64,000 bases of DNA from positions 1,472,001 to 1,536,000 of the forward strand of contig OZ240215.1 in NCBI GenBank assembly GCA_965197585.1. Direction: 5' to 3'. Shown one piece after another: positions 1 through 64,000 of the stretch. Every line of letters starts with the position of its first letter. Within the stretch, counting starts at the first letter, position 1. Position numbers and translations under genes: made by a program. Under the pieces are notes generated by a model that saw only the letters and a list, made by a program, of their open reading frames with translations, searched no databases and was not told the DNA's origin. Source of the stretch: Dehalococcoidia bacterium. GTDB lineage: Bacteria; Chloroflexota; Dehalococcoidia; Plut-88900.

Positions 1-194
1 CGGCCATTTACCAGTACTTCTACGTCCTCGTTAAGGTCCGACTCATCACCATCCAGGAACAGCAACGATCTCAACTCGCTTCGACTCCCGTTCGATAACT
101 CTACCAGAAGCCCCTGCACCCGTGGTTGGCTTATCTCTTCTTCCGTTACTTCCGCTAGCTCTCTCAGCTTCCCCAGATACTTAACCTTAGGCAC
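1..194 (-). CDS. MoaD/ThiS-family ubiquitin-like sulfur carrier, partial (runs off the window edge)
   Basis: Not in the ORF track. Manual translation from GTG at 194 gives MPKVKYLGKLRELAEVTEEE...EDVEVLVNGR, a MoaD-like pattern (VKY.G.LRE; VLVNGR). Lies directly downstream of the AOR genes. Confidence 0.75.
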   Translation of the reverse strand, partial: MPKVKYLGKLRELAEVTEEEISQPRVQGLLVELSNGSRSELRSLLFLDGDESDLNEDVEVLVNG

Positions 195-210
195 GATCTC
201 TACGCAATAG

Positions 211-2058
211 CTAGGCGATGCCCAGCATTTCCAACTTAGCCTCGGTCGGCTTTCCTTCTTGGTCCCATCCCCGCAGGCTGTAGTACTCAGGAAGCATCTT
301 GTCCAGCTGCCCAACTCTGCCCTTCGCCGGATTATTATCGCCGGATATCGCATCCTTTAGGATACGGTCGGGTAGTGTGTCGTCGGCCTTGGTGAGTCCG
401 GCCTTGAGGTTGAACAGCCTCTCCAGGTTCCATACTCTTTCACCTATGGTGTTCATGTCGTCCATGGTGAATTCCAGGCCCGTTACCCCTTCCAACAGTT
501 TTCTTATGTCATCCAGATCGTTGCCGGCGGAAATGAACAGGCACAGCCCCGTGGAGTCGTGTATCGAGTTCTCATTCTGCAGAGACACGACCAGTTCGGC
601 CTTACCCTCCGGCGAACCGGGGTCCAGCTTATACGGCATACCGAAGATCTCGGCCCCCGGCGTGAACGCCCGCAGATGGTCGGCGCCACGATTATTGGTG
701 GCATAGGCCAAACTCATCCCGTTAAAGGCTCGTGGGTCGTATGCAGGGAACTCCTGTCCCTTGGAGCCCATGTGCACCCCTGGGTTCCCGTACTTGACCC
801 CCATTCTCTTCGATCCCTCAGCCAGCGCATCCCCGATCCCTTCTCGGTAGCAGGTCTTTTCGACCAGGGACACCAGCGCATCCCCGCTGCCGAAGTTTAT
901 CTTCATGCCCGCTTCGCTGTCGGGGATGGCGCCCATTTCGTACAGTTCCATCGCCGCCGAGATCGTTGCCCCCATCGAAATTGTGTCGACGCCCAGGTCG
1001 TTGCACATCCAGCTGGCCTTGATCAAAGCGTCCAGGTCCGAAATCCCGCACTGAGACCCAAGGGCCCACGCGGTTTCGTACTCCGGCCCTTCGCCTGCTA
1101 CGTTCCAGTTCCGCGGGTGGGTGTTCACCAAGAACTTGCCCGCCGCGTCTCCCGGCAGGTGAGTAACCCGGCCGCATGCAATCGTGCAGCTGAAGCACGC
1201 CTTGTTTGCTACAAGCCGGTTGTCGGTCACGGCTTCGCCGTTTATGTCTTCCTCACCCTCGAATTGCGTTTCCAGGTGGTTGCGGGTCGGAAGCCCGCCC
1301 GTCTCGTTGATGATTCCCATGATTTCGAGTGTGCCGTACATCTGCATCCCCATCACACCGGGATTATTCGTCAACTTCCCGTGCTGCGATCCAATGGCCT
1401 GCATAGCACGTTCCACCGATGCAACCTGAACGCAACCCGTGCCTCGCACGGCGATAGCTTTCAGGTTTTTCGAACCCATCACCGCCCCGACCCCGGAGCG
1501 GCCCGCGGCCCGGTGCAGGTCGTTCACTATGCACGCAATCCTGACGAGGTTCTCCCCTGCCGGCCCGATACTTGCGATAACGCAGTCCGGCACTCCGGTC
1601 TGAGCCCTTATCAGGTCCTGAGTCTCCCAGACCGTCTTGCCCCAGATACCTTCCGCAGGGAGGAGCCTTGCGTCATCGTCGTAGACCCACAGGTACACGG
1701 GGCTCGGAGACTTCCCATGAACGATGACCATGTCATACCCGGCGAACTTGAGCTCCGGGCCCCAAAAGCCTCCCGAGTTGGATCCGGCCATCCCGCCAGT
1801 CAGCGGGCTCTTGGTTACAACCGAGTAGCGTGATGACGCCGACGCCCCTGTACCGGTCAGCGGCCCCGTGGATAAGACAAGCACGTTATCCGGCGCCAAA
1901 GCGTCGACCGTGGGGTCATGCATCTCTTCGTATAGGTACTTGGCGCCGAGGCCTCTCATACCCACGTACTCACGAGCCCAGCCCATGTTCAGGTCTTCTT
2001 TCGCAACGACTCCGTTGGTCAAGTTAACCCGCAGGACTTTTCCGGTCCAACCGTTCAT
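211..2058 (-). CDS. aor: Aldehyde:ferredoxin oxidoreductase (tungstopterin, AOR family), paralog 2
   Basis: 615 aa; GWTGKVLRVNLT N-terminus, KSPLTG, RAAGRSGVGAVMGSKNLKAIAV, CFSCTIAC, GPEYET, DDTLPDR, EYYSLRGWD. Confidence 0.93.
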   Translation of the reverse strand: MNGWTGKVLRVNLTNGVVAKEDLNMGWAREYVGMRGLGAKYLYEEMHDPTVDALAPDNVLVLSTGPLTGTGASASSRYSVVTKSPLTGGMAGSNSGGFWGPELKFAGYDMVIVHGKSPSPVYLWVYDDDARLLPAEGIWGKTVWETQDLIRAQTGVPDCVIASIGPAGENLVRIACIVNDLHRAAGRSGVGAVMGSKNLKAIAVRGTGCVQVASVERAMQAIGSQHGKLTNNPGVMGMQMYGTLEIMGIINETGGLPTRNHLETQFEGEEDINGEAVTDNRLVANKACFSCTIACGRVTHLPGDAAGKFLVNTHPRNWNVAGEGPEYETAWALGSQCGISDLDALIKASWMCNDLGVDTISMGATISAAMELYEMGAIPDSEAGMKINFGSGDALVSLVEKTCYREGIGDALAEGSKRMGVKYGNPGVHMGSKGQEFPAYDPRAFNGMSLAYATNNRGADHLRAFTPGAEIFGMPYKLDPGSPEGKAELVVSLQNENSIHDSTGLCLFISAGNDLDDIRKLLEGVTGLEFTMDDMNTIGERVWNLERLFNLKAGLTKADDTLPDRILKDAISGDNNPAKGRVGQLDKMLPEYYSLRGWDQEGKPTEAKLEMLGIA

Positions 2059-2108
2059 CGGTATCCCATGCCTTTACAGGTCCCGATAGTCCATAAATCG
2101 GTCGGGCT

Positions 2109-3953
2109 TTAGAGAATGCCGAGCTGCGCCAGTTTGGCGTCCGTGGGATCTCCGTCCCGGGTCCAGCCCCTGAGGTCGTAGTACTCGGGCAGCATCTCGG
2201 ACAGCCGATTGACTCGACCCTTGGCCGGGCCTGCGGGAATGCCTTCGTCAAGCAGCCTCTTGGGCAGCGTGTCCTGGGCCCCCGGAATACCGGCGTTGAT
2301 GTTCCAGACCCGCTCCAGGTTGTAGATCCGCTCTCCGACTTCCAGCAGGTCTTCCATGGAGTAGTCCATGCCAGTCGCTGCGTTGAGCTCCGGCTGTATG
2401 TCGTCCAGCCCGATGCCAAAGGTCAGGAACAGGCACAGCCCAGCGGCGTCCACTGTCGAGGTGACGTCCTGGAATATCTTGGTCAGCCCCGCCTTACCCT
2501 CCGTTACGGCAGGATCGGCCTGCTCCGGTATTCCGAACACTTCCGCGGCTATGGTGTAGGCCTTCAGGTGGCATGCGCCCCTGTTGGAGGTGGCGTACCC
2601 CAGCCCGATGCCCTGGAATGCCCGTGCGTCGTAAGCCGCGACTTCCTGACCTTTCACTCCTATGAACAGATCAGGGTGGCCGTACTTCTCGGTCATCCTC
2701 TTGGAGCCTTCGGCCAGTTCGTTGCCAAAGCCTTCCCGGAAGCAGGTTTTCTCGGCCATGGCGACCAGCGCATCCCCGTCGCCGAAGTCCAGGGCCATCC
2801 CGGTCTCTTCTTGCGTGATAACGCCTTTTTCGTAAAGCTCCATCGCCGCTGCGAGGGTGCCGCCGTAGGATATCGGGTCGATTCCCAGGTCGTTGCAGAT
2901 CCAGTTGGCCTTGATCAGCGCATCCAGGTCCCCGATTCCGCAGTCGGCGCCCATGGCCCATGCTGCCTCGTACTCCGGCCCCTCACCCGACATCTTCCAG
3001 TTGCGAGGAGTGGTGGTAACCATGTACTTATCCGCCGCATCTCCGGGCAGGTGAGTCACCCGACCACATGCTATGGTGCAGGCGAAGCACGCCTTGGGCC
3101 CAGTGAGACGGGTGTCGGTCATCGTCTCACCGCTAATCCCCTCGGCTTCGTCGAACTCGCCGTACTGGTGGTTGTTCGTGGGCAGGCCGCCGTGCTGGTT
3201 GATCACGTTGACCAGGATTGGGGTCCCGTAGGCTCGGAGACCCTCGCCGGTGACGGGAGACGCAGCCAGCTTTACCTTCGCCGCAAACGTCGATTCCATC
3301 ATCGCGTCGGGCTTCGCCACTTGTACGGCCCCCGTGCCCCGCACACCTATCGCTTTCAGGTTCTTGGAACCCATCACCGCCCCGACGCCGTTGCGACCCG
3401 CGGCCCGGTGCTTGTCATTCATTATCGATGCGAATCGGACCATGTTTTCACCTGCAGGCCCGATGCTCGCCACGATAGCGTCCGGGACCGCTGTCTCGGT
3501 CCGGATCGTGTCCTCCGTCTCCCACACACCCTTGCCCCACAGGTGACTCGCATCTACGAGTTGCACGTCGTCGTCGTAGATCCACAGGTAGACCGGGTTC
3601 GGCGATTTCCCGTTGAAGATCACCATGTCGTACCCGGCAAACTTGAGCTCCGGGCCCCAGTGCCCACCCGAGTTGGACGTGGTAATAGTCCCGGTCAGTG
3701 GGCTCTTGGTAACAACCATGTACCGAGCCCCGCACGAGGCGTTGGTCCCGGTCATCGGGCCCGTGGCGAAGATCAGCTCGTTCTCCGGGCTCAGGGGTTC
3801 GACCTTCGGATCCAGGTCCTCATAGAGATACCTGGCTCCAAGGCCCCTCCCACCTACGTATTGGTGGGCCCACTCTTCATTCAGGTCTTCTTTTACTATT
3901 GTGCCGGTGCTGAGATCAACTCGGAGCAGACGCCCCGACCATCCGTATGCCAT
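2109..3953 (-). CDS. aor: Aldehyde:ferredoxin oxidoreductase (AOR family), paralog 1
   Basis: 614 aa; same AOR motifs (AAGRNGVGAVMGSKNLKA, CFACTIAC, GPEYE, RGACHL, EYYDLRGW). Confidence 0.93.
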   Translation of the reverse strand: MAYGWSGRLLRVDLSTGTIVKEDLNEEWAHQYVGGRGLGARYLYEDLDPKVEPLSPENELIFATGPMTGTNASCGARYMVVTKSPLTGTITTSNSGGHWGPELKFAGYDMVIFNGKSPNPVYLWIYDDDVQLVDASHLWGKGVWETEDTIRTETAVPDAIVASIGPAGENMVRFASIMNDKHRAAGRNGVGAVMGSKNLKAIGVRGTGAVQVAKPDAMMESTFAAKVKLAASPVTGEGLRAYGTPILVNVINQHGGLPTNNHQYGEFDEAEGISGETMTDTRLTGPKACFACTIACGRVTHLPGDAADKYMVTTTPRNWKMSGEGPEYEAAWAMGADCGIGDLDALIKANWICNDLGIDPISYGGTLAAAMELYEKGVITQEETGMALDFGDGDALVAMAEKTCFREGFGNELAEGSKRMTEKYGHPDLFIGVKGQEVAAYDARAFQGIGLGYATSNRGACHLKAYTIAAEVFGIPEQADPAVTEGKAGLTKIFQDVTSTVDAAGLCLFLTFGIGLDDIQPELNAATGMDYSMEDLLEVGERIYNLERVWNINAGIPGAQDTLPKRLLDEGIPAGPAKGRVNRLSEMLPEYYDLRGWTRDGDPTDAKLAQLGIL

Positions 3954-3957
3954 GGCT

Positions 3958-4449
3958 TTAGCTCCCTTCTATGGATCGGGCGTAGTTAGCGTCCACCTTG
4001 TCACCCCAGGACCCCAGCCACGTCGCTTCCTCGATCTCGGTGAACTCGATGGCGTTAGTCGGGCAAGCCCTGGCGCAGGCGGGGTCTCCGCCGCACAGGT
4101 CGCACTTGACAGCCTTTTTGGTGGTCGGATTGAGAAACACCGTACCGAACGGGCAGGCGATGACGCACAGCTTGCAGCCCACGCAGGTGTCCTCTATGAC
4201 GATCTTCGCCTGGGTGTCCGGGTCTACGCCTATGGCGTTGACCGGGCAGACCTGCAGACACCATGCCTCTTCGCATTGGAAGCAGGTGTACGGGCTATAG
4301 CTGGACTGTTCATCGAATATATGCACCCGTATCAGTGACTGGGACGGCTGGAATGTTCCAGTCTGCACCCACGAACAAGCCAACTCGCATTGTATGCAGC
4401 CGGTACATCGGTCAGGGTGGATTTCGAGCATCTTGACAGTGCTTCCCAT
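3958..4449 (-). CDS. 4Fe-4S polyferredoxin electron-transfer subunit of AOR
   Basis: CTGCIQCELAC, CFQCEEAWCLQVCP, CVGCKLCVIACP, KCDLCGGDPACARACP; ATG 4449 follows an AAGGAG RBS. Confidence 0.9.
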   Translation of the reverse strand: MGSTVKMLEIHPDRCTGCIQCELACSWVQTGTFQPSQSLIRVHIFDEQSSYSPYTCFQCEEAWCLQVCPVNAIGVDPDTQAKIVIEDTCVGCKLCVIACPFGTVFLNPTTKKAVKCDLCGGDPACARACPTNAIEFTEIEEATWLGSWGDKVDANYARSIEGS

Positions 4450-4613
4450 GCCTGCTCCTTTAAGAAAGTACGCTATAAGGTAACGCGGGCTTTTTAACAT
4501 CAGGCAATGCCCGATGGAGGGAGTTTTAGGATAGGGTTGAAGAGGCGTTTTGTCAATGAAATCCACCCTTCAACCCACTCTTCACACAACTACAAACCAT
4601 CTGCGGCAGAGGA

Positions 4614-4643
4614 TTGTCACACAACATATATGTTGAGTATGCT
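4614..4643 (+). promoter_or_regulatory. Putative sigma70 promoter with a 14-bp palindromic operator upstream of hicB
   Basis: TTGTCA(4614-4619)-N18-TATGCT(4638-4643); perfect palindrome CAACATATATGTTG at 4622-4635 in the spacer. Confidence 0.55.
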
Positions 4644-4695
4644 GGCTGCATAAACAGGCGTGATGGCACACAACCGACCATTCCCGAGAGAATCC

Positions 4696-5124
4696 ATGCT
4701 TTCATATCCAATACATATCGAAAACGAGGGCTCGAGCCTTCTGGTAACTTCCATTGATTTCCCAGAGCTCACCACCTCCGGTGACGACTGCGAAGAGGCC
4801 CAGGCCCGCGCCCTCGACGCCCTACAAGAGGCCATCGCCGCCCGTATCCACGACCGCAGGGCCATTCCTATCCCCTCCCTCGGCGGCGACGCCCGAGTAG
4901 CCCTTCCTACTCTAACTGCAGTTAAGGTCATCCTGTACCAGGGCATGAGAGACCAAGGTATTAGCAAAACCGACCTCGCTCGCCGTCTAGGGTGGCATCT
5001 CCCTCAGGTCGACCGAGTACTGAATATCAACCATAACTCCCGTCTCGACCAGATGGATACAGCCCTCGGAGCCATAGGCCACCGCTTGCAGGTCAGCCCT
5101 GCGCCTGCCTCCACCACCTCTTAA
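4696..5124 (+). CDS. hicB: HicB-family antitoxin with C-terminal HTH (no hicA nearby)
   Basis: YPIHIE..LVTSIDFPELTTSGDDCEEAQARALDAL; C-terminal GISKTDLARRLGWHLPQVDRVL HTH. Confidence 0.82.
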   Translation: MLSYPIHIENEGSSLLVTSIDFPELTTSGDDCEEAQARALDALQEAIAARIHDRRAIPIPSLGGDARVALPTLTAVKVILYQGMRDQGISKTDLARRLGWHLPQVDRVLNINHNSRLDQMDTALGAIGHRLQVSPAPASTTS

Positions 5125-5277
5125 CTGAGAGGCGTCAAATGGCATTCCGTAACCTGTATTGCTTGAAGTTGTCCCCCCTGGGCCGGAGGATGCTCAAAAT
5201 AGCCACAAGTTTGACCCCCAACACCCCCTTTGCTACACTCGCCCTCAGCCTGCCACCCCGCGCCCGAGGAGCCGACT

Positions 5278-6942
5278 ATGTCCGAATCTCCTCAACAAGA
5301 TACCTTCCAGGAAGCCAAGACCAACTGGACCAAAAAGTACGACGAGTCCAGAAAGCGCGACGCCCTCTTCACCACCGTCTCCGGCGCGCCCGTCGAGCCT
5401 CTACACACCCCCTCCCCCGACCCCTACCCGGACTTCGACGAAAAAATGGGGATGCCCGGTCAGTACCCGTTCCTGCGCGGCATTCATCCCACCGGACACC
5501 GAGGCCGACTCTGGACAATGCGAATGTTTTCCGGCTTCGGGACCGCCGAGGAGACCAACGCCCGGTTCAAGTTCCTCCTTGGCCAGGGTGAAACGGGCCT
5601 CAGCACCGCCTTCGACATGCCCACCCTCATGGGCTACGACCACGACGACCCCATGGCCATCGGCGAGTTTGGAAAGTGTGGCGTCGCTGTCTCATCTCTA
5701 GCCGACATGGAGGTCTTGTTCGACGAAATTCCCATCGAACAGGTCACCACCTCTATGACCATCAACGGCCCCGCCGCCATTATCTGGGCCATGTTCATCG
5801 CCGCCGCCGAAAAACGCGGCGTGCCTAGGGCAAAACTCGGTGGCACACTTCAGAACGATATCATTAAAGAGTACACCGCCCAGAACGAATACATTTTCCC
5901 CGTCGAGCCCTCGATGCGCCTCGTCACCGACACCGTTGAACTTGCCGCCAGAGAGATGCCCCGCTGGAACCCTATAAGTATCAGCGGATACCACATTCGG
6001 GAGGCCGGCGCCACCGCAGCCCAGGAGCTTGCCTTCACCCTTGCCGCCGGCTTCGAATACGTGGACTGGGCCCTTGAACGCGGTCTTGACATCGACGAGT
6101 TCGCCCCCCGGCTAAGCTTCTTCTTCAACGTCCACGACGACTTCTTCGAAGAGATATCCAAGTTCCGCGCCGCCCGCAGAATATGGGCCCGAGAGCTCCG
6201 CTCCCGCTACGGCGCAAAAAACGACCGCTCCCTCTGGCTTCGCACTCATGCCCAGACCGCCGGTGCCGCTCTCACTGCTCAGCAGCCAGAGATAAACGTA
6301 TCCCGGGTCGCCCTCCAGGCCCTCGCCGCCGTGCTCGGGGGAGTCCAGTCCCTCCACACCAACTCCATGGATGAGGTTCTTGCCCTTCCCTCCCAGGAAG
6401 CCGTTCTGGTTGCGCTTCGAACCCAGCAGATTATTGCCCACGAAAGCGGTGTGGCTGACCTCGCCGACCCCCTCGGGGGGAGCTACCACCTTGAAGCCAT
6501 GACCGACCGCATTGAAGAAGAATCCTACGAGTACTTCCGACAGATCGAGGACCAGGGAGGCGTCATCGCCGCCGTCAAGAACGGCTACTTCCAACGCCAG
6601 ATCGCCGACTCTGCTTTCAAATACCAGCGGGAGATCGAGCAGAACCAGCGCATCAAGGTCGGGATAAACGGCTACGCCGAGGGGAGCGACCCCCGAATTT
6701 CCATTTTAGAAATGGATCGGGAAGGCGAGCGTCGCCATCTCGAAAGACTGCACCGCACCCGGGACACTCGAGACCAGGCCGCCGTCGACCGCGCCCTCTC
6801 CGACCTTAAGCACGCCGCCCTCGGCTCCGAAAACCTCATGCCCTACCTGCTCACCGCGGCTCGGACCTACGCCACTCTCGGCGAGACTACAAACGCTCTT
6901 CGCGAGACCCTCGGCGAGTCCGAAATCTACAACGTCGCGTAA
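5278..6942 (+). CDS. icmA: B12-dependent acyl-CoA mutase large subunit, isobutyryl-CoA mutase type (Phe/Gln specificity residues)
   Basis: Mutase motifs [38 protein letters not shown]. Has WTMRMFSGF (Phe) and KEYTAQNE (Gln) instead of the Tyr/Arg of MCM. No B12-binding domain. Confidence 0.8.
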
Positions 6943-6982
6943 TTCTCTGCCCCGTTTTCCTTAGCACTTTCGAGAGCCGCCA

Positions 6983-7273
6983 ATGCAGTACTCAGTCGTT
7001 ATCCACAAAGACCCCGGCTCTTCCTACGGTGTCACTGTCCCTGATCTACCCGGCTGTTTCTCGGGCGGCGACACATTTGAAGAGGCGCTGTCCTCTGTTA
7101 GGGAAGCAATCAAATGTCATATCGAGGGAATACTGATGGACTGCGAAGCCATCCCAGAAAAAAAGCCCTTGCAGATCCATAAGGCCAATGAGGATTTCTC
7201 AGGCGGCACTTGGGCCAGCGTCTGCGTAGACCTGTCTAACCTATCCGTGGTACCTACGCCATCCCGACTATAG
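6983..7273 (+). CDS. hicB: HicB-family antitoxin, short form (no hicA nearby)
   Basis: YSVVIHKDPGSSYGVTVPDLPGCFSGGDTFEEALSSVREAI, a classic HicB N-terminal domain. Confidence 0.85.
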   Translation: MQYSVVIHKDPGSSYGVTVPDLPGCFSGGDTFEEALSSVREAIKCHIEGILMDCEAIPEKKPLQIHKANEDFSGGTWASVCVDLSNLSVVPTPSRL

Positions 7274-7429
7274 ACCTCATCCCCTAGTCCTCCCAATTAC
7301 AATCTGCACGCTCTCAACACGACCTTCCCTTGCCTCCTCTCCTCAGCTTATTGGCGCAACGCGCTCCACACGTTTATCATAAGCGAGGCGGGCCGACCTC
7401 AATCTTCGTTATCAACCAGGGGATTCCCT

Positions 7430-9094
7430 ATGCTCAAAGAAAAAGATTTGAATAAGATTACCCAACGCCAGCAGGAGTGGCAGGAAAATGCCGACAAGGC
7501 CCGACAGCGGGATGGCCTCTTCTCTACCTCCTCAGGGGTCCCCATCAAAGCCGCCTACTCTCCCCTCGACATAGCCGATCAAGACTACATGTCCGATGTC
7601 GGCATGCCCGGCGAGTTCCCTTTCACCCGCGGAATCCACCCGACGGGCTACCGCGGCCGGCTCTGGACCATGCGCCAGTACGCTGGTTTCGGATCCGCCG
7701 GAGAGTCCAATCGCCGCTACCGCTACCTGCTCGAGCAGGGCCAGACGGGTCTCAGCGTCGCCTTTGACCTTCCGACCCAGATGGGTTACGACTCCGACCA
7801 TCATATGTCCCGCGGCGAGGTCGGTAAGGTGGGCGTCCCCATCGACACCCTCGCCGACATGGAAGTTCTTTTCGAGGACATTCCCCTCGAAAAGGTCACC
7901 ACGTCCATGACCATTAACGCCACCGCCTCTATCCTTCTAGCGCTTTATGTCGCAATGGCTAAGAAGCAGGGCGCCGACCTCTCAAAGCTCGGCGGCACCG
8001 TACAGAACGATATCCTCAAGGAATACATCGCCCGTGGCACCTACATCTACCCACCCCGCCCCTCCATGCGCCTCATCACTGATCTCTTCCGCTACTGCGG
8101 TGAGAGTCTTCCTGCCTGGAACACCATAAGCATAAGCGGCTACCACATGCGGGAAGCCGGGTGTACGGCGGTCCAGGAGCTCGCCTTTACCTTTAGTGAC
8201 GCCATAGCCTACGTTCAGGCCGCCGTGGATGCGGGCATGGACGTGGACAAGTTCGGGGCCCGGCTCTCCTTCTTCTTTGTCAGCCAGAACAACCTCCTCG
8301 AAGAGGTGGCCAAGTTCCGTGCCGCCCGAAAGATCTGGGCCCGAATAATGAAGGAGCGCTTCAACGCCCAGAACCCTCGCTCCTGGATGGTCAGGTTCCA
8401 CACCCAGACCGCCGGCGCCGCTCTAACGGCCCAGCAGCCCGAGAACAACATCGTCAGGGTCACCATACAGGCCCTGGCCGCGGTCCTCGGTGGCACACAA
8501 TCGCTCCACACAAACTCTATGGACGAGGCCCTCGCCCTTCCTTCCGAAAAAGCCGCTACCATCGCCCTCCGAACCCAGCAGATCGTCGCCAACGAGTCGG
8601 GCTGCGCCGACGTTATAGACCCGCTGGCAGGTTCCTTCTACGTAGAGCGGCTCACAAAGGATCTGGAAGACGAGACCTTCAAATATATCGAGCGAATAGA
8701 CGATTTCGGCGGGGCTCTCGGCGCGATTGAGCGCGGATTCATTCAACAGGAGATTCAGGACAGCGCATTCCGCCATCAGCAGGAGATCGAGTCGAGGAAG
8801 CGGGTAGTGGTGGGTGTGAACGCCTACGAAAGCCCCCAGCCTCACCTCCACGGAACGCTCAAGATAGATCCCGAGCTGGCCCGCACCCAGGTCGAGAATC
8901 TCCAGAAGATCAAGCAGTCTCGAGACCAGGCCGCCGTGGACAGCGCCTTGAACTCTCTGAGAGAAGTGGCCGCGGGGGATGGCAACACGATGCCCGCGAT
9001 CCTGGAGGCTGTCGAAGTCTATGCCACCCTCGGCGAAATTAGCGATGTCCTCCGGGACGTCTTCGGTGACTACGAACCGTCCGCTACTTTCTGA
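7430..9094 (+). CDS. mcmA: Methylmalonyl-CoA mutase large (substrate-binding) subunit
   Basis: WTMRQYAGF (Tyr) and [14 protein letters not shown] (Arg) carboxylate-binding residues; [17 protein letters not shown]. Confidence 0.9.
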
Positions 9095-9144
9095 GCCCCG
9101 TGATAACTGGTTAGTCATGCCCCAAACCGGGAAGGATTTAGTAA

Positions 9145-10293
9145 ATGGACTTCGGATTCACTGAAGAACACAAGCTCCTGCAGAGGAACGTAAGAGACTT
9201 CGCCAAGAAGGAAATAGGGCCATCTGCCGCGAGGATCGATCGGGACGAAGAGTTCCCTTGGGACAACTTCCGCAAGATGGGAGAAATAGGCCTGATGGGC
9301 GTCTCCGTAGACCCCCAATACGGCGGTTCCGGAGGCGGCTACATAGACCTTTCCATCGTGGTAGAGGAGTTGGCCCGGGTCTGCGCCGCCACGTCCCTCA
9401 TCTACATCGCCTCCGTCTCCCTCGCCTCCAAGTGTATCGAGGCGTTCGGGTCGCACGAGCAAAAGAACGCCTATCTCAGGCCTTTAGCCCGAGGCCAGAG
9501 GCTTGGCGCCTTTGCCCTCTCCGAGCCCAACGCCGGTAGCGACGTCGCCTCATTACGCACCAACGCCACGACACACGGGGGCCAATATTTCCTCAACGGC
9601 AGCAAGACCTTCATCACCAACGGAGACCTAGCTGACTTCCTTGTTGTGTTTGCCACCGAAAACCTAAAGCTGGGCACCAAAGGCATCTCCGCTTTCATTG
9701 TCGAGAAGCAATACGAAGGTTTCACAGGCCGCAACGAGCCAGGCAAGATGGGGATGCGCGGCTCCAACACTGCAGAGCTTTTCTTCCAGGACTGTTGCGT
9801 TCCGCTGAAGAACCTGCTGGGCGAAGACGGCAAGGGGATGCGGATCGCGCTGGCAACCATAGAGGCGAGCCGCATTACCATTGCCGCTCAGGCCGTGGGA
9901 ATTGCCCATGCGGCTCTGGATTCGGCTCTTGAGTACTCCCGGCACCGGCAGGCATTTGGCCACCCTATTTCTGACTTCCAGGCCATTCAGTGGATGCTGG
10001 CCGACATGGCGACTCAGGTCAACGCCGCCCGTCTCATCACCTACCAGGCCGCTGACAAGAAGGAGCGTGGAGAGCCCTTCGGCCGGGAATCGGCCATGGC
10101 CAAGCTCTTCGCCTCGGAAATTGCTGGTCAGGTCACATCCAAGGCCATCCAGATTCACGGCGGCTACGGCTATTTCAAAGAAAGCCCCGTTGAGAGGTAT
10201 TTCCGGGACGCCAAGGTCACCGAGATATACGAAGGCACCTCCGAAGTGCAGCGCATGGTAATATCCCGGGACCTTTTGAAATTTGGTCTATAG
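9145..10293 (+). CDS. Acyl-CoA dehydrogenase (short/branched-chain type)
   Basis: FALSEPNAGSD, LNGSKTFITNG, KMGMRGSNT, QIHGGYGY, IYEGTSEVQR. Confidence 0.92.
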   Translation: MDFGFTEEHKLLQRNVRDFAKKEIGPSAARIDRDEEFPWDNFRKMGEIGLMGVSVDPQYGGSGGGYIDLSIVVEELARVCAATSLIYIASVSLASKCIEAFGSHEQKNAYLRPLARGQRLGAFALSEPNAGSDVASLRTNATTHGGQYFLNGSKTFITNGDLADFLVVFATENLKLGTKGISAFIVEKQYEGFTGRNEPGKMGMRGSNTAELFFQDCCVPLKNLLGEDGKGMRIALATIEASRITIAAQAVGIAHAALDSALEYSRHRQAFGHPISDFQAIQWMLADMATQVNAARLITYQAADKKERGEPFGRESAMAKLFASEIAGQVTSKAIQIHGGYGYFKESPVERYFRDAKVTEIYEGTSEVQRMVISRDLLKFGL

Positions 10294-10313
10294 TCCTCTC
10301 TCAAGGATCCCCA

Positions 10314-10751
10314 ATGACACAAGATTCCACACCGGTCTGCCAGGCCAGCCACATTAACCACGTCGCCATAGTGGTCAAGGATGCCGCCGAGACCCTCCGC
10401 TTCTACCAGGAAACCTTCGGCGTCCCGGACGCCGCTATCGAGGAAATCGCCGACCAGGGTGTCCTGGCAACCCTCGTCGCCGTCGGCGGGACAAACCTGG
10501 AGCTCATCCAGCCCGTCCGCCCCGACACCGGCGTCGCCCGCTTCCTCGATGCCCGCGGAGAGGCGCTCCACCATGTTTGCCTGGAAGTCGAAGACTTGCA
10601 AGGTAAACTCGATTCTCTACAGGCAAGCGGCACCCGTCTCATCGATGAATCGCCTCGCCAGGGCCTCGCCGGCATGATAGCCTTCATTCATCCCAAGTCC
10701 ACCCGCGGAGTCCTTATAGAGCTCGTAGACAAGGACAGCGTGCAATCGTAA
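10314..10751 (+). CDS. mce: Methylmalonyl-CoA epimerase
   Basis: INHVAIVV, LELIQP, GEALHHVCLEV, AFIHPKSTRGVLIELV; mutase operon context. Confidence 0.92.
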   Translation: MTQDSTPVCQASHINHVAIVVKDAAETLRFYQETFGVPDAAIEEIADQGVLATLVAVGGTNLELIQPVRPDTGVARFLDARGEALHHVCLEVEDLQGKLDSLQASGTRLIDESPRQGLAGMIAFIHPKSTRGVLIELVDKDSVQS

Positions 10752-10775
10752 CTCTTCCGACGGGGGTACCCAGCA

Positions 10776-11198
10776 ATGACACAAGTTGGCATTAACACTA
10801 TCAGGGTCCTTGTAGCCAAGCCGGGCCTCGACGGACACGACAGGGGTGCAAAGGTGATCGCCCGAGCCCTTCGGGACGCGGGTATGGAGGTCATCTATAC
10901 CGGCATCCGTCAGACCCCCGAGATGATCGCCGAGGCCTCTCTCCAGGAAGACGTGGACGTCGTCGCCATCAGTATCCTCAGTGGCGCACATATGGAACTC
11001 TTGCCCCTCATCATCAGCGAAATGAAAGACCGAGGCATTGATGATCGGCTGGTACTCGCCGGCGGCATCATCCCCGAAGACGACATCGCTCCTCTCAAGG
11101 AGTTGGGAGTTGGAGAGGTATTTGGCCCCGGCACTTCCACCACCGACATCATCGACTACATCAAGAATCATCAGGCCGAGGCTTCAAATCAGGCCTAG
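10776..11198 (+). CDS. Cobalamin-binding small subunit of acyl-CoA mutase
   Basis: [18 protein letters not shown] (DxHxxG), SILSGAH, GGIIP, FGPGT. Confidence 0.93.
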
Positions 11199-11236
11199 TT
11201 ATCCCGCCCTTCACCTCTTTCCGGGACCAGACGCCC

Positions 11237-12058
11237 ATGCCTGATGCCGCTTCCACCCGAGACCCACTCACCACCCGCATCCTGGAGGCTCTCCAAGAGT
11301 TGGGCCGTCCCATTGATGAACTGACGTACCGGGACCTTATTCCCGTGAGCGAGCTCCACAACCGTGGAAAGCAGGCCACCATAGACCTTGCCCGGCTGGC
11401 TGAAATCCAGCCCGAGCAGCACGTCCTCGACGTAGGCTGCGGTATCGGTGGCCCAGCCAGGACACTCTCAGTCGAGTTCGGGTGCTGGATCACGGGGATC
11501 GATATCTCAGACGAATTCTGCTCTGCCGCCCAGTCCCTCAACGAGCTGGTCGGCCTCTCCGACAAAATCTCCATCCGCACCGCCGACGCCCTCTCCCTCC
11601 CCTTTGAAGACGAGTCCTTCGATATCGTCTGGACCCAGCATGCTTCCATGAACATAGCCGACAAGCAGGCCCTCTTCACCGAAATGCACCGTGTCCTTCG
11701 GCCCGGCGGCAAACTCACCCTTCACGATGTCATGGCAGGCCCCGTGCAGCCCGTACACTTCCCCGTCCCCTGGGCCCCCGACCCTTCCGTAAGCTTTCTG
11801 GCCGACCCGGAGGAAGCCCGAACTCTTATCCTAGCCACCGGTTTTGAAGAGCTCACCTGGCAGGATCAGACCCAACTCACCGAGGACTGGTGGCAAAATG
11901 TCCGAGAGCGCGCTTCCGGAAAGCCCCCCTCCCCCCTGAACCCCGGCCTCGTCATGGGGTCGCAATTTCCTAAGATGGCGCATAATATGTATCGCAACAT
12001 CCGGGAGCACAGGGTGGCAGTAGTGCAGGCCATTTTTCGGAAGCTCCCGACCCCATAA
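11237..12058 (+). CDS. Class I SAM-dependent methyltransferase (sarcosine/dimethylglycine N-methyltransferase-like)
   Basis: VLDVGCGIGGPAR, LPFEDESFD, RVLRPGG. Confidence 0.85.
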   Translation: MPDAASTRDPLTTRILEALQELGRPIDELTYRDLIPVSELHNRGKQATIDLARLAEIQPEQHVLDVGCGIGGPARTLSVEFGCWITGIDISDEFCSAAQSLNELVGLSDKISIRTADALSLPFEDESFDIVWTQHASMNIADKQALFTEMHRVLRPGGKLTLHDVMAGPVQPVHFPVPWAPDPSVSFLADPEEARTLILATGFEELTWQDQTQLTEDWWQNVRERASGKPPSPLNPGLVMGSQFPKMAHNMYRNIREHRVAVVQAIFRKLPTP

Positions 12059-12095
12059 AGTCCCTGGTATCGAGGAGAATCGGAGAGGACGGCAT

Positions 12096-12950
12096 ATGCA
12101 GATTGGAGCCCACGTTTCCACCGCAGGCGGCATAGACAAGGCCATAGGCAATGCCCAGAAGATCGGGGCGGAGTGTGTTCAGATCTTCGCCTCGGCGCCC
12201 CAGAGTTGGCGATACAAACACCCGACCCCCGAGACCATCTCATCCTTCAAGGACAAGGCCAAAGACGCCGCTATTGGCTCTATCTTTTTCCACGGCGTAT
12301 ACCTTATAAACCTCGGCACCGAAAAAGAAGAGAATATGGGCAAGGCCGTCGACTCACTCGTCGGTCACATGTCCCTCGCCTCCGAAATCGATGCTGCGGG
12401 CGTAATCTTTCACCTCGGCAGCCACAAGGGCCGAGGCTTCGAAAACGTCCTTCCTCAAGTACTGTCCTCCATGTCCCGCGTCTTGGCTGACACCCCCGAA
12501 GACACCTGGCTCATCATCGAAAACGCCGCTGGCATGGGCAACCACATAGGCGCGGGCTTCGGCGAGATCGGGCAGGTTGTAAAGGGTTTGTCCGATGACC
12601 GGGTAAAGGTCTGTCTCGACACTGCCCACACCTTCGCCGCCGGTTACAACATCGCCGACCCCGCAGGCATTGAGGAAGCGATGAACGAGTTTGACTACGA
12701 GGTCGGTGTGGATAAGCTCGTAGCCGTTCATGCCAACGACTCGAAGATCCCACTCGGGGGCGGCGTGGACCGCCACGAGAACATCGGCGAAGGATACATA
12801 GGTCACGAGGGCTTTGAGGTTATCATGGCCCACCCTGCATTCAGGGACGTCCCATTCCTGCTGGAAGTGCCCGGGTTCGAAAAGAAGGGCCCCGACCAGC
12901 GCAACATCGAAATTCTTCAGTCTATCCGGGACTCCAACTCCAGCGCATGA
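12096..12950 (+). CDS. nfo: Endonuclease IV (AP endonuclease)
   Basis: IGAHVSTAGG, HGVYLINL, FHLGSH, ENAAG, CLDTAHTFAAGY, HANDSK, DRHENIGEG. Confidence 0.95.
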   Translation: MQIGAHVSTAGGIDKAIGNAQKIGAECVQIFASAPQSWRYKHPTPETISSFKDKAKDAAIGSIFFHGVYLINLGTEKEENMGKAVDSLVGHMSLASEIDAAGVIFHLGSHKGRGFENVLPQVLSSMSRVLADTPEDTWLIIENAAGMGNHIGAGFGEIGQVVKGLSDDRVKVCLDTAHTFAAGYNIADPAGIEEAMNEFDYEVGVDKLVAVHANDSKIPLGGGVDRHENIGEGYIGHEGFEVIMAHPAFRDVPFLLEVPGFEKKGPDQRNIEILQSIRDSNSSA

Positions 12951-13945
12951 TCCAAAAGACCGCCCTGCTCTTACTTGTTCTCGCCACACTCAGCCTCTTG
13001 GCCTTGGCCTGCGGCCCGGGAAGAGATGAGATCATGGTCTTCACCTCTGAGGACGAAACGCGCCACGTCCACCTGCGCGAAGGCGACGATAACCCCGAAG
13101 CCCTGACTAACGGCCCCTCCCAGAACCACTCCCCGCGCCTTTCTCCCGACGGTGAACTCATTGCCTTCGTCTCCGACAGAGAAGGCAAATCCGACATATA
13201 CGTCATGACTAGGTCGGGAGAGAACATCATCCTGATTTCGGACGGGGAAGGCACGGCTTCCCACCCCCGCTGGTCACCCGACGGTCGGCAGATCGCTTTC
13301 CTTCTCGAGGCTGAAGACGCCAACACCCAAGTCTTTTTGTCCAACGTCGAAGACCCGCAGGCTCATCGGCTCACCGTCGGAGACTTCACCGAAGGGCCAC
13401 CGGCCTGGTCTCCCGACGGCAGGTGGATCGCCTTCTCTCTCTCCGACAGCGACGGCGAGGGACTGGGGATAGTTCTCCGCAACCCCGGCGGAGTCAACCA
13501 GATAACCCTCACCGACGGCCCCGACTTCAATCCGTCATGGTCCCCGGAATCCAACAGCATCGTTTTTCAATCTTCCCGGAACGACGTCCCGGACATATAC
13601 GTCATCGATGTTCTGGAAGACTTCACCGGGCAGCCCCGGAGAATCACTACCAATTCCGAGCCCGACTACAACCCGATCTGGTCGCCCGACGGCGACCGCA
13701 TAGCTTTCATATCCGATCGGGACGATAACCCGGAAATCTATGTAATGTCGACCGACGGCACCGTCCTTCAGCGTCTCACCAACAATCGGTCCGTCGAGTC
13801 AGAAATTGTCTGGTCGCCCAAAGGCCAGCTAGCCTTCGTGTCCTATCTGCACGACAACGCCGACATCTTCATCATGGACTCCGACGGCACAGCCCAAGCC
13901 CAGGTCACCAGCGCCTCCGGCCCCGACACCCAACCCCACTGGTAA
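12947..13945 (+). CDS. TolB-like/PD40 beta-propeller lipoprotein
   Basis: Lipobox LALAC; repeated PxWSPDGxxIAFxS units. Confidence 0.85.
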   Translation: MIQKTALLLLVLATLSLLALACGPGRDEIMVFTSEDETRHVHLREGDDNPEALTNGPSQNHSPRLSPDGELIAFVSDREGKSDIYVMTRSGENIILISDGEGTASHPRWSPDGRQIAFLLEAEDANTQVFLSNVEDPQAHRLTVGDFTEGPPAWSPDGRWIAFSLSDSDGEGLGIVLRNPGGVNQITLTDGPDFNPSWSPESNSIVFQSSRNDVPDIYVIDVLEDFTGQPRRITTNSEPDYNPIWSPDGDRIAFISDRDDNPEIYVMSTDGTVLQRLTNNRSVESEIVWSPKGQLAFVSYLHDNADIFIMDSDGTAQAQVTSASGPDTQPHW

Positions 13946-13977
13946 CCCAACCCCATCGGTAACCCGATCCCATCCCC

Positions 13978-14003
13978 CGTAGGGGCGATTCGCGAATCGC
14001 CCA
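13978..14003 (+). repeat. GTAG-type REP palindrome
   Basis: cGTAGgggcgattcgcgaatcgccc; related copy cGTAGaggcgaccggctggtcgccc near 25526-25550. Confidence 0.6.
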
Positions 14004-14116
14004 CAGGCTCAGGACGCTAACCAACCTTCAAACACGCGAACGTCCGACTCACTACCCACCCCACAGCCACCCCACCCCCCATTAACTATGTCATCCCGAG
14101 GCCCCGTAGCAGGAAC

Positions 14117-15252
<1,136 letters not shown>

Positions 15253-15322
15253 GGCATTCCTCCACCACCCTGCCCCTTCCGTGCAAGATCAGATGCTCGC
15301 CGTCTGCTCCCTCTCCCCACTC

Positions 15323-16489
15323 CTACAAGAACCCGTACAAGAGCCCCGCGTTCTCGCACACCACCTTGCGCCGCACCCTAGGGTCCCGCACCCGACCCAA
15401 ATTCTTCTCGATGGTCTCCATGGAGTCGGGCCACACGCTGTCCGGGTGCGGGTAGTCCGACCCCCACATCACGTTGTCCTCCCCTATCTTGTCGATGAGG
15501 TCGGCCACCAGGTCTTCGTCCTGGTAGGTTGTGTGTCCCTGCCGGCGCCAGTATTCAACGGGACTCGCCTCCAGACCTGGGAACCCCGTGCATTCGTGGT
15601 CGAGCCTGTCCAGCATGAACGGTACCCAGGCTGCCCCACACTCCCCCAGCACGAACTTAAATCCCGGAAACCTCTTACAAGCCCCCGACAAGAGTATGGA
15701 AGTCAAAAACTCGGCCCCGAACAGAGGCGACAACACCATGTCCATCGTCCACCAGATTCGGTTGTATTTGGCAATGTCAGTGGCCTTTGGTTCTCTCGGG
15801 CCCCAATTCAGAAGGTGGAAGGATATTGGCATCTCGCATTCCTGCGCGGCTTCCCATAACGGGTCCCAGTCCTCGTAGTAGACCGGGACCCCCGCCCCGT
15901 GTACGTCCAACTCCGCTCCCCTTAGCCCCATCGACGCTGCCCGGCGAAGCTCGGCTGCCGCAGTTTCGGGGTCGTTGTTCGGCAGGCAAGCCAGCCCCGC
16001 AAGCCTCTCGGGCGAGGCCCGGCAGAAATCCGCCATCCAGTCGTTGTATATGCGAAATAGCTCGACCATCACGTCCGGGTTGGGTACCGTGACCCGGGTC
16101 CCACCCGGAAAGTTATAGCCCGCCATTAACCTCCCCCCGATGAAGGTGAGCCCGTAGATAACCTCCGCATCCACACCGTCCCTGTCCTGGTCCCCGATCC
16201 TCAGTTCCGGGTCGGTGGGTCGGGGTCGTCCCCGAGCCGCGTCTTCGTAGAACCCCGTCTCGGCGATTCGGTCTATCCTGGCCTCGTTCTCCGGTGTAAG
16301 CAGTGCCTTGGCCCGCCGCCCCGACACTGCGAGATACATCCCGTTAGCCCACCACTCGGGCCCTTCGCCCTTGTCCACCACCCTCGGCATCTGGTCTACA
16401 AGATGCGCCGATGCGTTTTCAACGAAAAGCTCGGGCGGCAAGTAAGCCAAATCCACGTGCCCATCCGAGGAAATTACCTCATACTTCAT
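15323..16489 (-). CDS. Amidohydrolase_2-family metal-dependent hydrolase/decarboxylase
   Basis: ISSDGHV, DQDRDGVDAEVIY, PISFH, ECGAAW, MWGSDYPHPD; start chosen by RBS spacing. Confidence 0.85.
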   Translation of the reverse strand: MKYEVISSDGHVDLAYLPPELFVENASAHLVDQMPRVVDKGEGPEWWANGMYLAVSGRRAKALLTPENEARIDRIAETGFYEDAARGRPRPTDPELRIGDQDRDGVDAEVIYGLTFIGGRLMAGYNFPGGTRVTVPNPDVMVELFRIYNDWMADFCRASPERLAGLACLPNNDPETAAAELRRAASMGLRGAELDVHGAGVPVYYEDWDPLWEAAQECEMPISFHLLNWGPREPKATDIAKYNRIWWTMDMVLSPLFGAEFLTSILLSGACKRFPGFKFVLGECGAAWVPFMLDRLDHECTGFPGLEASPVEYWRRQGHTTYQDEDLVADLIDKIGEDNVMWGSDYPHPDSVWPDSMETIEKNLGRVRDPRVRRKVVCENAGLLYGFL

Positions 16490-16522
16490 CCCCATATCTC
16501 CATTCCCAGCGCTGCTCCCTAT

Positions 16523-16562
16523 AATCCTCTCTCTCGATGGGAGAGGGCTAGGGTGAGAGTGA
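16523..16562 (+). repeat. CCCTCTCCC..GGGAGAGGG..AGGGTGAGGG intergenic palindromic repeat
   Basis: Near-identical copy at ~60834-60870; longer variants at ~44582-44636 and ~58556-58610. Confidence 0.7.
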
Positions 16563-16569
16563 AAGCCCC

Positions 16570-17574
16570 CTACCACGCAAAAGCCCTCTTCGGATTCTCG
16601 ACCGTAATCTGTCGAATCGTAGCTTCACTTACCCCCGCCTCTCGCAGCCACGGCAAGAACGTGCGCTGTATGTGCCCATAGTCCGGTGCATGGTCTTCTT
16701 CAGCCGTCGGCCCTGACTCAGGCGCCCTGCCAACTTCCTTCACGAACAGGTCATGGGACAACATGATCTGGTCCTGATACCCCAACCCAAGCAACCCCGA
16801 CACCATCGCTGAATTAGTCCTGTCCGACACCACAGTCTGGATGCCGATTGTGTCGAACGCTACGAAGCAGCCACGCTCCAATACCTCAACGATTTGCCCC
16901 ACGTTGGTAGTCTGCGAAACGTGCCCGATTATGCACCGTTTCGGGTCTGCCCCGGCCGCGACCAGCGTATCAATGTGCGCTAACCCCACATTTCCCGAGG
17001 GCCAGTCTGCCGAGTCCGTATGCGTGCCGATCGGTGTGCCCAGCTTTGCCTGTACGCGCGCCGCCGACTCCAGGACCCGACGGTCTCGATCAGATAGCAG
17101 TTCGTCCAGCGGTGCATTGGGTCCGATGGGCCGCTCATGGGGCTGCAGCCGCGTCCCGACCTTTATGATCCCGCACCTGACTCCTTCGTCCACCGCCCCC
17201 TCCTCAATTTCCCGCGTGAAGAAATCCTCTATCGCCTCTGTGCTCTGCGCTTCCCAGTAGGCGGGATAGCCCCAGGCCCCGAATATGCCCGTGCATGCCA
17301 CTATGTCCCACCCCGAGGCCCGGGACAGTTCCACCATCAGCCCCATGTCTCGGCCCAGATCGGCGGGCGCCCAGTCTACAAGACCCGATATCCCAAATTC
17401 CTCTCCAGCCGCCTTCAGTTGGGCTGCTCCTTCCTCGACGGCCTTCCCTCGGTCAAAGACCGACGCGGGGTCGGACGGAGCCCCGAGCAGATGAAAGAAA
17501 GTGTGCTCGTGGGGAAGAATGTGCCCCATCTCGGCCGGGTCTTTGTCGCCTAGAACGGTCCTGATTTTGGGCAT
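16570..17574 (-). CDS. Phosphotriesterase-family (PTE/PHP) protein, paralog B
   Basis: IRTVLG, HEH, IIKVG, THT, IIGH, FDTIG, LSHD, NPKR metal-ligand pattern. Confidence 0.88.
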   Translation of the reverse strand: MPKIRTVLGDKDPAEMGHILPHEHTFFHLLGAPSDPASVFDRGKAVEEGAAQLKAAGEEFGISGLVDWAPADLGRDMGLMVELSRASGWDIVACTGIFGAWGYPAYWEAQSTEAIEDFFTREIEEGAVDEGVRCGIIKVGTRLQPHERPIGPNAPLDELLSDRDRRVLESAARVQAKLGTPIGTHTDSADWPSGNVGLAHIDTLVAAGADPKRCIIGHVSQTTNVGQIVEVLERGCFVAFDTIGIQTVVSDRTNSAMVSGLLGLGYQDQIMLSHDLFVKEVGRAPESGPTAEEDHAPDYGHIQRTFLPWLREAGVSEATIRQITVENPKRAFAW

Positions 17575-17621
17575 CTCATATCTCCATCAAACTGCTGGCT
17601 GTAACATGGGAAGTCACGCGC

Positions 17622-18626
17622 TTACCATGCAAGCGCCCTCTTCGGATTCTCAACGGTCACCTGCCGGATCGCCTCCTCCGACACCCCCGCCTCTCGCAGC
17701 CACGGCACGAACACCCGTTGAATGTATCCATAGTCCGGCGCGTACTTCAGACCCGCATTCGGGCCGCTCTCCGGCACCCTACCGACCTCTTGTACATGCA
17801 GATCATGGGACAGCAGAATCTGCTTTTCGTATCCAAGCCCGATCAACCCGATCACCATCGCCGCCTTGGTACGGTCAGTCACCACAATCTCGATTCCTAT
17901 GGTGTCGAACGCCACGTAACATCCCTTCTCCAGGACCTCGACAACGTAGCCCAGGTTAGAGGTGTGGGAAGCGTGCCCTATGATACATTTCTCGGGGTTC
18001 GCCCCGGCGCCTGTCAGTGTTTCGATCTGCTCCAACCCTACGTTCCCCAGACGCCAGTCTCTTCTGTCGGTGTGCGTCGTGATCGGGACGCCGATTTTGC
18101 CCTGCACCCGAGCCGCTGCTTTCAATACCCTTCTGTCTTGATCAGAAAGAAGCCGTTCCCGACTAGACACTGGAGCCGCCGGCTTTTCGTGGGGCCGCAG
18201 CCGGGTCCCGATTTTTATAACTCCACACCTTACTCCCTCGTCAATTGCTCCCTCCTCGATTTCTCGGGTAAAGAACTCCTCAATCGCTGCATCGCTCTGA
18301 CCTTCCCAGTAGGCCGGATACCCCCACACGCCGAATATCCCCGTCGCCGCGACAATGTCCCACCCAGAGGCTCGTGACAGTCCCACCAGCAAGCCCATGT
18401 CCCGGCCAAGATCATAAGGCGCGCAGTCCACCAGCCCCGACACTCCCTGCTCGGCGTTCACGGCCCTCAGTTTGGCCGCTCCTTCCTCCACAGCCTTCTC
18501 CCGGTCGAATACCGAAGCGTGGTCGGACTCTGCCGCCAGGAGGTGGGGGAAGGTGTGCTCATGGGGAAGAATATGACCCATCTCCGCAGGGTCTTTGTCA
18601 CCTAGCACCGTTCTTATCTTGGCCAT
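17622..18626 (-). CDS. Phosphotriesterase-family (PTE/PHP) protein, paralog A
   Basis: Same motifs and same length (334 aa) as its neighbour; visibly high identity. Confidence 0.88.
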   Translation of the reverse strand: MAKIRTVLGDKDPAEMGHILPHEHTFPHLLAAESDHASVFDREKAVEEGAAKLRAVNAEQGVSGLVDCAPYDLGRDMGLLVGLSRASGWDIVAATGIFGVWGYPAYWEGQSDAAIEEFFTREIEEGAIDEGVRCGVIKIGTRLRPHEKPAAPVSSRERLLSDQDRRVLKAAARVQGKIGVPITTHTDRRDWRLGNVGLEQIETLTGAGANPEKCIIGHASHTSNLGYVVEVLEKGCYVAFDTIGIEIVVTDRTKAAMVIGLIGLGYEKQILLSHDLHVQEVGRVPESGPNAGLKYAPDYGYIQRVFVPWLREAGVSEEAIRQVTVENPKRALAW

Positions 18627-18751
18627 GTCAATTCTCCAGTTTCTCGCAGTTGTCGACTCCCTGCCCGATTATATCCCACACCCCACCCCACCTTTCCCCG
18701 ATTGACCAATCCCATTACACTAACTGCAATCCGAAACGGCGGGAGATTGCC

Positions 18752-19759
18752 ATGCCAGACACAGGAATCGTCGAAAGGTTAAGCACAGGCGAGCCCATGC
18801 TCATGGACGGAGGCACGGGCTCCGAGATTCAGCGAAGAGGAGCCAACGTCCTCATCGACGCCTCCGCCGACTCCGAAATCCTCGCATGGTCCGCCACCGC
18901 CAACGTTGAATACGCCGACGTTGTCCAGCAGGTCCACCAGGACTACCTGCGCGTCGGCGCCAACATTATTATCAGCAACAACTTCTGGGCCACCCGCAGC
19001 CGACTCGGCCTGATAGGTCTCAGCGAGCAGTGGGAGAAATACGCCCACGCCGCCGGCGAAAATGCCATCCGCGCCCGAGACGCCATCAACCCCAACGCCT
19101 ACGTCTTTGGTGGCATCGCCGCACCCTACACCCAGGACTACCGCAAACCCTACACCCAGTCCGACGTCAAGACCCTCGGCCCCGAGCGTTACGCCGAGGA
19201 GTTCACCGGCCCCGGCAAAGTCCTCGCCGACCTGGGCGTCGATGCCCTCCTCGCCGAATACGTCGGCTACATCGAGGATTGCGTTGCCGCCGTGGATGCC
19301 CTGGCTACCATCGGCCTTCCCGTATTCCTCGGCGTTCGCCACATCACGGAATACGGCTGGATGCAGTACGGCGAAACCTTAACCGATCTCGCCAAGGCCC
19401 TGGAAGGTCACCCCGTAGAAGGCATTCTCCTCATGTGCAGCCGCCCCGAGTGCATCTCCGTTGGCATAATCGGCCTAAGCCAGGCTTTTGATGGGGTGGT
19501 CGGGGCCTATGCAAATGTCGGGTACAACCCCATGGCGCCCGTCAGTGGACGCGTCCACAAGGGAGGCGACCTCCTTTCCGGCTACAGCCCTCTCCGCCTC
19601 GCCGACTTCGGGCAGGACTGGCTCGACATGGGTGCAAAGATAATCGGCGGCTGCTGCGCCACGGGCCCCGAGCACATCATTGCCCTGAACAACGTGATGC
19701 ACCCTTCCCCGCCCCTTGTCGCCGACCATGCCGGCTATCACGTCCAGGCGTTCAATTGA
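18752..19759 (+). CDS. Homocysteine S-methyltransferase family protein
   Basis: MDGGTGSEIQRRG, WSATAN, HQDYLRVGA, LMCS, GAYAN, IIGGCC Zn motif; ATG 18752 follows GGGAG. Confidence 0.85.
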   Translation: MPDTGIVERLSTGEPMLMDGGTGSEIQRRGANVLIDASADSEILAWSATANVEYADVVQQVHQDYLRVGANIIISNNFWATRSRLGLIGLSEQWEKYAHAAGENAIRARDAINPNAYVFGGIAAPYTQDYRKPYTQSDVKTLGPERYAEEFTGPGKVLADLGVDALLAEYVGYIEDCVAAVDALATIGLPVFLGVRHITEYGWMQYGETLTDLAKALEGHPVEGILLMCSRPECISVGIIGLSQAFDGVVGAYANVGYNPMAPVSGRVHKGGDLLSGYSPLRLADFGQDWLDMGAKIIGGCCATGPEHIIALNNVMHPSPPLVADHAGYHVQAFN

Positions 19760-19762
19760 CCC

Positions 19763-20143
19763 ATGCAGAGCGCTTCCCTCCCACCCGAGCCTCAGGCCAC
19801 CGCCCCCGACGGCTCGGCCATCCGCTTTCTGCTGAAAGGCAGCCGAGGAGAGCTCAACCACTTCACCCTGCCGCCTCACCAGACCTCTACCGCTGTCGTT
19901 CACCGCTCCATTGAGGAAATCTGGTACGTACTTGAAGGCCAAGGCCAAGTCTGGCGTCAAGAAGGTGACACGGTGGAGGTCTTGGACTTGCGTCCGGGCG
20001 TCAGCTTCGATATCCCCACCGGCGCCCGATTCCAGTTCCGCAACACCGGCCCCGAGCCCCTGTCCGTCCTCATAGCAACCATGCCCCCCTGGCCCGGAGA
20101 CACAGAAGCCACCCCCATCCCCGGCCCTTGGCCCTCTTCCTAA
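19763..20143 (+). CDS. Cupin-domain protein
   Basis: APDGSAIR, HRSIEEIWYVLEGQG, IPTGARFQFRN, MPPWPG. Confidence 0.82.
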   Translation: MQSASLPPEPQATAPDGSAIRFLLKGSRGELNHFTLPPHQTSTAVVHRSIEEIWYVLEGQGQVWRQEGDTVEVLDLRPGVSFDIPTGARFQFRNTGPEPLSVLIATMPPWPGDTEATPIPGPWPSS

Positions 20144-20206
20144 ATCCCCTCGCCCCTCTCCATCATCTCGCCGACCACCCTCCTTACTCCGTCATCCCGA
20201 TTGTCG

Positions 20207-20240
20207 TGTCATCCCGAGGCCCCGCGAGGGATCTAAAGCG
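20207..20240 (+). repeat. REP-like repeat family A (TGTCATYCCGAGGCYCCGCGAGGRATCT)
   Basis: Copies at 14089 (split by IS110), 20207, 21481/21508/21535, 22746 (expanded), 26750, 40645 (split by IS481), 44184, 58262, 60791. All intergenic and all on the + strand. Confidence 0.88.
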
Positions 20241-20301
20241 CTTGCCCACCACTCACCCTAACCGTATCCACTACTCATCCATTCAGGCGTGGGCCGAAAC
20301 G

Positions 20302-21444
20302 TCACCCCACCGGCACCCTCCACTTCTCAATCGTTTCCTCATCCAAGTCAATCCCGAACCCCGACCCCTCCGGCACGAGCATGTAGCCGTCCCGAATCTC
20401 AGGCTGCTTCACCGGCAGGTCGTACCACAACGGGTCCCGGTCGGGATCAAGAAAAATCTCAACCGCAATCCCGTGGGGCGCCGACGCCAGAAGATGCAGT
20501 GCAATTTGGGGTTCCTCGTGGTGCGCCATCCCGATACCAAAGGCCCGAGCCATCCCCGCGATTCTTCGCCACTCCGTCACGCCTCCGGCTATCGTCACAT
20601 CCACGTTAAGGATGTCCACTGCTCCCCGAGCCACCAGGTCCCGACACCCATGCCTCGATATCTCACCCTGCCCCGCATTCACGGGTATTCCCTCCCACCT
20701 GACCCGGGCGTTCCCCTCGATCTGATCATGCCACTGCACCGGCTCTTCCAGCCACGCCAGCCCGATATCCCTCGCTCCTCTTGCGAACCGCACCGCCTCC
20801 TCGACAGTCCAGGCCTGGTTCGCATCGACACTGAGCAAGAAGTCTTCACCCCCCACCCGCCGCGCCAGCTTGGTGCGCTCTAAATCCTCCTCTATCGACA
20901 GCTTCCCTACCTTCAGCTTGAGTCCAAGAACTCCCAAGCTCTTGTACGTCTCTATCTCCTCGACGAGACTCTGCATCGGGTCCCCGTCCCGGATATACCC
21001 GCCGATGGCGATAACCCTCACCTTGTCCTGAAACCCGCCCAGCAGCTTATACACCGGCTGTTCCAAAGCCTTCCCCAATGCATCCCACAGCGCATTGTCC
21101 GCTGCCGCAATCGCTTGAGTAACGACAGCGTGCTTACCCATGTTGATTACGTGCAGCCCTCGCCAGGCGAGGTCCACCGGCGCATCCCACATCCTCTCCC
21201 AGTGCCGTTCCACATCCCTCACGTCCTCCCCGACCAGCATCGGCGCAAAAACGTCATTCACAATCTGACAAATCTTGATGTCGTTCTCATCCTCATCCCC
21301 GCCGTAAGTCAGCCCCACCACCCCACCCTCCAACTCCACCCGCGTCACGATAGTATTCCTGCTAGAGATGTAGTACGTCCCCCCATGAAACGGCTCCCTC
21401 AGCCGCCTCACCAGTGGTATCGCCTCAATATGCTTGATCTTCAT
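20302..21444 (-). CDS. Mandelate racemase/muconate lactonizing enzyme family (enolase superfamily)
   Basis: DNALWDALGK, KLKVG, VDANQ, WLEEP, GQGE, GGVTEW. Confidence 0.88.
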   Translation of the reverse strand: MKIKHIEAIPLVRRLREPFHGGTYYISSRNTIVTRVELEGGVVGLTYGGDEDENDIKICQIVNDVFAPMLVGEDVRDVERHWERMWDAPVDLAWRGLHVINMGKHAVVTQAIAAADNALWDALGKALEQPVYKLLGGFQDKVRVIAIGGYIRDGDPMQSLVEEIETYKSLGVLGLKLKVGKLSIEEDLERTKLARRVGGEDFLLSVDANQAWTVEEAVRFARGARDIGLAWLEEPVQWHDQIEGNARVRWEGIPVNAGQGEISRHGCRDLVARGAVDILNVDVTIAGGVTEWRRIAGMARAFGIGMAHHEEPQIALHLLASAPHGIAVEIFLDPDRDPLWYDLPVKQPEIRDGYMLVPEGSGFGIDLDEETIEKWRVPVG

Positions 21445-21480
21445 CTACATCTTTCCCCTACGCGAACCACGCCTATGCCA

Positions 21481-21567
21481 TGTCATCCCGAATCCCCGTT
21501 CTCCATGCGTCATCCCGAGGCCCCGCTCTCCGTGTGTCATCCCGAGGCTCCGCGAGGGATCTAAGGC
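21481..21567 (+). repeat. Tandem triple of repeat family A (two partial, one full)
   Basis: gtcatcccga recurs three times at 27-bp spacing. Confidence 0.8.
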
Positions 21568-21639
21568 GTATCAACCGTCACTCTCATATTCCAAACAAGT
21601 CAACGTGTCCGGCTCGCTTAGACAGGCGAAGACCCACCC

Positions 21640-22668
21640 CTACCCGCCCAACTCCCCCCTCACCACCCGGGCCCCGTCTACCAGCGCCTTCAACTTCAAA
21701 TAAGAAATCCACCGGGGCATTTGGAAGAACCCGCAGTCCGGGTTCAAGTGCAGCTTCTCGACAGGCACGTACTTCAACACCTCACGTATCCTCTCCGCCA
21801 CGTCCTCCGCTGTCTCCAGGTAGAAGGACTTTATGTCCACTACGCCGGCGCCCAACTCCTTCTCTCCATCGAACTGCTTCCAGATGTCGCTTTCGCTCAT
21901 CTCCCGGTTGGCGAATTCCAGCACCAGTTGGTCGGCCTTCACGTCGTTCAGAGCGGGGAACATCCAACCGTACGTTCGCTTTCCACGGGGCCTGCTCATA
22001 AGATTGCCGAAACAGATGTGCAGGGCGTGTTTCGCCTTCACGCCATCGATACAAGCGTTGTAAAGCCTCACCCATTCGTCCACCTCACCGGGAACGACTG
22101 CATAGGAAGGCTCGTCCATCTGGATAAATTGCGCCCCCTCCGAGACCAGGGCCTTCAATTCGGCATTGATAACTTCCGCCAGCTGCCAGCAAAGCTCCAG
22201 TTGATTCTTGTAGGCAGTCCCCGGCCTGATGTGGATGGTCATGGTCAAAGGCCCGGGACACGTGACCTTGATCGGCCTGTTCGTATTTGCCTTGGTAAAC
22301 TTGAACTCATCCACAATCCCCAGCCCGGAAGGCAAAGTAACTTTTTCAATCGCGCGGTATCGGGTCGGGGTGTCGTAGCCGTACAGGCCCGTCTTGCGCA
22401 ACGGAGGTTCAATCGCAAGCCCCGTCATCCTCTTCGGAAAGCTCTGCACAAAGTACCACCGACGCATTTCCCCATCCGACACTATGTCTATGCCGGCCCT
22501 CTCCTGGTCAAGGATCGCCATTCTGCACGCATCGTCGTAGACCTCTCTGATGTCGGTCTCGCCGTACTCACCCTGGCCTATCTTTTCCAAGGCAGTGAGG
22601 AGCCAACTGGGATACGCGTAACTCCCGATCACGCTGGTGGGTAAAATTGGAAGAGATTCGCTGCTCAT
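21640..22668 (-). CDS. Cobalamin-independent methionine synthase catalytic-domain (MetE core) protein
   Basis: TSVIGSY, QERAGIDIVSDGEMRR, QMDEP, HICFGN, LEFA, NPDCG Zn ligands; ATG 22668 follows GGAGGGAG. Confidence 0.85.
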   Translation of the reverse strand: MSSESLPILPTSVIGSYAYPSWLLTALEKIGQGEYGETDIREVYDDACRMAILDQERAGIDIVSDGEMRRWYFVQSFPKRMTGLAIEPPLRKTGLYGYDTPTRYRAIEKVTLPSGLGIVDEFKFTKANTNRPIKVTCPGPLTMTIHIRPGTAYKNQLELCWQLAEVINAELKALVSEGAQFIQMDEPSYAVVPGEVDEWVRLYNACIDGVKAKHALHICFGNLMSRPRGKRTYGWMFPALNDVKADQLVLEFANREMSESDIWKQFDGEKELGAGVVDIKSFYLETAEDVAERIREVLKYVPVEKLHLNPDCGFFQMPRWISYLKLKALVDGARVVRGELGG

Positions 22669-22908
22669 GTGCCTGCTCCCTCCTTGTAGTGGCACCAGTT
22701 TATAGGAATCACTTCCCTTCAACAAAACCCTTCTCCTGCTCTTCGTGTCATTCCGAGACAACGCGCTGAAAGTCCGCCGAGGCGGGAGAAATCTAGGACT
22801 TGCCCAACCAACATCTCTACACCTCCTCGCCCCACTCCCCACCCAACATGCGCTATAATCCCTTCGGCCAATTTGATACTAGTCGCACATAGCCGGACGG
22901 AATAGCAC

Positions 22909-24072
22909 ATGTCTAACAAAAACCTGTTCCCCGTATCCGTAGTCGGAAGTTGGGCCCGGCCCCCGTGGGTCGTGCAGGCCCTTCGCAAGAAGCAAGCCGG
23001 TGAACTTTCGCAAGACAAGTTCGACGAAATCGCCGACCAGGCCGTACTCCTGGCCATCAAGTACCAAGAAGACGCGGGAGTCGATATCATCACCGACGGC
23101 GAAATGCGACGGGACAACTTCTACTCCTTCGCAGTCGACAAGCTGAACGGCATGAAGCTCATGAAGGTCTCCGAACTCATGGACTACATGAAGGATCGAG
23201 CCTCCTTCGAAGAGGTGCTCAGGGCCCTGGACGTGCCCGCCTTCGCCATCAAGAGCCCCATTGCCATCGACAAATTGTCGGCCCGCGACGGCCTGGCCCT
23301 GGACGAAGCTGACTTCCTCATGGACCACACCGACAAGCAGACCAAGATCCCCCTCCCCGGCCCCTACCTCCTCACCAAGTCGGCGTGGTTTGAAGGCCTC
23401 TCCGACACCGCTTACCCGGACCAGGAAGACCTTTCCAGGGATGTGATCGGCATCTTGCGGGAAGAGGTACTAAGACTGAAGGAGCGGGGCGTCGACTTCA
23501 TCCAGTTCGACGAGCCCACCCTCTCCCAGGTCGTCTACGGAGACGAAAGCGCCGAGACTTTCATGTGCGCCGCTATGGCCACCCGGAAAGACCCCAGAGA
23601 CGAGCTTGAGTCCGCCGTACGCATGATGAACGAGACGGTCGATGGCATTGATGGCGTCAGGTTTGGCGTACACGTCTGCCGGGGCAACTGGAGCCGCAAG
23701 GAAAACGTCCTGCTTAAGGGTAACTACGGCCCCCTCCTTCCCTACCTCATGGCCATGAACATCCACCAGCTCGTCCTCGAATACGCCACCCCCAGAGCCG
23801 GTGAGATGGAGGTCTTCAAGGAGTTCCGCAACGAAAAGGAGATCGGCCTGGGCGTCGTAAACCCGCGCACCGAGGAAGTCGAGTCTCCCGACCAGATTGT
23901 TGAGCGGGTCCGCGAGGCCCTCGACTACTTCGAGCCCGAGCAGGTTTTCCTAAACCCCGACTGCGGTTTCGGCACCTTCGCCGAGCGCTCCATGAACACC
24001 GACCCCATCGCCTACAAAAAGCTCCAGTCCATAACCGCGGCCGCAGAGAAGCTAAGAGTAGAGTTCGGTTAG
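22909..24072 (+). CDS. MetE-core family Zn thiol-alkylating enzyme, divergent paralog
   Basis: VVGSWARP, QEDAGVDIITDGEMRR, QFDEP, HVCRGN, LEYA, NPDCGF. Confidence 0.85.
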   Translation: MSNKNLFPVSVVGSWARPPWVVQALRKKQAGELSQDKFDEIADQAVLLAIKYQEDAGVDIITDGEMRRDNFYSFAVDKLNGMKLMKVSELMDYMKDRASFEEVLRALDVPAFAIKSPIAIDKLSARDGLALDEADFLMDHTDKQTKIPLPGPYLLTKSAWFEGLSDTAYPDQEDLSRDVIGILREEVLRLKERGVDFIQFDEPTLSQVVYGDESAETFMCAAMATRKDPRDELESAVRMMNETVDGIDGVRFGVHVCRGNWSRKENVLLKGNYGPLLPYLMAMNIHQLVLEYATPRAGEMEVFKEFRNEKEIGLGVVNPRTEEVESPDQIVERVREALDYFEPEQVFLNPDCGFGTFAERSMNTDPIAYKKLQSITAAAEKLRVEFG

Positions 24073-24118
24073 TAACCAGCCCGACCGCCTACAGGTTCGC
24101 CTTTGGAGGAATAACACA

Positions 24119-24640
24119 ATGGCAGAAGAGTTGAATGGGCTCAGGCCCGAAAAGTTAAACGAGATTCTCAACTCCCTCAAAGACCCGGAGGTCAAGAAAG
24201 CCGTCAGCGGTCCCTGGCGTTCCCGAGTAAGGTGGGAGAGCGGCTTCAAGGGCAAGGCCTACACCCGCACCCACACCGTCGAACTTGACGAGCCCGAGGG
24301 TCTTGACGCCACAGACACCGCCGCCTCAGCTCACGAGCACATTCTCTCCGCCGTCGGTGGCTGCATGATGGTCGGCTTCGTCCTCAACGCTACCAAGCGC
24401 GGCATCAAGATCAACGACCTTGAAATCGCCCTCGAAGGCCACTTCGACAACATCCTCAAGTGGGCCGGCCTCGATGACGGTAACCCCGGCTACGGCAAAA
24501 TCAACGCCAAGGTCTACGTCTCCGCCGACGCCGATGAAGACGCTCTCAGAGAGGTCTGGAAGCTCGCCGTCGAAGGCTCCCCCGTTGCCAACACCGTGGC
24601 CCGCGCCACGGAGATCATCCCCGAGTTCGAAAAGATATAA
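24119..24640 (+). CDS. OsmC-family protein (single Cys)
   Basis: DEPEGL..TDTA.SAHEHILSAVGGC, LEIALEG, SPV in place of CPV. Confidence 0.78.
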   Translation: MAEELNGLRPEKLNEILNSLKDPEVKKAVSGPWRSRVRWESGFKGKAYTRTHTVELDEPEGLDATDTAASAHEHILSAVGGCMMVGFVLNATKRGIKINDLEIALEGHFDNILKWAGLDDGNPGYGKINAKVYVSADADEDALREVWKLAVEGSPVANTVARATEIIPEFEKI

Positions 24641-24673
24641 GTCCTTGCCTGCTATCTCTCCTTGGAAAAACAG

Positions 24674-24708
24674 AGTTGTCGGAGATTGCGTTGCAGTCTC
24701 CGACAACT
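24674..24708. repeat. Intergenic 16-bp hairpin with GC-NNN-GC apex
   Basis: agttgtcggagattgc-gtt-gcagtctccgacaact (one T.G pair). Confidence 0.65.
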
Positions 24709-24733
24709 TAATTCTTAATGAGAAGGTGGGGAT

Positions 24734-25513
24734 ATGAGCCCTGTAACCTGGGTAACCCCCCACTGGGTCCGCGAGCACCTCGCTGACCCCGACTTCATCC
24801 TCCTGGACCCCCGGCGCCCGATGAAGTACATGTCGGGCCACCTCAAAGGGGCTGTAAACCTTCCCGTATATACCGCGTTCGACGAAGAAGCTCGCCTCAT
24901 GGACCCCGAGCCCCTGGCTCGCTGGGCCGCCGACGCGGGCTTCACCAACAATCGCACCCCTCTCCTCTACGATTCCGTTGACGGTCAGACCGGTGCAATG
25001 CTGTCTTGGGTTCTCCAGTACCTCGGCTGCCCGGAAGTCCTGCTGATGGACACCTTCTTCGAAGGCTGGGCCAAGGCTGGCGGAGAGGTTTTCTACCGCC
25101 CCGTCCCCTCCACCCCCGCCGAATTCTCACCCACGCCCAACGAATCGATCAGGGCTCGGTGGGAGGATGTCTCACAGGCTTCCAACGCCTCGCTCATAGA
25201 CTTTAGAAGCGAGCTTGAATACTTAGGGAAGGACGGCGAGGAGGGGGCCGGAGGCCACGTCCCTGGCGCCAAGCACCTCGAGTGGCGCTCTTTGGTTGGT
25301 GAAAACAACTCTTACCTCGCCCCCGACGACACCCTTGCCTCGATGCTAAGTCCTCTAGCCGCCGACTCAGGCGATGTCGTCACCTATTGCCGCACCGGGC
25401 CCCGAGCCTCCCTCGGATTCCTCGCCCTCTCGAAGCTCGGCTACACTCCCAAGCTCTACGACGGCTCCATCACCGACTGGCTCCGCCACAACGGCCCTCT
25501 GGAAACCTCTTAG
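24734..25513 (+). CDS. Two-domain rhodanese/sulfurtransferase
   Basis: GHLKGA, GHVPGA, YCRTGPRAS active-site loop, YDGSITDW. Confidence 0.88.
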   Translation: MSPVTWVTPHWVREHLADPDFILLDPRRPMKYMSGHLKGAVNLPVYTAFDEEARLMDPEPLARWAADAGFTNNRTPLLYDSVDGQTGAMLSWVLQYLGCPEVLLMDTFFEGWAKAGGEVFYRPVPSTPAEFSPTPNESIRARWEDVSQASNASLIDFRSELEYLGKDGEEGAGGHVPGAKHLEWRSLVGENNSYLAPDDTLASMLSPLAADSGDVVTYCRTGPRASLGFLALSKLGYTPKLYDGSITDWLRHNGPLETS

Positions 25514-25562
25514 GTCACCACGTCCCGTAGAGGCGACCGGCTGGTCGCCCTCCTATTACCCC

Positions 25563-26645
25563 TCAATTCACCGCAAACCCATACAACGCCGCCGAGTTCT
25601 CCCTCACGATCTTCCTCTTCGCATCCTCGCCGATTCCGGCAAACTGCTTCTCCACAACCTCACGAGAATGGGGCCACGTGCCCTCGTGGTGGGGGTAGTC
25701 ATTGCCCCACAGCAGCCTTTCGGGGCCGTAGTATCCCAACGTGGTCATGGCGACCGGGTCGTCCCCGAAAGTAACGTAGCCCTGCCGCTTGAAATACTCA
25801 CTGGGCAGCATGTCCAGCTTGGGCCGGGCGTACATGTGGTGCTTCTGATAAGCCTCGTCCATCGCGTGGAGCTCCCATGCCAGCCACCCCGCCCCCGACT
25901 CCACAATAACGAAGTCCATCTTTGGATGGTCCATCAGCACGCCTGAGGAGCACAGGTAGACCAGCAGCTCAATCCCGTCCACCAGTGCGCCCATGATGTA
26001 GTTGATCACCGCTCCCCCCGGACCCCGCTCCACCCTCGGGTCCCGACCGCTGCTAATGTGGAAGTTCAGCGGAACGCCCGTCTCTTCCACCGTTTCCCAA
26101 ATCGGCTTGTATTCGACACGGTTGTAAGGCGGGTCCACGACGCTCGGCAGGAAGAACGATCCCATCCCCAACCCCGCCGCCCGGCACATCTCCTGGCACG
26201 CCCAGGGGATGTCGATGACCGGGATCAAAGCTGCCATGGCGAACCGGTCCCTCCGGCTGCCGAACAATTCCGTCGTCCAGTCGTTATAGACCCGTGCCAC
26301 TTCACCCTGGAACTCGGCGTCAGGGGAGCAGGCCATTTCCAACCCGAACGTGCCGGGATAGACCACCTCCGCCCCCACACCATCAATGTCCTGTGCGTTG
26401 AGCCTGTATCCCACGTCCCAACCTTGCAGCCGACCCTGCTCCCTCAGCTTGTCCTCATCCGTCTTTTCGTCCGATCCCATCGCCATCTTCTTCGGCCGCA
26501 TGCCATCCTGGATCATCAGCCGCTTTCCGTCCCGCACCTCGATATGCGGGGCCTTGTGCCGAAGGTGGACGGGTAGCCTCTCCTGCCAAAGTTCCAGTGG
26601 CTCATCCACGTGTGAGTCCGCCGATATCAGCTTATCTTCAAACAT
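25563..26645 (-). CDS. Amidohydrolase_2-family protein
   Basis: ISADSHVDEP, DGVGAEVVYP, PLNFH, ESGAGW, WGNDYPHHEGTWP. Confidence 0.86.
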   Translation of the reverse strand: MFEDKLISADSHVDEPLELWQERLPVHLRHKAPHIEVRDGKRLMIQDGMRPKKMAMGSDEKTDEDKLREQGRLQGWDVGYRLNAQDIDGVGAEVVYPGTFGLEMACSPDAEFQGEVARVYNDWTTELFGSRRDRFAMAALIPVIDIPWACQEMCRAAGLGMGSFFLPSVVDPPYNRVEYKPIWETVEETGVPLNFHISSGRDPRVERGPGGAVINYIMGALVDGIELLVYLCSSGVLMDHPKMDFVIVESGAGWLAWELHAMDEAYQKHHMYARPKLDMLPSEYFKRQGYVTFGDDPVAMTTLGYYGPERLLWGNDYPHHEGTWPHSREVVEKQFAGIGEDAKRKIVRENSAALYGFAVN

Positions 26646-26867
26646 ATCCCTCTCCTGCATCCAGAAATAACACTATTGTTGATGCCCCACTTTAGCATGT
26701 CCCTACCCTTCCCTAAGCCTCATAATATTCGTAATTCTAGTAATTGCAATGTCATCCCGAGGCTCCGCGAGGGATCTAAAGCACTTGCCTGGTATCCACC
26801 CATCATTGCGCCCAACAGGCACCGATCCCCTCTAGCCTCTTTAGACCAGACCCCTTATCATCCCACC

Positions 26868-28337
26868 ATGTCCAGAAAGACCGGCTACCAGTCCAGACTC
26901 ACCACCCCCGAAGAAGCCGCCGGAGTCGTCAAGTCCGGCGACCTCGTCTACATCCCCGCCCCACCCCACCCCCAGGCCCTCATCCAGTCCCTCGCAGACC
27001 GCCGCGACAAGCTCCGCAACGTAAAGGTCTGCATAGACAGCCACGTCTTCGATCCCGGCTGGCTCCAACCCGGTTGGGGCGATTCCTTCTACATCGTCAC
27101 CGAGCAGTTCTTAGGCTTGGGCATCGACGCCTACAACGACCATCATATAGATTACTCGCCCCTTCTCAACACAACCCGTATCCCCAGCCTCATCGCAAAA
27201 GGCGTCCCCAAGCCCATCGACGTCCTCCTCATCCTGGTCTCGCCCCCTGACACCAACGGCTTTTGCAGCTTCGGCTACGCCCCCTGGGACAAGGCCAAGT
27301 TGGCCAGTCTGTCCAAGATCGTCCTGGCCCAGGTCGAAGAGACCCAGATCCGCACTCACGGGTCCAACTACATCCACGTTGATGACATCGACATGATCGT
27401 CGAGCACACAGATCCCCTCCTCTCCGACGAAGAGGCCACCCAAACCATATGCTCCTCCTCAGACCACACCGTCCGCTCGCTCCTTACGGCCCTGCTCCCT
27501 AAAATGAGCCAGGACGAGCGTACCCGCTATCTCCCCCAGTTGGCCGTCCTCACTGCAAAGCAGGTACGAACCTTCGCCTCCCGTATGGGCTGGACTGAGC
27601 CTCCTGAAATCGCAAGGTCCGTCGCCGACTATGTCGCAGAGTTAGTCCCGGACGGTGCGACATTGCAGACCGGCATAGGAACTCCCGGCGGATATCTTCC
27701 AATGCTAGGCGCTTTCGACGGCAAGCAGGACCTCGGTTGGCACTCAGAATTGGTCGCTCCCGGGGCCCTTTCTTTGATAGAGCAAGGCATTTTCACCGGG
27801 GCCCTAAAGACCATCCACCGCGATAAGGCTATCTTCACTTGCCTGCACGGCGCAACCGCCCCCGAGATCGAGTTCGCCCATAACAATCCCGCCATTGAGC
27901 TCCTCCCCTCCGACTACGTAGTCAACGCCCGAACCATCTCCCAGCACGACAACATGGTCTCCATAAACAATGCCCTCTCCGTCGACCTCACCGGCCAGAT
28001 CAACGCCGAGACCGTCTTCGGAGACAGGCAGATTAGCGGCACCGGCGGACAACTCGACTTCCAGTTGGGCGCAATCATGTCCAATGGCGGTCGGGCCTTG
28101 ACCCTCCTCTGGTCTACGGCCCTCGAAGGCGCAGTGTCTCGGATCGTTCCCCAGCTGGAGGAACGCAGCGTCGTCACCGTGCCCCGCACCTTCGCCGACA
28201 CCATAGTCACCGAATACGGTGTCGCCCGGCTCCTCGGCAAGTCCATCCGTGAGCGGGCACAGGAACTCATCAATGTCGCCCACCCCAACTTCCGCCCCGA
28301 ACTCAAAAAAGCCGCCGAGCGCCTCTTCTATCCCTGA
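26868..28337 (+). CDS. Acetyl-CoA hydrolase/4-hydroxybutyrate CoA-transferase family protein
   Basis: VSPPDTNGFCSFG, GATLQTGIG, HSE catalytic Glu, VDLTGQINAE, GTGGQLDF, VTEYGVARL. Confidence 0.88.
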   Translation: MSRKTGYQSRLTTPEEAAGVVKSGDLVYIPAPPHPQALIQSLADRRDKLRNVKVCIDSHVFDPGWLQPGWGDSFYIVTEQFLGLGIDAYNDHHIDYSPLLNTTRIPSLIAKGVPKPIDVLLILVSPPDTNGFCSFGYAPWDKAKLASLSKIVLAQVEETQIRTHGSNYIHVDDIDMIVEHTDPLLSDEEATQTICSSSDHTVRSLLTALLPKMSQDERTRYLPQLAVLTAKQVRTFASRMGWTEPPEIARSVADYVAELVPDGATLQTGIGTPGGYLPMLGAFDGKQDLGWHSELVAPGALSLIEQGIFTGALKTIHRDKAIFTCLHGATAPEIEFAHNNPAIELLPSDYVVNARTISQHDNMVSINNALSVDLTGQINAETVFGDRQISGTGGQLDFQLGAIMSNGGRALTLLWSTALEGAVSRIVPQLEERSVVTVPRTFADTIVTEYGVARLLGKSIRERAQELINVAHPNFRPELKKAAERLFYP

Positions 28338-28427
28338 TTTCCTCTCCCCATCCATCATTCCGGTCTCCGAGATCCGGGATTCATCCCCTAGGGTGGCGAG
28401 GCGGAGTGACCCCTACTTGGGGCGGGG

Positions 28428-28462
28428 CCGCTCACCCTGAGCAGGGTCGAAGGGTCGAGCGG
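28428..28462 (+). repeat. REP-like repeat family B (CCGCTCGCCCTGAGCCCGTCGAAGGGTC..GAGCGG)
   Basis: Copies at ~28428, 32182-32227, 37526-37583 (double) and 40315-40348, each downstream of a gene. Confidence 0.75.
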
Positions 28463-28592
28463 GGGGCGGCACACCTTTGCTAATCCGTCGCACTCATCCT
28501 ACACAGCTCCCCAAGCATGACCCCACCCAATCCCCAGTGGTAATATGTACCTATCCAACCTTGCTGGAAGTAGCGATTAGGAACTATCTAAA

Positions 28593-29885
28593 GTGCGCGT
28601 TAAACTGGCCTACGGCACCAAGGCCCTGACCATCGATCTCCCCCCCGACCGAACAACGGTCATCGAGCCCGACTACCCCACACCCCTCCCCAACCCTGAA
28701 GCCGCCATCCTTCACGCTCTCCGCAACCCAATAGACTCCCTCCCACTCCGGCAACTTGTCCACGCGACCCAATCCGTAGCCATCTCCGTCTGCGACGTGA
28801 CCCGACCTGTTCCCACTGCCGCCATTCTCCCAGTCCTCCTCAGCGAGCTAAGCCACGTTCCCAAGGACCGGATAACCGTCCTGGTTGCCACCGGCACTCA
28901 CCGCTCCAACTCCCCCGAGGAACTCGAAAGAATGCTCGGGCCCGAGATTGTCAGGGACTATCCCGTCATCTGCCACAATGCCTTCGACCCAGACTCCCTC
29001 GTCCCCGCCGGCCCATCCATCGACGGCGTGCCAGTCCTGCTCAACCGGCGCTGGGTGGACTCCGACATCTGCATAACCCTCGGCCTCGTCGAGCCCCATT
29101 TCTTCGCCGGGTTCAGCGGCGGTCCCAAGATGGTCGCCCCCGGCCTCGCGGGCGTCGACACAATCATGAAGCTCCACTCCGCCCCCCTCATCGGCCACCC
29201 CGATGCTACCTGGGCCGTCACCGAGGGCAACCCCGTCCACGATGCTATTCGACGCATCGCCCGGGACACGGGTGTGACCTTCAGCATCGACGTAACTGTG
29301 GACGACGCACATCGCATCACCAGCGTACATGCCGGGGAACTCTTCGCCGAGCATGCCGACGCCTGCCGCTTCGCCCGCAGTGTCGCCATGCGCCCCACAT
29401 CCGAGCCCTTTGATGTCGTGATCACCACCAACAGCGGCTATCCCCTGGACCTCAACCTCTACCAGGCTGTGAAGGGCCTCTCCGCCGCCGCCCAGGTAGT
29501 CAAGCCTGGTGGCTCGATAATCTGTGCGGCCGAGTGTCGGGACGGCATCCCCGACCACGGCGACTACAAGTCTCTCCTAACTTCCCGACAGTCCCCCGGC
29601 GATCTGCTCTCAATGGTCGAGGCGCCCGGTTTCTCCCGCCAGGACCAGTGGCAAGTCCAAATCCAGGCCCGGGTCCAGCTAAAGGCCCGCGTCTACCTCA
29701 AGTCCGATTTCCTGACCCCCGAGCAGATTGAAGCAGCCCACATCCACCCCGTCTCCAACCTGCAGGCCACCGTGGATGAAGTTATAGATTCCTACGGCCC
29801 CCAGGCCACCATTTGCGTGCTGCCCCAGGGGCCTCAGACCATAGCTTACGTCGACCAGCCTATGCTGGCCGGCATGAGCGCGTGA
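28593..29885 (+). CDS. larA: LarA-family nickel-pincer racemase/epimerase
   Basis: DVTRP, ATGTHR, HNA, EPHFFAGFSGGPK, GYPLDLNLYQAVKG, ECRDG, DQWQVQ; substrate not determinable. Confidence 0.88.
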   Translation: MRVKLAYGTKALTIDLPPDRTTVIEPDYPTPLPNPEAAILHALRNPIDSLPLRQLVHATQSVAISVCDVTRPVPTAAILPVLLSELSHVPKDRITVLVATGTHRSNSPEELERMLGPEIVRDYPVICHNAFDPDSLVPAGPSIDGVPVLLNRRWVDSDICITLGLVEPHFFAGFSGGPKMVAPGLAGVDTIMKLHSAPLIGHPDATWAVTEGNPVHDAIRRIARDTGVTFSIDVTVDDAHRITSVHAGELFAEHADACRFARSVAMRPTSEPFDVVITTNSGYPLDLNLYQAVKGLSAAAQVVKPGGSIICAAECRDGIPDHGDYKSLLTSRQSPGDLLSMVEAPGFSRQDQWQVQIQARVQLKARVYLKSDFLTPEQIEAAHIHPVSNLQATVDEVIDSYGPQATICVLPQGPQTIAYVDQPMLAGMSA

Positions 29886-29895
29886 GGTTCTTATC

Positions 29896-32157
29896 ATGAC
29901 CAACATCTACCGTTTCACCGACGACTGCGAAGACAAAGCCCTCCTCGGAAACAAGGGCGCCAATCTCGTCACCATGACCCGGCTAGGCCTCCGTGTGCCC
30001 CCCGGTTTCGTCGTGTCCATTGACGCTTTCAAGGAGTACAGGGACAGTAGCACCCTTCCTCTTGACGAAATCGACGAGGCCCTCGCCTGGCTCTCAGAAA
30101 AGTTGGACCGCTCCTTCGACAACGGTCTCACGGTATCCGTCCGTTCCTCCGCACCCGTCTCCATGCCCGGCATGATGGACACCGTCCTCAACGTCGCCAG
30201 CCGGGAAGAGGTGCTTTCCTGCCTGAAGACGGTCTTCGGCTCTTGGGACAACCCCCGAGCAAATGAGTACCGGCGCCTTCACGAAATCCCCGGGGACATA
30301 GGCACTTCCGTCGTCGTCCAGTCCATGGTCATGGGCAACCGGGACGAGATGTCCGGCACGGGCGTCATCTTCAGCCGGAACCCGAGCACCGGCGCCCGAG
30401 GCCTCTTCGGAGAATATCTCCCCGTGGCCCAGGGCGAGGACCTGGTGTCGGGAGTCAGGACTCCACAGAGCATCGGCGCCCTCAAGAACCAGATGCCCGA
30501 CGTCTACGAGGAGTTGGAGGGCCTATCCCGAGACCTCGAACAGCACTTCCACGACATGCAGGACGTTGAGTTCACCGTCGAGTCCGGCAACCTCTTTATG
30601 CTCCAGACTCGATCTGGCAAGCGCAGCGGCGAGGCCGCCGTCAAGATCGCCGTCGACATGGTCGAGGACGGACTCATAACCCGCAACGAGGCCCTACTCC
30701 GCATCACCCCCGACGACATCCGATCACTCCTTCACAACCGCATCCAGTTCCCTGAACGCCACCAGGCCATCGCCCGCGGTCTCAACGCCGCCCCCGGAGC
30801 AGTCTCCGGCAGGGTAGTCTTCGACCCCCTGGAGGCAGTCTCCGTCGCCAAGACCTCCGGCGGTGTTATCCTCGTCCGCCCCGAGACCAGCCCCGACGAC
30901 ATCCAGGGCATCGCCGCAGCCGGCGGTGTCCTCACCTCCCGCGGCGGTCTCACCTCTCACGCCGCCATCGTCACCCGAGCTATGGGCAAGCCCTGTGTCT
31001 GCGGGGCTGAAGAGGTAATCGTAGACCTCAAAGACGAGTCCTTCAGAGTCGGCGTTACCGTCGTACGCAAGGGCGACGTGATCACCGTTGACGGCTCCAG
31101 CGGCAGCGTTTACCAGGGCGCTCTTGCCCTCCTCGAGGCCGAGGCTACCCCCGAGCTCGCCAAACTCCTCAGCTGGGCCGACGAGACCAAGCAGATCGGC
31201 GTCTGGGGCAACGCCGACACCGCAGAAGGCGTAGCCCTCGCCAAGAAGCACGGCGCTGAGGGCATCGGCCTCTGCCGCACCGAGCGCCAGTTCACGGGCA
31301 AACTCCGGCTCGACGCCATCCGCGACTTTATCCTCAGCGATTCCAAAGATGAGGAGCAGAAGGCTCTCGCCAATCTTCGAGACCTCCAGAAAAGAGACTT
31401 CCTCTCACTCTTCAAGGCCCTTGGCGGCACCCCTGTCATCATCCGCCTCCTCGATCTCCCCCTCCACGAGTTCTTGCCCGTCGAGCAAGACACGGACGAC
31501 CCCAAGCTCAGGCGTCGCCTGGAAGAACTCCACGAGGTCAACCCCATGCTCGGGCACCGGGGCGTCCGGCTTGCCGTCACCACTCCTCAGGTCTACGCCA
31601 TGCAGGTCGAGGCCATCGCCGAGGCTCAGGCCGAGACCGGCGCCCGCGTCTCCATAATGGTCCCCCAGGTCATCACCCTCCAGGAACTCCTCTGGGTGAA
31701 AAAGCACATCGAAGGGCTCGGCTTCAGGATCGGCATCATGATGGAGACAGTCCGCGCCTGCATGAGGGCCGCTCCCCTTGCTGAAGAGGCCAGCTTCTTC
31801 TCCTTCGGCACCAACGACCTCACCCAGGCCGTCTACTCCTTCTCCCGTGAGGACGCCGAGAAGAAGTTCCTCTCCACTTACCTCGACAACAGCCTCCTCG
31901 ACGACAACCCCTTCGAAATTATCGACGTCAAGGGCGTGGGTCGGCTCATGGAAACGGCCATAGGCTGGGCCCGAGAAGAAAAGCCCAGCCTGGAAATTGG
32001 CGTCTGCGGCGAACATGCCGGCGAGCCCCGTTCCATCCGCTTCTTCCACGATGCCGGCGTCAACTACGTCAGCTGCAGCCCCTATCGCATCCCCATAGCC
32101 AAGCTAACCGCCGCCCAGGGCGCCATCCTGAATCCCCGCAACGGCTCCCCAGCTTAG
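29896..32157 (+). CDS. ppdK: Pyruvate, phosphate dikinase (compact, 753 aa)
   Basis: LLGNKGANL, SVRSSAPVSMPGMMDTVLN, QGEDLVSG, GGLTSHAA (phospho-His), GIGLCRTE, NPMLGHRG, SFGTNDLTQ, GVCGEH. Confidence 0.9.
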   Translation: MTNIYRFTDDCEDKALLGNKGANLVTMTRLGLRVPPGFVVSIDAFKEYRDSSTLPLDEIDEALAWLSEKLDRSFDNGLTVSVRSSAPVSMPGMMDTVLNVASREEVLSCLKTVFGSWDNPRANEYRRLHEIPGDIGTSVVVQSMVMGNRDEMSGTGVIFSRNPSTGARGLFGEYLPVAQGEDLVSGVRTPQSIGALKNQMPDVYEELEGLSRDLEQHFHDMQDVEFTVESGNLFMLQTRSGKRSGEAAVKIAVDMVEDGLITRNEALLRITPDDIRSLLHNRIQFPERHQAIARGLNAAPGAVSGRVVFDPLEAVSVAKTSGGVILVRPETSPDDIQGIAAAGGVLTSRGGLTSHAAIVTRAMGKPCVCGAEEVIVDLKDESFRVGVTVVRKGDVITVDGSSGSVYQGALALLEAEATPELAKLLSWADETKQIGVWGNADTAEGVALAKKHGAEGIGLCRTERQFTGKLRLDAIRDFILSDSKDEEQKALANLRDLQKRDFLSLFKALGGTPVIIRLLDLPLHEFLPVEQDTDDPKLRRRLEELHEVNPMLGHRGVRLAVTTPQVYAMQVEAIAEAQAETGARVSIMVPQVITLQELLWVKKHIEGLGFRIGIMMETVRACMRAAPLAEEASFFSFGTNDLTQAVYSFSREDAEKKFLSTYLDNSLLDDNPFEIIDVKGVGRLMETAIGWAREEKPSLEIGVCGEHAGEPRSIRFFHDAGVNYVSCSPYRIPIAKLTAAQGAILNPRNGSPA

Positions 32158-32262
32158 AACCTTTTGTGGCGGGGGGCGGGGCCGTCCGCTCGCCCTGAGC
32201 CCGTCGAAGGGTCTATAGAGCGGACGGAGGCAGGAGGCCTCGGCGGTCGACCAAAATCCACC

Positions 32263-33198
32263 ATGACCAAACTCACCTTCGGCATGTCCTTCCATGAGAC
32301 CTACCGGTACTCCCGGCAGGCCATCATCGACTACGCCCGAGCCATCGAGTCCCTCTGCTTCGACACCCTCTGGATCACCGAGAACGTCCACTCCGGCGCC
32401 GATGCCCTCGAACCCCTCGCCACTCTCTCCTTCATGGCCGCCCACACCGAGCGCATCAACTTCGGCCCCTCCGTCATCCTCCTTCCCTTGCGAAACGCCG
32501 TCGGCCTCGCTCACGCCGTCGCCACCTTGGACCGCTTGTCTGGGGGTCGGCTGGTCCTTGGCATCGGGACTGGTGGTAACGTCCCCGGCTCCTTCCAGGC
32601 CTACGGCGCGTCCATCCGCCAACGCGGCCGCTACTGCGACGAGGCCCTCGAAGTGATGAAATCCCTCTGGACCGGCGACCCGGTAACCTTCTCCGGCAAG
32701 CTCCTTGACCTGGACAGCTACGTCCTTGGCGGACGCCCGACAGTAAATCCCCACCCTCCCATCTGGATAGGGGGCACGGCGGAAGGAGTCCTCAAAAGGG
32801 CCGCTCGGTTCGCCGACGGCTTCATCCCACACAGCATCAGCCCCGAGCTATATCAAGACCTATGGAGGAGAATCGAGGAGCATTGCGCGGTCATCGGCCG
32901 AGACCCAGCCTCAATAACCAGGGCCATCCAGTTCTACTTCTGCATCGACGACACGCGTGCCGAAGCCCAACACGTCGCCGAAAAAGCCCTTGAGCACAGA
33001 TATCAACGCTCCATGTCCCTCGCCCCGACCGACGACACCCACTTCGCCCTCGGCGCCCCCGACGACATCGCCCGCACCATCCAGACCTTCGCCGACATCG
33101 GCGTCACCCACTTCGCCTTCTCCAACGCCCGCCCCCCACACCAGGTCATGCCCCAAATCCAGACCCTGGCCACGAAAGTCATCCCTCGGTTCCGCTAG
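32263..33198 (+). CDS. LLM-class flavin/F420-dependent oxidoreductase
   Basis: ATLDRLSGGRLVLGIGTG, PPIWIGG, RAARFADG. Confidence 0.88.
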   Translation: MTKLTFGMSFHETYRYSRQAIIDYARAIESLCFDTLWITENVHSGADALEPLATLSFMAAHTERINFGPSVILLPLRNAVGLAHAVATLDRLSGGRLVLGIGTGGNVPGSFQAYGASIRQRGRYCDEALEVMKSLWTGDPVTFSGKLLDLDSYVLGGRPTVNPHPPIWIGGTAEGVLKRAARFADGFIPHSISPELYQDLWRRIEEHCAVIGRDPASITRAIQFYFCIDDTRAEAQHVAEKALEHRYQRSMSLAPTDDTHFALGAPDDIARTIQTFADIGVTHFAFSNARPPHQVMPQIQTLATKVIPRFR

Positions 33199-33273
33199 CC
33201 CCTTACCTCTGATTCCACAAGTGCTGAAGCAAAGGCCTGAAAGTTCCTTGGTCGCCAGGTTGTGAGCCTGAGG

Positions 33274-33483
33274 CTAGACGAACAGCTTTACCAATACCCC
33301 CACCATACCAGCAATGAGCGCCGCACCGAATCCGAACATCCCGAAGATTACCTTGTCCAGTCTTGTTTCCAAGCCGTTAAACCTAGCTTCCAAGCTGTCA
33401 AATCTCGAAACAAGTGTCCGAACCTCACCTTCGAGCCGTCCAAGACTTCTGGATATTTCCTCCGGCCCACCGGTTACTTCCAT
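33274..33483 (-). CDS. Small coiled-coil protein with C-terminal membrane anchor
   Basis: Heptad repeats RFDSLEA/RFNGLET/RLD then a hydrophobic tail; GGAGAG RBS. Confidence 0.6.
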   Translation of the reverse strand: MEVTGGPEEISRSLGRLEGEVRTLVSRFDSLEARFNGLETRLDKVIFGMFGFGAALIAGMVGVLVKLFV

Positions 33484-33659
33484 TTCTCTCCCTTAAATCG
33501 CACCCTTCGCTCCCATTAGTCGATGATACCGTTATATCAGTTTCCCTGCAATAATCCGGTTAGACTCAAGAACGGTTGGGGAAGGGAGAGTGGCTCCCAT
33601 CAATTCCTGCACAAATGCTGCATATCCAGTGCTATTCTTACTCTAGCGGGAGTGGCACA

Positions 33660-34100
33660 GTGATCGACAAAGAAGAAACTGAACTACTGGAAACGGCCCG
33701 CGCAGAGGGCGTATCGAGGTTTGTCGTGGGCGCTGTGTTAATGAGACATCAGACCATCCTGCTGTTACGTCGAATACCGAGCGACTTCATGGGAGGCATC
33801 TATGAACTGCCAAGCGGCAAAGTCGAGCACCGTGAGTCCCTTGGCGAGGCTCTGCTCAGGGAATTGAAAGAGGAAACCAGCCTGGAACTCGCTCGAATGG
33901 AACAATATGTGGGTTCGATAGACTATTTCTCCAAAGCGGGGGAGCCGACTCGCCAATTCAACTTCATCGCTAGAGTCTCGGACTACTCCGGAATCAGGCT
34001 AACTGAGCACGACGATTATGTGTGGGCCGGTAAGAGTCAATTGGAGCAGCTTCCAATGTCCGAAGAGACACGAGACACGGTGCAGGCATGTCTCCTCTGA
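33660..34100 (+). CDS. NUDIX hydrolase
   Basis: LPSGKVEHRESLGEALLRELKEETSL Nudix box; EHDDYVW; GTG start follows GGGAG. Confidence 0.85.
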   Translation: MIDKEETELLETARAEGVSRFVVGAVLMRHQTILLLRRIPSDFMGGIYELPSGKVEHRESLGEALLRELKEETSLELARMEQYVGSIDYFSKAGEPTRQFNFIARVSDYSGIRLTEHDDYVWAGKSQLEQLPMSEETRDTVQACLL

Positions 34101-34413
34101 GTTAATGCCGCACCACATCCCCCCAATTGTGACATCGTCCCCTTCCCTAACCCCCTCTTTTTCGCTACTCTCCCCTTGTCAATTTAACACGAGAATAGCA
34201 TTACACACCCCACCACACCCGACACTCCTCAAACCCCGCAAGGATGCAAACAATCAAAATCCGTGCCTAATCCCACCGAACAATCGTACACAAAGCTATT
34301 CTCATTGGATTGTCCGTTCCCACCCTTGATTGTTTTATATGTCAACTAAGTCCCCTCCACCCCCCATACGCTATAATGCCTCCCAACACCCCTCCCCACC
34401 GGAGAACACGCCC

Positions 34414-35445
34414 ATGAAAATGGACTTCAGCGTCGCCTGGGGCCGAGAGCTCGCTACCTACGAAATCGCCGACCATTCCATCGCCGCCGAAGAGGCCGGC
34501 TTTGACATGCTCGGCATCATCGACACCCAGAACCTCGCCCGTGACCCTTATCCCGCCATGACCATTGCTGCGCTGAACACCAACCGCGTCCGCATCGGCC
34601 CCTCCGTCACCAACACCTTCACCCGGCACCCTTCCGTAACCGCCAACGCCATGGCTACCATCGACGAAATATCCGGCGGTCGAGCCTGGGTCGGCCTGGG
34701 CTCGGGTTTCAGCGCCGCCCGCACCATGGACGTCGGCGTCCAGCCAACGACCCTCCTCGAAAACGTCATCAACTTCATCCACACCTACACCTCCGGCCAG
34801 GAGGCCGAGTTCAACGGCGCCAAGATGCACAACGAGTGGATTAGCCGACGCCTCCCCGTCTACGTCCACGCCGCCGGCCCCAGGACCTGCGACATTGGCG
34901 GCAGACTCGGCGATGGTCTCCTTCTTGCCTCCAAGGGCAGCCCAATTGTCGCCCGCTGGTGCCTCGATCTCGTCCGCCGCGCAGCCGAGTCCGCAAACCG
35001 TGACCCCGATGACATCGACATCCGCGTTTGCCTTCCCATATTCGTCGAGGAAGAAGGAGGCAAGGGCTGGGATGAAATGGCAGCCTCCGTCGCCACCATG
35101 TGCACCGGCTTCTACCTCTCCATTTTCCGACACGACCGAAACCCAGCCGTCCGTAGCCTAATCAGTCAACTCGACGCCGACCTCCTCCAGGACCTCAAGC
35201 GTGTCCACGACGCCTATGATTACTACCAGCACGAACGTGTCGACGCCGACCACGCCAAGCTAGTGACCCGCCAGCTCGTCGACTTCATCGGACTCTACGG
35301 CACAGCCGACCAGATCTGCGAACGCATCTATGAGCTTCAGCAGGCCGGGGTCAAAGCCCTGGACTGCCACATGTGGACCTTCATCGACAAGAAGAAGCAG
35401 ATGCGTCTTATCGGCGAAAAGATCATGCCCTATTTCAGGAACTAA
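34414..35445 (+). CDS. LLM-class flavin/F420-dependent oxidoreductase (Mer-like)
   Basis: AEEAGFD, VTNTFTRHPSVTANAMATIDEISGGR, AAGPR. Confidence 0.88.
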   Translation: MKMDFSVAWGRELATYEIADHSIAAEEAGFDMLGIIDTQNLARDPYPAMTIAALNTNRVRIGPSVTNTFTRHPSVTANAMATIDEISGGRAWVGLGSGFSAARTMDVGVQPTTLLENVINFIHTYTSGQEAEFNGAKMHNEWISRRLPVYVHAAGPRTCDIGGRLGDGLLLASKGSPIVARWCLDLVRRAAESANRDPDDIDIRVCLPIFVEEEGGKGWDEMAASVATMCTGFYLSIFRHDRNPAVRSLISQLDADLLQDLKRVHDAYDYYQHERVDADHAKLVTRQLVDFIGLYGTADQICERIYELQQAGVKALDCHMWTFIDKKKQMRLIGEKIMPYFRN

Positions 35446-35473
35446 CCCCGAGCCCCGATACGGAGGACACAAA

Positions 35474-36334
35474 ATGACTGACAATTCGACCAGAGGCATT
35501 ACCGACTGGCACACCCACTGCTACCTCCCCGAGCACCGCAGCCCCGAGGCCATGGCCGAGCGCATCAAGTACGGCGTCCGCGGCGGCGAGGCCTGGCCCG
35601 AGGAGCACCGTGCCGCCATGGACGAGGGCAACATCACCCAGTTCGTCGTCGTCAACGTCCCCCGGCGCCCGGGCCACGAGGTCCCCAACGAGTTCATCGC
35701 CGAGTACTGTTCCCAGTACCCCGGTCGGGCCATCGGTCTCGCCTCCGTCCACCCCAACGATCCCACCGCCTTTGATGATTTCGAGAACAGCGTCAAGAAC
35801 CTCGGCCTCAAGGGCCTCAAGCTCTCTCCCGTCTACCAGGGCTTTGATCCCTGGTCCCCGGAGGCCTGGCGCCTCTACTACATGGCCCAGGACTTCGGCG
35901 TGCCAGTCATGTTCCACATGGGCGGCATGTACGACCCCAAGGGCACCCTTGAATGGGGCGATGTCCTCACCCTGGACAAAGTTGCCCGAGCCGCCCGCGA
36001 CCTCAAGATAATCGTCGCCCACTTCGGCCAGCCCCAGATGCAGGAGACCGTCATGCTCCTGCGCAAGAACCTCAACGTCTTCGCCGACCTCTCCGCCCGA
36101 TTCCACCGTAAGTGGCAGCTCTACAACGGCCTCCAGGTCGCCATCGAGTACAAAGTCACCGACCGCATCCTGTTCGGCTCCGATTTCCCTGTCATGAAGC
36201 CCGGCCTCGCCGCCGACGCCTTCCGCAACATCAACGACTGGGGTGACGGCATCAAGCTCCCCCCCATCCCCGCCGACTTCATAGACGAGGTCCTCCACAA
36301 CCGCCCCTTCTCCATAATGGGCCTTGAAGCCTAA
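35474..36334 (+). CDS. Amidohydrolase_2-family protein
   Basis: DWHTH, GLKGLKL, MFHMG, IVAHFG, LFGSDFP; GGAGG RBS. Confidence 0.86.
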   Translation: MTDNSTRGITDWHTHCYLPEHRSPEAMAERIKYGVRGGEAWPEEHRAAMDEGNITQFVVVNVPRRPGHEVPNEFIAEYCSQYPGRAIGLASVHPNDPTAFDDFENSVKNLGLKGLKLSPVYQGFDPWSPEAWRLYYMAQDFGVPVMFHMGGMYDPKGTLEWGDVLTLDKVARAARDLKIIVAHFGQPQMQETVMLLRKNLNVFADLSARFHRKWQLYNGLQVAIEYKVTDRILFGSDFPVMKPGLAADAFRNINDWGDGIKLPPIPADFIDEVLHNRPFSIMGLEA

Positions 36335-36366
36335 ATCTAGGCCGTACCCGCGGCGCGGCAACGTCT

Positions 36367-37467
36367 ATGAATAATGAGCTGCGCTCATTCATCAAGGAGT
36401 CACTGGAGCATGGGCAGTCCAAGGACGCTATTCACGCCGTCCTAACGCAATCGGGGTGGGAGGATGGCGAGGTGCGAAACGGCCTGGCTGCCTTCGCCGA
36501 CGTGGACTTCCCCATCGCAGTTCCCAGGCCGACCCCCTACCTTCATGCCCGTGAGGCGTTCCTCTACCTCGTTTCCTTCATTGCCCTGTACGTCTCGGCC
36601 ATCAGCTTCGGCTTCCTGGTCTTCGGCCTTATCGACCATACCTTCCACGACCCCCTTGCCTACCGCGACCGGTTCCCATCGACCGGCGAAGCAACCTCCA
36701 TAGCCTCGGTCATCGTGGCTTTCCCCCTCTACCTGTTCCTGATGAAACGCCTGGCCTCGGAGATGGCGGCGGAACCGGAAAAGCGGCGGTCGTTGGTGCG
36801 GCGTTGGCTTACCTACCTCACCCTCGTAATAGCTGCGGGATTCATTCTCGGAGACGTGATTGCCCTGCTCGCCAACTTGCTGACAGGCGACCTGGCCTTC
36901 CTATTTTTGCTGAAAGGCTTCGCCATACTGGCAGTCACCGCCTGCATATTCGGGTTTTACCTGTGGGACATGCGCCGGTCGGAGACTCTGGCCGTCAGCG
37001 CCAACGCCACAAATGCCCTGCGAGCGTTCTTGGGCATAGTCGTCCTCTTGGTCGTCGCCTGCCTGGCATATTCGATGTTCCTATTGGGAACTCCCGGGGA
37101 GCAACGGAGCCTGAGGTTCGACGAGCAGCGAATTTCCGACCTGAGAAACATCTCCCGCAACGTCGACCTCTACTGGGAGACCAATCAGCAGCTGCCCGAG
37201 AGCTTCGATGACATGTCGGGCACGAGATATTCCATCTTTTCTATACACGACCCGGAGTCCGAGGAAGAATACGAATATCGGGTGATCGAGGAAGCCGGCT
37301 ATGAGCTATGCGCCGTTTTCTCCGCCGATTCGGCCAGATCCATTGACCCCGACCGCCCATATTCAGCCGGGTCATGGGACCACGGCACAGGACGCACTTG
37401 CTTCCAACTAGAGGCGCAATCGCAGCAACCCCCACCTCCCCCCGCCCCGACTACAGGCGATAGTTAG
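36367..37467 (+). CDS. Multi-pass membrane protein (DUF5671-like)
   Basis: FLYLVSFIALY, ASVIVAFPLY, RRWLTYLTL, FGFYLWD, R..D..RISDL, DPES.E.YEY, YELCAVF. Confidence 0.7.
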   Translation: MNNELRSFIKESLEHGQSKDAIHAVLTQSGWEDGEVRNGLAAFADVDFPIAVPRPTPYLHAREAFLYLVSFIALYVSAISFGFLVFGLIDHTFHDPLAYRDRFPSTGEATSIASVIVAFPLYLFLMKRLASEMAAEPEKRRSLVRRWLTYLTLVIAAGFILGDVIALLANLLTGDLAFLFLLKGFAILAVTACIFGFYLWDMRRSETLAVSANATNALRAFLGIVVLLVVACLAYSMFLLGTPGEQRSLRFDEQRISDLRNISRNVDLYWETNQQLPESFDDMSGTRYSIFSIHDPESEEEYEYRVIEEAGYELCAVFSADSARSIDPDRPYSAGSWDHGTGRTCFQLEAQSQQPPPPPAPTTGDS

Positions 37468-37606
37468 GTCTAAGGTGAATCCTGGTTCCCCCTCCCCACA
37501 GCTTCGGTTGGGTGGGGAAATCCCCCGCTCGCCCTGTCGAAGATGCGCCGTGGCGTGAGCCCGTCGAAGGGTCAACCGAGCGGAAGGTGGGGCGGCAATG
37601 GCCCCC

Positions 37607-38599
37607 TCACACCCCCCACACCACCTCCCCCAACCCCTTCAACGTCGCCATCCGATTCTCGGCAGGGAGCCGGAACGTCACCTCTTCCGACCCCAACGCC
37701 ACAATCTCCCTCACACGCTCCCGACACTCAACCACACTCCCGACAATCGCCGCGTGCCTGACCAGAGCATCCGACGCCAGGCCACCCTCCCCCGCAGACG
37801 GAGACCTTCCAAAGGACTTCGCTCCCCTGATCGCTGCAACCTCGTCCCGGAGCAGTGACGGTGTCTCCTCGCGCCAACTCGCCGGAGCCCGACGAAGCTG
37901 ATAGGTCACTACCGGCCGCACCCGCTCTATCGCCGCAGCCGGATCATCGTCCCAGGAGATTGTTAGCTGGGCGTGTGCCTCAACTTCACCCTCGGCCCGA
38001 CCCGCGGTCTCAACCGCACTGCGCAGCCGACGAATCTTGGTCCCCATAGTATCTGCATCCGAAGGCCCCGCAATAAGCGCTCCCTCGGCTAGCTCCCCCG
38101 CCATCTGGATCATCTTAGGCCCCCACACCGAGAGATATATCGGGATTCGACGTTCCATCGAATGTACCCGGTATCCACCTGACCGTCCTACCCTAACCTC
38201 TTCCCCCGATACCAAATCCCGCAGGCCCTCAAGCCTCTCCCTAAACCGCGCCATCGACTCCGTCCGAAACCCGACTGCGTTAGCGGAACCCGGCGCCCCC
38301 CTCCCCAGCCCCAATAGTGTCCGGCCATCGCTCAGGTCGTCCAGTGTCGCAATGCCGTTGGCTATCACCGAGGCGTGCCGAGTCAGGGGGTTCGACACCC
38401 CCGGCCCGAGCCTGATCTTCTCAGTTGCCTGTGCCGCGACGGTCAGCGCCACGTAGGCGTCTTTCGTATAAATTGGGGTGTCCCAAATCCACAATGTCGA
38501 GAAGCCCATAGCCTCGGCTTCCCGTGCCACGTTGCCTATCTCCCTCACCGGCGTCCGAGGGTCGGCCCACGTTATGATCCCGAATCGCGTATCAGACAA
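37607..38599 (-). CDS. LLM-class flavin/F420-dependent oxidoreductase
   Basis: AEAMGF, VSNPLTRH, ATLDDLSDGRTLLGLGRG, GPKMIQMAGE. Confidence 0.86.
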   Translation of the reverse strand: MSDTRFGIITWADPRTPVREIGNVAREAEAMGFSTLWIWDTPIYTKDAYVALTVAAQATEKIRLGPGVSNPLTRHASVIANGIATLDDLSDGRTLLGLGRGAPGSANAVGFRTESMARFRERLEGLRDLVSGEEVRVGRSGGYRVHSMERRIPIYLSVWGPKMIQMAGELAEGALIAGPSDADTMGTKIRRLRSAVETAGRAEGEVEAHAQLTISWDDDPAAAIERVRPVVTYQLRRAPASWREETPSLLRDEVAAIRGAKSFGRSPSAGEGGLASDALVRHAAIVGSVVECRERVREIVALGSEEVTFRLPAENRMATLKGLGEVVWGV

Positions 38600-38706
38600 T
38601 TGCTTATCCTCGTCTACAATGGGTTGTGCGGGTGTCCTTACCCCGCCAGAACAGTATAATCCGTGTCGTACTGGACTTTTCGATACAACCCCGAAGGAAC
38701 AAAGAA

Positions 38707-40281
38707 ATGCTTGACCTGCTGATAACCAACGGCCAGATAATCGACGGCGCAGGAGGCCCCGGCTTCTACGCCAGCGTCGGTGTCCAAGGCGAAGACGTAG
38801 AGATAATCCGCGGCGATGTCTCCCACGTCGAAGCTGCCCGGGTTATCGACGCTACCGGCCACGTCGTCTCCCCCGGATTCATCGACGTCCACTCCCACGG
38901 CGGCTTCACCATCCTGAAAGAGCCGCTGCACGAGCCCAAGGTCCGGCAGGGCGTCACCACCGAGCTTATCGGCATCGACGGCAACTCCGCCGCCCCTTTC
39001 AAGACTCAGGAGGACCTCCACCGCTTTATCGAGATGGATGCCGGCCTCAACGACAGGCCTCCAATGCCCACCGACTGGTCCTCCGTCGCCGACTTCCTCG
39101 CCCTCTATAACAACAACGTTTCCGTCAACATCTGCTACATCCTCGGCAACTCCCCCGTCCGAATTTGGTCCGTCGGCTGGGACGACAGGCCCGCCACCGG
39201 CGCGGAAATCGAGGACATGAAATCGGTCATTAGAGAAGCGATGGAAGACGGCGCATTCGGCCTTTCGACAGGTCTCGACTACCCGCCCGGCGGCTACGCC
39301 GACACGAATGAGCTCATCGAGCTTTCCAAGACCACCTCAGCAATGGGCGGCTTCTACCACACCCACACCCGTGCCTCCCTCAAGTCCCAGGGCCTCCTGG
39401 CTCCCTGGCACGAGGCAATAGAGATCGGGCGCAAGAGCGGCATCCCCGTCCACCTCACCCACTACCGGCAGAGCGCCCAGGGCGTCGGGTCCCATCTCGA
39501 CTACATCGGCCTCGTAGAAGACGCCCGCGACGAGGGCATGGACGTCACCTTCGACTGCTACCCATACGTCTACTCCAGCACCCGGGCCACCATCGAGCTT
39601 CCCCTCTGGACCATGGATGGCGGCCCCGAGCGCATCTTCGAGGTCATCTCAAGCCCCGACGACAGGGCCAGATTGGTGGCGGAGATGAAGTCCGGCGGCC
39701 GGGACGCGACGGCCAACTGGCTGACCAACCTGCAAAAGGAGCACAACAAGCAATACGAGGGCCTATCGGTGAAGGAAATCGGACAGATACGGGGCCAGGA
39801 TCCGGTGGAAGCCTTCCTGGACATACTACTCGACGATGGCCTTGACCTGTGCATCGTGGGGGTGGGCACCAACGCCAATACTCTCCCCGCGTTCGTGTCT
39901 CACCCCTGCGGCATGGTCGGCAGCGACGCAGTGTTGATGGGCGAATTCCCCAGTCCCCGGACCTACGGCTGCTTCCCCGTCATCCTCGCCGAGAACGTAC
40001 GCGCCGAGAAGCAGCTCCGCCTCCCCGAGGCCATCCGCAAGATGACGTCCTTCCCCGCCCAGCGCCTGGGCCTCAAGACCCGGGGCCTCCTCCGAGACGG
40101 TTACAAGGCCGACATCACCATCTTCAACCCCGACACCGTCAAAGCCCCCGCCACCCGAGAAAACCCCAAGCAATTCCCCCTGGGCATCCCCTACGTCATA
40201 GTCAACGGCAAAGTCGTAGTCGACGAAGGCCAACACTCCGGCCAACTCCGCGGCCGAGCCCTCCGCTTCGGCCAAGACTAG
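38707..40281 (+). CDS. N-acyl-D-amino-acid deacylase (D-aminoacylase) family
   Basis: PGFIDVHSH, QGVTTE, GLSTGLDYPPG, PRTYGCFP, AIRKMTS.PA, ADITIF. Confidence 0.88.
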   Translation: MLDLLITNGQIIDGAGGPGFYASVGVQGEDVEIIRGDVSHVEAARVIDATGHVVSPGFIDVHSHGGFTILKEPLHEPKVRQGVTTELIGIDGNSAAPFKTQEDLHRFIEMDAGLNDRPPMPTDWSSVADFLALYNNNVSVNICYILGNSPVRIWSVGWDDRPATGAEIEDMKSVIREAMEDGAFGLSTGLDYPPGGYADTNELIELSKTTSAMGGFYHTHTRASLKSQGLLAPWHEAIEIGRKSGIPVHLTHYRQSAQGVGSHLDYIGLVEDARDEGMDVTFDCYPYVYSSTRATIELPLWTMDGGPERIFEVISSPDDRARLVAEMKSGGRDATANWLTNLQKEHNKQYEGLSVKEIGQIRGQDPVEAFLDILLDDGLDLCIVGVGTNANTLPAFVSHPCGMVGSDAVLMGEFPSPRTYGCFPVILAENVRAEKQLRLPEAIRKMTSFPAQRLGLKTRGLLRDGYKADITIFNPDTVKAPATRENPKQFPLGIPYVIVNGKVVVDEGQHSGQLRGRALRFGQD

Positions 40282-40406
40282 CCAACTCCTTCCCAAATCC
40301 TCAGGGGCGATGGGCCGCTCGTGCTGAGCCCCGTCGAAGTATGAGCGGGGTGGGGTGATGGACTTGCCAATTGACCCTTTGGGAATGAGTCAACTAGACT
40401 TCTACC

Positions 40407-40640
40407 ATGAAAAAACGCCTACAACTGCTCCTCGATGAGGCAGAATACCGAGAAATCCAACACCTCGCCCGACTCCAGCGCGTCACCCTCGCCGAATGGG
40501 TCCGCCGAGCCCTCCTCAAGGCCCGGAGTGATCACTTCGATGCGAAGACCGCCAAGCTCCGCGCCATCTCCGACGCCTCCCAACACCACTTCCCCACCAC
40601 CGACATCCAAACCATGCTCCGGGAGAGCGCACCCCGATAA
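40407..40640 (+). CDS. Ribbon-helix-helix antitoxin-like protein (VapB/CopG type), no toxin downstream
   Basis: MKKRLQLLLDEAEYREI..LAEWVRRAL..FPTTDIQTML; 77 aa. Confidence 0.68.
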   Translation: MKKRLQLLLDEAEYREIQHLARLQRVTLAEWVRRALLKARSDHFDAKTAKLRAISDASQHHFPTTDIQTMLRESAPR

Positions 40641-40653
40641 GAGCTGTCATTCC

Positions 40654-41709
40654 TGTGGATGTCAGGTAATTCGTTGACAGAATTAGATGGATTTAAGGGT
40701 CTCCAAAGGGGTCTTTCCGTCCATTGCCTGGTGGGGTCTCTGAGTATTGTAGTAGATCAGGTATTGCTGAAGCTCGTCCTTCAGTTCCGAGACCGATTCG
40801 AAGGTTGTCCCCTCCAGCAGGTCCTCGTTCAAGGTTCTCCAGAACCGCTCTATCTTCCCGTTGGTCTGGGGCCTATAAGGGCGGGTGTAGCGGTGCTTTA
40901 TGCCCAGCTCATTGAGCATCCGTTCCATGGGGTGGCCCTCGGTGTTCCTTGGGGAGGCCATCTCGGGGCCGTTGTCGGTGAGGATGGCCTCGAATTGGAT
41001 GCCGTACTCCACGTTAAGGAAATTGATGGACTTCAGAGTAGCAAACATAACGGAGAGACTCTTGATGTCTCCGACCACTTCGGCCCAGGCCAGACGGGTG
41101 TAGGCGTCGATGAGGCCCACCAGGTAGTAGCGGTGCTTGGTGCCCACGATGGTATCCCGGCTGAGGTAGTGGCTGTCCAGGTGGCCCAGCTCTCCTGCCC
41201 GGGTCTTGATGATCTTGCGCTTCGACTGCTGCATCGGCTTTGTGAGCCTATTGAAACCGTGGCGTCTGGTGATGGCGTAGATGGTGGAGGGCTTAGGGGT
41301 GTTGTGTTTAAGGATGGGTTTGAGTATGGCATAGATCTCGTAACGGTTGGTACCGTTAAGGCGCTCGTTGATGACCTTCTGCTCAATGTAGGGCAGGGTG
41401 CGGCGGGACTTCCACCCGGGACCCCGCTTACGGGGGAGGAAGGCGTTGTCGGAGGGGGAGAGGAGGAACCGGTTGTAGTACTTGGCAAAGGTCTGACGGC
41501 TAGTGCCGTGGAAGGAGTAGAAGTCCTGGGCGAAGCGGAAACGGGGATGCTTCCCTGCCTTGACCAGTTGATACTCATGGATGAGGAACCGCCACTTCTG
41601 AATGTAGTTACGTTCAAGGGTGAGGTCCTTGCTATTGTCTCGCATTCTCGCCTCCAGATTGGTGTTGGCCTCTTATACCAATCTGTCAACGAATTACCTA
41701 ACACTTACA
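40654..41709 (-). mobile_element. IS481-family insertion sequence (1056 bp) with 5-bp TSD ATTCC, inserted in repeat family A
   Basis: TIRs TGTggaTGTcAGGTAATTCGTTGACAGA / TGTaagTGTtAGGTAATTCGTTGACAGA (24 of 28 match); ATTCC at 40649-40653 and 41710-41714. Confidence 0.92.
40683..41645 (-). CDS. IS481-family DDE transposase (integrase core)
   Basis: GHLD, IDAYTR, LTDNGPE, TRPYRPQTNGKIERF, YNTQRPHQ; intact 320 aa ORF. Confidence 0.92.
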   Translation of the reverse strand: MRDNSKDLTLERNYIQKWRFLIHEYQLVKAGKHPRFRFAQDFYSFHGTSRQTFAKYYNRFLLSPSDNAFLPRKRGPGWKSRRTLPYIEQKVINERLNGTNRYEIYAILKPILKHNTPKPSTIYAITRRHGFNRLTKPMQQSKRKIIKTRAGELGHLDSHYLSRDTIVGTKHRYYLVGLIDAYTRLAWAEVVGDIKSLSVMFATLKSINFLNVEYGIQFEAILTDNGPEMASPRNTEGHPMERMLNELGIKHRYTRPYRPQTNGKIERFWRTLNEDLLEGTTFESVSELKDELQQYLIYYNTQRPHQAMDGKTPLETLKSI

Positions 41710-41833
41710 ATTCCGAGGCCCTGTGAGGAATCTAACACTCCAGCCCTAACCCAGCGTCTCTGAATCTCACCCCCCATCTATACTTTACGTTTAACACGGC
41801 GCATCAAGTTACACTGTACGCTGTTCTAACGTT

Positions 41834-43192
41834 ATGGGAATTCGTAGGCTAATACGTAAAATTGTCCGCCGTTGGCTCTGGGTGGCCTTATCTATATTGG
41901 TGCCGGTCATTGGCTCTTGGCTGGCAATGGAGCATTGGGAGTCGCTAAGAACAATTGGGGAGCCGCTAGGAACAAATGGGGAGTCGGCAAGTGCCACAAT
42001 CCGAAACATCGGCTTAGTTATAGCAGGTTTAACTGCTCTATTCTTGGCTCTATGGCGAGGTTTCGTCGCCGAAGACCAAGCGGATGCAGCTCAACAAAGC
42101 CTAAGAAACGAGCGTTACCAAAAGGGCGCCGATATGCTCGGTAACGAACGACTTTCAGTTCGCCTGGGCGGCATATACGCTTTACAAAGCCTGTCTCAAG
42201 AGCATAGTAGGGAATATCACATCAAGATTATGAAGATTCTATCTGCCTTCATCCGTTTTCCAACTGATGATCCCAATCACCTCATGGAATTGGACCGAAA
42301 GATAGGAGAGAACGTAATTAGGGAAGATGTCCAAGCGGTGCTGGATATGATTCGCGAACGGAGCAAATCTCAAATCGCAATAGAGAATACTGCGAAATTT
42401 ATCGTTGATTTGCCGTTTGCCAACCTCAGGTATGCGCGGCTTGCAAATGGCAAGCTTAAAGGTGCAATCCTTTGGAAAGCAGACCTCTCCTACGCAATAC
42501 TATGGGCGACAGATTTTTCTGGTGCAATGTTGTCTCAGGCTAATCTAAACGAAGCTGACCTAAAGCAAGCGATATTGTCAAATGCCGACCTTCGGGAGGC
42601 ACAACTCCGAGATGCTGAACTGTTGGGCACCCGTATGAACGGCGCAAAATTACAAAAAGCAAAACTGTCTAAGGCAAAACTTTGGGGAACAGACTTCTCC
42701 GGCGCTAACTTAAACGACGCAATTTTAGATTCCGCGGAAATCTGGGCAGCTAAGTTTCCAGGCGCCTTTCTTCATGGTACAAACTTGTCAAATGCCGACT
42801 TCAAACGCACGGACCTGTCCTACGGAAAACTTGCCAAGGCAAACTTGTCAAACGCGAAGGCTCAAGGCATGAATCTGTCCGGTGCTAACCTTAACGGTTC
42901 TAACCTATCCGAGGCAGACCTGCGAGAAGCCAATCTCTCGACTACCCAATTTTGGGCAGCCAATTTGAGCAATACACTTCTCGATGACGCGAATTTATCT
43001 GGTGCGGATTTCTCTGGAATCAGAACCCCAACATCCCTCTCATCGGTAATCGGTCTCACGCAGGCGCAACTGAATAGTGCGCGTGCCTACCCCAAAACTC
43101 CTCCGAAACTAAAGGGTGCACTCGACGCAGTTAGTGGTGAGCAGTTGCGCTGGCACGGGGGCCAAGGCGCTCCCCTTAAACAAGAGGACTAG
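41834..43192 (+). CDS. Pentapeptide-repeat protein with N-terminal transmembrane segments
   Basis: Long run of A(D/N)Lxx repeats; ERYQKGADMLG..VRLGGIYAL; lower GC than flanks. Confidence 0.88.
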   Translation: MGIRRLIRKIVRRWLWVALSILVPVIGSWLAMEHWESLRTIGEPLGTNGESASATIRNIGLVIAGLTALFLALWRGFVAEDQADAAQQSLRNERYQKGADMLGNERLSVRLGGIYALQSLSQEHSREYHIKIMKILSAFIRFPTDDPNHLMELDRKIGENVIREDVQAVLDMIRERSKSQIAIENTAKFIVDLPFANLRYARLANGKLKGAILWKADLSYAILWATDFSGAMLSQANLNEADLKQAILSNADLREAQLRDAELLGTRMNGAKLQKAKLSKAKLWGTDFSGANLNDAILDSAEIWAAKFPGAFLHGTNLSNADFKRTDLSYGKLAKANLSNAKAQGMNLSGANLNGSNLSEADLREANLSTTQFWAANLSNTLLDDANLSGADFSGIRTPTSLSSVIGLTQAQLNSARAYPKTPPKLKGALDAVSGEQLRWHGGQGAPLKQED

Positions 43193-43195
43193 CCC

Positions 43196-44044
43196 CTAAA
43201 ACGCATCCCCACCCCGCACATACGCCCCCAGGTCCTGCCCCGTGTTCCGGTTCACCAGGTTCCGACCGTACATCGGGTGCCTCATTCCCCGCACCTCGTG
43301 CTCAATCTCGAACAACGCTTCCCCCGACTCCGGATCGACAATCTTCTGAAACCTGAACTGGTGATTACGTATCTCCTCGGTGATCAGGCCTCGCTCCGAC
43401 AGCGCAGTGAAAGGCCCCGAGAATCCTGCCACGTATATCGCAATGTGATGCCCGTCGTAGTCGGGGACATCGCCGCTTGACTCGCAGAACCGCAGCTCTT
43501 GCCCCGCCCCGATGCTCACCTTCGCCATCCCATCCGACGCTTCCGCAGGAGCGCCCATGATCTGCCGGTAGAACGCCGCTATCCCCTCCACCGTCCCCGA
43601 CGGCACGCCAAACTCCACGTACGGTATCCCCAGCGACATCTCCCCAAACTTATCCGACCTTCCGTCGTAGCACCGGAACGAGTTCCCCCACGGCCCCGTC
43701 ACCTCGACGCAGCAGTGCTTGTCCTCCCATGCAAACTCCGTCCCCGCAAGCCTCTCCTCCGCCTCCGAGAGCCTCTCTCTTAGCTGGTCCAAGCTCGGCG
43801 TCACCAGCCCGACGTGTCCCCGTAGGTGCTGTGCCTGGTTGGTCGGCAAGTGAAACTGCTGGTTACCCAGGTTTACCCACATATTGTCCACCCCGACCAT
43901 CAGGTACGGGTCACGGGTCCCGCCCAGTGCGGTCAGATAAAAAGCCGTCGCCGTCGACTGGTCGGGCACCGTCAAATTCACGTGCTCCATCCCGACTATA
44001 TTCCCAATGTCCTCAGCTTGCAGTGCGATCTCTGGATTGCTCAT
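43196..44044 (-). CDS. VOC/glyoxalase-like conserved hypothetical protein
   Basis: EHVNLTVPD, FY...LG..RDPY, QQFHLP, GPWGN, YDGHHIAIY. Confidence 0.65.
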   Translation of the reverse strand: MSNPEIALQAEDIGNIVGMEHVNLTVPDQSTATAFYLTALGGTRDPYLMVGVDNMWVNLGNQQFHLPTNQAQHLRGHVGLVTPSLDQLRERLSEAEERLAGTEFAWEDKHCCVEVTGPWGNSFRCYDGRSDKFGEMSLGIPYVEFGVPSGTVEGIAAFYRQIMGAPAEASDGMAKVSIGAGQELRFCESSGDVPDYDGHHIAIYVAGFSGPFTALSERGLITEEIRNHQFRFQKIVDPESGEALFEIEHEVRGMRHPMYGRNLVNRNTGQDLGAYVRGGDAF

Positions 44045-44522
44045 GTTGCCTCCCTACCGGGCATTCTCGAACTTGATCTCAGCATACGCTTCACGCCATC
44101 GTTGAGTTCAAGCCTATTCTATAACATCCCATCTACAGTGCCCCAACCGACCCAAGACATACAATGCCGAGGCCCAGTTTTACTGTCATTCCGAGGCCCC
44201 GCGAGGAATCTAGGACTTACCGCTTCACCCATCTCCCAGCTTCAACTTTCCACCTTACACCTTACACCACCTCTGAACTATGAGCGCACGACAGAACACA
44301 TCTCTGTCAACTTCCTGTCCCCTCCTCCCGTACCGAATTACACCTACATGCCGACGCAATTCACCAGGCTGTACATGCTGATCCATTCCAATCATCACTG
44401 AGTTAGGCGCCTACCGCAAAACATACCTCAAGCCTATTCTTTCCATCTTCCCCCCCAAGGTACTGAATTAGGAGCCTCCTGCAACACATACCTCAAGTCC
44501 ATTCTTTTCCCCCTCCCCCCAG

Positions 44523-44575
44523 GTACTGAATTAGGGGCCTGCCTATGCGCTATGCGCATAGGCAGGCCCCTATTC
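44523..44575 (+). repeat. Repeat family C: GTAYTGAAY + 19-bp stem/3-nt loop hairpin + TTC
   Basis: Copies at 44523-44575, 58385-58437 and 58496-58548; truncated copy at ~44460. Confidence 0.8.
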
Positions 44576-44662
44576 ATCTTTCCCCCTCTCCCTTGAAGGC
44601 CCTAAGGGAGAGGGGGATCAAGGGGGTAAGGGTTCCCTTGGGGGGTGGGGGACATCCCCTCC

Positions 44663-45835
44663 CTAAGGCCCTTCCTGTTCAAACGTCCTCAACACCCGAG
44701 CCGGTGGCCGAAAATACTCCTCCGCCCCCAGCTTACCCTCGTCAAGCTCTATCCCCAGCCCCGGGGCCGTCGGCAGTTCGATATACCCGTCCTTCACCTT
44801 TATCGGCTCGACCGTTATGTCATTCGCCTTCTCTGCGAAGTTCACGAAGTACTCCGTGATAAGGAAGTTCGGTATGCACGCCGACACCTGCACCGTCGAC
44901 GCCAAAGCCACCGACGTGCTGTTGTAGTTGTGCGGTGAGACCGCCACGTAGTGGGGCTCGGCCATCGCCGCTATCTCCTTCAGCTCCAGGATTCCGCCGC
45001 AGTTGGCCACGTCCGGGTTGATGATGTCCACGGCTCTGTTCTCGAACACTTCACGGAACGCCGCCTTCCCATACAGGGCCTCGCCCGTCACAACGGGTAT
45101 GTCTATCTGGTCTCGAACCTCGGCCATCGCCCGCAGGTTCTCCGACGGAACCGGCTCCTCATACCAGAACGGGCGGAACCGCTCCACCTGCTTCGCGACC
45201 CTCACCGCGTTCATCGGCGAAAGCCGCCTGTGCACCTCGATGAGTATGTCGACCCTGTCGCCCACCGCCCCCCTCACCGCCGCTATGTTGTCCACTGCCG
45301 CCTCCTCGACCTCCTTGTCCACGTACAGCCGCCACGGCCCGGGGAACGGGTCGAACTTCAACGCCGTAAACCCTTCCTCCACCACCTCTCTAGCCATCGT
45401 TGCGTAGTCCTCCGGGTCCTTCGCCCCGCCGTACCAGCCGTTGGCATAGACCCGGATCTTGTCCCGGCACGCCCCTCCGAGAAGCTGGTAAACAGGCACA
45501 CCAAGTTTCTTCCCCACAATGTCCCACAGCGCCTGCTCGATACCGCTCAGAGCGCAGTAAAACTCCATCGACCCCCGACGCCCTGCATAATCGTCGTAGG
45601 CCATCTGCGTCGTGTGCTTGATGTTGAACGGGTCTCGGCCGACAATGTAGCGCCCCAGCTCCTCAACATGGGCCTGGATCGACCGGTCCCGGTCAAGCTG
45701 GGTGTATGCCTCTCCCCAGCCGTGGATCCCGGCGTCGGTCTCCACCTTCACGAACAACCAGCTCTTCCCACCGATCATCCCCGCCCTGTGCCCCTTGGAG
45801 TAGACCAGGTACGACTTGATGTTCTCAATCTTCAT
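44663..45835 (-). CDS. Galactonate dehydratase-like enolase-superfamily enzyme
   Basis: WLFVKVETDAG, SGIEQALWDI, YANGW, KFDPF, EVHRR, YEEP, TGE, PHN. Confidence 0.85.
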   Translation of the reverse strand: MKIENIKSYLVYSKGHRAGMIGGKSWLFVKVETDAGIHGWGEAYTQLDRDRSIQAHVEELGRYIVGRDPFNIKHTTQMAYDDYAGRRGSMEFYCALSGIEQALWDIVGKKLGVPVYQLLGGACRDKIRVYANGWYGGAKDPEDYATMAREVVEEGFTALKFDPFPGPWRLYVDKEVEEAAVDNIAAVRGAVGDRVDILIEVHRRLSPMNAVRVAKQVERFRPFWYEEPVPSENLRAMAEVRDQIDIPVVTGEALYGKAAFREVFENRAVDIINPDVANCGGILELKEIAAMAEPHYVAVSPHNYNSTSVALASTVQVSACIPNFLITEYFVNFAEKANDITVEPIKVKDGYIELPTAPGLGIELDEGKLGAEEYFRPPARVLRTFEQEGP

Positions 45836-45846
45836 GCCGCTCCCCT

Positions 45847-47106
45847 TCACCCGATGACCGCTATCGCCTCGACCTCTATCAGGGCCTGGGGATCGAGCAG
45901 CCGATTGCATACCGTCGTGGAGGCCGCCGGAAGCTCCGACCCGAAGAACTCCCGTCGCACGTCTATCGCTTTGTGGTAGTTGGGGAGCGCCGCCTCGTCT
46001 ATGTAGTCGGTGACCTTCAACACATCCTTGAAGCTCGCTCCTCCTGCCTCCAACACCTCGGCTATGTTCAGGTACGTCTGTCGGGTCTGCGCTTCCAAAT
46101 CGCCGATGGCCAGGGCACCCGTCTCCGGGTCATGCCCCGTAGTCCCCGATACGAAGAACAAATTGCCCTTCTTTACGCCCGGCAGGAAGGTTATCCCCTG
46201 TGCGTGGGCCCGTTCTGTTAACACCGTCTCCTTCTTTCCTCCCTTTACCGCCACCATGTTGATCTCAATCATCCACTCGGGGGCGTTCAAGGCGAGGCAC
46301 ACGACCCCCGTGGACGCCGGAAAGTCCTCTCCGAAGAACTCCCTTCTCAAGTCCGCCGTCAGCCTGTAGAAAGGCCGCGCCGCCGGGATGATGTAGTCCC
46401 GGGTCATTATCACGTCCTCCTGAGTCACTCCGCCCTCTGCCAGTATCATCTCGAACTTCTCGAAAAGGTAGCGCGTCTGCTCGACCAGCGTCCACGGACA
46501 AGCCCGCTCGTCGTTTTCATCAATGTACCAGGGCGCCTGCCCGGCCGACCAGAGGATGTCGTTCTTGAGAACGCCTGGCCGATTCGTCCCACTCTCGTAA
46601 GATGCAATGGTCTTTTCCGGGAACGGCGGGTAGCCGGGGTTGATGTACCGTCTCTCTCCGGGGCTGATGTCCAGGACGAGGTCAACGCTCCATATCGCAT
46701 TCAGATTCAGATTTCCCTGCATGTAAAGCCCGGTGCCCGGTGCATAGTTCGGCCCGAAATTGCTTCGCCACGTGTCGGGGCTGACCGTGGGAGATGAACG
46801 GAACGCTCGATTGTAGTGCGACAAGGGAGGACCCCCCGCCGCGGACGTGAAGACCGTCCGATTAGTCATGTCCTCCGGCTTCCCCCCCGATGCCTCGATC
46901 AGAAGCTTGTGTTTCTCCATGATCACGTCCATCTGCTCAACTGCATCGCCAGTGCACTCGATCTTCCCCGTCTCCGGGTTCTCACGCTCCGCCGTCTGCC
47001 CCGAGAGATAGAGAATCCCATTCTTCTCCGCACCCAGCGAGTAGGGCACCTTTGAGTGGTCGAAATAGGGCCAGTTAGCCGGGTTTATGAGTCGTCGTTC
47101 CGCCAT
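45847..47106 (-). CDS. Triple Rid (YjgF/YER057c/UK114) domain protein
   Basis: Three ~135 aa units: LYLSGQTA, LWSAGQAP, FFVSGTTG; units 2 and 3 end IEINMVAV / IEVEAIAV. Confidence 0.8.
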   Translation of the reverse strand: MAERRLINPANWPYFDHSKVPYSLGAEKNGILYLSGQTAERENPETGKIECTGDAVEQMDVIMEKHKLLIEASGGKPEDMTNRTVFTSAAGGPPLSHYNRAFRSSPTVSPDTWRSNFGPNYAPGTGLYMQGNLNLNAIWSVDLVLDISPGERRYINPGYPPFPEKTIASYESGTNRPGVLKNDILWSAGQAPWYIDENDERACPWTLVEQTRYLFEKFEMILAEGGVTQEDVIMTRDYIIPAARPFYRLTADLRREFFGEDFPASTGVVCLALNAPEWMIEINMVAVKGGKKETVLTERAHAQGITFLPGVKKGNLFFVSGTTGHDPETGALAIGDLEAQTRQTYLNIAEVLEAGGASFKDVLKVTDYIDEAALPNYHKAIDVRREFFGSELPAASTTVCNRLLDPQALIEVEAIAVIG

Positions 47107-47145
47107 TTCGTCTCCTTGATTCTGTCCAAGTTTTGATTTGCGCCC

Positions 47146-48543
47146 TTAACCCTTCGGAAAATCTGGGCCCGGGTAGGCGGGCACGTAAATGTCCTCGTAT
47201 TCTTGCTTGAATCGCGTCCACACCCTTAGCGTTGCCTCCCGAGCCTTCTCCACGACCTCGTCCTCATCCATGGTCAAGACCCTTCGGTCGCACAACACGA
47301 ACTCGCCGCCTACCATCACCGACTCCACGTCCCCAGTCTCTCCGTAGTGCACAAGGTTCGACACCGGGTTTATCGCCGGGACCAGGTGCGCCCGACTCAA
47401 ATCAACAAAAGTCAGATCAGCGAGCTTCCCCGCCTCTATCGACCCCAGTTCGTCCTCCATCCCGACGGACTTCGCCCCATTCAGAGTTGCCCAGTGCAGC
47501 AAGTCCTGGGGCATTGGTTTGGGCGGTGAATCGTCCCGCAAGCTTCGGTTTAGGACAAGCCCGAAGTTCAGGGCATGGAACATGTTCTCAGTCATGTTGT
47601 CCGTGCCGAGGGTGACGTTCACCCCCGAGTCCGTGATCTTCGGCATCCTGGGCATCGGGTACCGGCCCGTTCGGGCGCTGGGCGACGGACAATGGGCCAT
47701 GTGCGTACCCGTCTCGGCGAGAATTTCCACGTCGGCTTCGTCGCAGAAGAACCAGTGTGCCGCAAGCACGTCCCGCCCCAACCACCCGTTTTCCCTCAAG
47801 TACTCCGCCGAGGACTTCCCGCTCACCACCCTCACCTGGTCCAGTTCTTTCTGACTCTGCGCCAAATGCACCGTCCGACGCAGCCCATGCCTCTCCGACA
47901 TATCGAGCAGCTTCCTCAGCATCCAGGGTGAACAGTTGTCTGGGGCGTGGGCCGCCACCTGGCACTGCACACGACCCCCGTCCATCCCGTGAAATTCCTC
48001 GATGAGCCGCTCGGCCCTGTCCAGAAACTCCTGTCCCCACTCCTCGGAATATTCGTATATGCCATAACGGATTTTGAGGTTGAGGGCGTCGGCGCAGCTT
48101 TCGCTCAGGAACAGCCTGAGCCCCGAGTCCGCCATGGTTTGTGCGTATTGATAGACGTGCCGGAACGGGTCAACCATCGTCGTCGTCCCCGACCTGATCG
48201 CCTCCAGGCAGCCCAGCGCGTTCATTGCCCGCCGGTCCTCGTCCGTCATGGCGAATGAGATCGGCGACATGTATCCGTAAATGGCGTCGCCGCCCATGTC
48301 CTCCACCGTGCCCCGAAGCACCGTGAGCACCGAGTGAGTATGTGCGTTGACGAAGCCCGGCATAACTGCCCGCCCCGAGGCGTCGATCCTATCCAGACTC
48401 TCATACTTCCGCCTCATCTCCCCCGACTCTCCTACGTCCAGAATCCTCTTCCCCCGAACTGCAACCGCCCCGTTCTCTATCACCGCACCTTCGGCGTCGC
48501 ACGTAATCACGACAGCATTTTCTATCAGCGCATCCATAGTCAT
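47146..48543 (-). CDS. Amidohydrolase, MTA/SAH deaminase-like
   Basis: PGFVNAHTH, SGTTT, HLAQ, AAH, HCP, LGTD, GSIEAGKLAD. Confidence 0.85.
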   Translation of the reverse strand: MTMDALIENAVVITCDAEGAVIENGAVAVRGKRILDVGESGEMRRKYESLDRIDASGRAVMPGFVNAHTHSVLTVLRGTVEDMGGDAIYGYMSPISFAMTDEDRRAMNALGCLEAIRSGTTTMVDPFRHVYQYAQTMADSGLRLFLSESCADALNLKIRYGIYEYSEEWGQEFLDRAERLIEEFHGMDGGRVQCQVAAHAPDNCSPWMLRKLLDMSERHGLRRTVHLAQSQKELDQVRVVSGKSSAEYLRENGWLGRDVLAAHWFFCDEADVEILAETGTHMAHCPSPSARTGRYPMPRMPKITDSGVNVTLGTDNMTENMFHALNFGLVLNRSLRDDSPPKPMPQDLLHWATLNGAKSVGMEDELGSIEAGKLADLTFVDLSRAHLVPAINPVSNLVHYGETGDVESVMVGGEFVLCDRRVLTMDEDEVVEKAREATLRVWTRFKQEYEDIYVPAYPGPDFPKG

Positions 48544-48682
48544 TCGTCCTCCGGCCCTATTCTATCAGCCGAGTGAGGGGGCAGTGCTAGAATAGAATCT
48601 ACTCTCCCGAGCCCGACCGGAGGAGAAGCAGGTTCAAATGGGTTGTATGCGGGCGCACGACAAGTCGTAAAGGGAGAATTGC

Positions 48683-50017
48683 ATGAACCCCAGGATCATA
48701 ATAGTCATAGCGCTGCTGATGACCGTCCTTGCGTTTACATGTTCGAGCTCCGGTCCCACAGCGACGCCTGCGCCTGCACCCACGTCTACTCCAACACTCA
48801 CGCCATCGCCAACCCTCATATCCACATCTACCCCGACACCCGCGTTTGCTACAACACCTACACCCTCGCCTATCCCAGCACCCGCGCCAACACCGACAAT
48901 GGCGCCTATCCCTACACCCACCCTCGCGCCTACCGCAACTCCTACGCCGATACCGATACCCACATCCACATCCACACCCACTCCCACGCCGATCCCCACG
49001 CCGACGGCCACACCAACGCCAGACCCTTATGAGCTAATGCTGGCCCTAATAAATGAGGCCCGGGTAGAAGCGGGCCTGTTAGCGGTTGTGAGGGGCGATA
49101 ACGAGGCGGCGCAAATTCACGCTGACCGCTCGCTGGAAAACTGCATCAGCTCCCACTGGAGCATCGACGGCCTAACCCCGAATATGCGGTACTCCCTGGT
49201 TGGCGGATATCAGTCGGCTAATGAGAATATGTCCGGTTCTGACTATTGCCGGTTGCCGAATCTAGGCTATAGCGCCATTTCGAGTGTCGCCGAGGAAGTG
49301 CGTGAGGCAATGAGAGGGTGGATGGACAGCCCCGGCCACAGGGCCAACATCCTCAAACCTCGCCAGAGGAAAGTCAACATCGGCTTGGCATGGGACAGGT
49401 ACAACTTTGTGGCCGTTCAGCAGTTCGAGGGCGACTACATTGAGTACACGATCTTGCCTGCGATCGAAGGCGGCGTGCTGTCGATGGAAGGCAAGCTGAA
49501 GAACGGCGCGAACCTTGAGCATGGCGACCACTACCGAGTTACGATCTTCCTACACCCGCCGCCGCATCAACTAACGCAGGGGCAGATTGCACGGGTATAC
49601 GGCAGTTGCTTGGGGCGGAAGGTTGCGTTCCTGAGTTACCGTAGCGCAGGAACAGCGGAGAGCACTTGGAACCCATGCCTGAGCCCCTACGACGTGTCGC
49701 CTGACGCCCCTGCTCCCACCTCGGGCAACGCTGCGCACGCTCTGTGGGAGGAGGCCCGTGCGCGGTATGAAGCTCTCGAGGAGTCCGTGCCCATAACCGT
49801 CGCGAAGGTACGGATGTCGAGATGGGAACTGGACGGTGACCGGTTCGCCATCAGCGCCGACTTGGGAGACGTGCTGGAGACTCACGGGCCGGGCGTCTAC
49901 GAGGTGAATGTTTTCGGAGTATTGGATGGGAATGTTGATTTAATTTCCAGATACTCCATCTTCCATGGCATTCCAAGGCCTGCGGGCTACGATGTTCCTG
50001 CCCGTCCCACACGCTAG
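48683..50017 (+). CDS. Exported CAP (SCP)-domain protein with Pro/Thr-rich linker
   Basis: Signal peptide, ~90 aa PT linker, [27 protein letters not shown]. Confidence 0.82.
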
Positions 50018-50155
50018 GTGTCGATGGGTTCTTTTCGTATTAGCGTGAGCGCTTTTGCATCAGCAGGGGGTTATTCATCAAAGCACCTCAGCCCCATCCC
50101 CGCCCAGTGTTATAATCTCCTCGGCGCTCCCGTGCGTGTGCGGAGGAAGAACGGC

Positions 50156-51184
50156 TTGGCATCCGACCCCCATCAGACTCTCGACTACTTTGAAGCCGTC
50201 GAGTTTTACTTCAACCAGGGCCTCACAGACGGCCTGCCCGTAGTACCCCCCACCCCCAACCGCCTCGCCGAATTCCTCGACTCCGCAAACCTGAAACCTG
50301 ATGACATCGTTGGCATCGTCCCCATAGGCGCCATCCCCATAACCGCCGAAAAGGTGGCACTCAACGCCGTCATGGCCGGCTGCCTCCCCGACTATATGCC
50401 CGTCATAGTCACCGGCATCCAGGCCATGGTCGACGACGAATTCAGCCTAAACGCCACCGCCGCCAGCACCTCCGGGTCGTCTCACATGCTTGTGGTCGGG
50501 GGCAAGGTGGTAGATGAGCTCGGCATCAACTACGGCGTCAATATGCTCGGCCCCGGCACCCGAGCCAACTCAACAATCGGCAGGGCCATCAGGCTCATAC
50601 TCATGAACGTCTGCGGCGCATTGCCCGGCGTGTTGGACAAGTCGACCCTCGGCAACCCGGGCAAGTACACAGCCTGCATCGCCGAGGACGAGTCCCTCAC
50701 CCCCTGGCCTCCCCTCCGCTCCGACTACGGCATCCCCGAGTCCCAGGATGCCGTAACCGCATTCGCCTGCTACGCCCCCGTCCAGGTCTCCGACCACCGC
50801 AGCAGTAGCGCCGAAGAGGTCTTGACCCGCATCGCCGACGCCATTGTCGCCTACCCTTACTACGCGCGTGGATGCGAGATCATGGTCATCCTCGTCCCCG
50901 AGCACTTGACCCATATCCTGCACGCCGGTTGGACCAAGGACGAAGTCCGGCAGTTCCTGCACGAGGCTACCCAAAGACCCATGGACTTCTGGAAAGCCCG
51001 CCCCGACAGCGGAAAGAACGAATTCCGGGAGGGCATCGGACTCTCAGGCGTCACGGCCTCCCCCGATGACTTTCTGATAGTGCCCGCAGGCGGCAGCGCG
51101 GGCGGATTCTCGGCATTCCTCGTATCATGGGGCAGCGAGGTCGACTATAGCCGCAGCGTCACCCGGCCTATAAGACAGCCCTGA
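50156..51184 (+). CDS. Conserved uncharacterised protein (TDGLPVVPPT family), upstream partner of the UGSC selenoprotein
   Basis: TDGLPVVPPT, NAVMAGC, RANSTIGRA, GNPGKY..CIAE; TTG start after GGAGG inferred. Confidence 0.72.
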   Translation: MASDPHQTLDYFEAVEFYFNQGLTDGLPVVPPTPNRLAEFLDSANLKPDDIVGIVPIGAIPITAEKVALNAVMAGCLPDYMPVIVTGIQAMVDDEFSLNATAASTSGSSHMLVVGGKVVDELGINYGVNMLGPGTRANSTIGRAIRLILMNVCGALPGVLDKSTLGNPGKYTACIAEDESLTPWPPLRSDYGIPESQDAVTAFACYAPVQVSDHRSSSAEEVLTRIADAIVAYPYYARGCEIMVILVPEHLTHILHAGWTKDEVRQFLHEATQRPMDFWKARPDSGKNEFREGIGLSGVTASPDDFLIVPAGGSAGGFSAFLVSWGSEVDYSRSVTRPIRQP

Positions 51185-51210
51185 CTCCGACCACTAATAA
51201 TGAGGTGAAT

Positions 51211-51783
51211 ATGTCAAATCAAAGCGCCACAGGCATTCCCGTAATGGACCCCAGAGGCGAGACTCCAGCCGCGAGTGTGTCAATGGCCCTCCGTCTCCCG
51301 AGCCTCGACGGCGTGACCCTCGGCCTGGTCGATAACACCAAGATCAATGCCGGCAAACTACTGGATCGGCTTTCTTCCCTCCTCGAAGAGGAAGCCCCGA
51401 ATGCCCGCATAGTCCGGTTCTCCAAGCCCGATGCCACCCGCCCCGCTCCCCCCAACCTGGTCAAGCAGATCACCGAGGAGTGCGACGCAGCAGTCCTCGC
51501 CATCGGGGACTGAGGCTCCTGCAGCCAGTGCAGTTTGCACGACGGTATAGAATTGGAGATGAACGGCATCCCGACTGCCGTAATAATCACCGAGGAGTTC
51601 GAGGTTCCCGCCAGGACCATCGCCCGCATGAGAGGAATACCGGACTACCTCTACGCCAAGGTGGGCCACCCCATCGGGAGCCTGAATGAGCATGCCCTTC
51701 TGGAAAGAGCCAGGTCGGCGTTGCCCCAGGTGCTTAGCATCCTCACCCGAGACCCAAGTCAAAGAAATGGACGGAAGCAATAG
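51211..51783 (+). CDS. UGSC-motif selenoprotein (Sec at TGA 51511-51513), thioredoxin-like
   Basis: ORFs 51205..51513 and 51535..51783 are in frame and joined by AIGD-U-GSCSQCSLHD; LVDNTKIN and GIPTAVIITEEF family motifs; hairpin 14 nt after the UGA. Confidence 0.85.
51528..51540 (+). promoter_or_regulatory. Putative bacterial SECIS apical hairpin
   Basis: GTGCA-GTT-TGCAC just 3' of the in-frame UGA, resembling the apical stem of the E. coli fdhF SECIS. Confidence 0.6.
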
Positions 51784-52847
51784 TGGACAATTCTTCTCTC
51801 TCTCCCTCGAATGAAAGCAGGCGCGGATCGGGCCTGAGGCGCCTGGGCCGCATTCTGGCCTCTCCATTTTCCAGGTCCCACCGCGAAGGTCAGATCCGAG
51901 TGATCCAGACGTCTCCCGAAACTGCCAATCAAAGCACCCCCGGAGGTAGAAAACTGAACATCAAAAGGAACAAGGCTTCAACAGGGTCCGGCGTGTACAT
52001 TGACGTCGAGAACCTTCAGGGCGAGGCCCAGGACCTCATCTCTTCCCTCATGTTTAACTGGCCCCACCCCGCTCCTCCCCCTTCTCGTCTGACCCTCTAC
52101 GTCCGTGCAGACCAGGTCGAGCTTTGGCGTCTATGGGCCGTCGACCAATTTAATACCGTACAGGTCATCGTCAAAGGCATCCAGCACTTCAGCCGGGACT
52201 CCTCCAAGAACTCCGCCGACATCGCCATCGCCACCAACGCCATCGCCGATTTCGTGCGCGGCAGGATTGCTCATGTTGTCGTCTTGAGTGACGACAGCGA
52301 TTTCATATCCCTCTATGCCTCCATCCACGACGAGGTAGACCAGAACGAAGGCGCCACTCCGTTCCTATGGGTGGTCACGGACCGCCACAAGTCACTCTCC
52401 GCCAACGTCAAGCAGTTCGTCCCTCGGAATATCCTTCACGTGATATCCGCGGATGTCCGCTCCCCCAAATCCCCCCCACCGCCCCCACCCCGCCGGGCCA
52501 GAGCCCCCATCTCAAGACGTCCCGTATCCCCAACTCCCCCACCCCCATCCGCACCTCCGACTCCGCCACCCCTTACACCCGTCCCTTTGGGTAGTCCCTG
52601 GGCCGACATGGCCCGAATTATTGTTCGGGAGCGTCCTGTCGGCGCCTTCAAGAGCACCGACTGCCAGGACATCATCCGACGCCACTGGTCCGGCCACCGG
52701 ATGGCCAGGGCAGGAGGCGGCACTTTCGGCACCGAGTTCAAAAAGAGCGTCTGGCCGGAGCTTGAAAAACTTGGTGTCAAAATCCCTAACCTAAACCGGA
52801 AACCCGTCACCTACGAGATGACCAAAGAGGCCAAAGCAGCGGTCTAG
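51783..52847 (+). CDS. NYN-domain (PIN-like) protein with Pro-rich linker and C-terminal domain
   Basis: VYIDVEN, KNSADIAI, LSDDSDF acidic motifs; start uncertain. Confidence 0.75.
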   Translation: MDNSSLSPSNESRRGSGLRRLGRILASPFSRSHREGQIRVIQTSPETANQSTPGGRKLNIKRNKASTGSGVYIDVENLQGEAQDLISSLMFNWPHPAPPPSRLTLYVRADQVELWRLWAVDQFNTVQVIVKGIQHFSRDSSKNSADIAIATNAIADFVRGRIAHVVVLSDDSDFISLYASIHDEVDQNEGATPFLWVVTDRHKSLSANVKQFVPRNILHVISADVRSPKSPPPPPPRRARAPISRRPVSPTPPPPSAPPTPPPLTPVPLGSPWADMARIIVRERPVGAFKSTDCQDIIRRHWSGHRMARAGGGTFGTEFKKSVWPELEKLGVKIPNLNRKPVTYEMTKEAKAAV

Positions 52848-52864
52848 TAAGGGAAATCAGGCCA

Positions 52865-54835
52865 TTGGCTACCCCATTTCCCCACCTGTTCCAACCGATA
52901 AGGGTCGGCAAGTACACCCTTAAGAACCGGATAGTGAACGCTGGCCACGCCGCCCACTTCCAGGGCGAGGGCGGCCTCCCCGACGATAGGTACGTCCACT
53001 ACGTCCGGGAGCGCGCCAAGGGCGGTGCGGCGATGGTCGTACTAGGCAACACCGTCGTCTACAACGACGGCGAAGTCCCCCTCTCCATGGCCAACTACGA
53101 CGACCGGGTCATCCCCATCTACAGGCGCATGTCCACCGCCACCCATGAGTTCGATACGCCTCTCCTCACCCAACTCGGCCACCGAGGCAAAATGGTCGTC
53201 GACGCATCGGGCGTCCTCGGCAGACCCCTCATGGCCCCCTCCGCCGTCCCCCCACCCCACTTCGCCAGCCCCCAGTACATGCCCCACGAGATGGACTTTG
53301 ATGAGGTGAAGGAGGCCGTCCAGCAATTCTCCGACGCCGCCGCCCGGGTCCGCGAGGGTGGCCTCGATGGCGCCGAAATCCTCGTAGGTCTTGGCTATCT
53401 CATCTCCGAGTTCCTCTTCCCCGACTCCAACCGCCGCACCGACAAATACGGTGGCAGCACTATCGAGGAGCGCATGACCTTCCTCTACGAGGTCATCGAC
53501 GGCTGCCGCAAGGCCCTTGGCCCCGACCTCCTCCTCGGCGTCCGCCTGTATGACGACATGGTCGACTACAGTATCGGCATGAGCGAGCTCAAGGCTATCG
53601 CTCCCCTCCTCGAACGCACCGGCGCCATCGACTATCTCAACGTCTGGCAGGGCGCGATCCCCGACCCCAAGTCCTTCGCCGACCACTGGCCCAGCTACTA
53701 CCGGGAGCCCGGCCAGTTCGTGTACAAAGCCAACGAGATCAAGCAGTTGGTCAGCCTCCCCGTCCTGGGCGCAGGCCGCATCGACTCCCCCGCTCTCGCC
53801 GAGCAACTCTTAGCTGACGGTGTCGTCGACTTGGTCGGCATGGTCCGTGCCCTTATCGCCGACCCCCACCTCCCCAACAAGGCCCGTGAAGGCCGCGCCG
53901 GGGAGATTCGCTACTGCATAGGCACCAACCAGAGCTGTGCCGGACACATCCTCATCGGCCTGGGCGTCGGCTGCATCTACAACCCGGTGACCGGTCGAGA
54001 GAAAGAATGGAGCATCCTGCCCCCCGCCCCTCAGAAGAAAAAGGTGGTCATCGCCGGCGGAGGCCCGGCCGGTATGGAAGCAGCTCGCACAGCCGCCATA
54101 AGAGGCCACGAGGTCATCCTCTTCGAAAAGGGCCCCCGGCTCGGCGGCCAATTGAACCTGATTCTGAAAACCCCCAGGCGGGACCACTTCGAAGAGGTCA
54201 TTCTCTTCTTCGAACGCCAACTTGACAGGCTGGGTGTCGACGTCCGGCTCAACACCGAGGCCACCACCGACCTCATCCTCGCCGAATCCCCCGACTCAGT
54301 CATAGTCGCAACCGGGTCCACTCCCTACACCCCAGAAATCCCGGGCGCCGAGGGCCGGAATGTCGTCAACAGCTGGGATGTCCTGGAAGGATCGACTGAG
54401 TTGGGTGATCGGGTCGTCGTCATCGACACCCAGGGCCGCCCCGAGGCCTCCACCATCGCCGACTACCTCGTCTCCGGCGGCAAGTCCGTCGAAGTCGTCA
54501 CAGGCCTTCAGTACGTGGGCCGGGAGATAACCCCGCCCCTTTGGCAGCACATCTACGAAAGCCTGCTCCGCAAGGGCGTCAAGATGACACCCTTCACCGG
54601 AGTCTTCGAAATCCTCGAAGACTCCCTCTACGTCTACGACACAATCACCTGGGCGCCCCGCTACATCACCGGCGTCGACACCGTAGTCGTAGCCGCCGGC
54701 GGCCAGGCTGTGGACACCCTCTACCGAGACCTCAAGGGCCGCGCCCCTAACCTCCAGGCCATCGGAGACGCCCTCCAACCGAGAGACATAGAAGTCGCCG
54801 TAGTAGACGGCCACCGCGCCGCCCGCGCCGTCTGA
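52865..54835 (+). CDS. NADH:flavin oxidoreductase (OYE-like TIM barrel + 4Fe-4S + FAD domain; DCR/TMADH-like)
   Basis: LKNRI, RAKGG, NRRTDKYGG, RALIADP, CIGTNQSC..CIYNP, GGGPAGMEAA, ATGS, IGDA. Confidence 0.87.
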   Translation: MATPFPHLFQPIRVGKYTLKNRIVNAGHAAHFQGEGGLPDDRYVHYVRERAKGGAAMVVLGNTVVYNDGEVPLSMANYDDRVIPIYRRMSTATHEFDTPLLTQLGHRGKMVVDASGVLGRPLMAPSAVPPPHFASPQYMPHEMDFDEVKEAVQQFSDAAARVREGGLDGAEILVGLGYLISEFLFPDSNRRTDKYGGSTIEERMTFLYEVIDGCRKALGPDLLLGVRLYDDMVDYSIGMSELKAIAPLLERTGAIDYLNVWQGAIPDPKSFADHWPSYYREPGQFVYKANEIKQLVSLPVLGAGRIDSPALAEQLLADGVVDLVGMVRALIADPHLPNKAREGRAGEIRYCIGTNQSCAGHILIGLGVGCIYNPVTGREKEWSILPPAPQKKKVVIAGGGPAGMEAARTAAIRGHEVILFEKGPRLGGQLNLILKTPRRDHFEEVILFFERQLDRLGVDVRLNTEATTDLILAESPDSVIVATGSTPYTPEIPGAEGRNVVNSWDVLEGSTELGDRVVVIDTQGRPEASTIADYLVSGGKSVEVVTGLQYVGREITPPLWQHIYESLLRKGVKMTPFTGVFEILEDSLYVYDTITWAPRYITGVDTVVVAAGGQAVDTLYRDLKGRAPNLQAIGDALQPRDIEVAVVDGHRAARAV

Positions 54836-54907
54836 CCCTTCTCGACCGCCCATCGTTCACATCCTGCCGAGTGATAGAATAGCCCTCCCAGGCGATTCGA
54901 TGCCGGC

Positions 54908-57900
54908 ATGAACACAAAGAAGCTAACCACAGCGGTCGAGGATTATTTTGCAGACCTGCGCCGGATTCGCGCCTCCGGCGGCGCAACGGATGAACTCTCT
55001 TACTATCCCCCTCTAACCAATCTTCTGAACGCTGTCGGCGGCACGCTCAAGCCCAAGGTGTTCTGCATCAGTCAGCTTGCGCAGCAAGGTGCTGGTCATC
55101 CCGACTTCGGACTCTACGCTGCACGACAGATCCAGAAAGGCAAACACAACCAGGGGCAAATCCCGGAATGCGGAGTGTTGGAAGTTAAGCCCGTTGGTGA
55201 CGACGCCTGGCTGACAGCCGAAGGCGATCAGGTAAGCAAGTACTGGAACAAGTACCGGCTCGTCCTGGTCACCAACACCCGAGACTTCGTCCTGCTCGGT
55301 GAGGATGAAGCGGGCAGGCCCGCAAAGCTGGAGACCTTCCGGCTGGCCCAGTCCGCGGAAGAGTTCGAGTCCTCGCTAGAGAAACCCCGAGCCTTCGCAG
55401 GTAAGACCAGTGCAGGTCTGGGAGAGTACCTCTCCCGTTCCCTCTCCCACCGAGCAACACTTGTCGAACCCAAAGATTTGGCATGGCTGCTCGCCTCCTA
55501 CGCCCGAGACGGCTTGGCGCGGGTAGAAGCGGCGGGCGACGCACCATCCCTCGCTGCGGTGCGCTCAGCGTTGGAAGAGGCTTTGGGCGTACGATTCGAG
55601 GGAGATAAGGGAGTTGCATTCTTCCGCTCAACCCTCGTCCAGACCCTCTTCTACGGCGTCTTCTCTGCCTGGGTACTCTGGGCAAAGCAGACGCCACCTC
55701 CAAACGGCCCCTTTAATTGGCATGATTCCGTCTGGCACCTGCGTGCTCCTGTACTGAGGGCACTCTTCCAGCAGTTGTCGGACCCCGGTCGCCTGCAACC
55801 CTTGGGGCTTGTCGAAGTCTTGGACTGGACCGCCACTGCTCTTGACCGCGTTGACCGCTCCGCCTTCTTCGACCGATTCAACGAGGGTGAGGCCGTCCCC
55901 TACTTCTACGAGCCGTTTCTGCAGGCGTTCGACCCTGCCCTCCGCAAACAGCTTGGAGTTTGGTACACGCCTATAGAAGTCGTGCGCTACATGGTGGCCC
56001 GGGTGGACCGCGCGCTCAAAGATGATTTGGGCATTGCGGATGGCCTGGCCGCCGAGAACGTCTATGTGCTGGACCCCTGTTGCGGCACAGGTGCATATCT
56101 TGCGGAGGTTCTCCGGCGCATTGCCGACAATCTCAAGGAACGTGGTTTCGGTGCCCTCACCGGCGCACGAGTCAAACAAGCCGCAACTCAGAGAGTATTC
56201 GGCTTCGAAATAATGCCCGCTCCCTTCGTCGTCTCCCACCTGCAAGTCGGCTTGACCATGCAGGCATTGGACGCGCCGCTGTCAGAGGACGGGACAGAGC
56301 GAGCCGGAGTCTTCCTGACCAACGCCCTTACCGGCTGGGAGCCGCGAGTGCAGAAGCCGCTGCCCTTCCCGGAGTTGGAGGAGGAGCGAGAACGCGCCGA
56401 GAAAGTGAAGCAAGACACGCCGGTTCTCGTAATCTTGGGCAATCCGCCCTACAACGGCTTCGCCGGCATGGCGGTGGACGAGGAGCACGAGCTTTCGGCG
56501 GCCTACCGGACGACCAAGCATGTGCAGCCGCCAGAAGGGCAGGGATTGAATGACTTGTATGTGCGGTTCTTCCGCATGGCAGAGCGGCGTATCACCGAGA
56601 AGACAGGCCAGGGTGTGGTCTGTTTCATCTCCAACTACTCATGGCTGGACGGGCTCTCCTTCACTGGAATGAGGGAGCGCTATCTTAAAGCCTTCGACGC
56701 TATTCGTATCGATAATCTCAACGGCGACAAATATAAGACCGGCAAAACTACGCCCGAAGGCGCACCTGATCCAAGTGTCTTTTCAACCCCGGAGAACCCG
56801 GTAGGCATTCAGGTCGGGACCGCAATAACCACCCTTGTGCGTAGGGCCGACCACTCCCCTTCCGGGACCATCGGCTTCCGCCACCTCTGGGGCCAAACCA
56901 AGCGAGAAGAACTTACGGTGACGGCAGAGACTGATACGAATGCCATCTACGACAGTATTGAGCCGAGTCTAACACTCGGGCTGCCTTTCGCACGGATGGC
57001 GGTCAGTAAGGACTGGCACAGTTGGCCATCGCTGCCTGATCTATTTCCAGCCTCGTTTCCCGGCGTAAAGACTAGTCGGGATTCGTTCCTAGTGGACGTT
57101 GACATTGATCGGCTAAAGGCGAGAGTTCAAGATTATTTCAACGCCGAGTTGAGCCACGAAGTAATCGCTCAACATCACCCGGCAGTTATGAATGCCATCA
57201 GCAACTTCAAACCGCGCGCGGTGCGCGACACCCTAATCAAACGTGGAGGCCCTAACGAGGAAGGCTTTCTCCAATACGCCTACCGCCCCTTCGATGAACG
57301 GCGGCTTTACTGGGAAACAGGTGCAAAACTACTTGATCGTCCGCGCCCTGAATACAAACCGCATGTATTCAAGGGCAACCGTTGGCTAGTCACTCAGCAG
57401 AAACCTCGTAGAGAGTGGTCGCCTCCACAGGTCATTGCGCACATAGGATGCCTAGACCTCATGGATCGGGGCGCAACTTGCCTTCCCTTTTATCTACGTG
57501 ATGACGGACTGGGGACCAAAAAAGTTGACGAAACCTTGTGCAGTCCTAACCTATCGCCAGCCGCTGAATACTACCTTGAACGCATGGGGGCAAACGCAGA
57601 AGACTTGTTCCATCACGTCCTCGCCGTTCTCCACAACCCGGCCTATCAAGAGACCAATGCCGGAGCGTTACGGATGCAGTGGCCCCGCATACCCCTTCCC
57701 GGCTGGCCTGACGGCAAAGAGAACGGAGCGGCAAACAAGCTTGCAGCATCCGCGATGCGAGGCAAGGAATTGGCTGCACTGCTGGATTCGGACACACCCG
57801 TGCCTGGTGTGACCGAAGGTGCATTGCGCACGGATATTTCATCTATTACCGTCCCATCGACCGACGACGGCGGTAACATGGCCGGAGACGACTTCGCACT

Positions 57901-58252
57901 GACTGTCGGCTGGGGCCATTTCGGGCAGGGTGAGGCAGTCATGCCAGGCCAGGGCCAGGTTATCGAGCGCCCATACACATCTGATGAGCGCACCACACTA
58001 GGCAATGCTGCGCGGACCCTCGGTGACACTACGTTCGACATTTGCTTAAACGACCGCGCTTACTGGCGCAACGTCCCGGAAGCCGTTTGGAACTACAAGC
58101 TCGGTGGCTACCAGGTCCTCAAAAAGTGGCTGTCGTATCGGGAGCGCAGAGTTTTGGGTCGGAATCTGAAGCCGGACGAGGTCCAGCACTTCACCGACAC
58201 TGCGCGGCGGATAGCGGCCATCTTGACGCTCGTGGCCCAACCCCTCCCCTGA
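54908..58252 (+). CDS. Single-chain restriction-modification enzyme (N6-adenine MTase with Type ISP-like C-terminal specificity domain; Type IIG/IIL-like)
   Basis: N-terminal PD..EVK nuclease-like motif, LVLVTN, GVWYTP, VLDPCCGTG, GNPPY, YRPFD, GGYQVLKKWLSYR; no helicase motifs seen. Confidence 0.85.
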   Translation: MNTKKLTTAVEDYFADLRRIRASGGATDELSYYPPLTNLLNAVGGTLKPKVFCISQLAQQGAGHPDFGLYAARQIQKGKHNQGQIPECGVLEVKPVGDDAWLTAEGDQVSKYWNKYRLVLVTNTRDFVLLGEDEAGRPAKLETFRLAQSAEEFESSLEKPRAFAGKTSAGLGEYLSRSLSHRATLVEPKDLAWLLASYARDGLARVEAAGDAPSLAAVRSALEEALGVRFEGDKGVAFFRSTLVQTLFYGVFSAWVLWAKQTPPPNGPFNWHDSVWHLRAPVLRALFQQLSDPGRLQPLGLVEVLDWTATALDRVDRSAFFDRFNEGEAVPYFYEPFLQAFDPALRKQLGVWYTPIEVVRYMVARVDRALKDDLGIADGLAAENVYVLDPCCGTGAYLAEVLRRIADNLKERGFGALTGARVKQAATQRVFGFEIMPAPFVVSHLQVGLTMQALDAPLSEDGTERAGVFLTNALTGWEPRVQKPLPFPELEEERERAEKVKQDTPVLVILGNPPYNGFAGMAVDEEHELSAAYRTTKHVQPPEGQGLNDLYVRFFRMAERRITEKTGQGVVCFISNYSWLDGLSFTGMRERYLKAFDAIRIDNLNGDKYKTGKTTPEGAPDPSVFSTPENPVGIQVGTAITTLVRRADHSPSGTIGFRHLWGQTKREELTVTAETDTNAIYDSIEPSLTLGLPFARMAVSKDWHSWPSLPDLFPASFPGVKTSRDSFLVDVDIDRLKARVQDYFNAELSHEVIAQHHPAVMNAISNFKPRAVRDTLIKRGGPNEEGFLQYAYRPFDERRLYWETGAKLLDRPRPEYKPHVFKGNRWLVTQQKPRREWSPPQVIAHIGCLDLMDRGATCLPFYLRDDGLGTKKVDETLCSPNLSPAAEYYLERMGANAEDLFHHVLAVLHNPAYQETNAGALRMQWPRIPLPGWPDGKENGAANKLAASAMRGKELAALLDSDTPVPGVTEGALRTDISSITVPSTDDGGNMAGDDFALTVGWGHFGQGEAVMPGQGQVIERPYTSDERTTLGNAARTLGDTTFDICLNDRAYWRNVPEAVWNYKLGGYQVLKKWLSYRERRVLGRNLKPDEVQHFTDTARRIAAILTLVAQPLP

Positions 58253-58654
58253 CCCCACCCCCATTCCGAGGCCCCGCGAGGAATCTACAGCGCCCCTCCC
58301 TAATTCCACCTTGTCCGCTGAAACCCACCCACTCCATCCGTCATTCCGGCCCCCGAGCCGGAATCCAGCCCTTCCTTCTACCCAGTATTGAACTAGAGGC
58401 CCGCACGGGTGCTGTGCACCCGTGCGGGCCTCTGTTCTTATCTCCCCCCTAACGTCAATCCCGACTCCGATCGGGAATCCATCCCCCTCCCCCCAGTACT
58501 GAATTAGAGGCCCACGTGCGTGCAGAGCACGCACGTGGGCCTCTATTCTTATCTCCCCCTCTCCCTTGAAGGCCCTAAGGGAGAGGGGGACAAAGGGGGT
58601 GAGGGTTCCCCGGTGAGGCTGGGGAGGTGTCTCCCCAAGTGTGACATGAACCCC

Positions 58655-58684
58655 TTGACCCTACTTGAACACCCGTGCTATTAT
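58655..58684 (+). promoter_or_regulatory. Putative sigma70 promoter with an overlapping LexA-like box
   Basis: TTGACC(58655)-N18-TATTAT(58679) with extended TG; GAAC-ACCC-GTGC at 58667-58678. Confidence 0.45.
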
Positions 58685-58873
58685 CCTCACCGTTCGAACA
58701 CCAGCCTAACTATCTCAAGGAGGAACCAAAAACCCAGGGAAGCCCACCCGGCCCCATCCGAGGACTCAACGCCTAAGCCCATCCCAACGGCCCATACACG
58801 GGGCCCGCGGCACAAGCGACCGGCGCCATCTCCTCATCCCCACCGGGTCCCGTGCACCCTTCCCTATCCCCCA

Positions 58874-59303
58874 GGCGATGGAAAGACGCCCTGGTTCGCT
58901 ATCGTTCCATGTGAGGCTCCTAACGGAGATGCCGCTCCTTCAAGCGGAATAGTGGTCGGATAGGCCCGGCGCCGAGGTCCTCTCGGTACCCCGACCGCTC
59001 AATCAAGCCGGGAGCCGGTGGTCCCTGCACTCCGGGTCGCACCGGCAAACTTGGACATATTACGCCTGCAAGAGGCTCCACCCGGACGCTGGACGAGCCT
59101 CCTAGCCGCCCTATAGCGGTGCAGCCAACCCCTCGGAGTCAGGCTCGGACTTGGTGGCCCTGACGGTCCCTGCCCATGTCCAGCGTATACAGGGCCAAAG
59201 GCCGCAGCAGCGGCAAAAGCGGGCCGGACGCCCTTGCCCCGGGGTGTCGGAGCACCCGAAGCACAGGAACGGGGGCAGCGTCCAGCAAGCGTCTTTCATC
59301 GCC
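58874..59303 (+). ncRNA. Candidate large structured non-coding RNA of unknown class (~430 nt)
   Basis: Terminal helix GGCGATG(G)AAAGACGC / GCGTCTTTCATCGCC, extended inner helix, many hairpins, potential pseudoknots; no credible ORF. Confidence 0.65.
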
Positions 59304-59390
59304 AACCACCCAGACAGAACAACCAAAACCCCACCCTCCCACAACTGAATAAACCGGCGTGTCACTATCCCACCCAACGAGTGCACTCCC

Positions 59391-59419
59391 TTGACCCCAC
59401 CCCCCAACCCCTCTAATAT
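59391..59419 (+). promoter_or_regulatory. tRNA promoter
   Basis: TTGACC-N17-TAATAT, 11 nt upstream of the tRNA. Confidence 0.6.
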
Positions 59420-59430
59420 CTCCCCGCGAT

Positions 59431-59505
59431 GCGGGAGTAGCTCAGCGGTAGAGCCCCTGCCTTCCAAGCAGGCTGTCGCCGGTTCGAATCCGGTCTCCCG
59501 CTCCA
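59431..59505 (+). tRNA. tRNA-Gly (anticodon TCC)
   Basis: GCGGGAG/CTCCCGC acceptor stem + TCCA, D arm TAGCTCAGCGGTAGAGC, anticodon arm CCTGC-CTTCCAA-GCAGG, GGTTCGAATCC. Confidence 0.97.
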
Positions 59506-59506
59506 C

Positions 59507-60691
59507 TCACAGGCTCGCCAACGCCTGTCCCAGGTCCGACTCGATGTCCTCCGCCGACTCTATCCCGCAGGACATCCGGATCAGCCCGCCGTAGATTCCA
59601 ACCTCCTCCCGCTCCCCCTCCGTCAAAGACCTGTGCGACGTCTTCGCCGGGTGCGAAACCGTCGTGCACGTCTCCCCCAGGCTCGCCGCGAACCTGATCA
59701 TCTTCAAAGACCGTATGAACTTCGACGCCGCCTCCACCCCTCCCCTCAGCTCGAACGACACCATGCTCCCGAAACCACCCTCCAACGTCGACTTCGCCAA
59801 CTCATGCTGCGGGTGACTGTCCAGACCCGGATAGTGAACGGCCGCCACCGCCGCGTGCCCCGACAGATATTCCGCCGCCCTCGTGGCATTTTCGCAAGTG
59901 CGAGCCACCCTCAATGGCAGCGTCCGAATCCCCCGTACGATTAACCACGCTGCAAACGGGTCCAACGTACTTCCCCACACCCTGTTCGACTGCCGTATCG
60001 ACGCCATCGCCTCGAACCTCCCCGCCGCCACCCCTCCCATCACGTCCGAGTGTCCGCCTAACAGCTTCGTTGCACTGTGGATTGTCACGTCCGCGCCCAA
60101 TTCCAGGGGCCGCATCAGCAGTGGCGTCGCCAGCGTGTTGTCCACTACCACCTGCACGCCCCTCTCACCCGCCAACCGGGCAATCCCCTCCACGTCCGTC
60201 AGCCGGAGCAGAGGGTTCGTTAACGACTCGACGAGAATGACCTTAGGCAACCGCTCTAAAGCCCGCTCAACCAGCCCCAGGTCCGTCACATCCACGAGCT
60301 CCACCCGAACCCCGAGCCTCGGCAGATGTTGCCTCAGCAGCAGGTTCGTACCTCCGTACAACACGTCCCCCGCCAAAACCGTGTCCCCAGCCTCTGCCAT
60401 CGAAAGCAGCGTGTTACCGATCGCCCCCATCCCCGAGGCAAACGCCACCGCATCGTCGGCATTCTCCAGCTCCGCCACGACCCTTTCCAGGTTCTCCACG
60501 TTGGGGTTTCCATCTCGGGAGTAGATAAAGCCGTCTTTGTTTCCCGCATAGATGTCGTCCAGCAATTCCAGGCTTTCGACCTCGAAGACGGATCCCTGGT
60601 AAATGGGCGCCATCAAGGGCCTCGTCGCCGACTCCACGTCCCTCCCCGCCGACGCGCATATACTCTCCACCGACCGCCTCTTGCCGTTCAC
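59507..60691 (-). CDS. PLP-dependent trans-sulfuration enzyme (cystathionine gamma-synthase/methionine gamma-lyase family)
   Basis: YSRDGNP, FASGMGAI, YGGT, VDNT, HSATKLLGGHSD, SLGE, RMSCGIE; start uncertain. Confidence 0.88.
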   Translation of the reverse strand: MNGKRRSVESICASAGRDVESATRPLMAPIYQGSVFEVESLELLDDIYAGNKDGFIYSRDGNPNVENLERVVAELENADDAVAFASGMGAIGNTLLSMAEAGDTVLAGDVLYGGTNLLLRQHLPRLGVRVELVDVTDLGLVERALERLPKVILVESLTNPLLRLTDVEGIARLAGERGVQVVVDNTLATPLLMRPLELGADVTIHSATKLLGGHSDVMGGVAAGRFEAMASIRQSNRVWGSTLDPFAAWLIVRGIRTLPLRVARTCENATRAAEYLSGHAAVAAVHYPGLDSHPQHELAKSTLEGGFGSMVSFELRGGVEAASKFIRSLKMIRFAASLGETCTTVSHPAKTSHRSLTEGEREEVGIYGGLIRMSCGIESAEDIESDLGQALASL

Positions 60692-60916
60692 TGCATTTGC
60701 CCTTTCTACCTTGAGTCCTCCCTGAACCCTAGTGCCCAGCCTAGGCAAGATGCCCAGGCTCCGCTCCCTTGAGGATACTATTTCGTAATCGTCATTCCGA
60801 GGCTCCGCGAGGAATCTGGGGAGAGGTCTTATCCCCTCTCCCTCGATGGGAGAGGGCTAGGGTGAGGGTGTTCCGATGCTTACAATCAACATGACGCAAA
60901 CCTAAGCCCCCCTACC

Positions 60917-62191
60917 CTACCCCACCCCCAACACCCGCCGATACAGCAGCAGATTGTCCCTCAACACCCGAGTAATCAGAAAATTCTCCCTCACATGCTC
61001 CCGAGCCTGTCGCCCCATTTCCTCCGCCATTGCCGAGTCCTGCAAAACACGCAACGCCCTATCCGCACACTCCTCCGTCGACTCAATAAGAAATCCGGTC
61101 TTGCCATCCAGTACCTGAAGCGTCAGCCCACCCGCCCGACCCGCGATCACCGGCTTCCCGTGCCACAGCGACCCCGTCGCGCTCAGCCCGAACCCCTCCC
61201 TCGTCGACTTCTGTACCATCACCCGCGCCAGGGTCTGCACAGCGTTCACCTCCCTGTCCGTCATCCCCTTGAAGTTCGTGATCAGGTGGACGTCCGGGTC
61301 CTCCCCTGCGCGCCGGGCCGTCTTCTCGAAGAACCCGAGACCCTCAGGATCATCCGCTGCCGTCGGCCCTATCATTATCAGCTGGATCCCGGGTACCTGC
61401 TCCTTCACCAGCCGATAAGCATCCACGACACCCAACGGGTCCTTCCAAGGGTCGAACCTCGACACCTGCGCCATAATCGGCCTCTCCGGGTCGACCCCGA
61501 AGGGTTCCAACACCCGCGCTGCCTCAATCCATGTCAAAGGCACATTCTTCTCGTCCAGTGGATCGATCCCCGGCGCCGAGACCACCGCAGTCGGCCCTCC
61601 ATACCCCCCGATGATGAACTCCTCCATGCTGAACTCCGCGGCATCATACAGCCGGATGTAGTCCTGGATGTTGGCCCACACGTCGGGTTGAGCGTCCGTA
61701 AGGTCGATATGGCACCGCCATATCCACTTCGTTTCGCTGCCGCGACAGTCTCCCAGGAAGTGCAGAATGGGCGCAGGTTGAGGATCGTGGACGAAGACGA
61801 TGTCGTATTCCGCGTACAGGTCTCGGGCGTTCCTCCGGTTGTATTCCAGCCACGTTTCCCACATATCCGCCGTCCACTCAACCCGCTTCCCCTGCAGGCT
61901 GTTGTGCATGCTCTTGGTCACGTCGAAGAACGGCGCCTCACCCCTGATCGTCCGCCACTCCGCCTCGACACCCACGTCGTTCAAAAGTGGAATCAGCGCC
62001 TCGAAGATATCTGCGACACCCCCGCCGCTCGGCGAGGAGTTGAGGTGCAGGACCGTCTTGCCCTTTAGCCCGGCAGCCAGCTCCCGAATCTCCTCCACAG
62101 GCCCCGGCCCCGTGACCGCCGCGTAATCTTTCAGCCGCCTGTGGCCCACCTCCCTCACCGGCAGGCTCGTCTTCCTGGTCTTCTCTGTCAC
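60917..62191 (-). CDS. treT: Trehalose synthase TreT-like GT4 glycosyltransferase
   Basis: HLNS...GGGVA, FFDVTKSMHNSLQG, HDPQP, WRCHID, QVSRFDPWKDP, QKSTREGFGL. Confidence 0.85.
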   Translation of the reverse strand: MTEKTRKTSLPVREVGHRRLKDYAAVTGPGPVEEIRELAAGLKGKTVLHLNSSPSGGGVADIFEALIPLLNDVGVEAEWRTIRGEAPFFDVTKSMHNSLQGKRVEWTADMWETWLEYNRRNARDLYAEYDIVFVHDPQPAPILHFLGDCRGSETKWIWRCHIDLTDAQPDVWANIQDYIRLYDAAEFSMEEFIIGGYGGPTAVVSAPGIDPLDEKNVPLTWIEAARVLEPFGVDPERPIMAQVSRFDPWKDPLGVVDAYRLVKEQVPGIQLIMIGPTAADDPEGLGFFEKTARRAGEDPDVHLITNFKGMTDREVNAVQTLARVMVQKSTREGFGLSATGSLWHGKPVIAGRAGGLTLQVLDGKTGFLIESTEECADRALRVLQDSAMAEEMGRQAREHVRENFLITRVLRDNLLLYRRVLGVG

Positions 62192-62301
62192 CTGGATCTC
62201 CTCGTGGGCTTCGCACAAGACGAGGCGCTCGCCTTTGCCGCGAGCGCCTCCCCTGCAGTCCCGTCTTCTTTTATTTTGCTTATGTCGACTCGTTTGCTAT
62301 G

Positions 62302-62721
62302 TCAGGCTGGATGGAATACCAGGCTCTTCTTTGCCCCTTCTCCCTCACCCTCCTCTTTGAACCCAGCCATAACCTGCATCCCAATCGACACCGCACCCGG
62401 GTCCGCCGCATCGAACCCATCAAGCATAGCTGTGATGCCGGGTCCTTCTTCGGTCTGGACTACCGCACTCAAATACGGCTTGTCCCGACCGTAACCCTTG
62501 GCCGCCATGCCCGTCGGCACGATGGTAATGGCAGTGAACCCGATAATCTTGCCCTTGCCGCTCAGCTCTTTCCAACCCATGTCCGTGCCGTGGCACTCGG
62601 GGCAAACGGGCCGGGGAGGCAGGTACAGGATGTCGCACTTCTCACAGCGGGAAGCCATCAGCTTCCCTTCGGAGACGTGCTGGTTGTAGCTGGAAATCGT
62701 AAAGTCGCTTTGCTCCATCAT
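62302..62721 (-). CDS. DUF35 Zn-ribbon/OB-fold protein (thiolase partner)
   Basis: RCEKC...LPPRPVCPEC, SGKGKI, PY; overlaps the thiolase stop codon. Confidence 0.88.
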   Translation of the reverse strand: MMEQSDFTISSYNQHVSEGKLMASRCEKCDILYLPPRPVCPECHGTDMGWKELSGKGKIIGFTAITIVPTGMAAKGYGRDKPYLSAVVQTEEGPGITAMLDGFDAADPGAVSIGMQVMAGFKEEGEGEGAKKSLVFHPA

Positions 62722-63998
62722 GATTTTCGCTCCATGATGTGCACCGCACAGGTCCCGCCCGTGCCCCCGACATTATGCGTGAGCCCCAACCTTAGGTCCT
62801 TGTCCTTCAATTGCCTGTCACCGGCTCGTTCGGTAAGCTGCATCCACATCTCAAGCACTTGCCCTGCGCCCGTGGCCCCTACCGGATGGCCCTTCGACTT
62901 CAGTCCGCCCGACACGTTCACCGTGCAGGGCGCTTCACGAGAAGTCTGCCCTTCGGCTGCGGCGAATGCGCCCTTGCCCGGCTCGAACAGCCCAATGTCC
63001 TCGATCCCGATGATCTCGGCGATGGTGAAGCAATCGTGCACTTCCGCCATGTCTAGGTCGCTTGGCGAGATGCCGGCCATTTCAAAGGCTTGGCGCGCGG
63101 CAATCCGCGCCGATGGTATCGAAGTGATGTCTCCGGCCCATGTCGCCAGGGGGCCGGCGCTGGCCTGCGCGGTCGCAACTACGCTTACAACTTCATCGGT
63201 GTACTCCCGAGCCACGTCCTCCGCAGCCAGGATTATGCAGGCCGCGCCGTCGGTAACGGGCGAGCAGTCGAATAGGTGAAGCGGAGATGCCACCTGTGGG
63301 TTGGCCCGGGGGTCGTTCAGGAATTCGAACTCATCTGTCCATGTGGGCACCGGCCTGCCTCGCTTTGCCGCACTTGCCTTCCGCCTCTCCATGAAGTCGG
63401 CAATCGACACGTTGAACTGTGCCTTCGGGTTAAGCGCCCCGTTTCGATGGTTCTTGATCGCCACGTGCATCAGGTGTTCGCGCGTCGCCCCATACCTGTC
63501 CAGATACGCCGACCCCATCGCCGCGTATAGGCCCGGGAACGTGAACTGCGCCTGGTCCAACTCCATCGGCACATCACTGGCCGCTGCCAGGGCGTCCTGG
63601 ACCTCTTCGGTGGCAAGAGAAGTCATCTTCTCCGTCCCTCCCACCAGCACAACGTCATACATCCCTGAGGCTATAGCCATGATGCCTTCACGGAATGCCA
63701 ACCCACTGCTCGCACAGGCTCCTTCCACCCTTGTAGCGGGTCTTGGCGCGAGTCCTACCCAGTCCGCCATCAGGTGGCCAAGGTGTCCCTGCCCTTCGAA
63801 CAGGTCCGCAGAGAAGTTGCCGACGTAGAGGGCCTCAATGGCCTCCGGGTCAATCCCCTTGCTCACGGAGCCGATGGCCTCGGAGTAAGCCTCTCCGAAA
63901 AGGTCTCGGGTGGTCTTCTCGGCAAAGGCCCCGAACTTCGACATGCCTCCACCTATTATGCTGACACCCCGCCCCAGCTTTCGTTTCTTGGCCGCCAT
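62718..63998 (-). CDS. Thiolase-family protein (SCP2/archaeal-type acetyl-CoA acetyltransferase)
   Basis: EGACASS, KNHRNGALNP, DCSPVTDGAA, EVHDCF, NVSGGLKSKGHPVGATG, HNVGG. Confidence 0.9.
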   Translation of the reverse strand: MAAKKRKLGRGVSIIGGGMSKFGAFAEKTTRDLFGEAYSEAIGSVSKGIDPEAIEALYVGNFSADLFEGQGHLGHLMADWVGLAPRPATRVEGACASSGLAFREGIMAIASGMYDVVLVGGTEKMTSLATEEVQDALAAASDVPMELDQAQFTFPGLYAAMGSAYLDRYGATREHLMHVAIKNHRNGALNPKAQFNVSIADFMERRKASAAKRGRPVPTWTDEFEFLNDPRANPQVASPLHLFDCSPVTDGAACIILAAEDVAREYTDEVVSVVATAQASAGPLATWAGDITSIPSARIAARQAFEMAGISPSDLDMAEVHDCFTIAEIIGIEDIGLFEPGKGAFAAAEGQTSREAPCTVNVSGGLKSKGHPVGATGAGQVLEMWMQLTERAGDRQLKDKDLRLGLTHNVGGTGGTCAVHIMERKS

Positions 63999-64000
63999 TG

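What the first reader, a model, noticed from the sequence alone, without database searches (positions are those of the whole stretch)
58874..59303. ~430-nt ornate, apparently pseudoknotted RNA candidate upstream of tRNA-Gly
Seen in sequence: 58874-58889 pairs with 59289-59303 (15 bp, one bulge) and continues inward (CTGG/CCAG, CGCT/AGCG, CGTTCC-a-TGTG 58903-13 / CACAGGAACG 59262-71), closing a multibranch domain. Internal helices include CTCC-taac-GGAG (58917-28), CCGCT/AGCGG (58932-47), GGTCGG/CCGACC (58954-96), GCCGGTG/CACCGGC (59014-46), CTGCA/TGCAG (59066-124) enclosing GAGGCTC/GAGCCTC, TGGCCCTG/CAGGGCCA (59155-97) and GACGCCC/GGGTGTC. Crossing pairings: CCCGGC (58965-70) with GCCGGG (59007-12), and a 9-bp loop-loop match ACGCTGGAC (59086-94) with GTCCAGCGT (59178-86). 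TGGACAT (59052-58) is an alternative partner for the same loop. A-rich linkers and G.U pairs favour the + strand, and the segment lacks the C-skew of its flanks. I see no RNase P, tmRNA, SRP, 6S or group II intron hallmarks. Inference: a large functional RNA, possibly of an undescribed class. GOLLD RNAs are an established precedent for large RNAs near tRNAs.
Basis: partly seen in the sequence, partly recalled or inferred. Interest (0 to 1): 0.85.

Follow-up and report, generated by a model that had tools for sequence, protein, structure and literature searches.

The report
Folded RNA core of promoter-hopping repeat
The 430-base stretch is a real, intricately folded RNA-like module, but it is one copy of a protein-less mobile repeat found 57 times in this bacterial genome, which lands just in front of gene promoters and matches no catalogued RNA family.

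Summary
No Rfam 15 family matches.

It is not a single RNA gene beside tRNA-Gly. It is the core of one copy (about 58250-59385) of a repeat unit found 57 times in this 3.43-Mb genome. The leader occurs in 8 of 8 other genomes of the genus searched and in 0 of 52 outside it.

Each unit has a promoter-like site, a conserved C-rich leader, a 325-553-nt core closed by GGCGATGGAAG/CTTCCATCGCC, and an A/C-rich tail. Complete copies end TG...CA. They carry 5-bp target duplications, and one empty site was found in relatives. The right end sits 5 bp upstream of a TTGAC (-35-like) box in 25 of 41 junctions. No copy holds a protein gene. The ends resemble those of a resident IS481-like insertion sequence.

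The fold is conserved.

Verdict: a new large structured RNA module carried by a promoter-targeting non-autonomous transposon of sponge-associated Dehalococcoidia. Its function is unknown. Expression rests on weak evidence.

The parts
58250..59385 (+). Whole repeat unit of this locus (about 1.14 kb). Its left end is shortened and a hairpin-repeat array has been inserted.
   Evidence: The right boundary 59385|59386 is fixed by relatives that have the tRNA-Gly promoter without the unit. The left boundary is inferred from homology starts at 58236-58262, the G002 homology start at 58241 and the end-like TGACCCCACCCCC at 58250.
58244..58248 (+). Possible left copy of the 5-bp target duplication (CTCCC).
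   Evidence: Read. It matches 59386-59390. The region is C-rich, so a chance match is not excluded.
58253..58630 (+). Array of REP-like hairpin repeats inside the left part of the unit ('type b' copies).
   Evidence: Many short repeat hits. 19-bp hairpins at 58394-58434 and 58505-58545. A copy at G000 937284 has the normal left end, then such an array, then the promoter.
58655..58684 (+). The unit's own sigma-70-type promoter-like site P1 (TTGACC-18-TATTAT, TG before the -10), preceded by GTGACAT at 58641-58647.
   Evidence: 10 of 12 matches; 2 sites found against 0.3 +/- 0.6 in shuffles. The -35 and -10 are conserved while the spacer varies across the 57 copies.
58685..58873 (+). Conserved C-rich leader, including a Shine-Dalgarno-like AAGGAGGAACC (58717-58727) with no start codon after it.
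   Evidence: 57 full-length leader copies by nhmmer. Alignment consensus. GC skew about -0.4.
58874..59303 (+). Folded core (the finding). It is closed by GGCGATGGAAAGACGC/GCGTCTTTCATCGCC plus CTGG/CCAG, CGCT/AGCG, CGTTCC/GGAACG and TGTG/CACA.
   Evidence: Every one of the 57 leaders is followed by a core with this closing helix. The inner part of the helix covaries between subfamilies (GACGC/GCGTC, GGTCC/GGACC, GATGC/GCATC).
58948..59050 (+). 5' domain: helix 58951-59/58991-99, hairpin CCGAG/CUCGG 58972-86, hairpin 59014-20/59040-46, and crossing pairing 58965-70/59007-12.
   Evidence: Model R2 and counts. The crossing pairing, read by eye, is CCCGGC/GCCGGG (c7), GCAGCCC/GGGCUGC (c5), ACCCCC/GGGGGU (c2, c1) and ACCCC/GGGGU (c3).
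59062..59200 (+). 3' domain: three-way junction 59066-59124; hairpin GGAC/GUCC 59147-50/59166-69; helix 59155-62/59190-97, which crosses that hairpin; loop-loop pairing 59086-94/59178-86.
   Evidence: Models R1 and R3 and counts. Subfamily comparison.
59304..59385 (+). A/C-rich, G-poor tail and right terminal repeat (59356-59385, ...GTGTCACTATCCCACCCAACGAGTGCA).
   Evidence: Tail comparison across 57 copies. Right-end motif. GC skew -0.36 to -0.42.
59386..59390 (+). 5-bp target duplication, right copy (CTCCC).
   Evidence: Relatives without the unit read ...CCCTCCCTTGACC... at this place. 5-bp duplications are seen at other copies.
59391..59419 (+). Host promoter of tRNA-Gly (TTGACC-17-TAATAT). 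It is the target of the insertion, not part of the unit.
   Evidence: The same promoter stands before tRNA-Gly in G001, G005 and G008, which lack the unit.
59431..59505 (+). tRNA-Gly(TCC), the host gene downstream.
40654..41709 (-). One of about 20 copies of a 1056-nt IS481-like insertion sequence, the candidate source of the transposase that moves the units.
   Evidence: ORF 40683-41645 (-), 320 aa: best NCBIfam hit is the IS481 family, E 3.2e-54, 184 bits, below the 224-bit cut-off; Pfam rve_3 and rve. It has TGT...ACA ends and a 5-bp duplication. Its left end matches the unit's consensus right end at 18 of 30 ungapped positions (my count), and the window copy's right end at 14 of 30.

Best explanation
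The 430 nt are the folded core of one copy of a protein-less mobile unit of about 0.75-1.15 kb.

Shown:
- The unit is dispersed 57 times in this genome and occurs throughout the genus.
- Complete copies end 5'-TG...CA-3' with imperfect inverted repeats of about 30 bp.
- They are flanked by 5-bp target duplications and are missing from the same site in relatives.
- The right end lies 5 bp upstream of a TTGAC (-35-like) box, with the unit's own promoter-like site pointing the same way as the host promoter.
- The core's helices, three-way junction and loop-loop contact are kept by compensatory changes between subfamilies, so the fold itself is under selection.

Inferred:
- The unit is moved in trans by an IS481-family DDE transposase, whose resident ~20-copy IS has related ends and the same 5-bp duplication.
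- P1 transcribes leader, core and tail on the + strand.
- The RNA acts in cis at its own copy. A purely trans-acting RNA would let copies with broken folds spread equally well, and the fold would not be kept across subfamilies.

My committed guess for the last step, at about 0.3: the folded core, set between two C-rich, G-poor stretches, works as a co-transcriptional gate. It decides whether transcripts from P1 end inside the unit or run on into the host gene. That would make insertion next to promoters tolerable or useful.
For: - Copy number and architecture: 57 full-length leaders, each followed by a core closed by GGCGATGGAAG...CTTCCATCGCC, 325-553 nt, with no ORF-bearing copy.
- Distribution of the leader: 8 of 8 other genomes of the genus, 0 of 52 outside it.
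- Distribution of the RNA domain (model R3): 5 of 5 genus genomes sampled, 0 of 145 other genomes of the class.
- Mobility: identical 5-bp duplications at 7 of 15 copies with both ends, and 4 of 5 matching at 4 more (read by eye).
- Empty site: G001 reads ...CCAAATGC|CTCC..., where G000 has ...CCAAATGC|TGTACTCG...GGGATCA|AATGC|.... G004 and G007 also lack the unit there.
- Target: 41 distinct right junctions show T37 T32 G34 A26 C27 of 41 at +6..+10. TTGAC with at most 1 mismatch occurs in 25 of 41, against 1.5% of random 5-mers. 20 of those 25 have TAnnnT 16-19 nt further on.
- The tRNA-Gly promoter exists without the unit in G001, G005 and G008.
- Orientation: the longest downstream ORF is co-oriented in 44 of 57 units (a crude measure).
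- Promoter: and conservation of -35 and -10 with a free spacer.
- Fold: as given under the observation check. G.U 34 against A.C 13 at paired positions.
- Transposase candidate.
- RNA libraries: contigs of two metatranscriptome runs labelled sponge metagenome (X19, X20, one study) and one probable RNA run (X18) lie on 58769-59301. 2 of the 15 laid contigs of X19 are at least 99% alike.
Against: - Within the window's own subfamily, departures from pairing are about as often A.C as G.U (about 88 vs 100 by my tally). Individual copies therefore seem to drift after insertion, which does not fit an RNA needed at every locus.
- The - strand folds at least as well (z -3.08 vs -2.05).
- RNA evidence consists of low-depth contigs without strand or ends. 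The tool warns that DNA can be present in such libraries.
- No autonomous element with the same ends was found. The IS ends are only 60% alike (18 of 30; 14 of 30 for the window copy), and that IS targets a REP-like hairpin, not TTGAC.
- Only about 25 of 57 units keep the complete right end.
- The nested-helix counts come from model-fitted alignments.
- Group-B cores (GGCGATGGAAGGTCC...) were not shown to share the fold. Models R1 and R2 did not retrieve subfamilies c3 and c1.
- The gate mechanism has no direct support. Termination and Rho dependence were not tested.
Confidence: 0.6

Rival explanations
1. The RNA is needed for the movement of its own element. The nascent folded transcript, still tethered to its template, recruits or activates the transposase or helps choose the TTGAC target (RNA-assisted DDE transposition).
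For: The fold is kept among proliferating lineages while single copies drift. This is what selection at the level of the element predicts. Target choice is unusually exact and orientation is fixed. The promoter is conserved in all 57 copies.
Against: No IS481/IS3-type transposase is known to me to need an RNA (recalled, not searched). No complementarity between the unit and the IS exceeds shuffles: longest match 10 nt, shuffle mean 10.2. I found no conserved loop complementary to TTGAC.
Confidence: 0.12
2. An ordinary miniature transposon. The inner helices are leftovers or DNA-level features, and any transcript has no function.
For: Dispersed copies, duplications and an empty site. Near-neutral variation within a subfamily. 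The - strand folds as well. Cores differ greatly between subfamilies and seem exchangeable: G005 has another core at the same site.
Against: Compensatory changes occur in 17 of 37 and 10 of 24 pairs, with 0 of 500 shuffles reaching the observed scores. They include a loop-loop contact that no DNA hairpin needs. G.U exceeds A.C. Promoter and leader are conserved in 57 of 57 copies.
Confidence: 0.12
3. A trans-acting, host-useful large RNA (in the manner of GOLLD, ROOL, OLE or 6S RNA) that happens to be spread by a transposon. Copy number serves dosage.
For: Size, ornate fold and kissing loops. Own promoter. A closing helix of about 25-30 bp that could be an RNase III processing stem (inference). 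RNA-library contigs lie on the core.
Against: More than 20 divergent subfamilies coexist. Copies drift. The RNA is restricted to one genus. A trans-acting product does not explain why the fold is kept in each spreading lineage.
Confidence: 0.1
4. A guide or scaffold RNA of an RNA-guided protein (IscB/TnpB omega-RNA, IS110 bridge RNA) or a retroelement RNA.
For: Multi-copy structured RNAs without an adjacent ORF are known for HEARO/omega-RNAs (recalled).
Against: No match to PF07282 (TnpB/Cas12f zinc ribbon) and none to PF00078 (reverse transcriptase) in the closed 3.43-Mb genome, with controls positive. No Rfam HEARO or group II hit. TG...CA ends and 5-bp duplications are not IS200/IS605 or IS110 features. 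IscB and IS110 families themselves were not searched.
Confidence: 0.03

Closest known systems
Bacterial MITEs that carry promoters or are transcribed and fold as RNA (Correia/NEMIS of Neisseria, ERIC/IRU, RUP, BOX). These features are recalled, not tested here.
   Same: Protein-less, dispersed, intergenic, with terminal inverted repeats and target duplications. Presumably moved in trans by a resident IS transposase. Can affect neighbouring gene expression.
   Different: This unit is 0.75-1.15 kb, not about 100-300 bp. It is strongly asymmetric (leader, core, tail), not a long palindrome. It carries a conserved inward promoter and a 325-553-nt core with a three-way junction and crossing pairings kept by covariation. 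It inserts at a fixed 5 bp from a -35-like box in one orientation.
HEARO / OMEGA (IscB, TnpB) transposon-borne RNAs
   Same: A large, pseudoknotted RNA carried by a mobile element, in many copies per genome, mostly without a neighbouring protein gene.
   Different: No Rfam HEARO match. No TnpB-type zinc ribbon in the genome. The element has inverted-repeat TG...CA ends and 5-bp duplications, which IS200/IS605 elements lack (recalled).
GOLLD, ROOL and OLE large ornate RNAs (Rfam; cryo-EM paper PMC12286853, seen only as a search listing and abstract start)
   Same: Several hundred nucleotides, multi-junction with long-range contacts, function unknown, often linked to mobile DNA or tRNAs.
   Different: No sequence or structure match at E up to 10. 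Far higher copy number. Many divergent subfamilies. Restricted to one genus. Inside a duplication-flanked transposon.
IS481-family insertion sequences
   Same: TGT...ACA-type ends, a 5-bp duplication and an rve DDE transposase are found in the resident IS. The unit's ends share TGTA..GTT.GGTA..T...TGACA with it.
   Different: The unit has no transposase. Its ends are only about 60% like those of the resident IS. Its target (TTGAC box) differs from that IS's target (REP-like hairpin).

Membership tests
Non-autonomous DDE transposon (MITE-like) | Terminal inverted repeats | tested here: met
   Left end TGATCCCGTTCACATAGAGGGGTGACA..., right end ...GTGTCACTAAYCTACCGAACGAGTACA. The outer 11 nt match at 8 of 11, followed by CGTTC-N9/10-GTGACA (my alignment).
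Non-autonomous DDE transposon (MITE-like) | Target-site duplication and an empty site in a relative | tested here: met
   5-bp duplications identical at 7 of 15 complete copies. G001, G004 and G007 lack the unit at the tRNA-Pro locus. The G001 junction shows a single AATGC.
Non-autonomous DDE transposon (MITE-like) | No transposase gene inside; many dispersed copies | tested here: met
   57 copies with cores of 325-553 nt and no long ORF-bearing copy.
Non-autonomous DDE transposon (MITE-like) | Small size (usually under about 0.6 kb) and a mostly palindromic body | tested here: not met
   Units are about 750-1150 bp and asymmetric: both flanks are C-rich on the same strand.
Non-autonomous DDE transposon (MITE-like) | A parent autonomous element with the same ends | tested here: inconclusive
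   The end motifs occur only at units in G000. The ~20-copy IS481-like IS has related ends only (18 of 30). Other genomes of the genus were not scanned for a parent.
Any Rfam 15 family (RNase P, tmRNA, SRP, 6S, group I/II introns, GOLLD, ROOL, OLE, HEARO, riboswitches) | Covariance-model score at or above the gathering threshold | tested here: not met
   Only tRNA passes in the 64-kb window. At E up to 10 on 58400-59600, only two weak rows touch 58874-59303: FsrA at 58971-59040 (13.3 bits, E 8.8) and Six3os1_5 at 58848-59011 (9.4 bits, E 4.4).
OMEGA/HEARO RNA | Association with IscB/TnpB or IS200/IS605 ends | tested here: not met
   PF07282 gives 0 matches in G000 with controls positive. Duplications and inverted repeats are present. 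IscB-specific families were not searched.
Retroelement RNA (group II intron, retron) | A reverse transcriptase in the genome | tested here: not met
   PF00078 gives 0 matches in G000.
Structured non-coding RNA (generic) | Secondary structure kept by compensatory substitutions | tested here: met
   with shuffle and slide controls. Manual comparison of 6 subfamilies.
Structured non-coding RNA (generic) | A discrete transcript of defined strand and ends | not testable with these tools
   Only contigs of RNA libraries could be laid. They give no strand or ends.
IS481 family (the IS at window 40654-41709) | Transposase matching the family model above its cut-off | tested here: inconclusive
   Best NCBIfam hit is IS481, E 3.2e-54, but 184.4 bits is below the 224-bit cut-off. 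TGT...ACA ends and a 5-bp duplication fit.

The most novel reading that the evidence does not exclude
A transposable RNA device. A DDE-type non-autonomous transposon homes to the -35 box of promoters, and its spread depends on a self-encoded, cis-acting, pseudoknotted RNA of about 400 nt. That RNA would work either as a cofactor of transposition or target choice, or as a mobile riboregulator that couples dozens of host promoters to one RNA sensor. Either way it would be a new class of large functional RNA and a new way for a mobile element to use RNA.
Probability: 0.2. Interest if true: 0.9.

Novelty: new variant of a known kind. Interest (0 to 1): 0.7.

Why it matters
Large bacterial RNAs with conserved tertiary contacts are rare, and most known ones turned out to be ribozymes, riboswitches or protein scaffolds. 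This one has hundreds of natural variants (about 40-80 copies in each of nine genomes, more than 20 subfamilies). That gives exceptional power for covariation analysis and makes it a good candidate for structure determination.

It also links two fields. A protein-less transposon keeps an RNA fold, which argues that the RNA matters for the element or for its effect on the neighbouring promoter. And the element inserts at a fixed distance from -35 boxes, an unusual target rule that places a promoter plus a structured leader in front of many host genes. If the RNA gates read-through or aids transposition, this would be a new mechanism.

If it proves inert, the finding still explains about 1.5% of this genome (my estimate: 57 units of roughly 0.9 kb in 3.43 Mb). 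It also warns against calling such repeats single-locus ncRNAs.

Tried and rejected
Known RNA families. Rfam at gathering threshold on the whole window, and at E up to 10 on 58400-59600. There were no credible hits in the core, only two weak rows overlapping it (FsrA, 13.3 bits, E 8.8; Six3os1_5, 9.4 bits, E 4.4). The other hits lie on the palindromic hairpins at 58494-58608.

tRNA linkage. Only 2 of 57 units have a tRNA within 450 nt downstream. Rejected as a defining feature.

Guide-RNA and retroelement readings. No TnpB-type zinc ribbon and no reverse transcriptase in G000.

Antisense control of the IS. The longest unit/IS complementarity is 10 nt, equal to shuffles.

Autonomous copy.
- The one unit without a nearby closing motif (G000 2539589) has a slightly degenerate closure, not a gene.
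- The 1.3-kb insert in unit 660864 is an unrelated single-copy IS.

Second empty site. The G005 locus for unit 416484 proved to be a deletion remnant that keeps about 20 nt of the right end. It is not a pristine empty site.

Structure prediction on alignments.
- RNAalifold on a plain MAFFT alignment of 22 divergent cores gave only 24 pairs, because the alignment is not structure-consistent. I therefore used two domain covariance models.
- Per-subfamily MFE consensus folds differ in detail and were not used as evidence.
- A formal count for the crossing pairing 58965-70/59007-12 was not made. In alignment A7 its 3' strand is shifted by one column between subfamilies. The pairing is reported from reading only.

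Within-subfamily covariation was uninformative.

Plasmid and phage collections gave no match in distant mode.

Papers. Five full-text searches listed nothing that describes this repeat or RNA. I read only listings and abstract starts, no paper in full. Supplements were not seen.

RNA runs. The parts of 58400-59600 without cover in X18-X20 (58400-58727 apart from a thin X18 trace at 58523-58604, most of 59302-59424, and 59507-59600) are no evidence. I noted that 58523-58768 has the highest depth in DNA run X1, but I draw no conclusion from the holes.

Full report
**1. The observation**

The region 58253-59430 is intergenic. It lies between a 1114-aa Type ISP-like restriction/methylase ORF (54908-58252; Pfam Type_ISP_C, N6_Mtase, Eco57I) and tRNA-Gly(TCC) at 59431-59505.

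GC skew is near 0 in the segment and about -0.4 on both sides.

Folding of the single sequence is only modestly better than shuffles. The + strand gives z -2.05, with 2 of 100 shuffles as good. The - strand gives z -3.08.

No Rfam 15 family reaches threshold anywhere in the window except tRNA. At E up to 10, the core is touched only by two weak, far sub-threshold rows: FsrA (13.3 bits, E 8.8) and Six3os1_5 (9.4 bits, E 4.4).

**2. It is a repeat**

The 430 nt match four further full-length places in the same genome (G000, 3.43 Mb, one contig) at 85-94% identity, plus one variant copy at 79% (query 1-40 and 59-430). They also match many places in 6 of 8 genomes of the same genus, always over 1-430.

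The terminal 15-mers bound 36 units of 378-527 nt whose interiors differ. The flanks are repeated as well. The upstream 250 nt ('leader', 58631-58883) occur 57 times at full length (nhmmer). Every leader is followed by a core that begins GGCGATGGAAG and ends CTTCCATCGCC 325-553 nt later. No copy contains a protein gene.

The leader is found in 8 of 8 other genomes of the genus and in 0 of 52 genomes outside it, including 3 other genera of the family.

Of the 80 rows printed, 77 are titled 'MAG: Dehalococcoidia bacterium'. The 3 others are within my estimate of about 8 chance matches.

**3. Anatomy of the unit**

From left to right:
- The left end, TGATCCCGTTCACATAGAGGGGTGACAT....
- A promoter-like site (TTGAC, spacer 17-18, TATnnT) whose hexamers are conserved while the spacer varies. 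In the window it is 58655-58684, matching 10 of 12 with a TG before the -10.
- About 35 variable nt.
- A highly conserved C-rich leader beginning with AAGGAGGAACC and lacking a start codon.
- The core.
- An A/C-rich, G-poor linker (AACCCAAAACCCAACAGACAGAAC...).
- 0-3 small hairpin modules.
- CTGAATAAAA, then the right end ...GTGTCACTAAYCTACCGAACGAGTACA.

About 25 of 57 units keep the complete right end. In 'type b' copies, including the window's, a chain of REP-like hairpins sits between the left end and the promoter.

**4. Mobility**

Of 15 copies with both ends, 7 have identical 5-bp direct repeats outside the TG...CA termini, and 4 more match at 4 of 5 (read by eye).

At the tRNA-Pro locus, G001 has the two flanks 27 nt apart and reads ...GCTTCCGTCCAAATGC|CTCC.... 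G000 has ...CCAAATGC|unit|AATGC|TTCT... at the same place. G004 and G007 also lack the unit there. G002 has it. G005 has a unit at the same site whose leader, tail and flanks align but whose core does not.

Upstream of tRNA-Gly, G001, G005 and G008 carry the same promoter (..CTCCCTTGACC-17-TAATAT) without the unit. Homology to the window begins at 59386.

**5. Target**

In 41 distinct right junctions (19 from G000, 22 from relatives), the five bases after the end show no strong consensus. Positions +6 to +10 read T37 T32 G34 A26 C27 of 41. TTGAC with at most one mismatch occurs in 25 of 41, against 1.5% of random 5-mers. 20 of those 25 are followed by TAnnnT after 16-19 nt.

The unit therefore sits 5 bp upstream of -35-like boxes, with its own promoter pointing the same way. 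The longest downstream ORF is co-oriented in 44 of 57 units (crude).

**6. Who moves it**

G000 has 29 rve-domain matches. About 20 of them belong to a 1056-nt IS at 99% identity, and one copy lies in the window at 40654-41709. Its 320-aa transposase is best matched by the IS481 family (E 3.2e-54, below the curated cut-off).

This IS has TGT...ACA ends and makes a 5-bp duplication inside a REP-like hairpin. Its left end and the consensus right end of the unit agree at 18 of 30 ungapped positions (my count), in the pattern TGTA...GTT.GGTA..T...TGACA. The window copy agrees at 14 of 30.

I infer trans-mobilisation by this or a related IS481-type transposase. It is not shown. No TnpB-type domain and no reverse transcriptase were found in the genome.

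**7. The fold is conserved**

The 151 distinct cores from G000 and relatives fall into 22 subfamilies at roughly 55% identity. The window's core belongs to cluster 7, with 25 members. There are two supergroups: A (..GAAGACGCC..) and B (..GAAGGTCC..).

Among six group-A subfamilies the same architecture recurs with different sequences.

| Subfamily | Junction stem | Second stem | Third stem | Loop-loop pairing |
|---|---|---|---|---|
| c7 (window) | CUGCA/UGCAG | GAGGCUC/GAGCCUC | GCCGC/GCGGU | GCUGGAC/GUCCAGC |
| c5 | CUGCG/CGCAG | GGGGAA/UUCCCC | CCGCC/GGCGG | CCUGGA/UCCAGG |
| c2 | CUGU/ACAG | GGGGCC/GGCCCC | UGCC/GGCA | GCUGGAU/AUCGAGC (one mismatch) |
| c3 | CUGA/UCAG | GGGGGCC/GGCCCCC | AUGCC/GGCAU | GCCCGAU/AUCGAGC (one mismatch) |
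| c1 | CUGU/ACAG | GGGGC/GCCCC | GCCC/GGGC | GCUGGAU/AUCUAGC |
| c6 | CUGU/ACAG | GGGGCC/GGCCCC | CUGC/GCAG | GCUGGAC/GUCGAGC (one mismatch) |

The window's three-way junction is at 59066-59124. Its loop-loop pairing is 59086-94/59178-86.

A covariance model of 59062-59200, built from six cluster-7 sequences, retrieved 40 matches from subfamilies c7, c5, c6 and c2. On that alignment 89.0% of cells pair, against 81.3% in shuffles and 33-47% with slid partners. 17 of 37 pairs changed on both sides. The loop-loop helix, not in the model, pairs in 85.8% of cells. The crossing helix 59155-62/59190-97 pairs in 70.5%.

A model of 58948-59050 gave 36 matches, 93.7% paired against 85.6% (shuffles) and 27-49% (slid), with 10 of 24 pairs compensatory.

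The crossing pairing 58965-70/59007-12 is CCCGGC/GCCGGG in c7, GCAGCCC/GGGCUGC in c5, ACCCCC/GGGGGU in c2 and c1, and ACCCC/GGGGU in c3. This was read. No formal count was possible because the alignment is shifted by one column.

G.U outnumbers A.C at paired positions 34 to 13. Together with the promoter direction, this favours the + strand.

Against ongoing constraint at each locus: within cluster 7, departures to A.C (about 88) are nearly as common as to G.U (about 100) (my tally).

A broader model of the 3' domain (R3) finds the domain in 5 of 5 genus genomes sampled and in 0 of 145 other genomes of the class. These are a sample scored with stricter filters, so the domain was 'not found in those searched'.

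**8. Expression**

Twenty public runs from ten studies hold parts of the stretch. Contigs of two metatranscriptome libraries labelled sponge metagenome (X19, X20; one study) and one probable RNA run (X18) lie on 58769-59301 and on the tRNA. 2 of the 15 laid contigs of X19 are at least 99% alike.

Contigs give no strand, ends or level, and DNA may be present in such libraries. This is a weak hint only.

**9. Interpretation**

Shown: a dispersed, duplication-flanked, protein-less unit with a conserved promoter-like site and a core whose intricate fold is kept by compensatory change. It inserts at a fixed distance from -35-like boxes.

Inferred:
- It is moved in trans by an IS481-type transposase.
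- It is transcribed from P1 on the + strand.
- The RNA acts in cis. A purely trans-acting product would allow copies with broken folds to spread, so the fold would not persist across subfamilies.

The precise role is open. I rank the possibilities as follows:
- A co-transcriptional gate between two C-rich, G-poor stretches that sets how much P1 transcription reaches the host gene (about 0.3 within the main reading).
- An RNA needed for the element's own movement (0.12).
- An inert MITE (0.12).
- A trans-acting host RNA (0.10).
- A guide or retroelement RNA (0.03).

**10. Comparison and novelty**

The unit works like a MITE and meets the inverted-repeat, duplication, no-gene and multi-copy criteria. 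It fails the usual size and palindromic-body criteria, and no parent with the same ends was found.

The core resembles HEARO/omega-RNAs in being a multi-copy, transposon-borne, pseudoknotted RNA. It resembles GOLLD, ROOL and OLE in size and ornateness. It matches none of them and sits in a different kind of element.

Five literature searches listed nothing describing it (listings only). The plasmid and phage collections have no match.

I rate it a new variant of known kinds: a mobile-element-borne structured RNA and a promoter-targeting non-autonomous transposon.

Noticed in passing
window 40654-41709 (-): A 1056-nt IS481-like insertion sequence with about 20 copies at 99% identity in G000. 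It always sits, with a 5-bp duplication ATTCC, inside the REP-like hairpin GTCATTCC-GAGGCNCCGCGAG-GAATC, so it is a hairpin-targeting IS.
   Followed up: partly
window 58253-58630: A chain of several kinds of REP-like hairpin repeats. 58262-58287 alone has about 50 matches in G000. Two 19-bp perfect hairpins (58394-58434, 58505-58545) are each followed by TTCTTATCTC and score as terminator-like.
   Followed up: partly
window 54908-58252 (+): A 1114-aa Type ISP-like restriction/methylase ORF (Pfam Type_ISP_C, N6_Mtase, Eco57I). Its stop codon TGA (58250-58252) falls in the first bases of the repeat unit. The gene is not at this locus in G001, and G002's homology to the window starts only at 58241, so this is a variable defence-gene spot.
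   Followed up: partly
G000:C1:3404962-3405100: A solo left end of the unit (TGATCCCGTTCACATAGAGGGGTGACATCACCCCC) stands directly before the -35 of a groES-groEL operon that has a CIRCE-like inverted repeat (TTAGCACTC-N9-GAGTGCTAA; the name is recalled). It may be what remains after loss of the unit's body.
   Followed up: no
G005:C1:1116605-1118863 (L139/L143) versus G000:C1:2398200-2400500 (L133): At the same insertion site the two species carry units with alignable flanks, leader and tail, but a core that does not align (350 vs 388 nt between the aligned parts). This suggests exchange of cores between units.
   Followed up: no
G000:C1:659345-660640: An unrelated single-copy IS (438-aa rve ORF, different ends) interrupts a unit exactly at the -35 of the unit's own promoter.
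   Followed up: partly
G000 whole genome: Units are unevenly oriented: 40 on the + strand and 17 on the - strand. Most - copies lie beyond 2.68 Mb. The relation to replication direction was not examined.
   Followed up: no
L145 (G005:C1:1370189-1373895), around locus position 2207: At the site of G000 unit 416484, G005 keeps only about 20 nt of the unit's right end plus the duplication. This is a deletion derivative showing that units are also lost.
   Followed up: partly
window 59506-59507, and L029/L034, L030/L033, L031/L035: The distance between tRNA-Gly and the Cys/Met-metabolism PLP enzyme gene (59507-60748, -) varies. The two abut in G000, are about 410 nt apart in G005, about 2 kb apart in G001, and about 3.2 kb apart in G006 and G008.
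   Followed up: no
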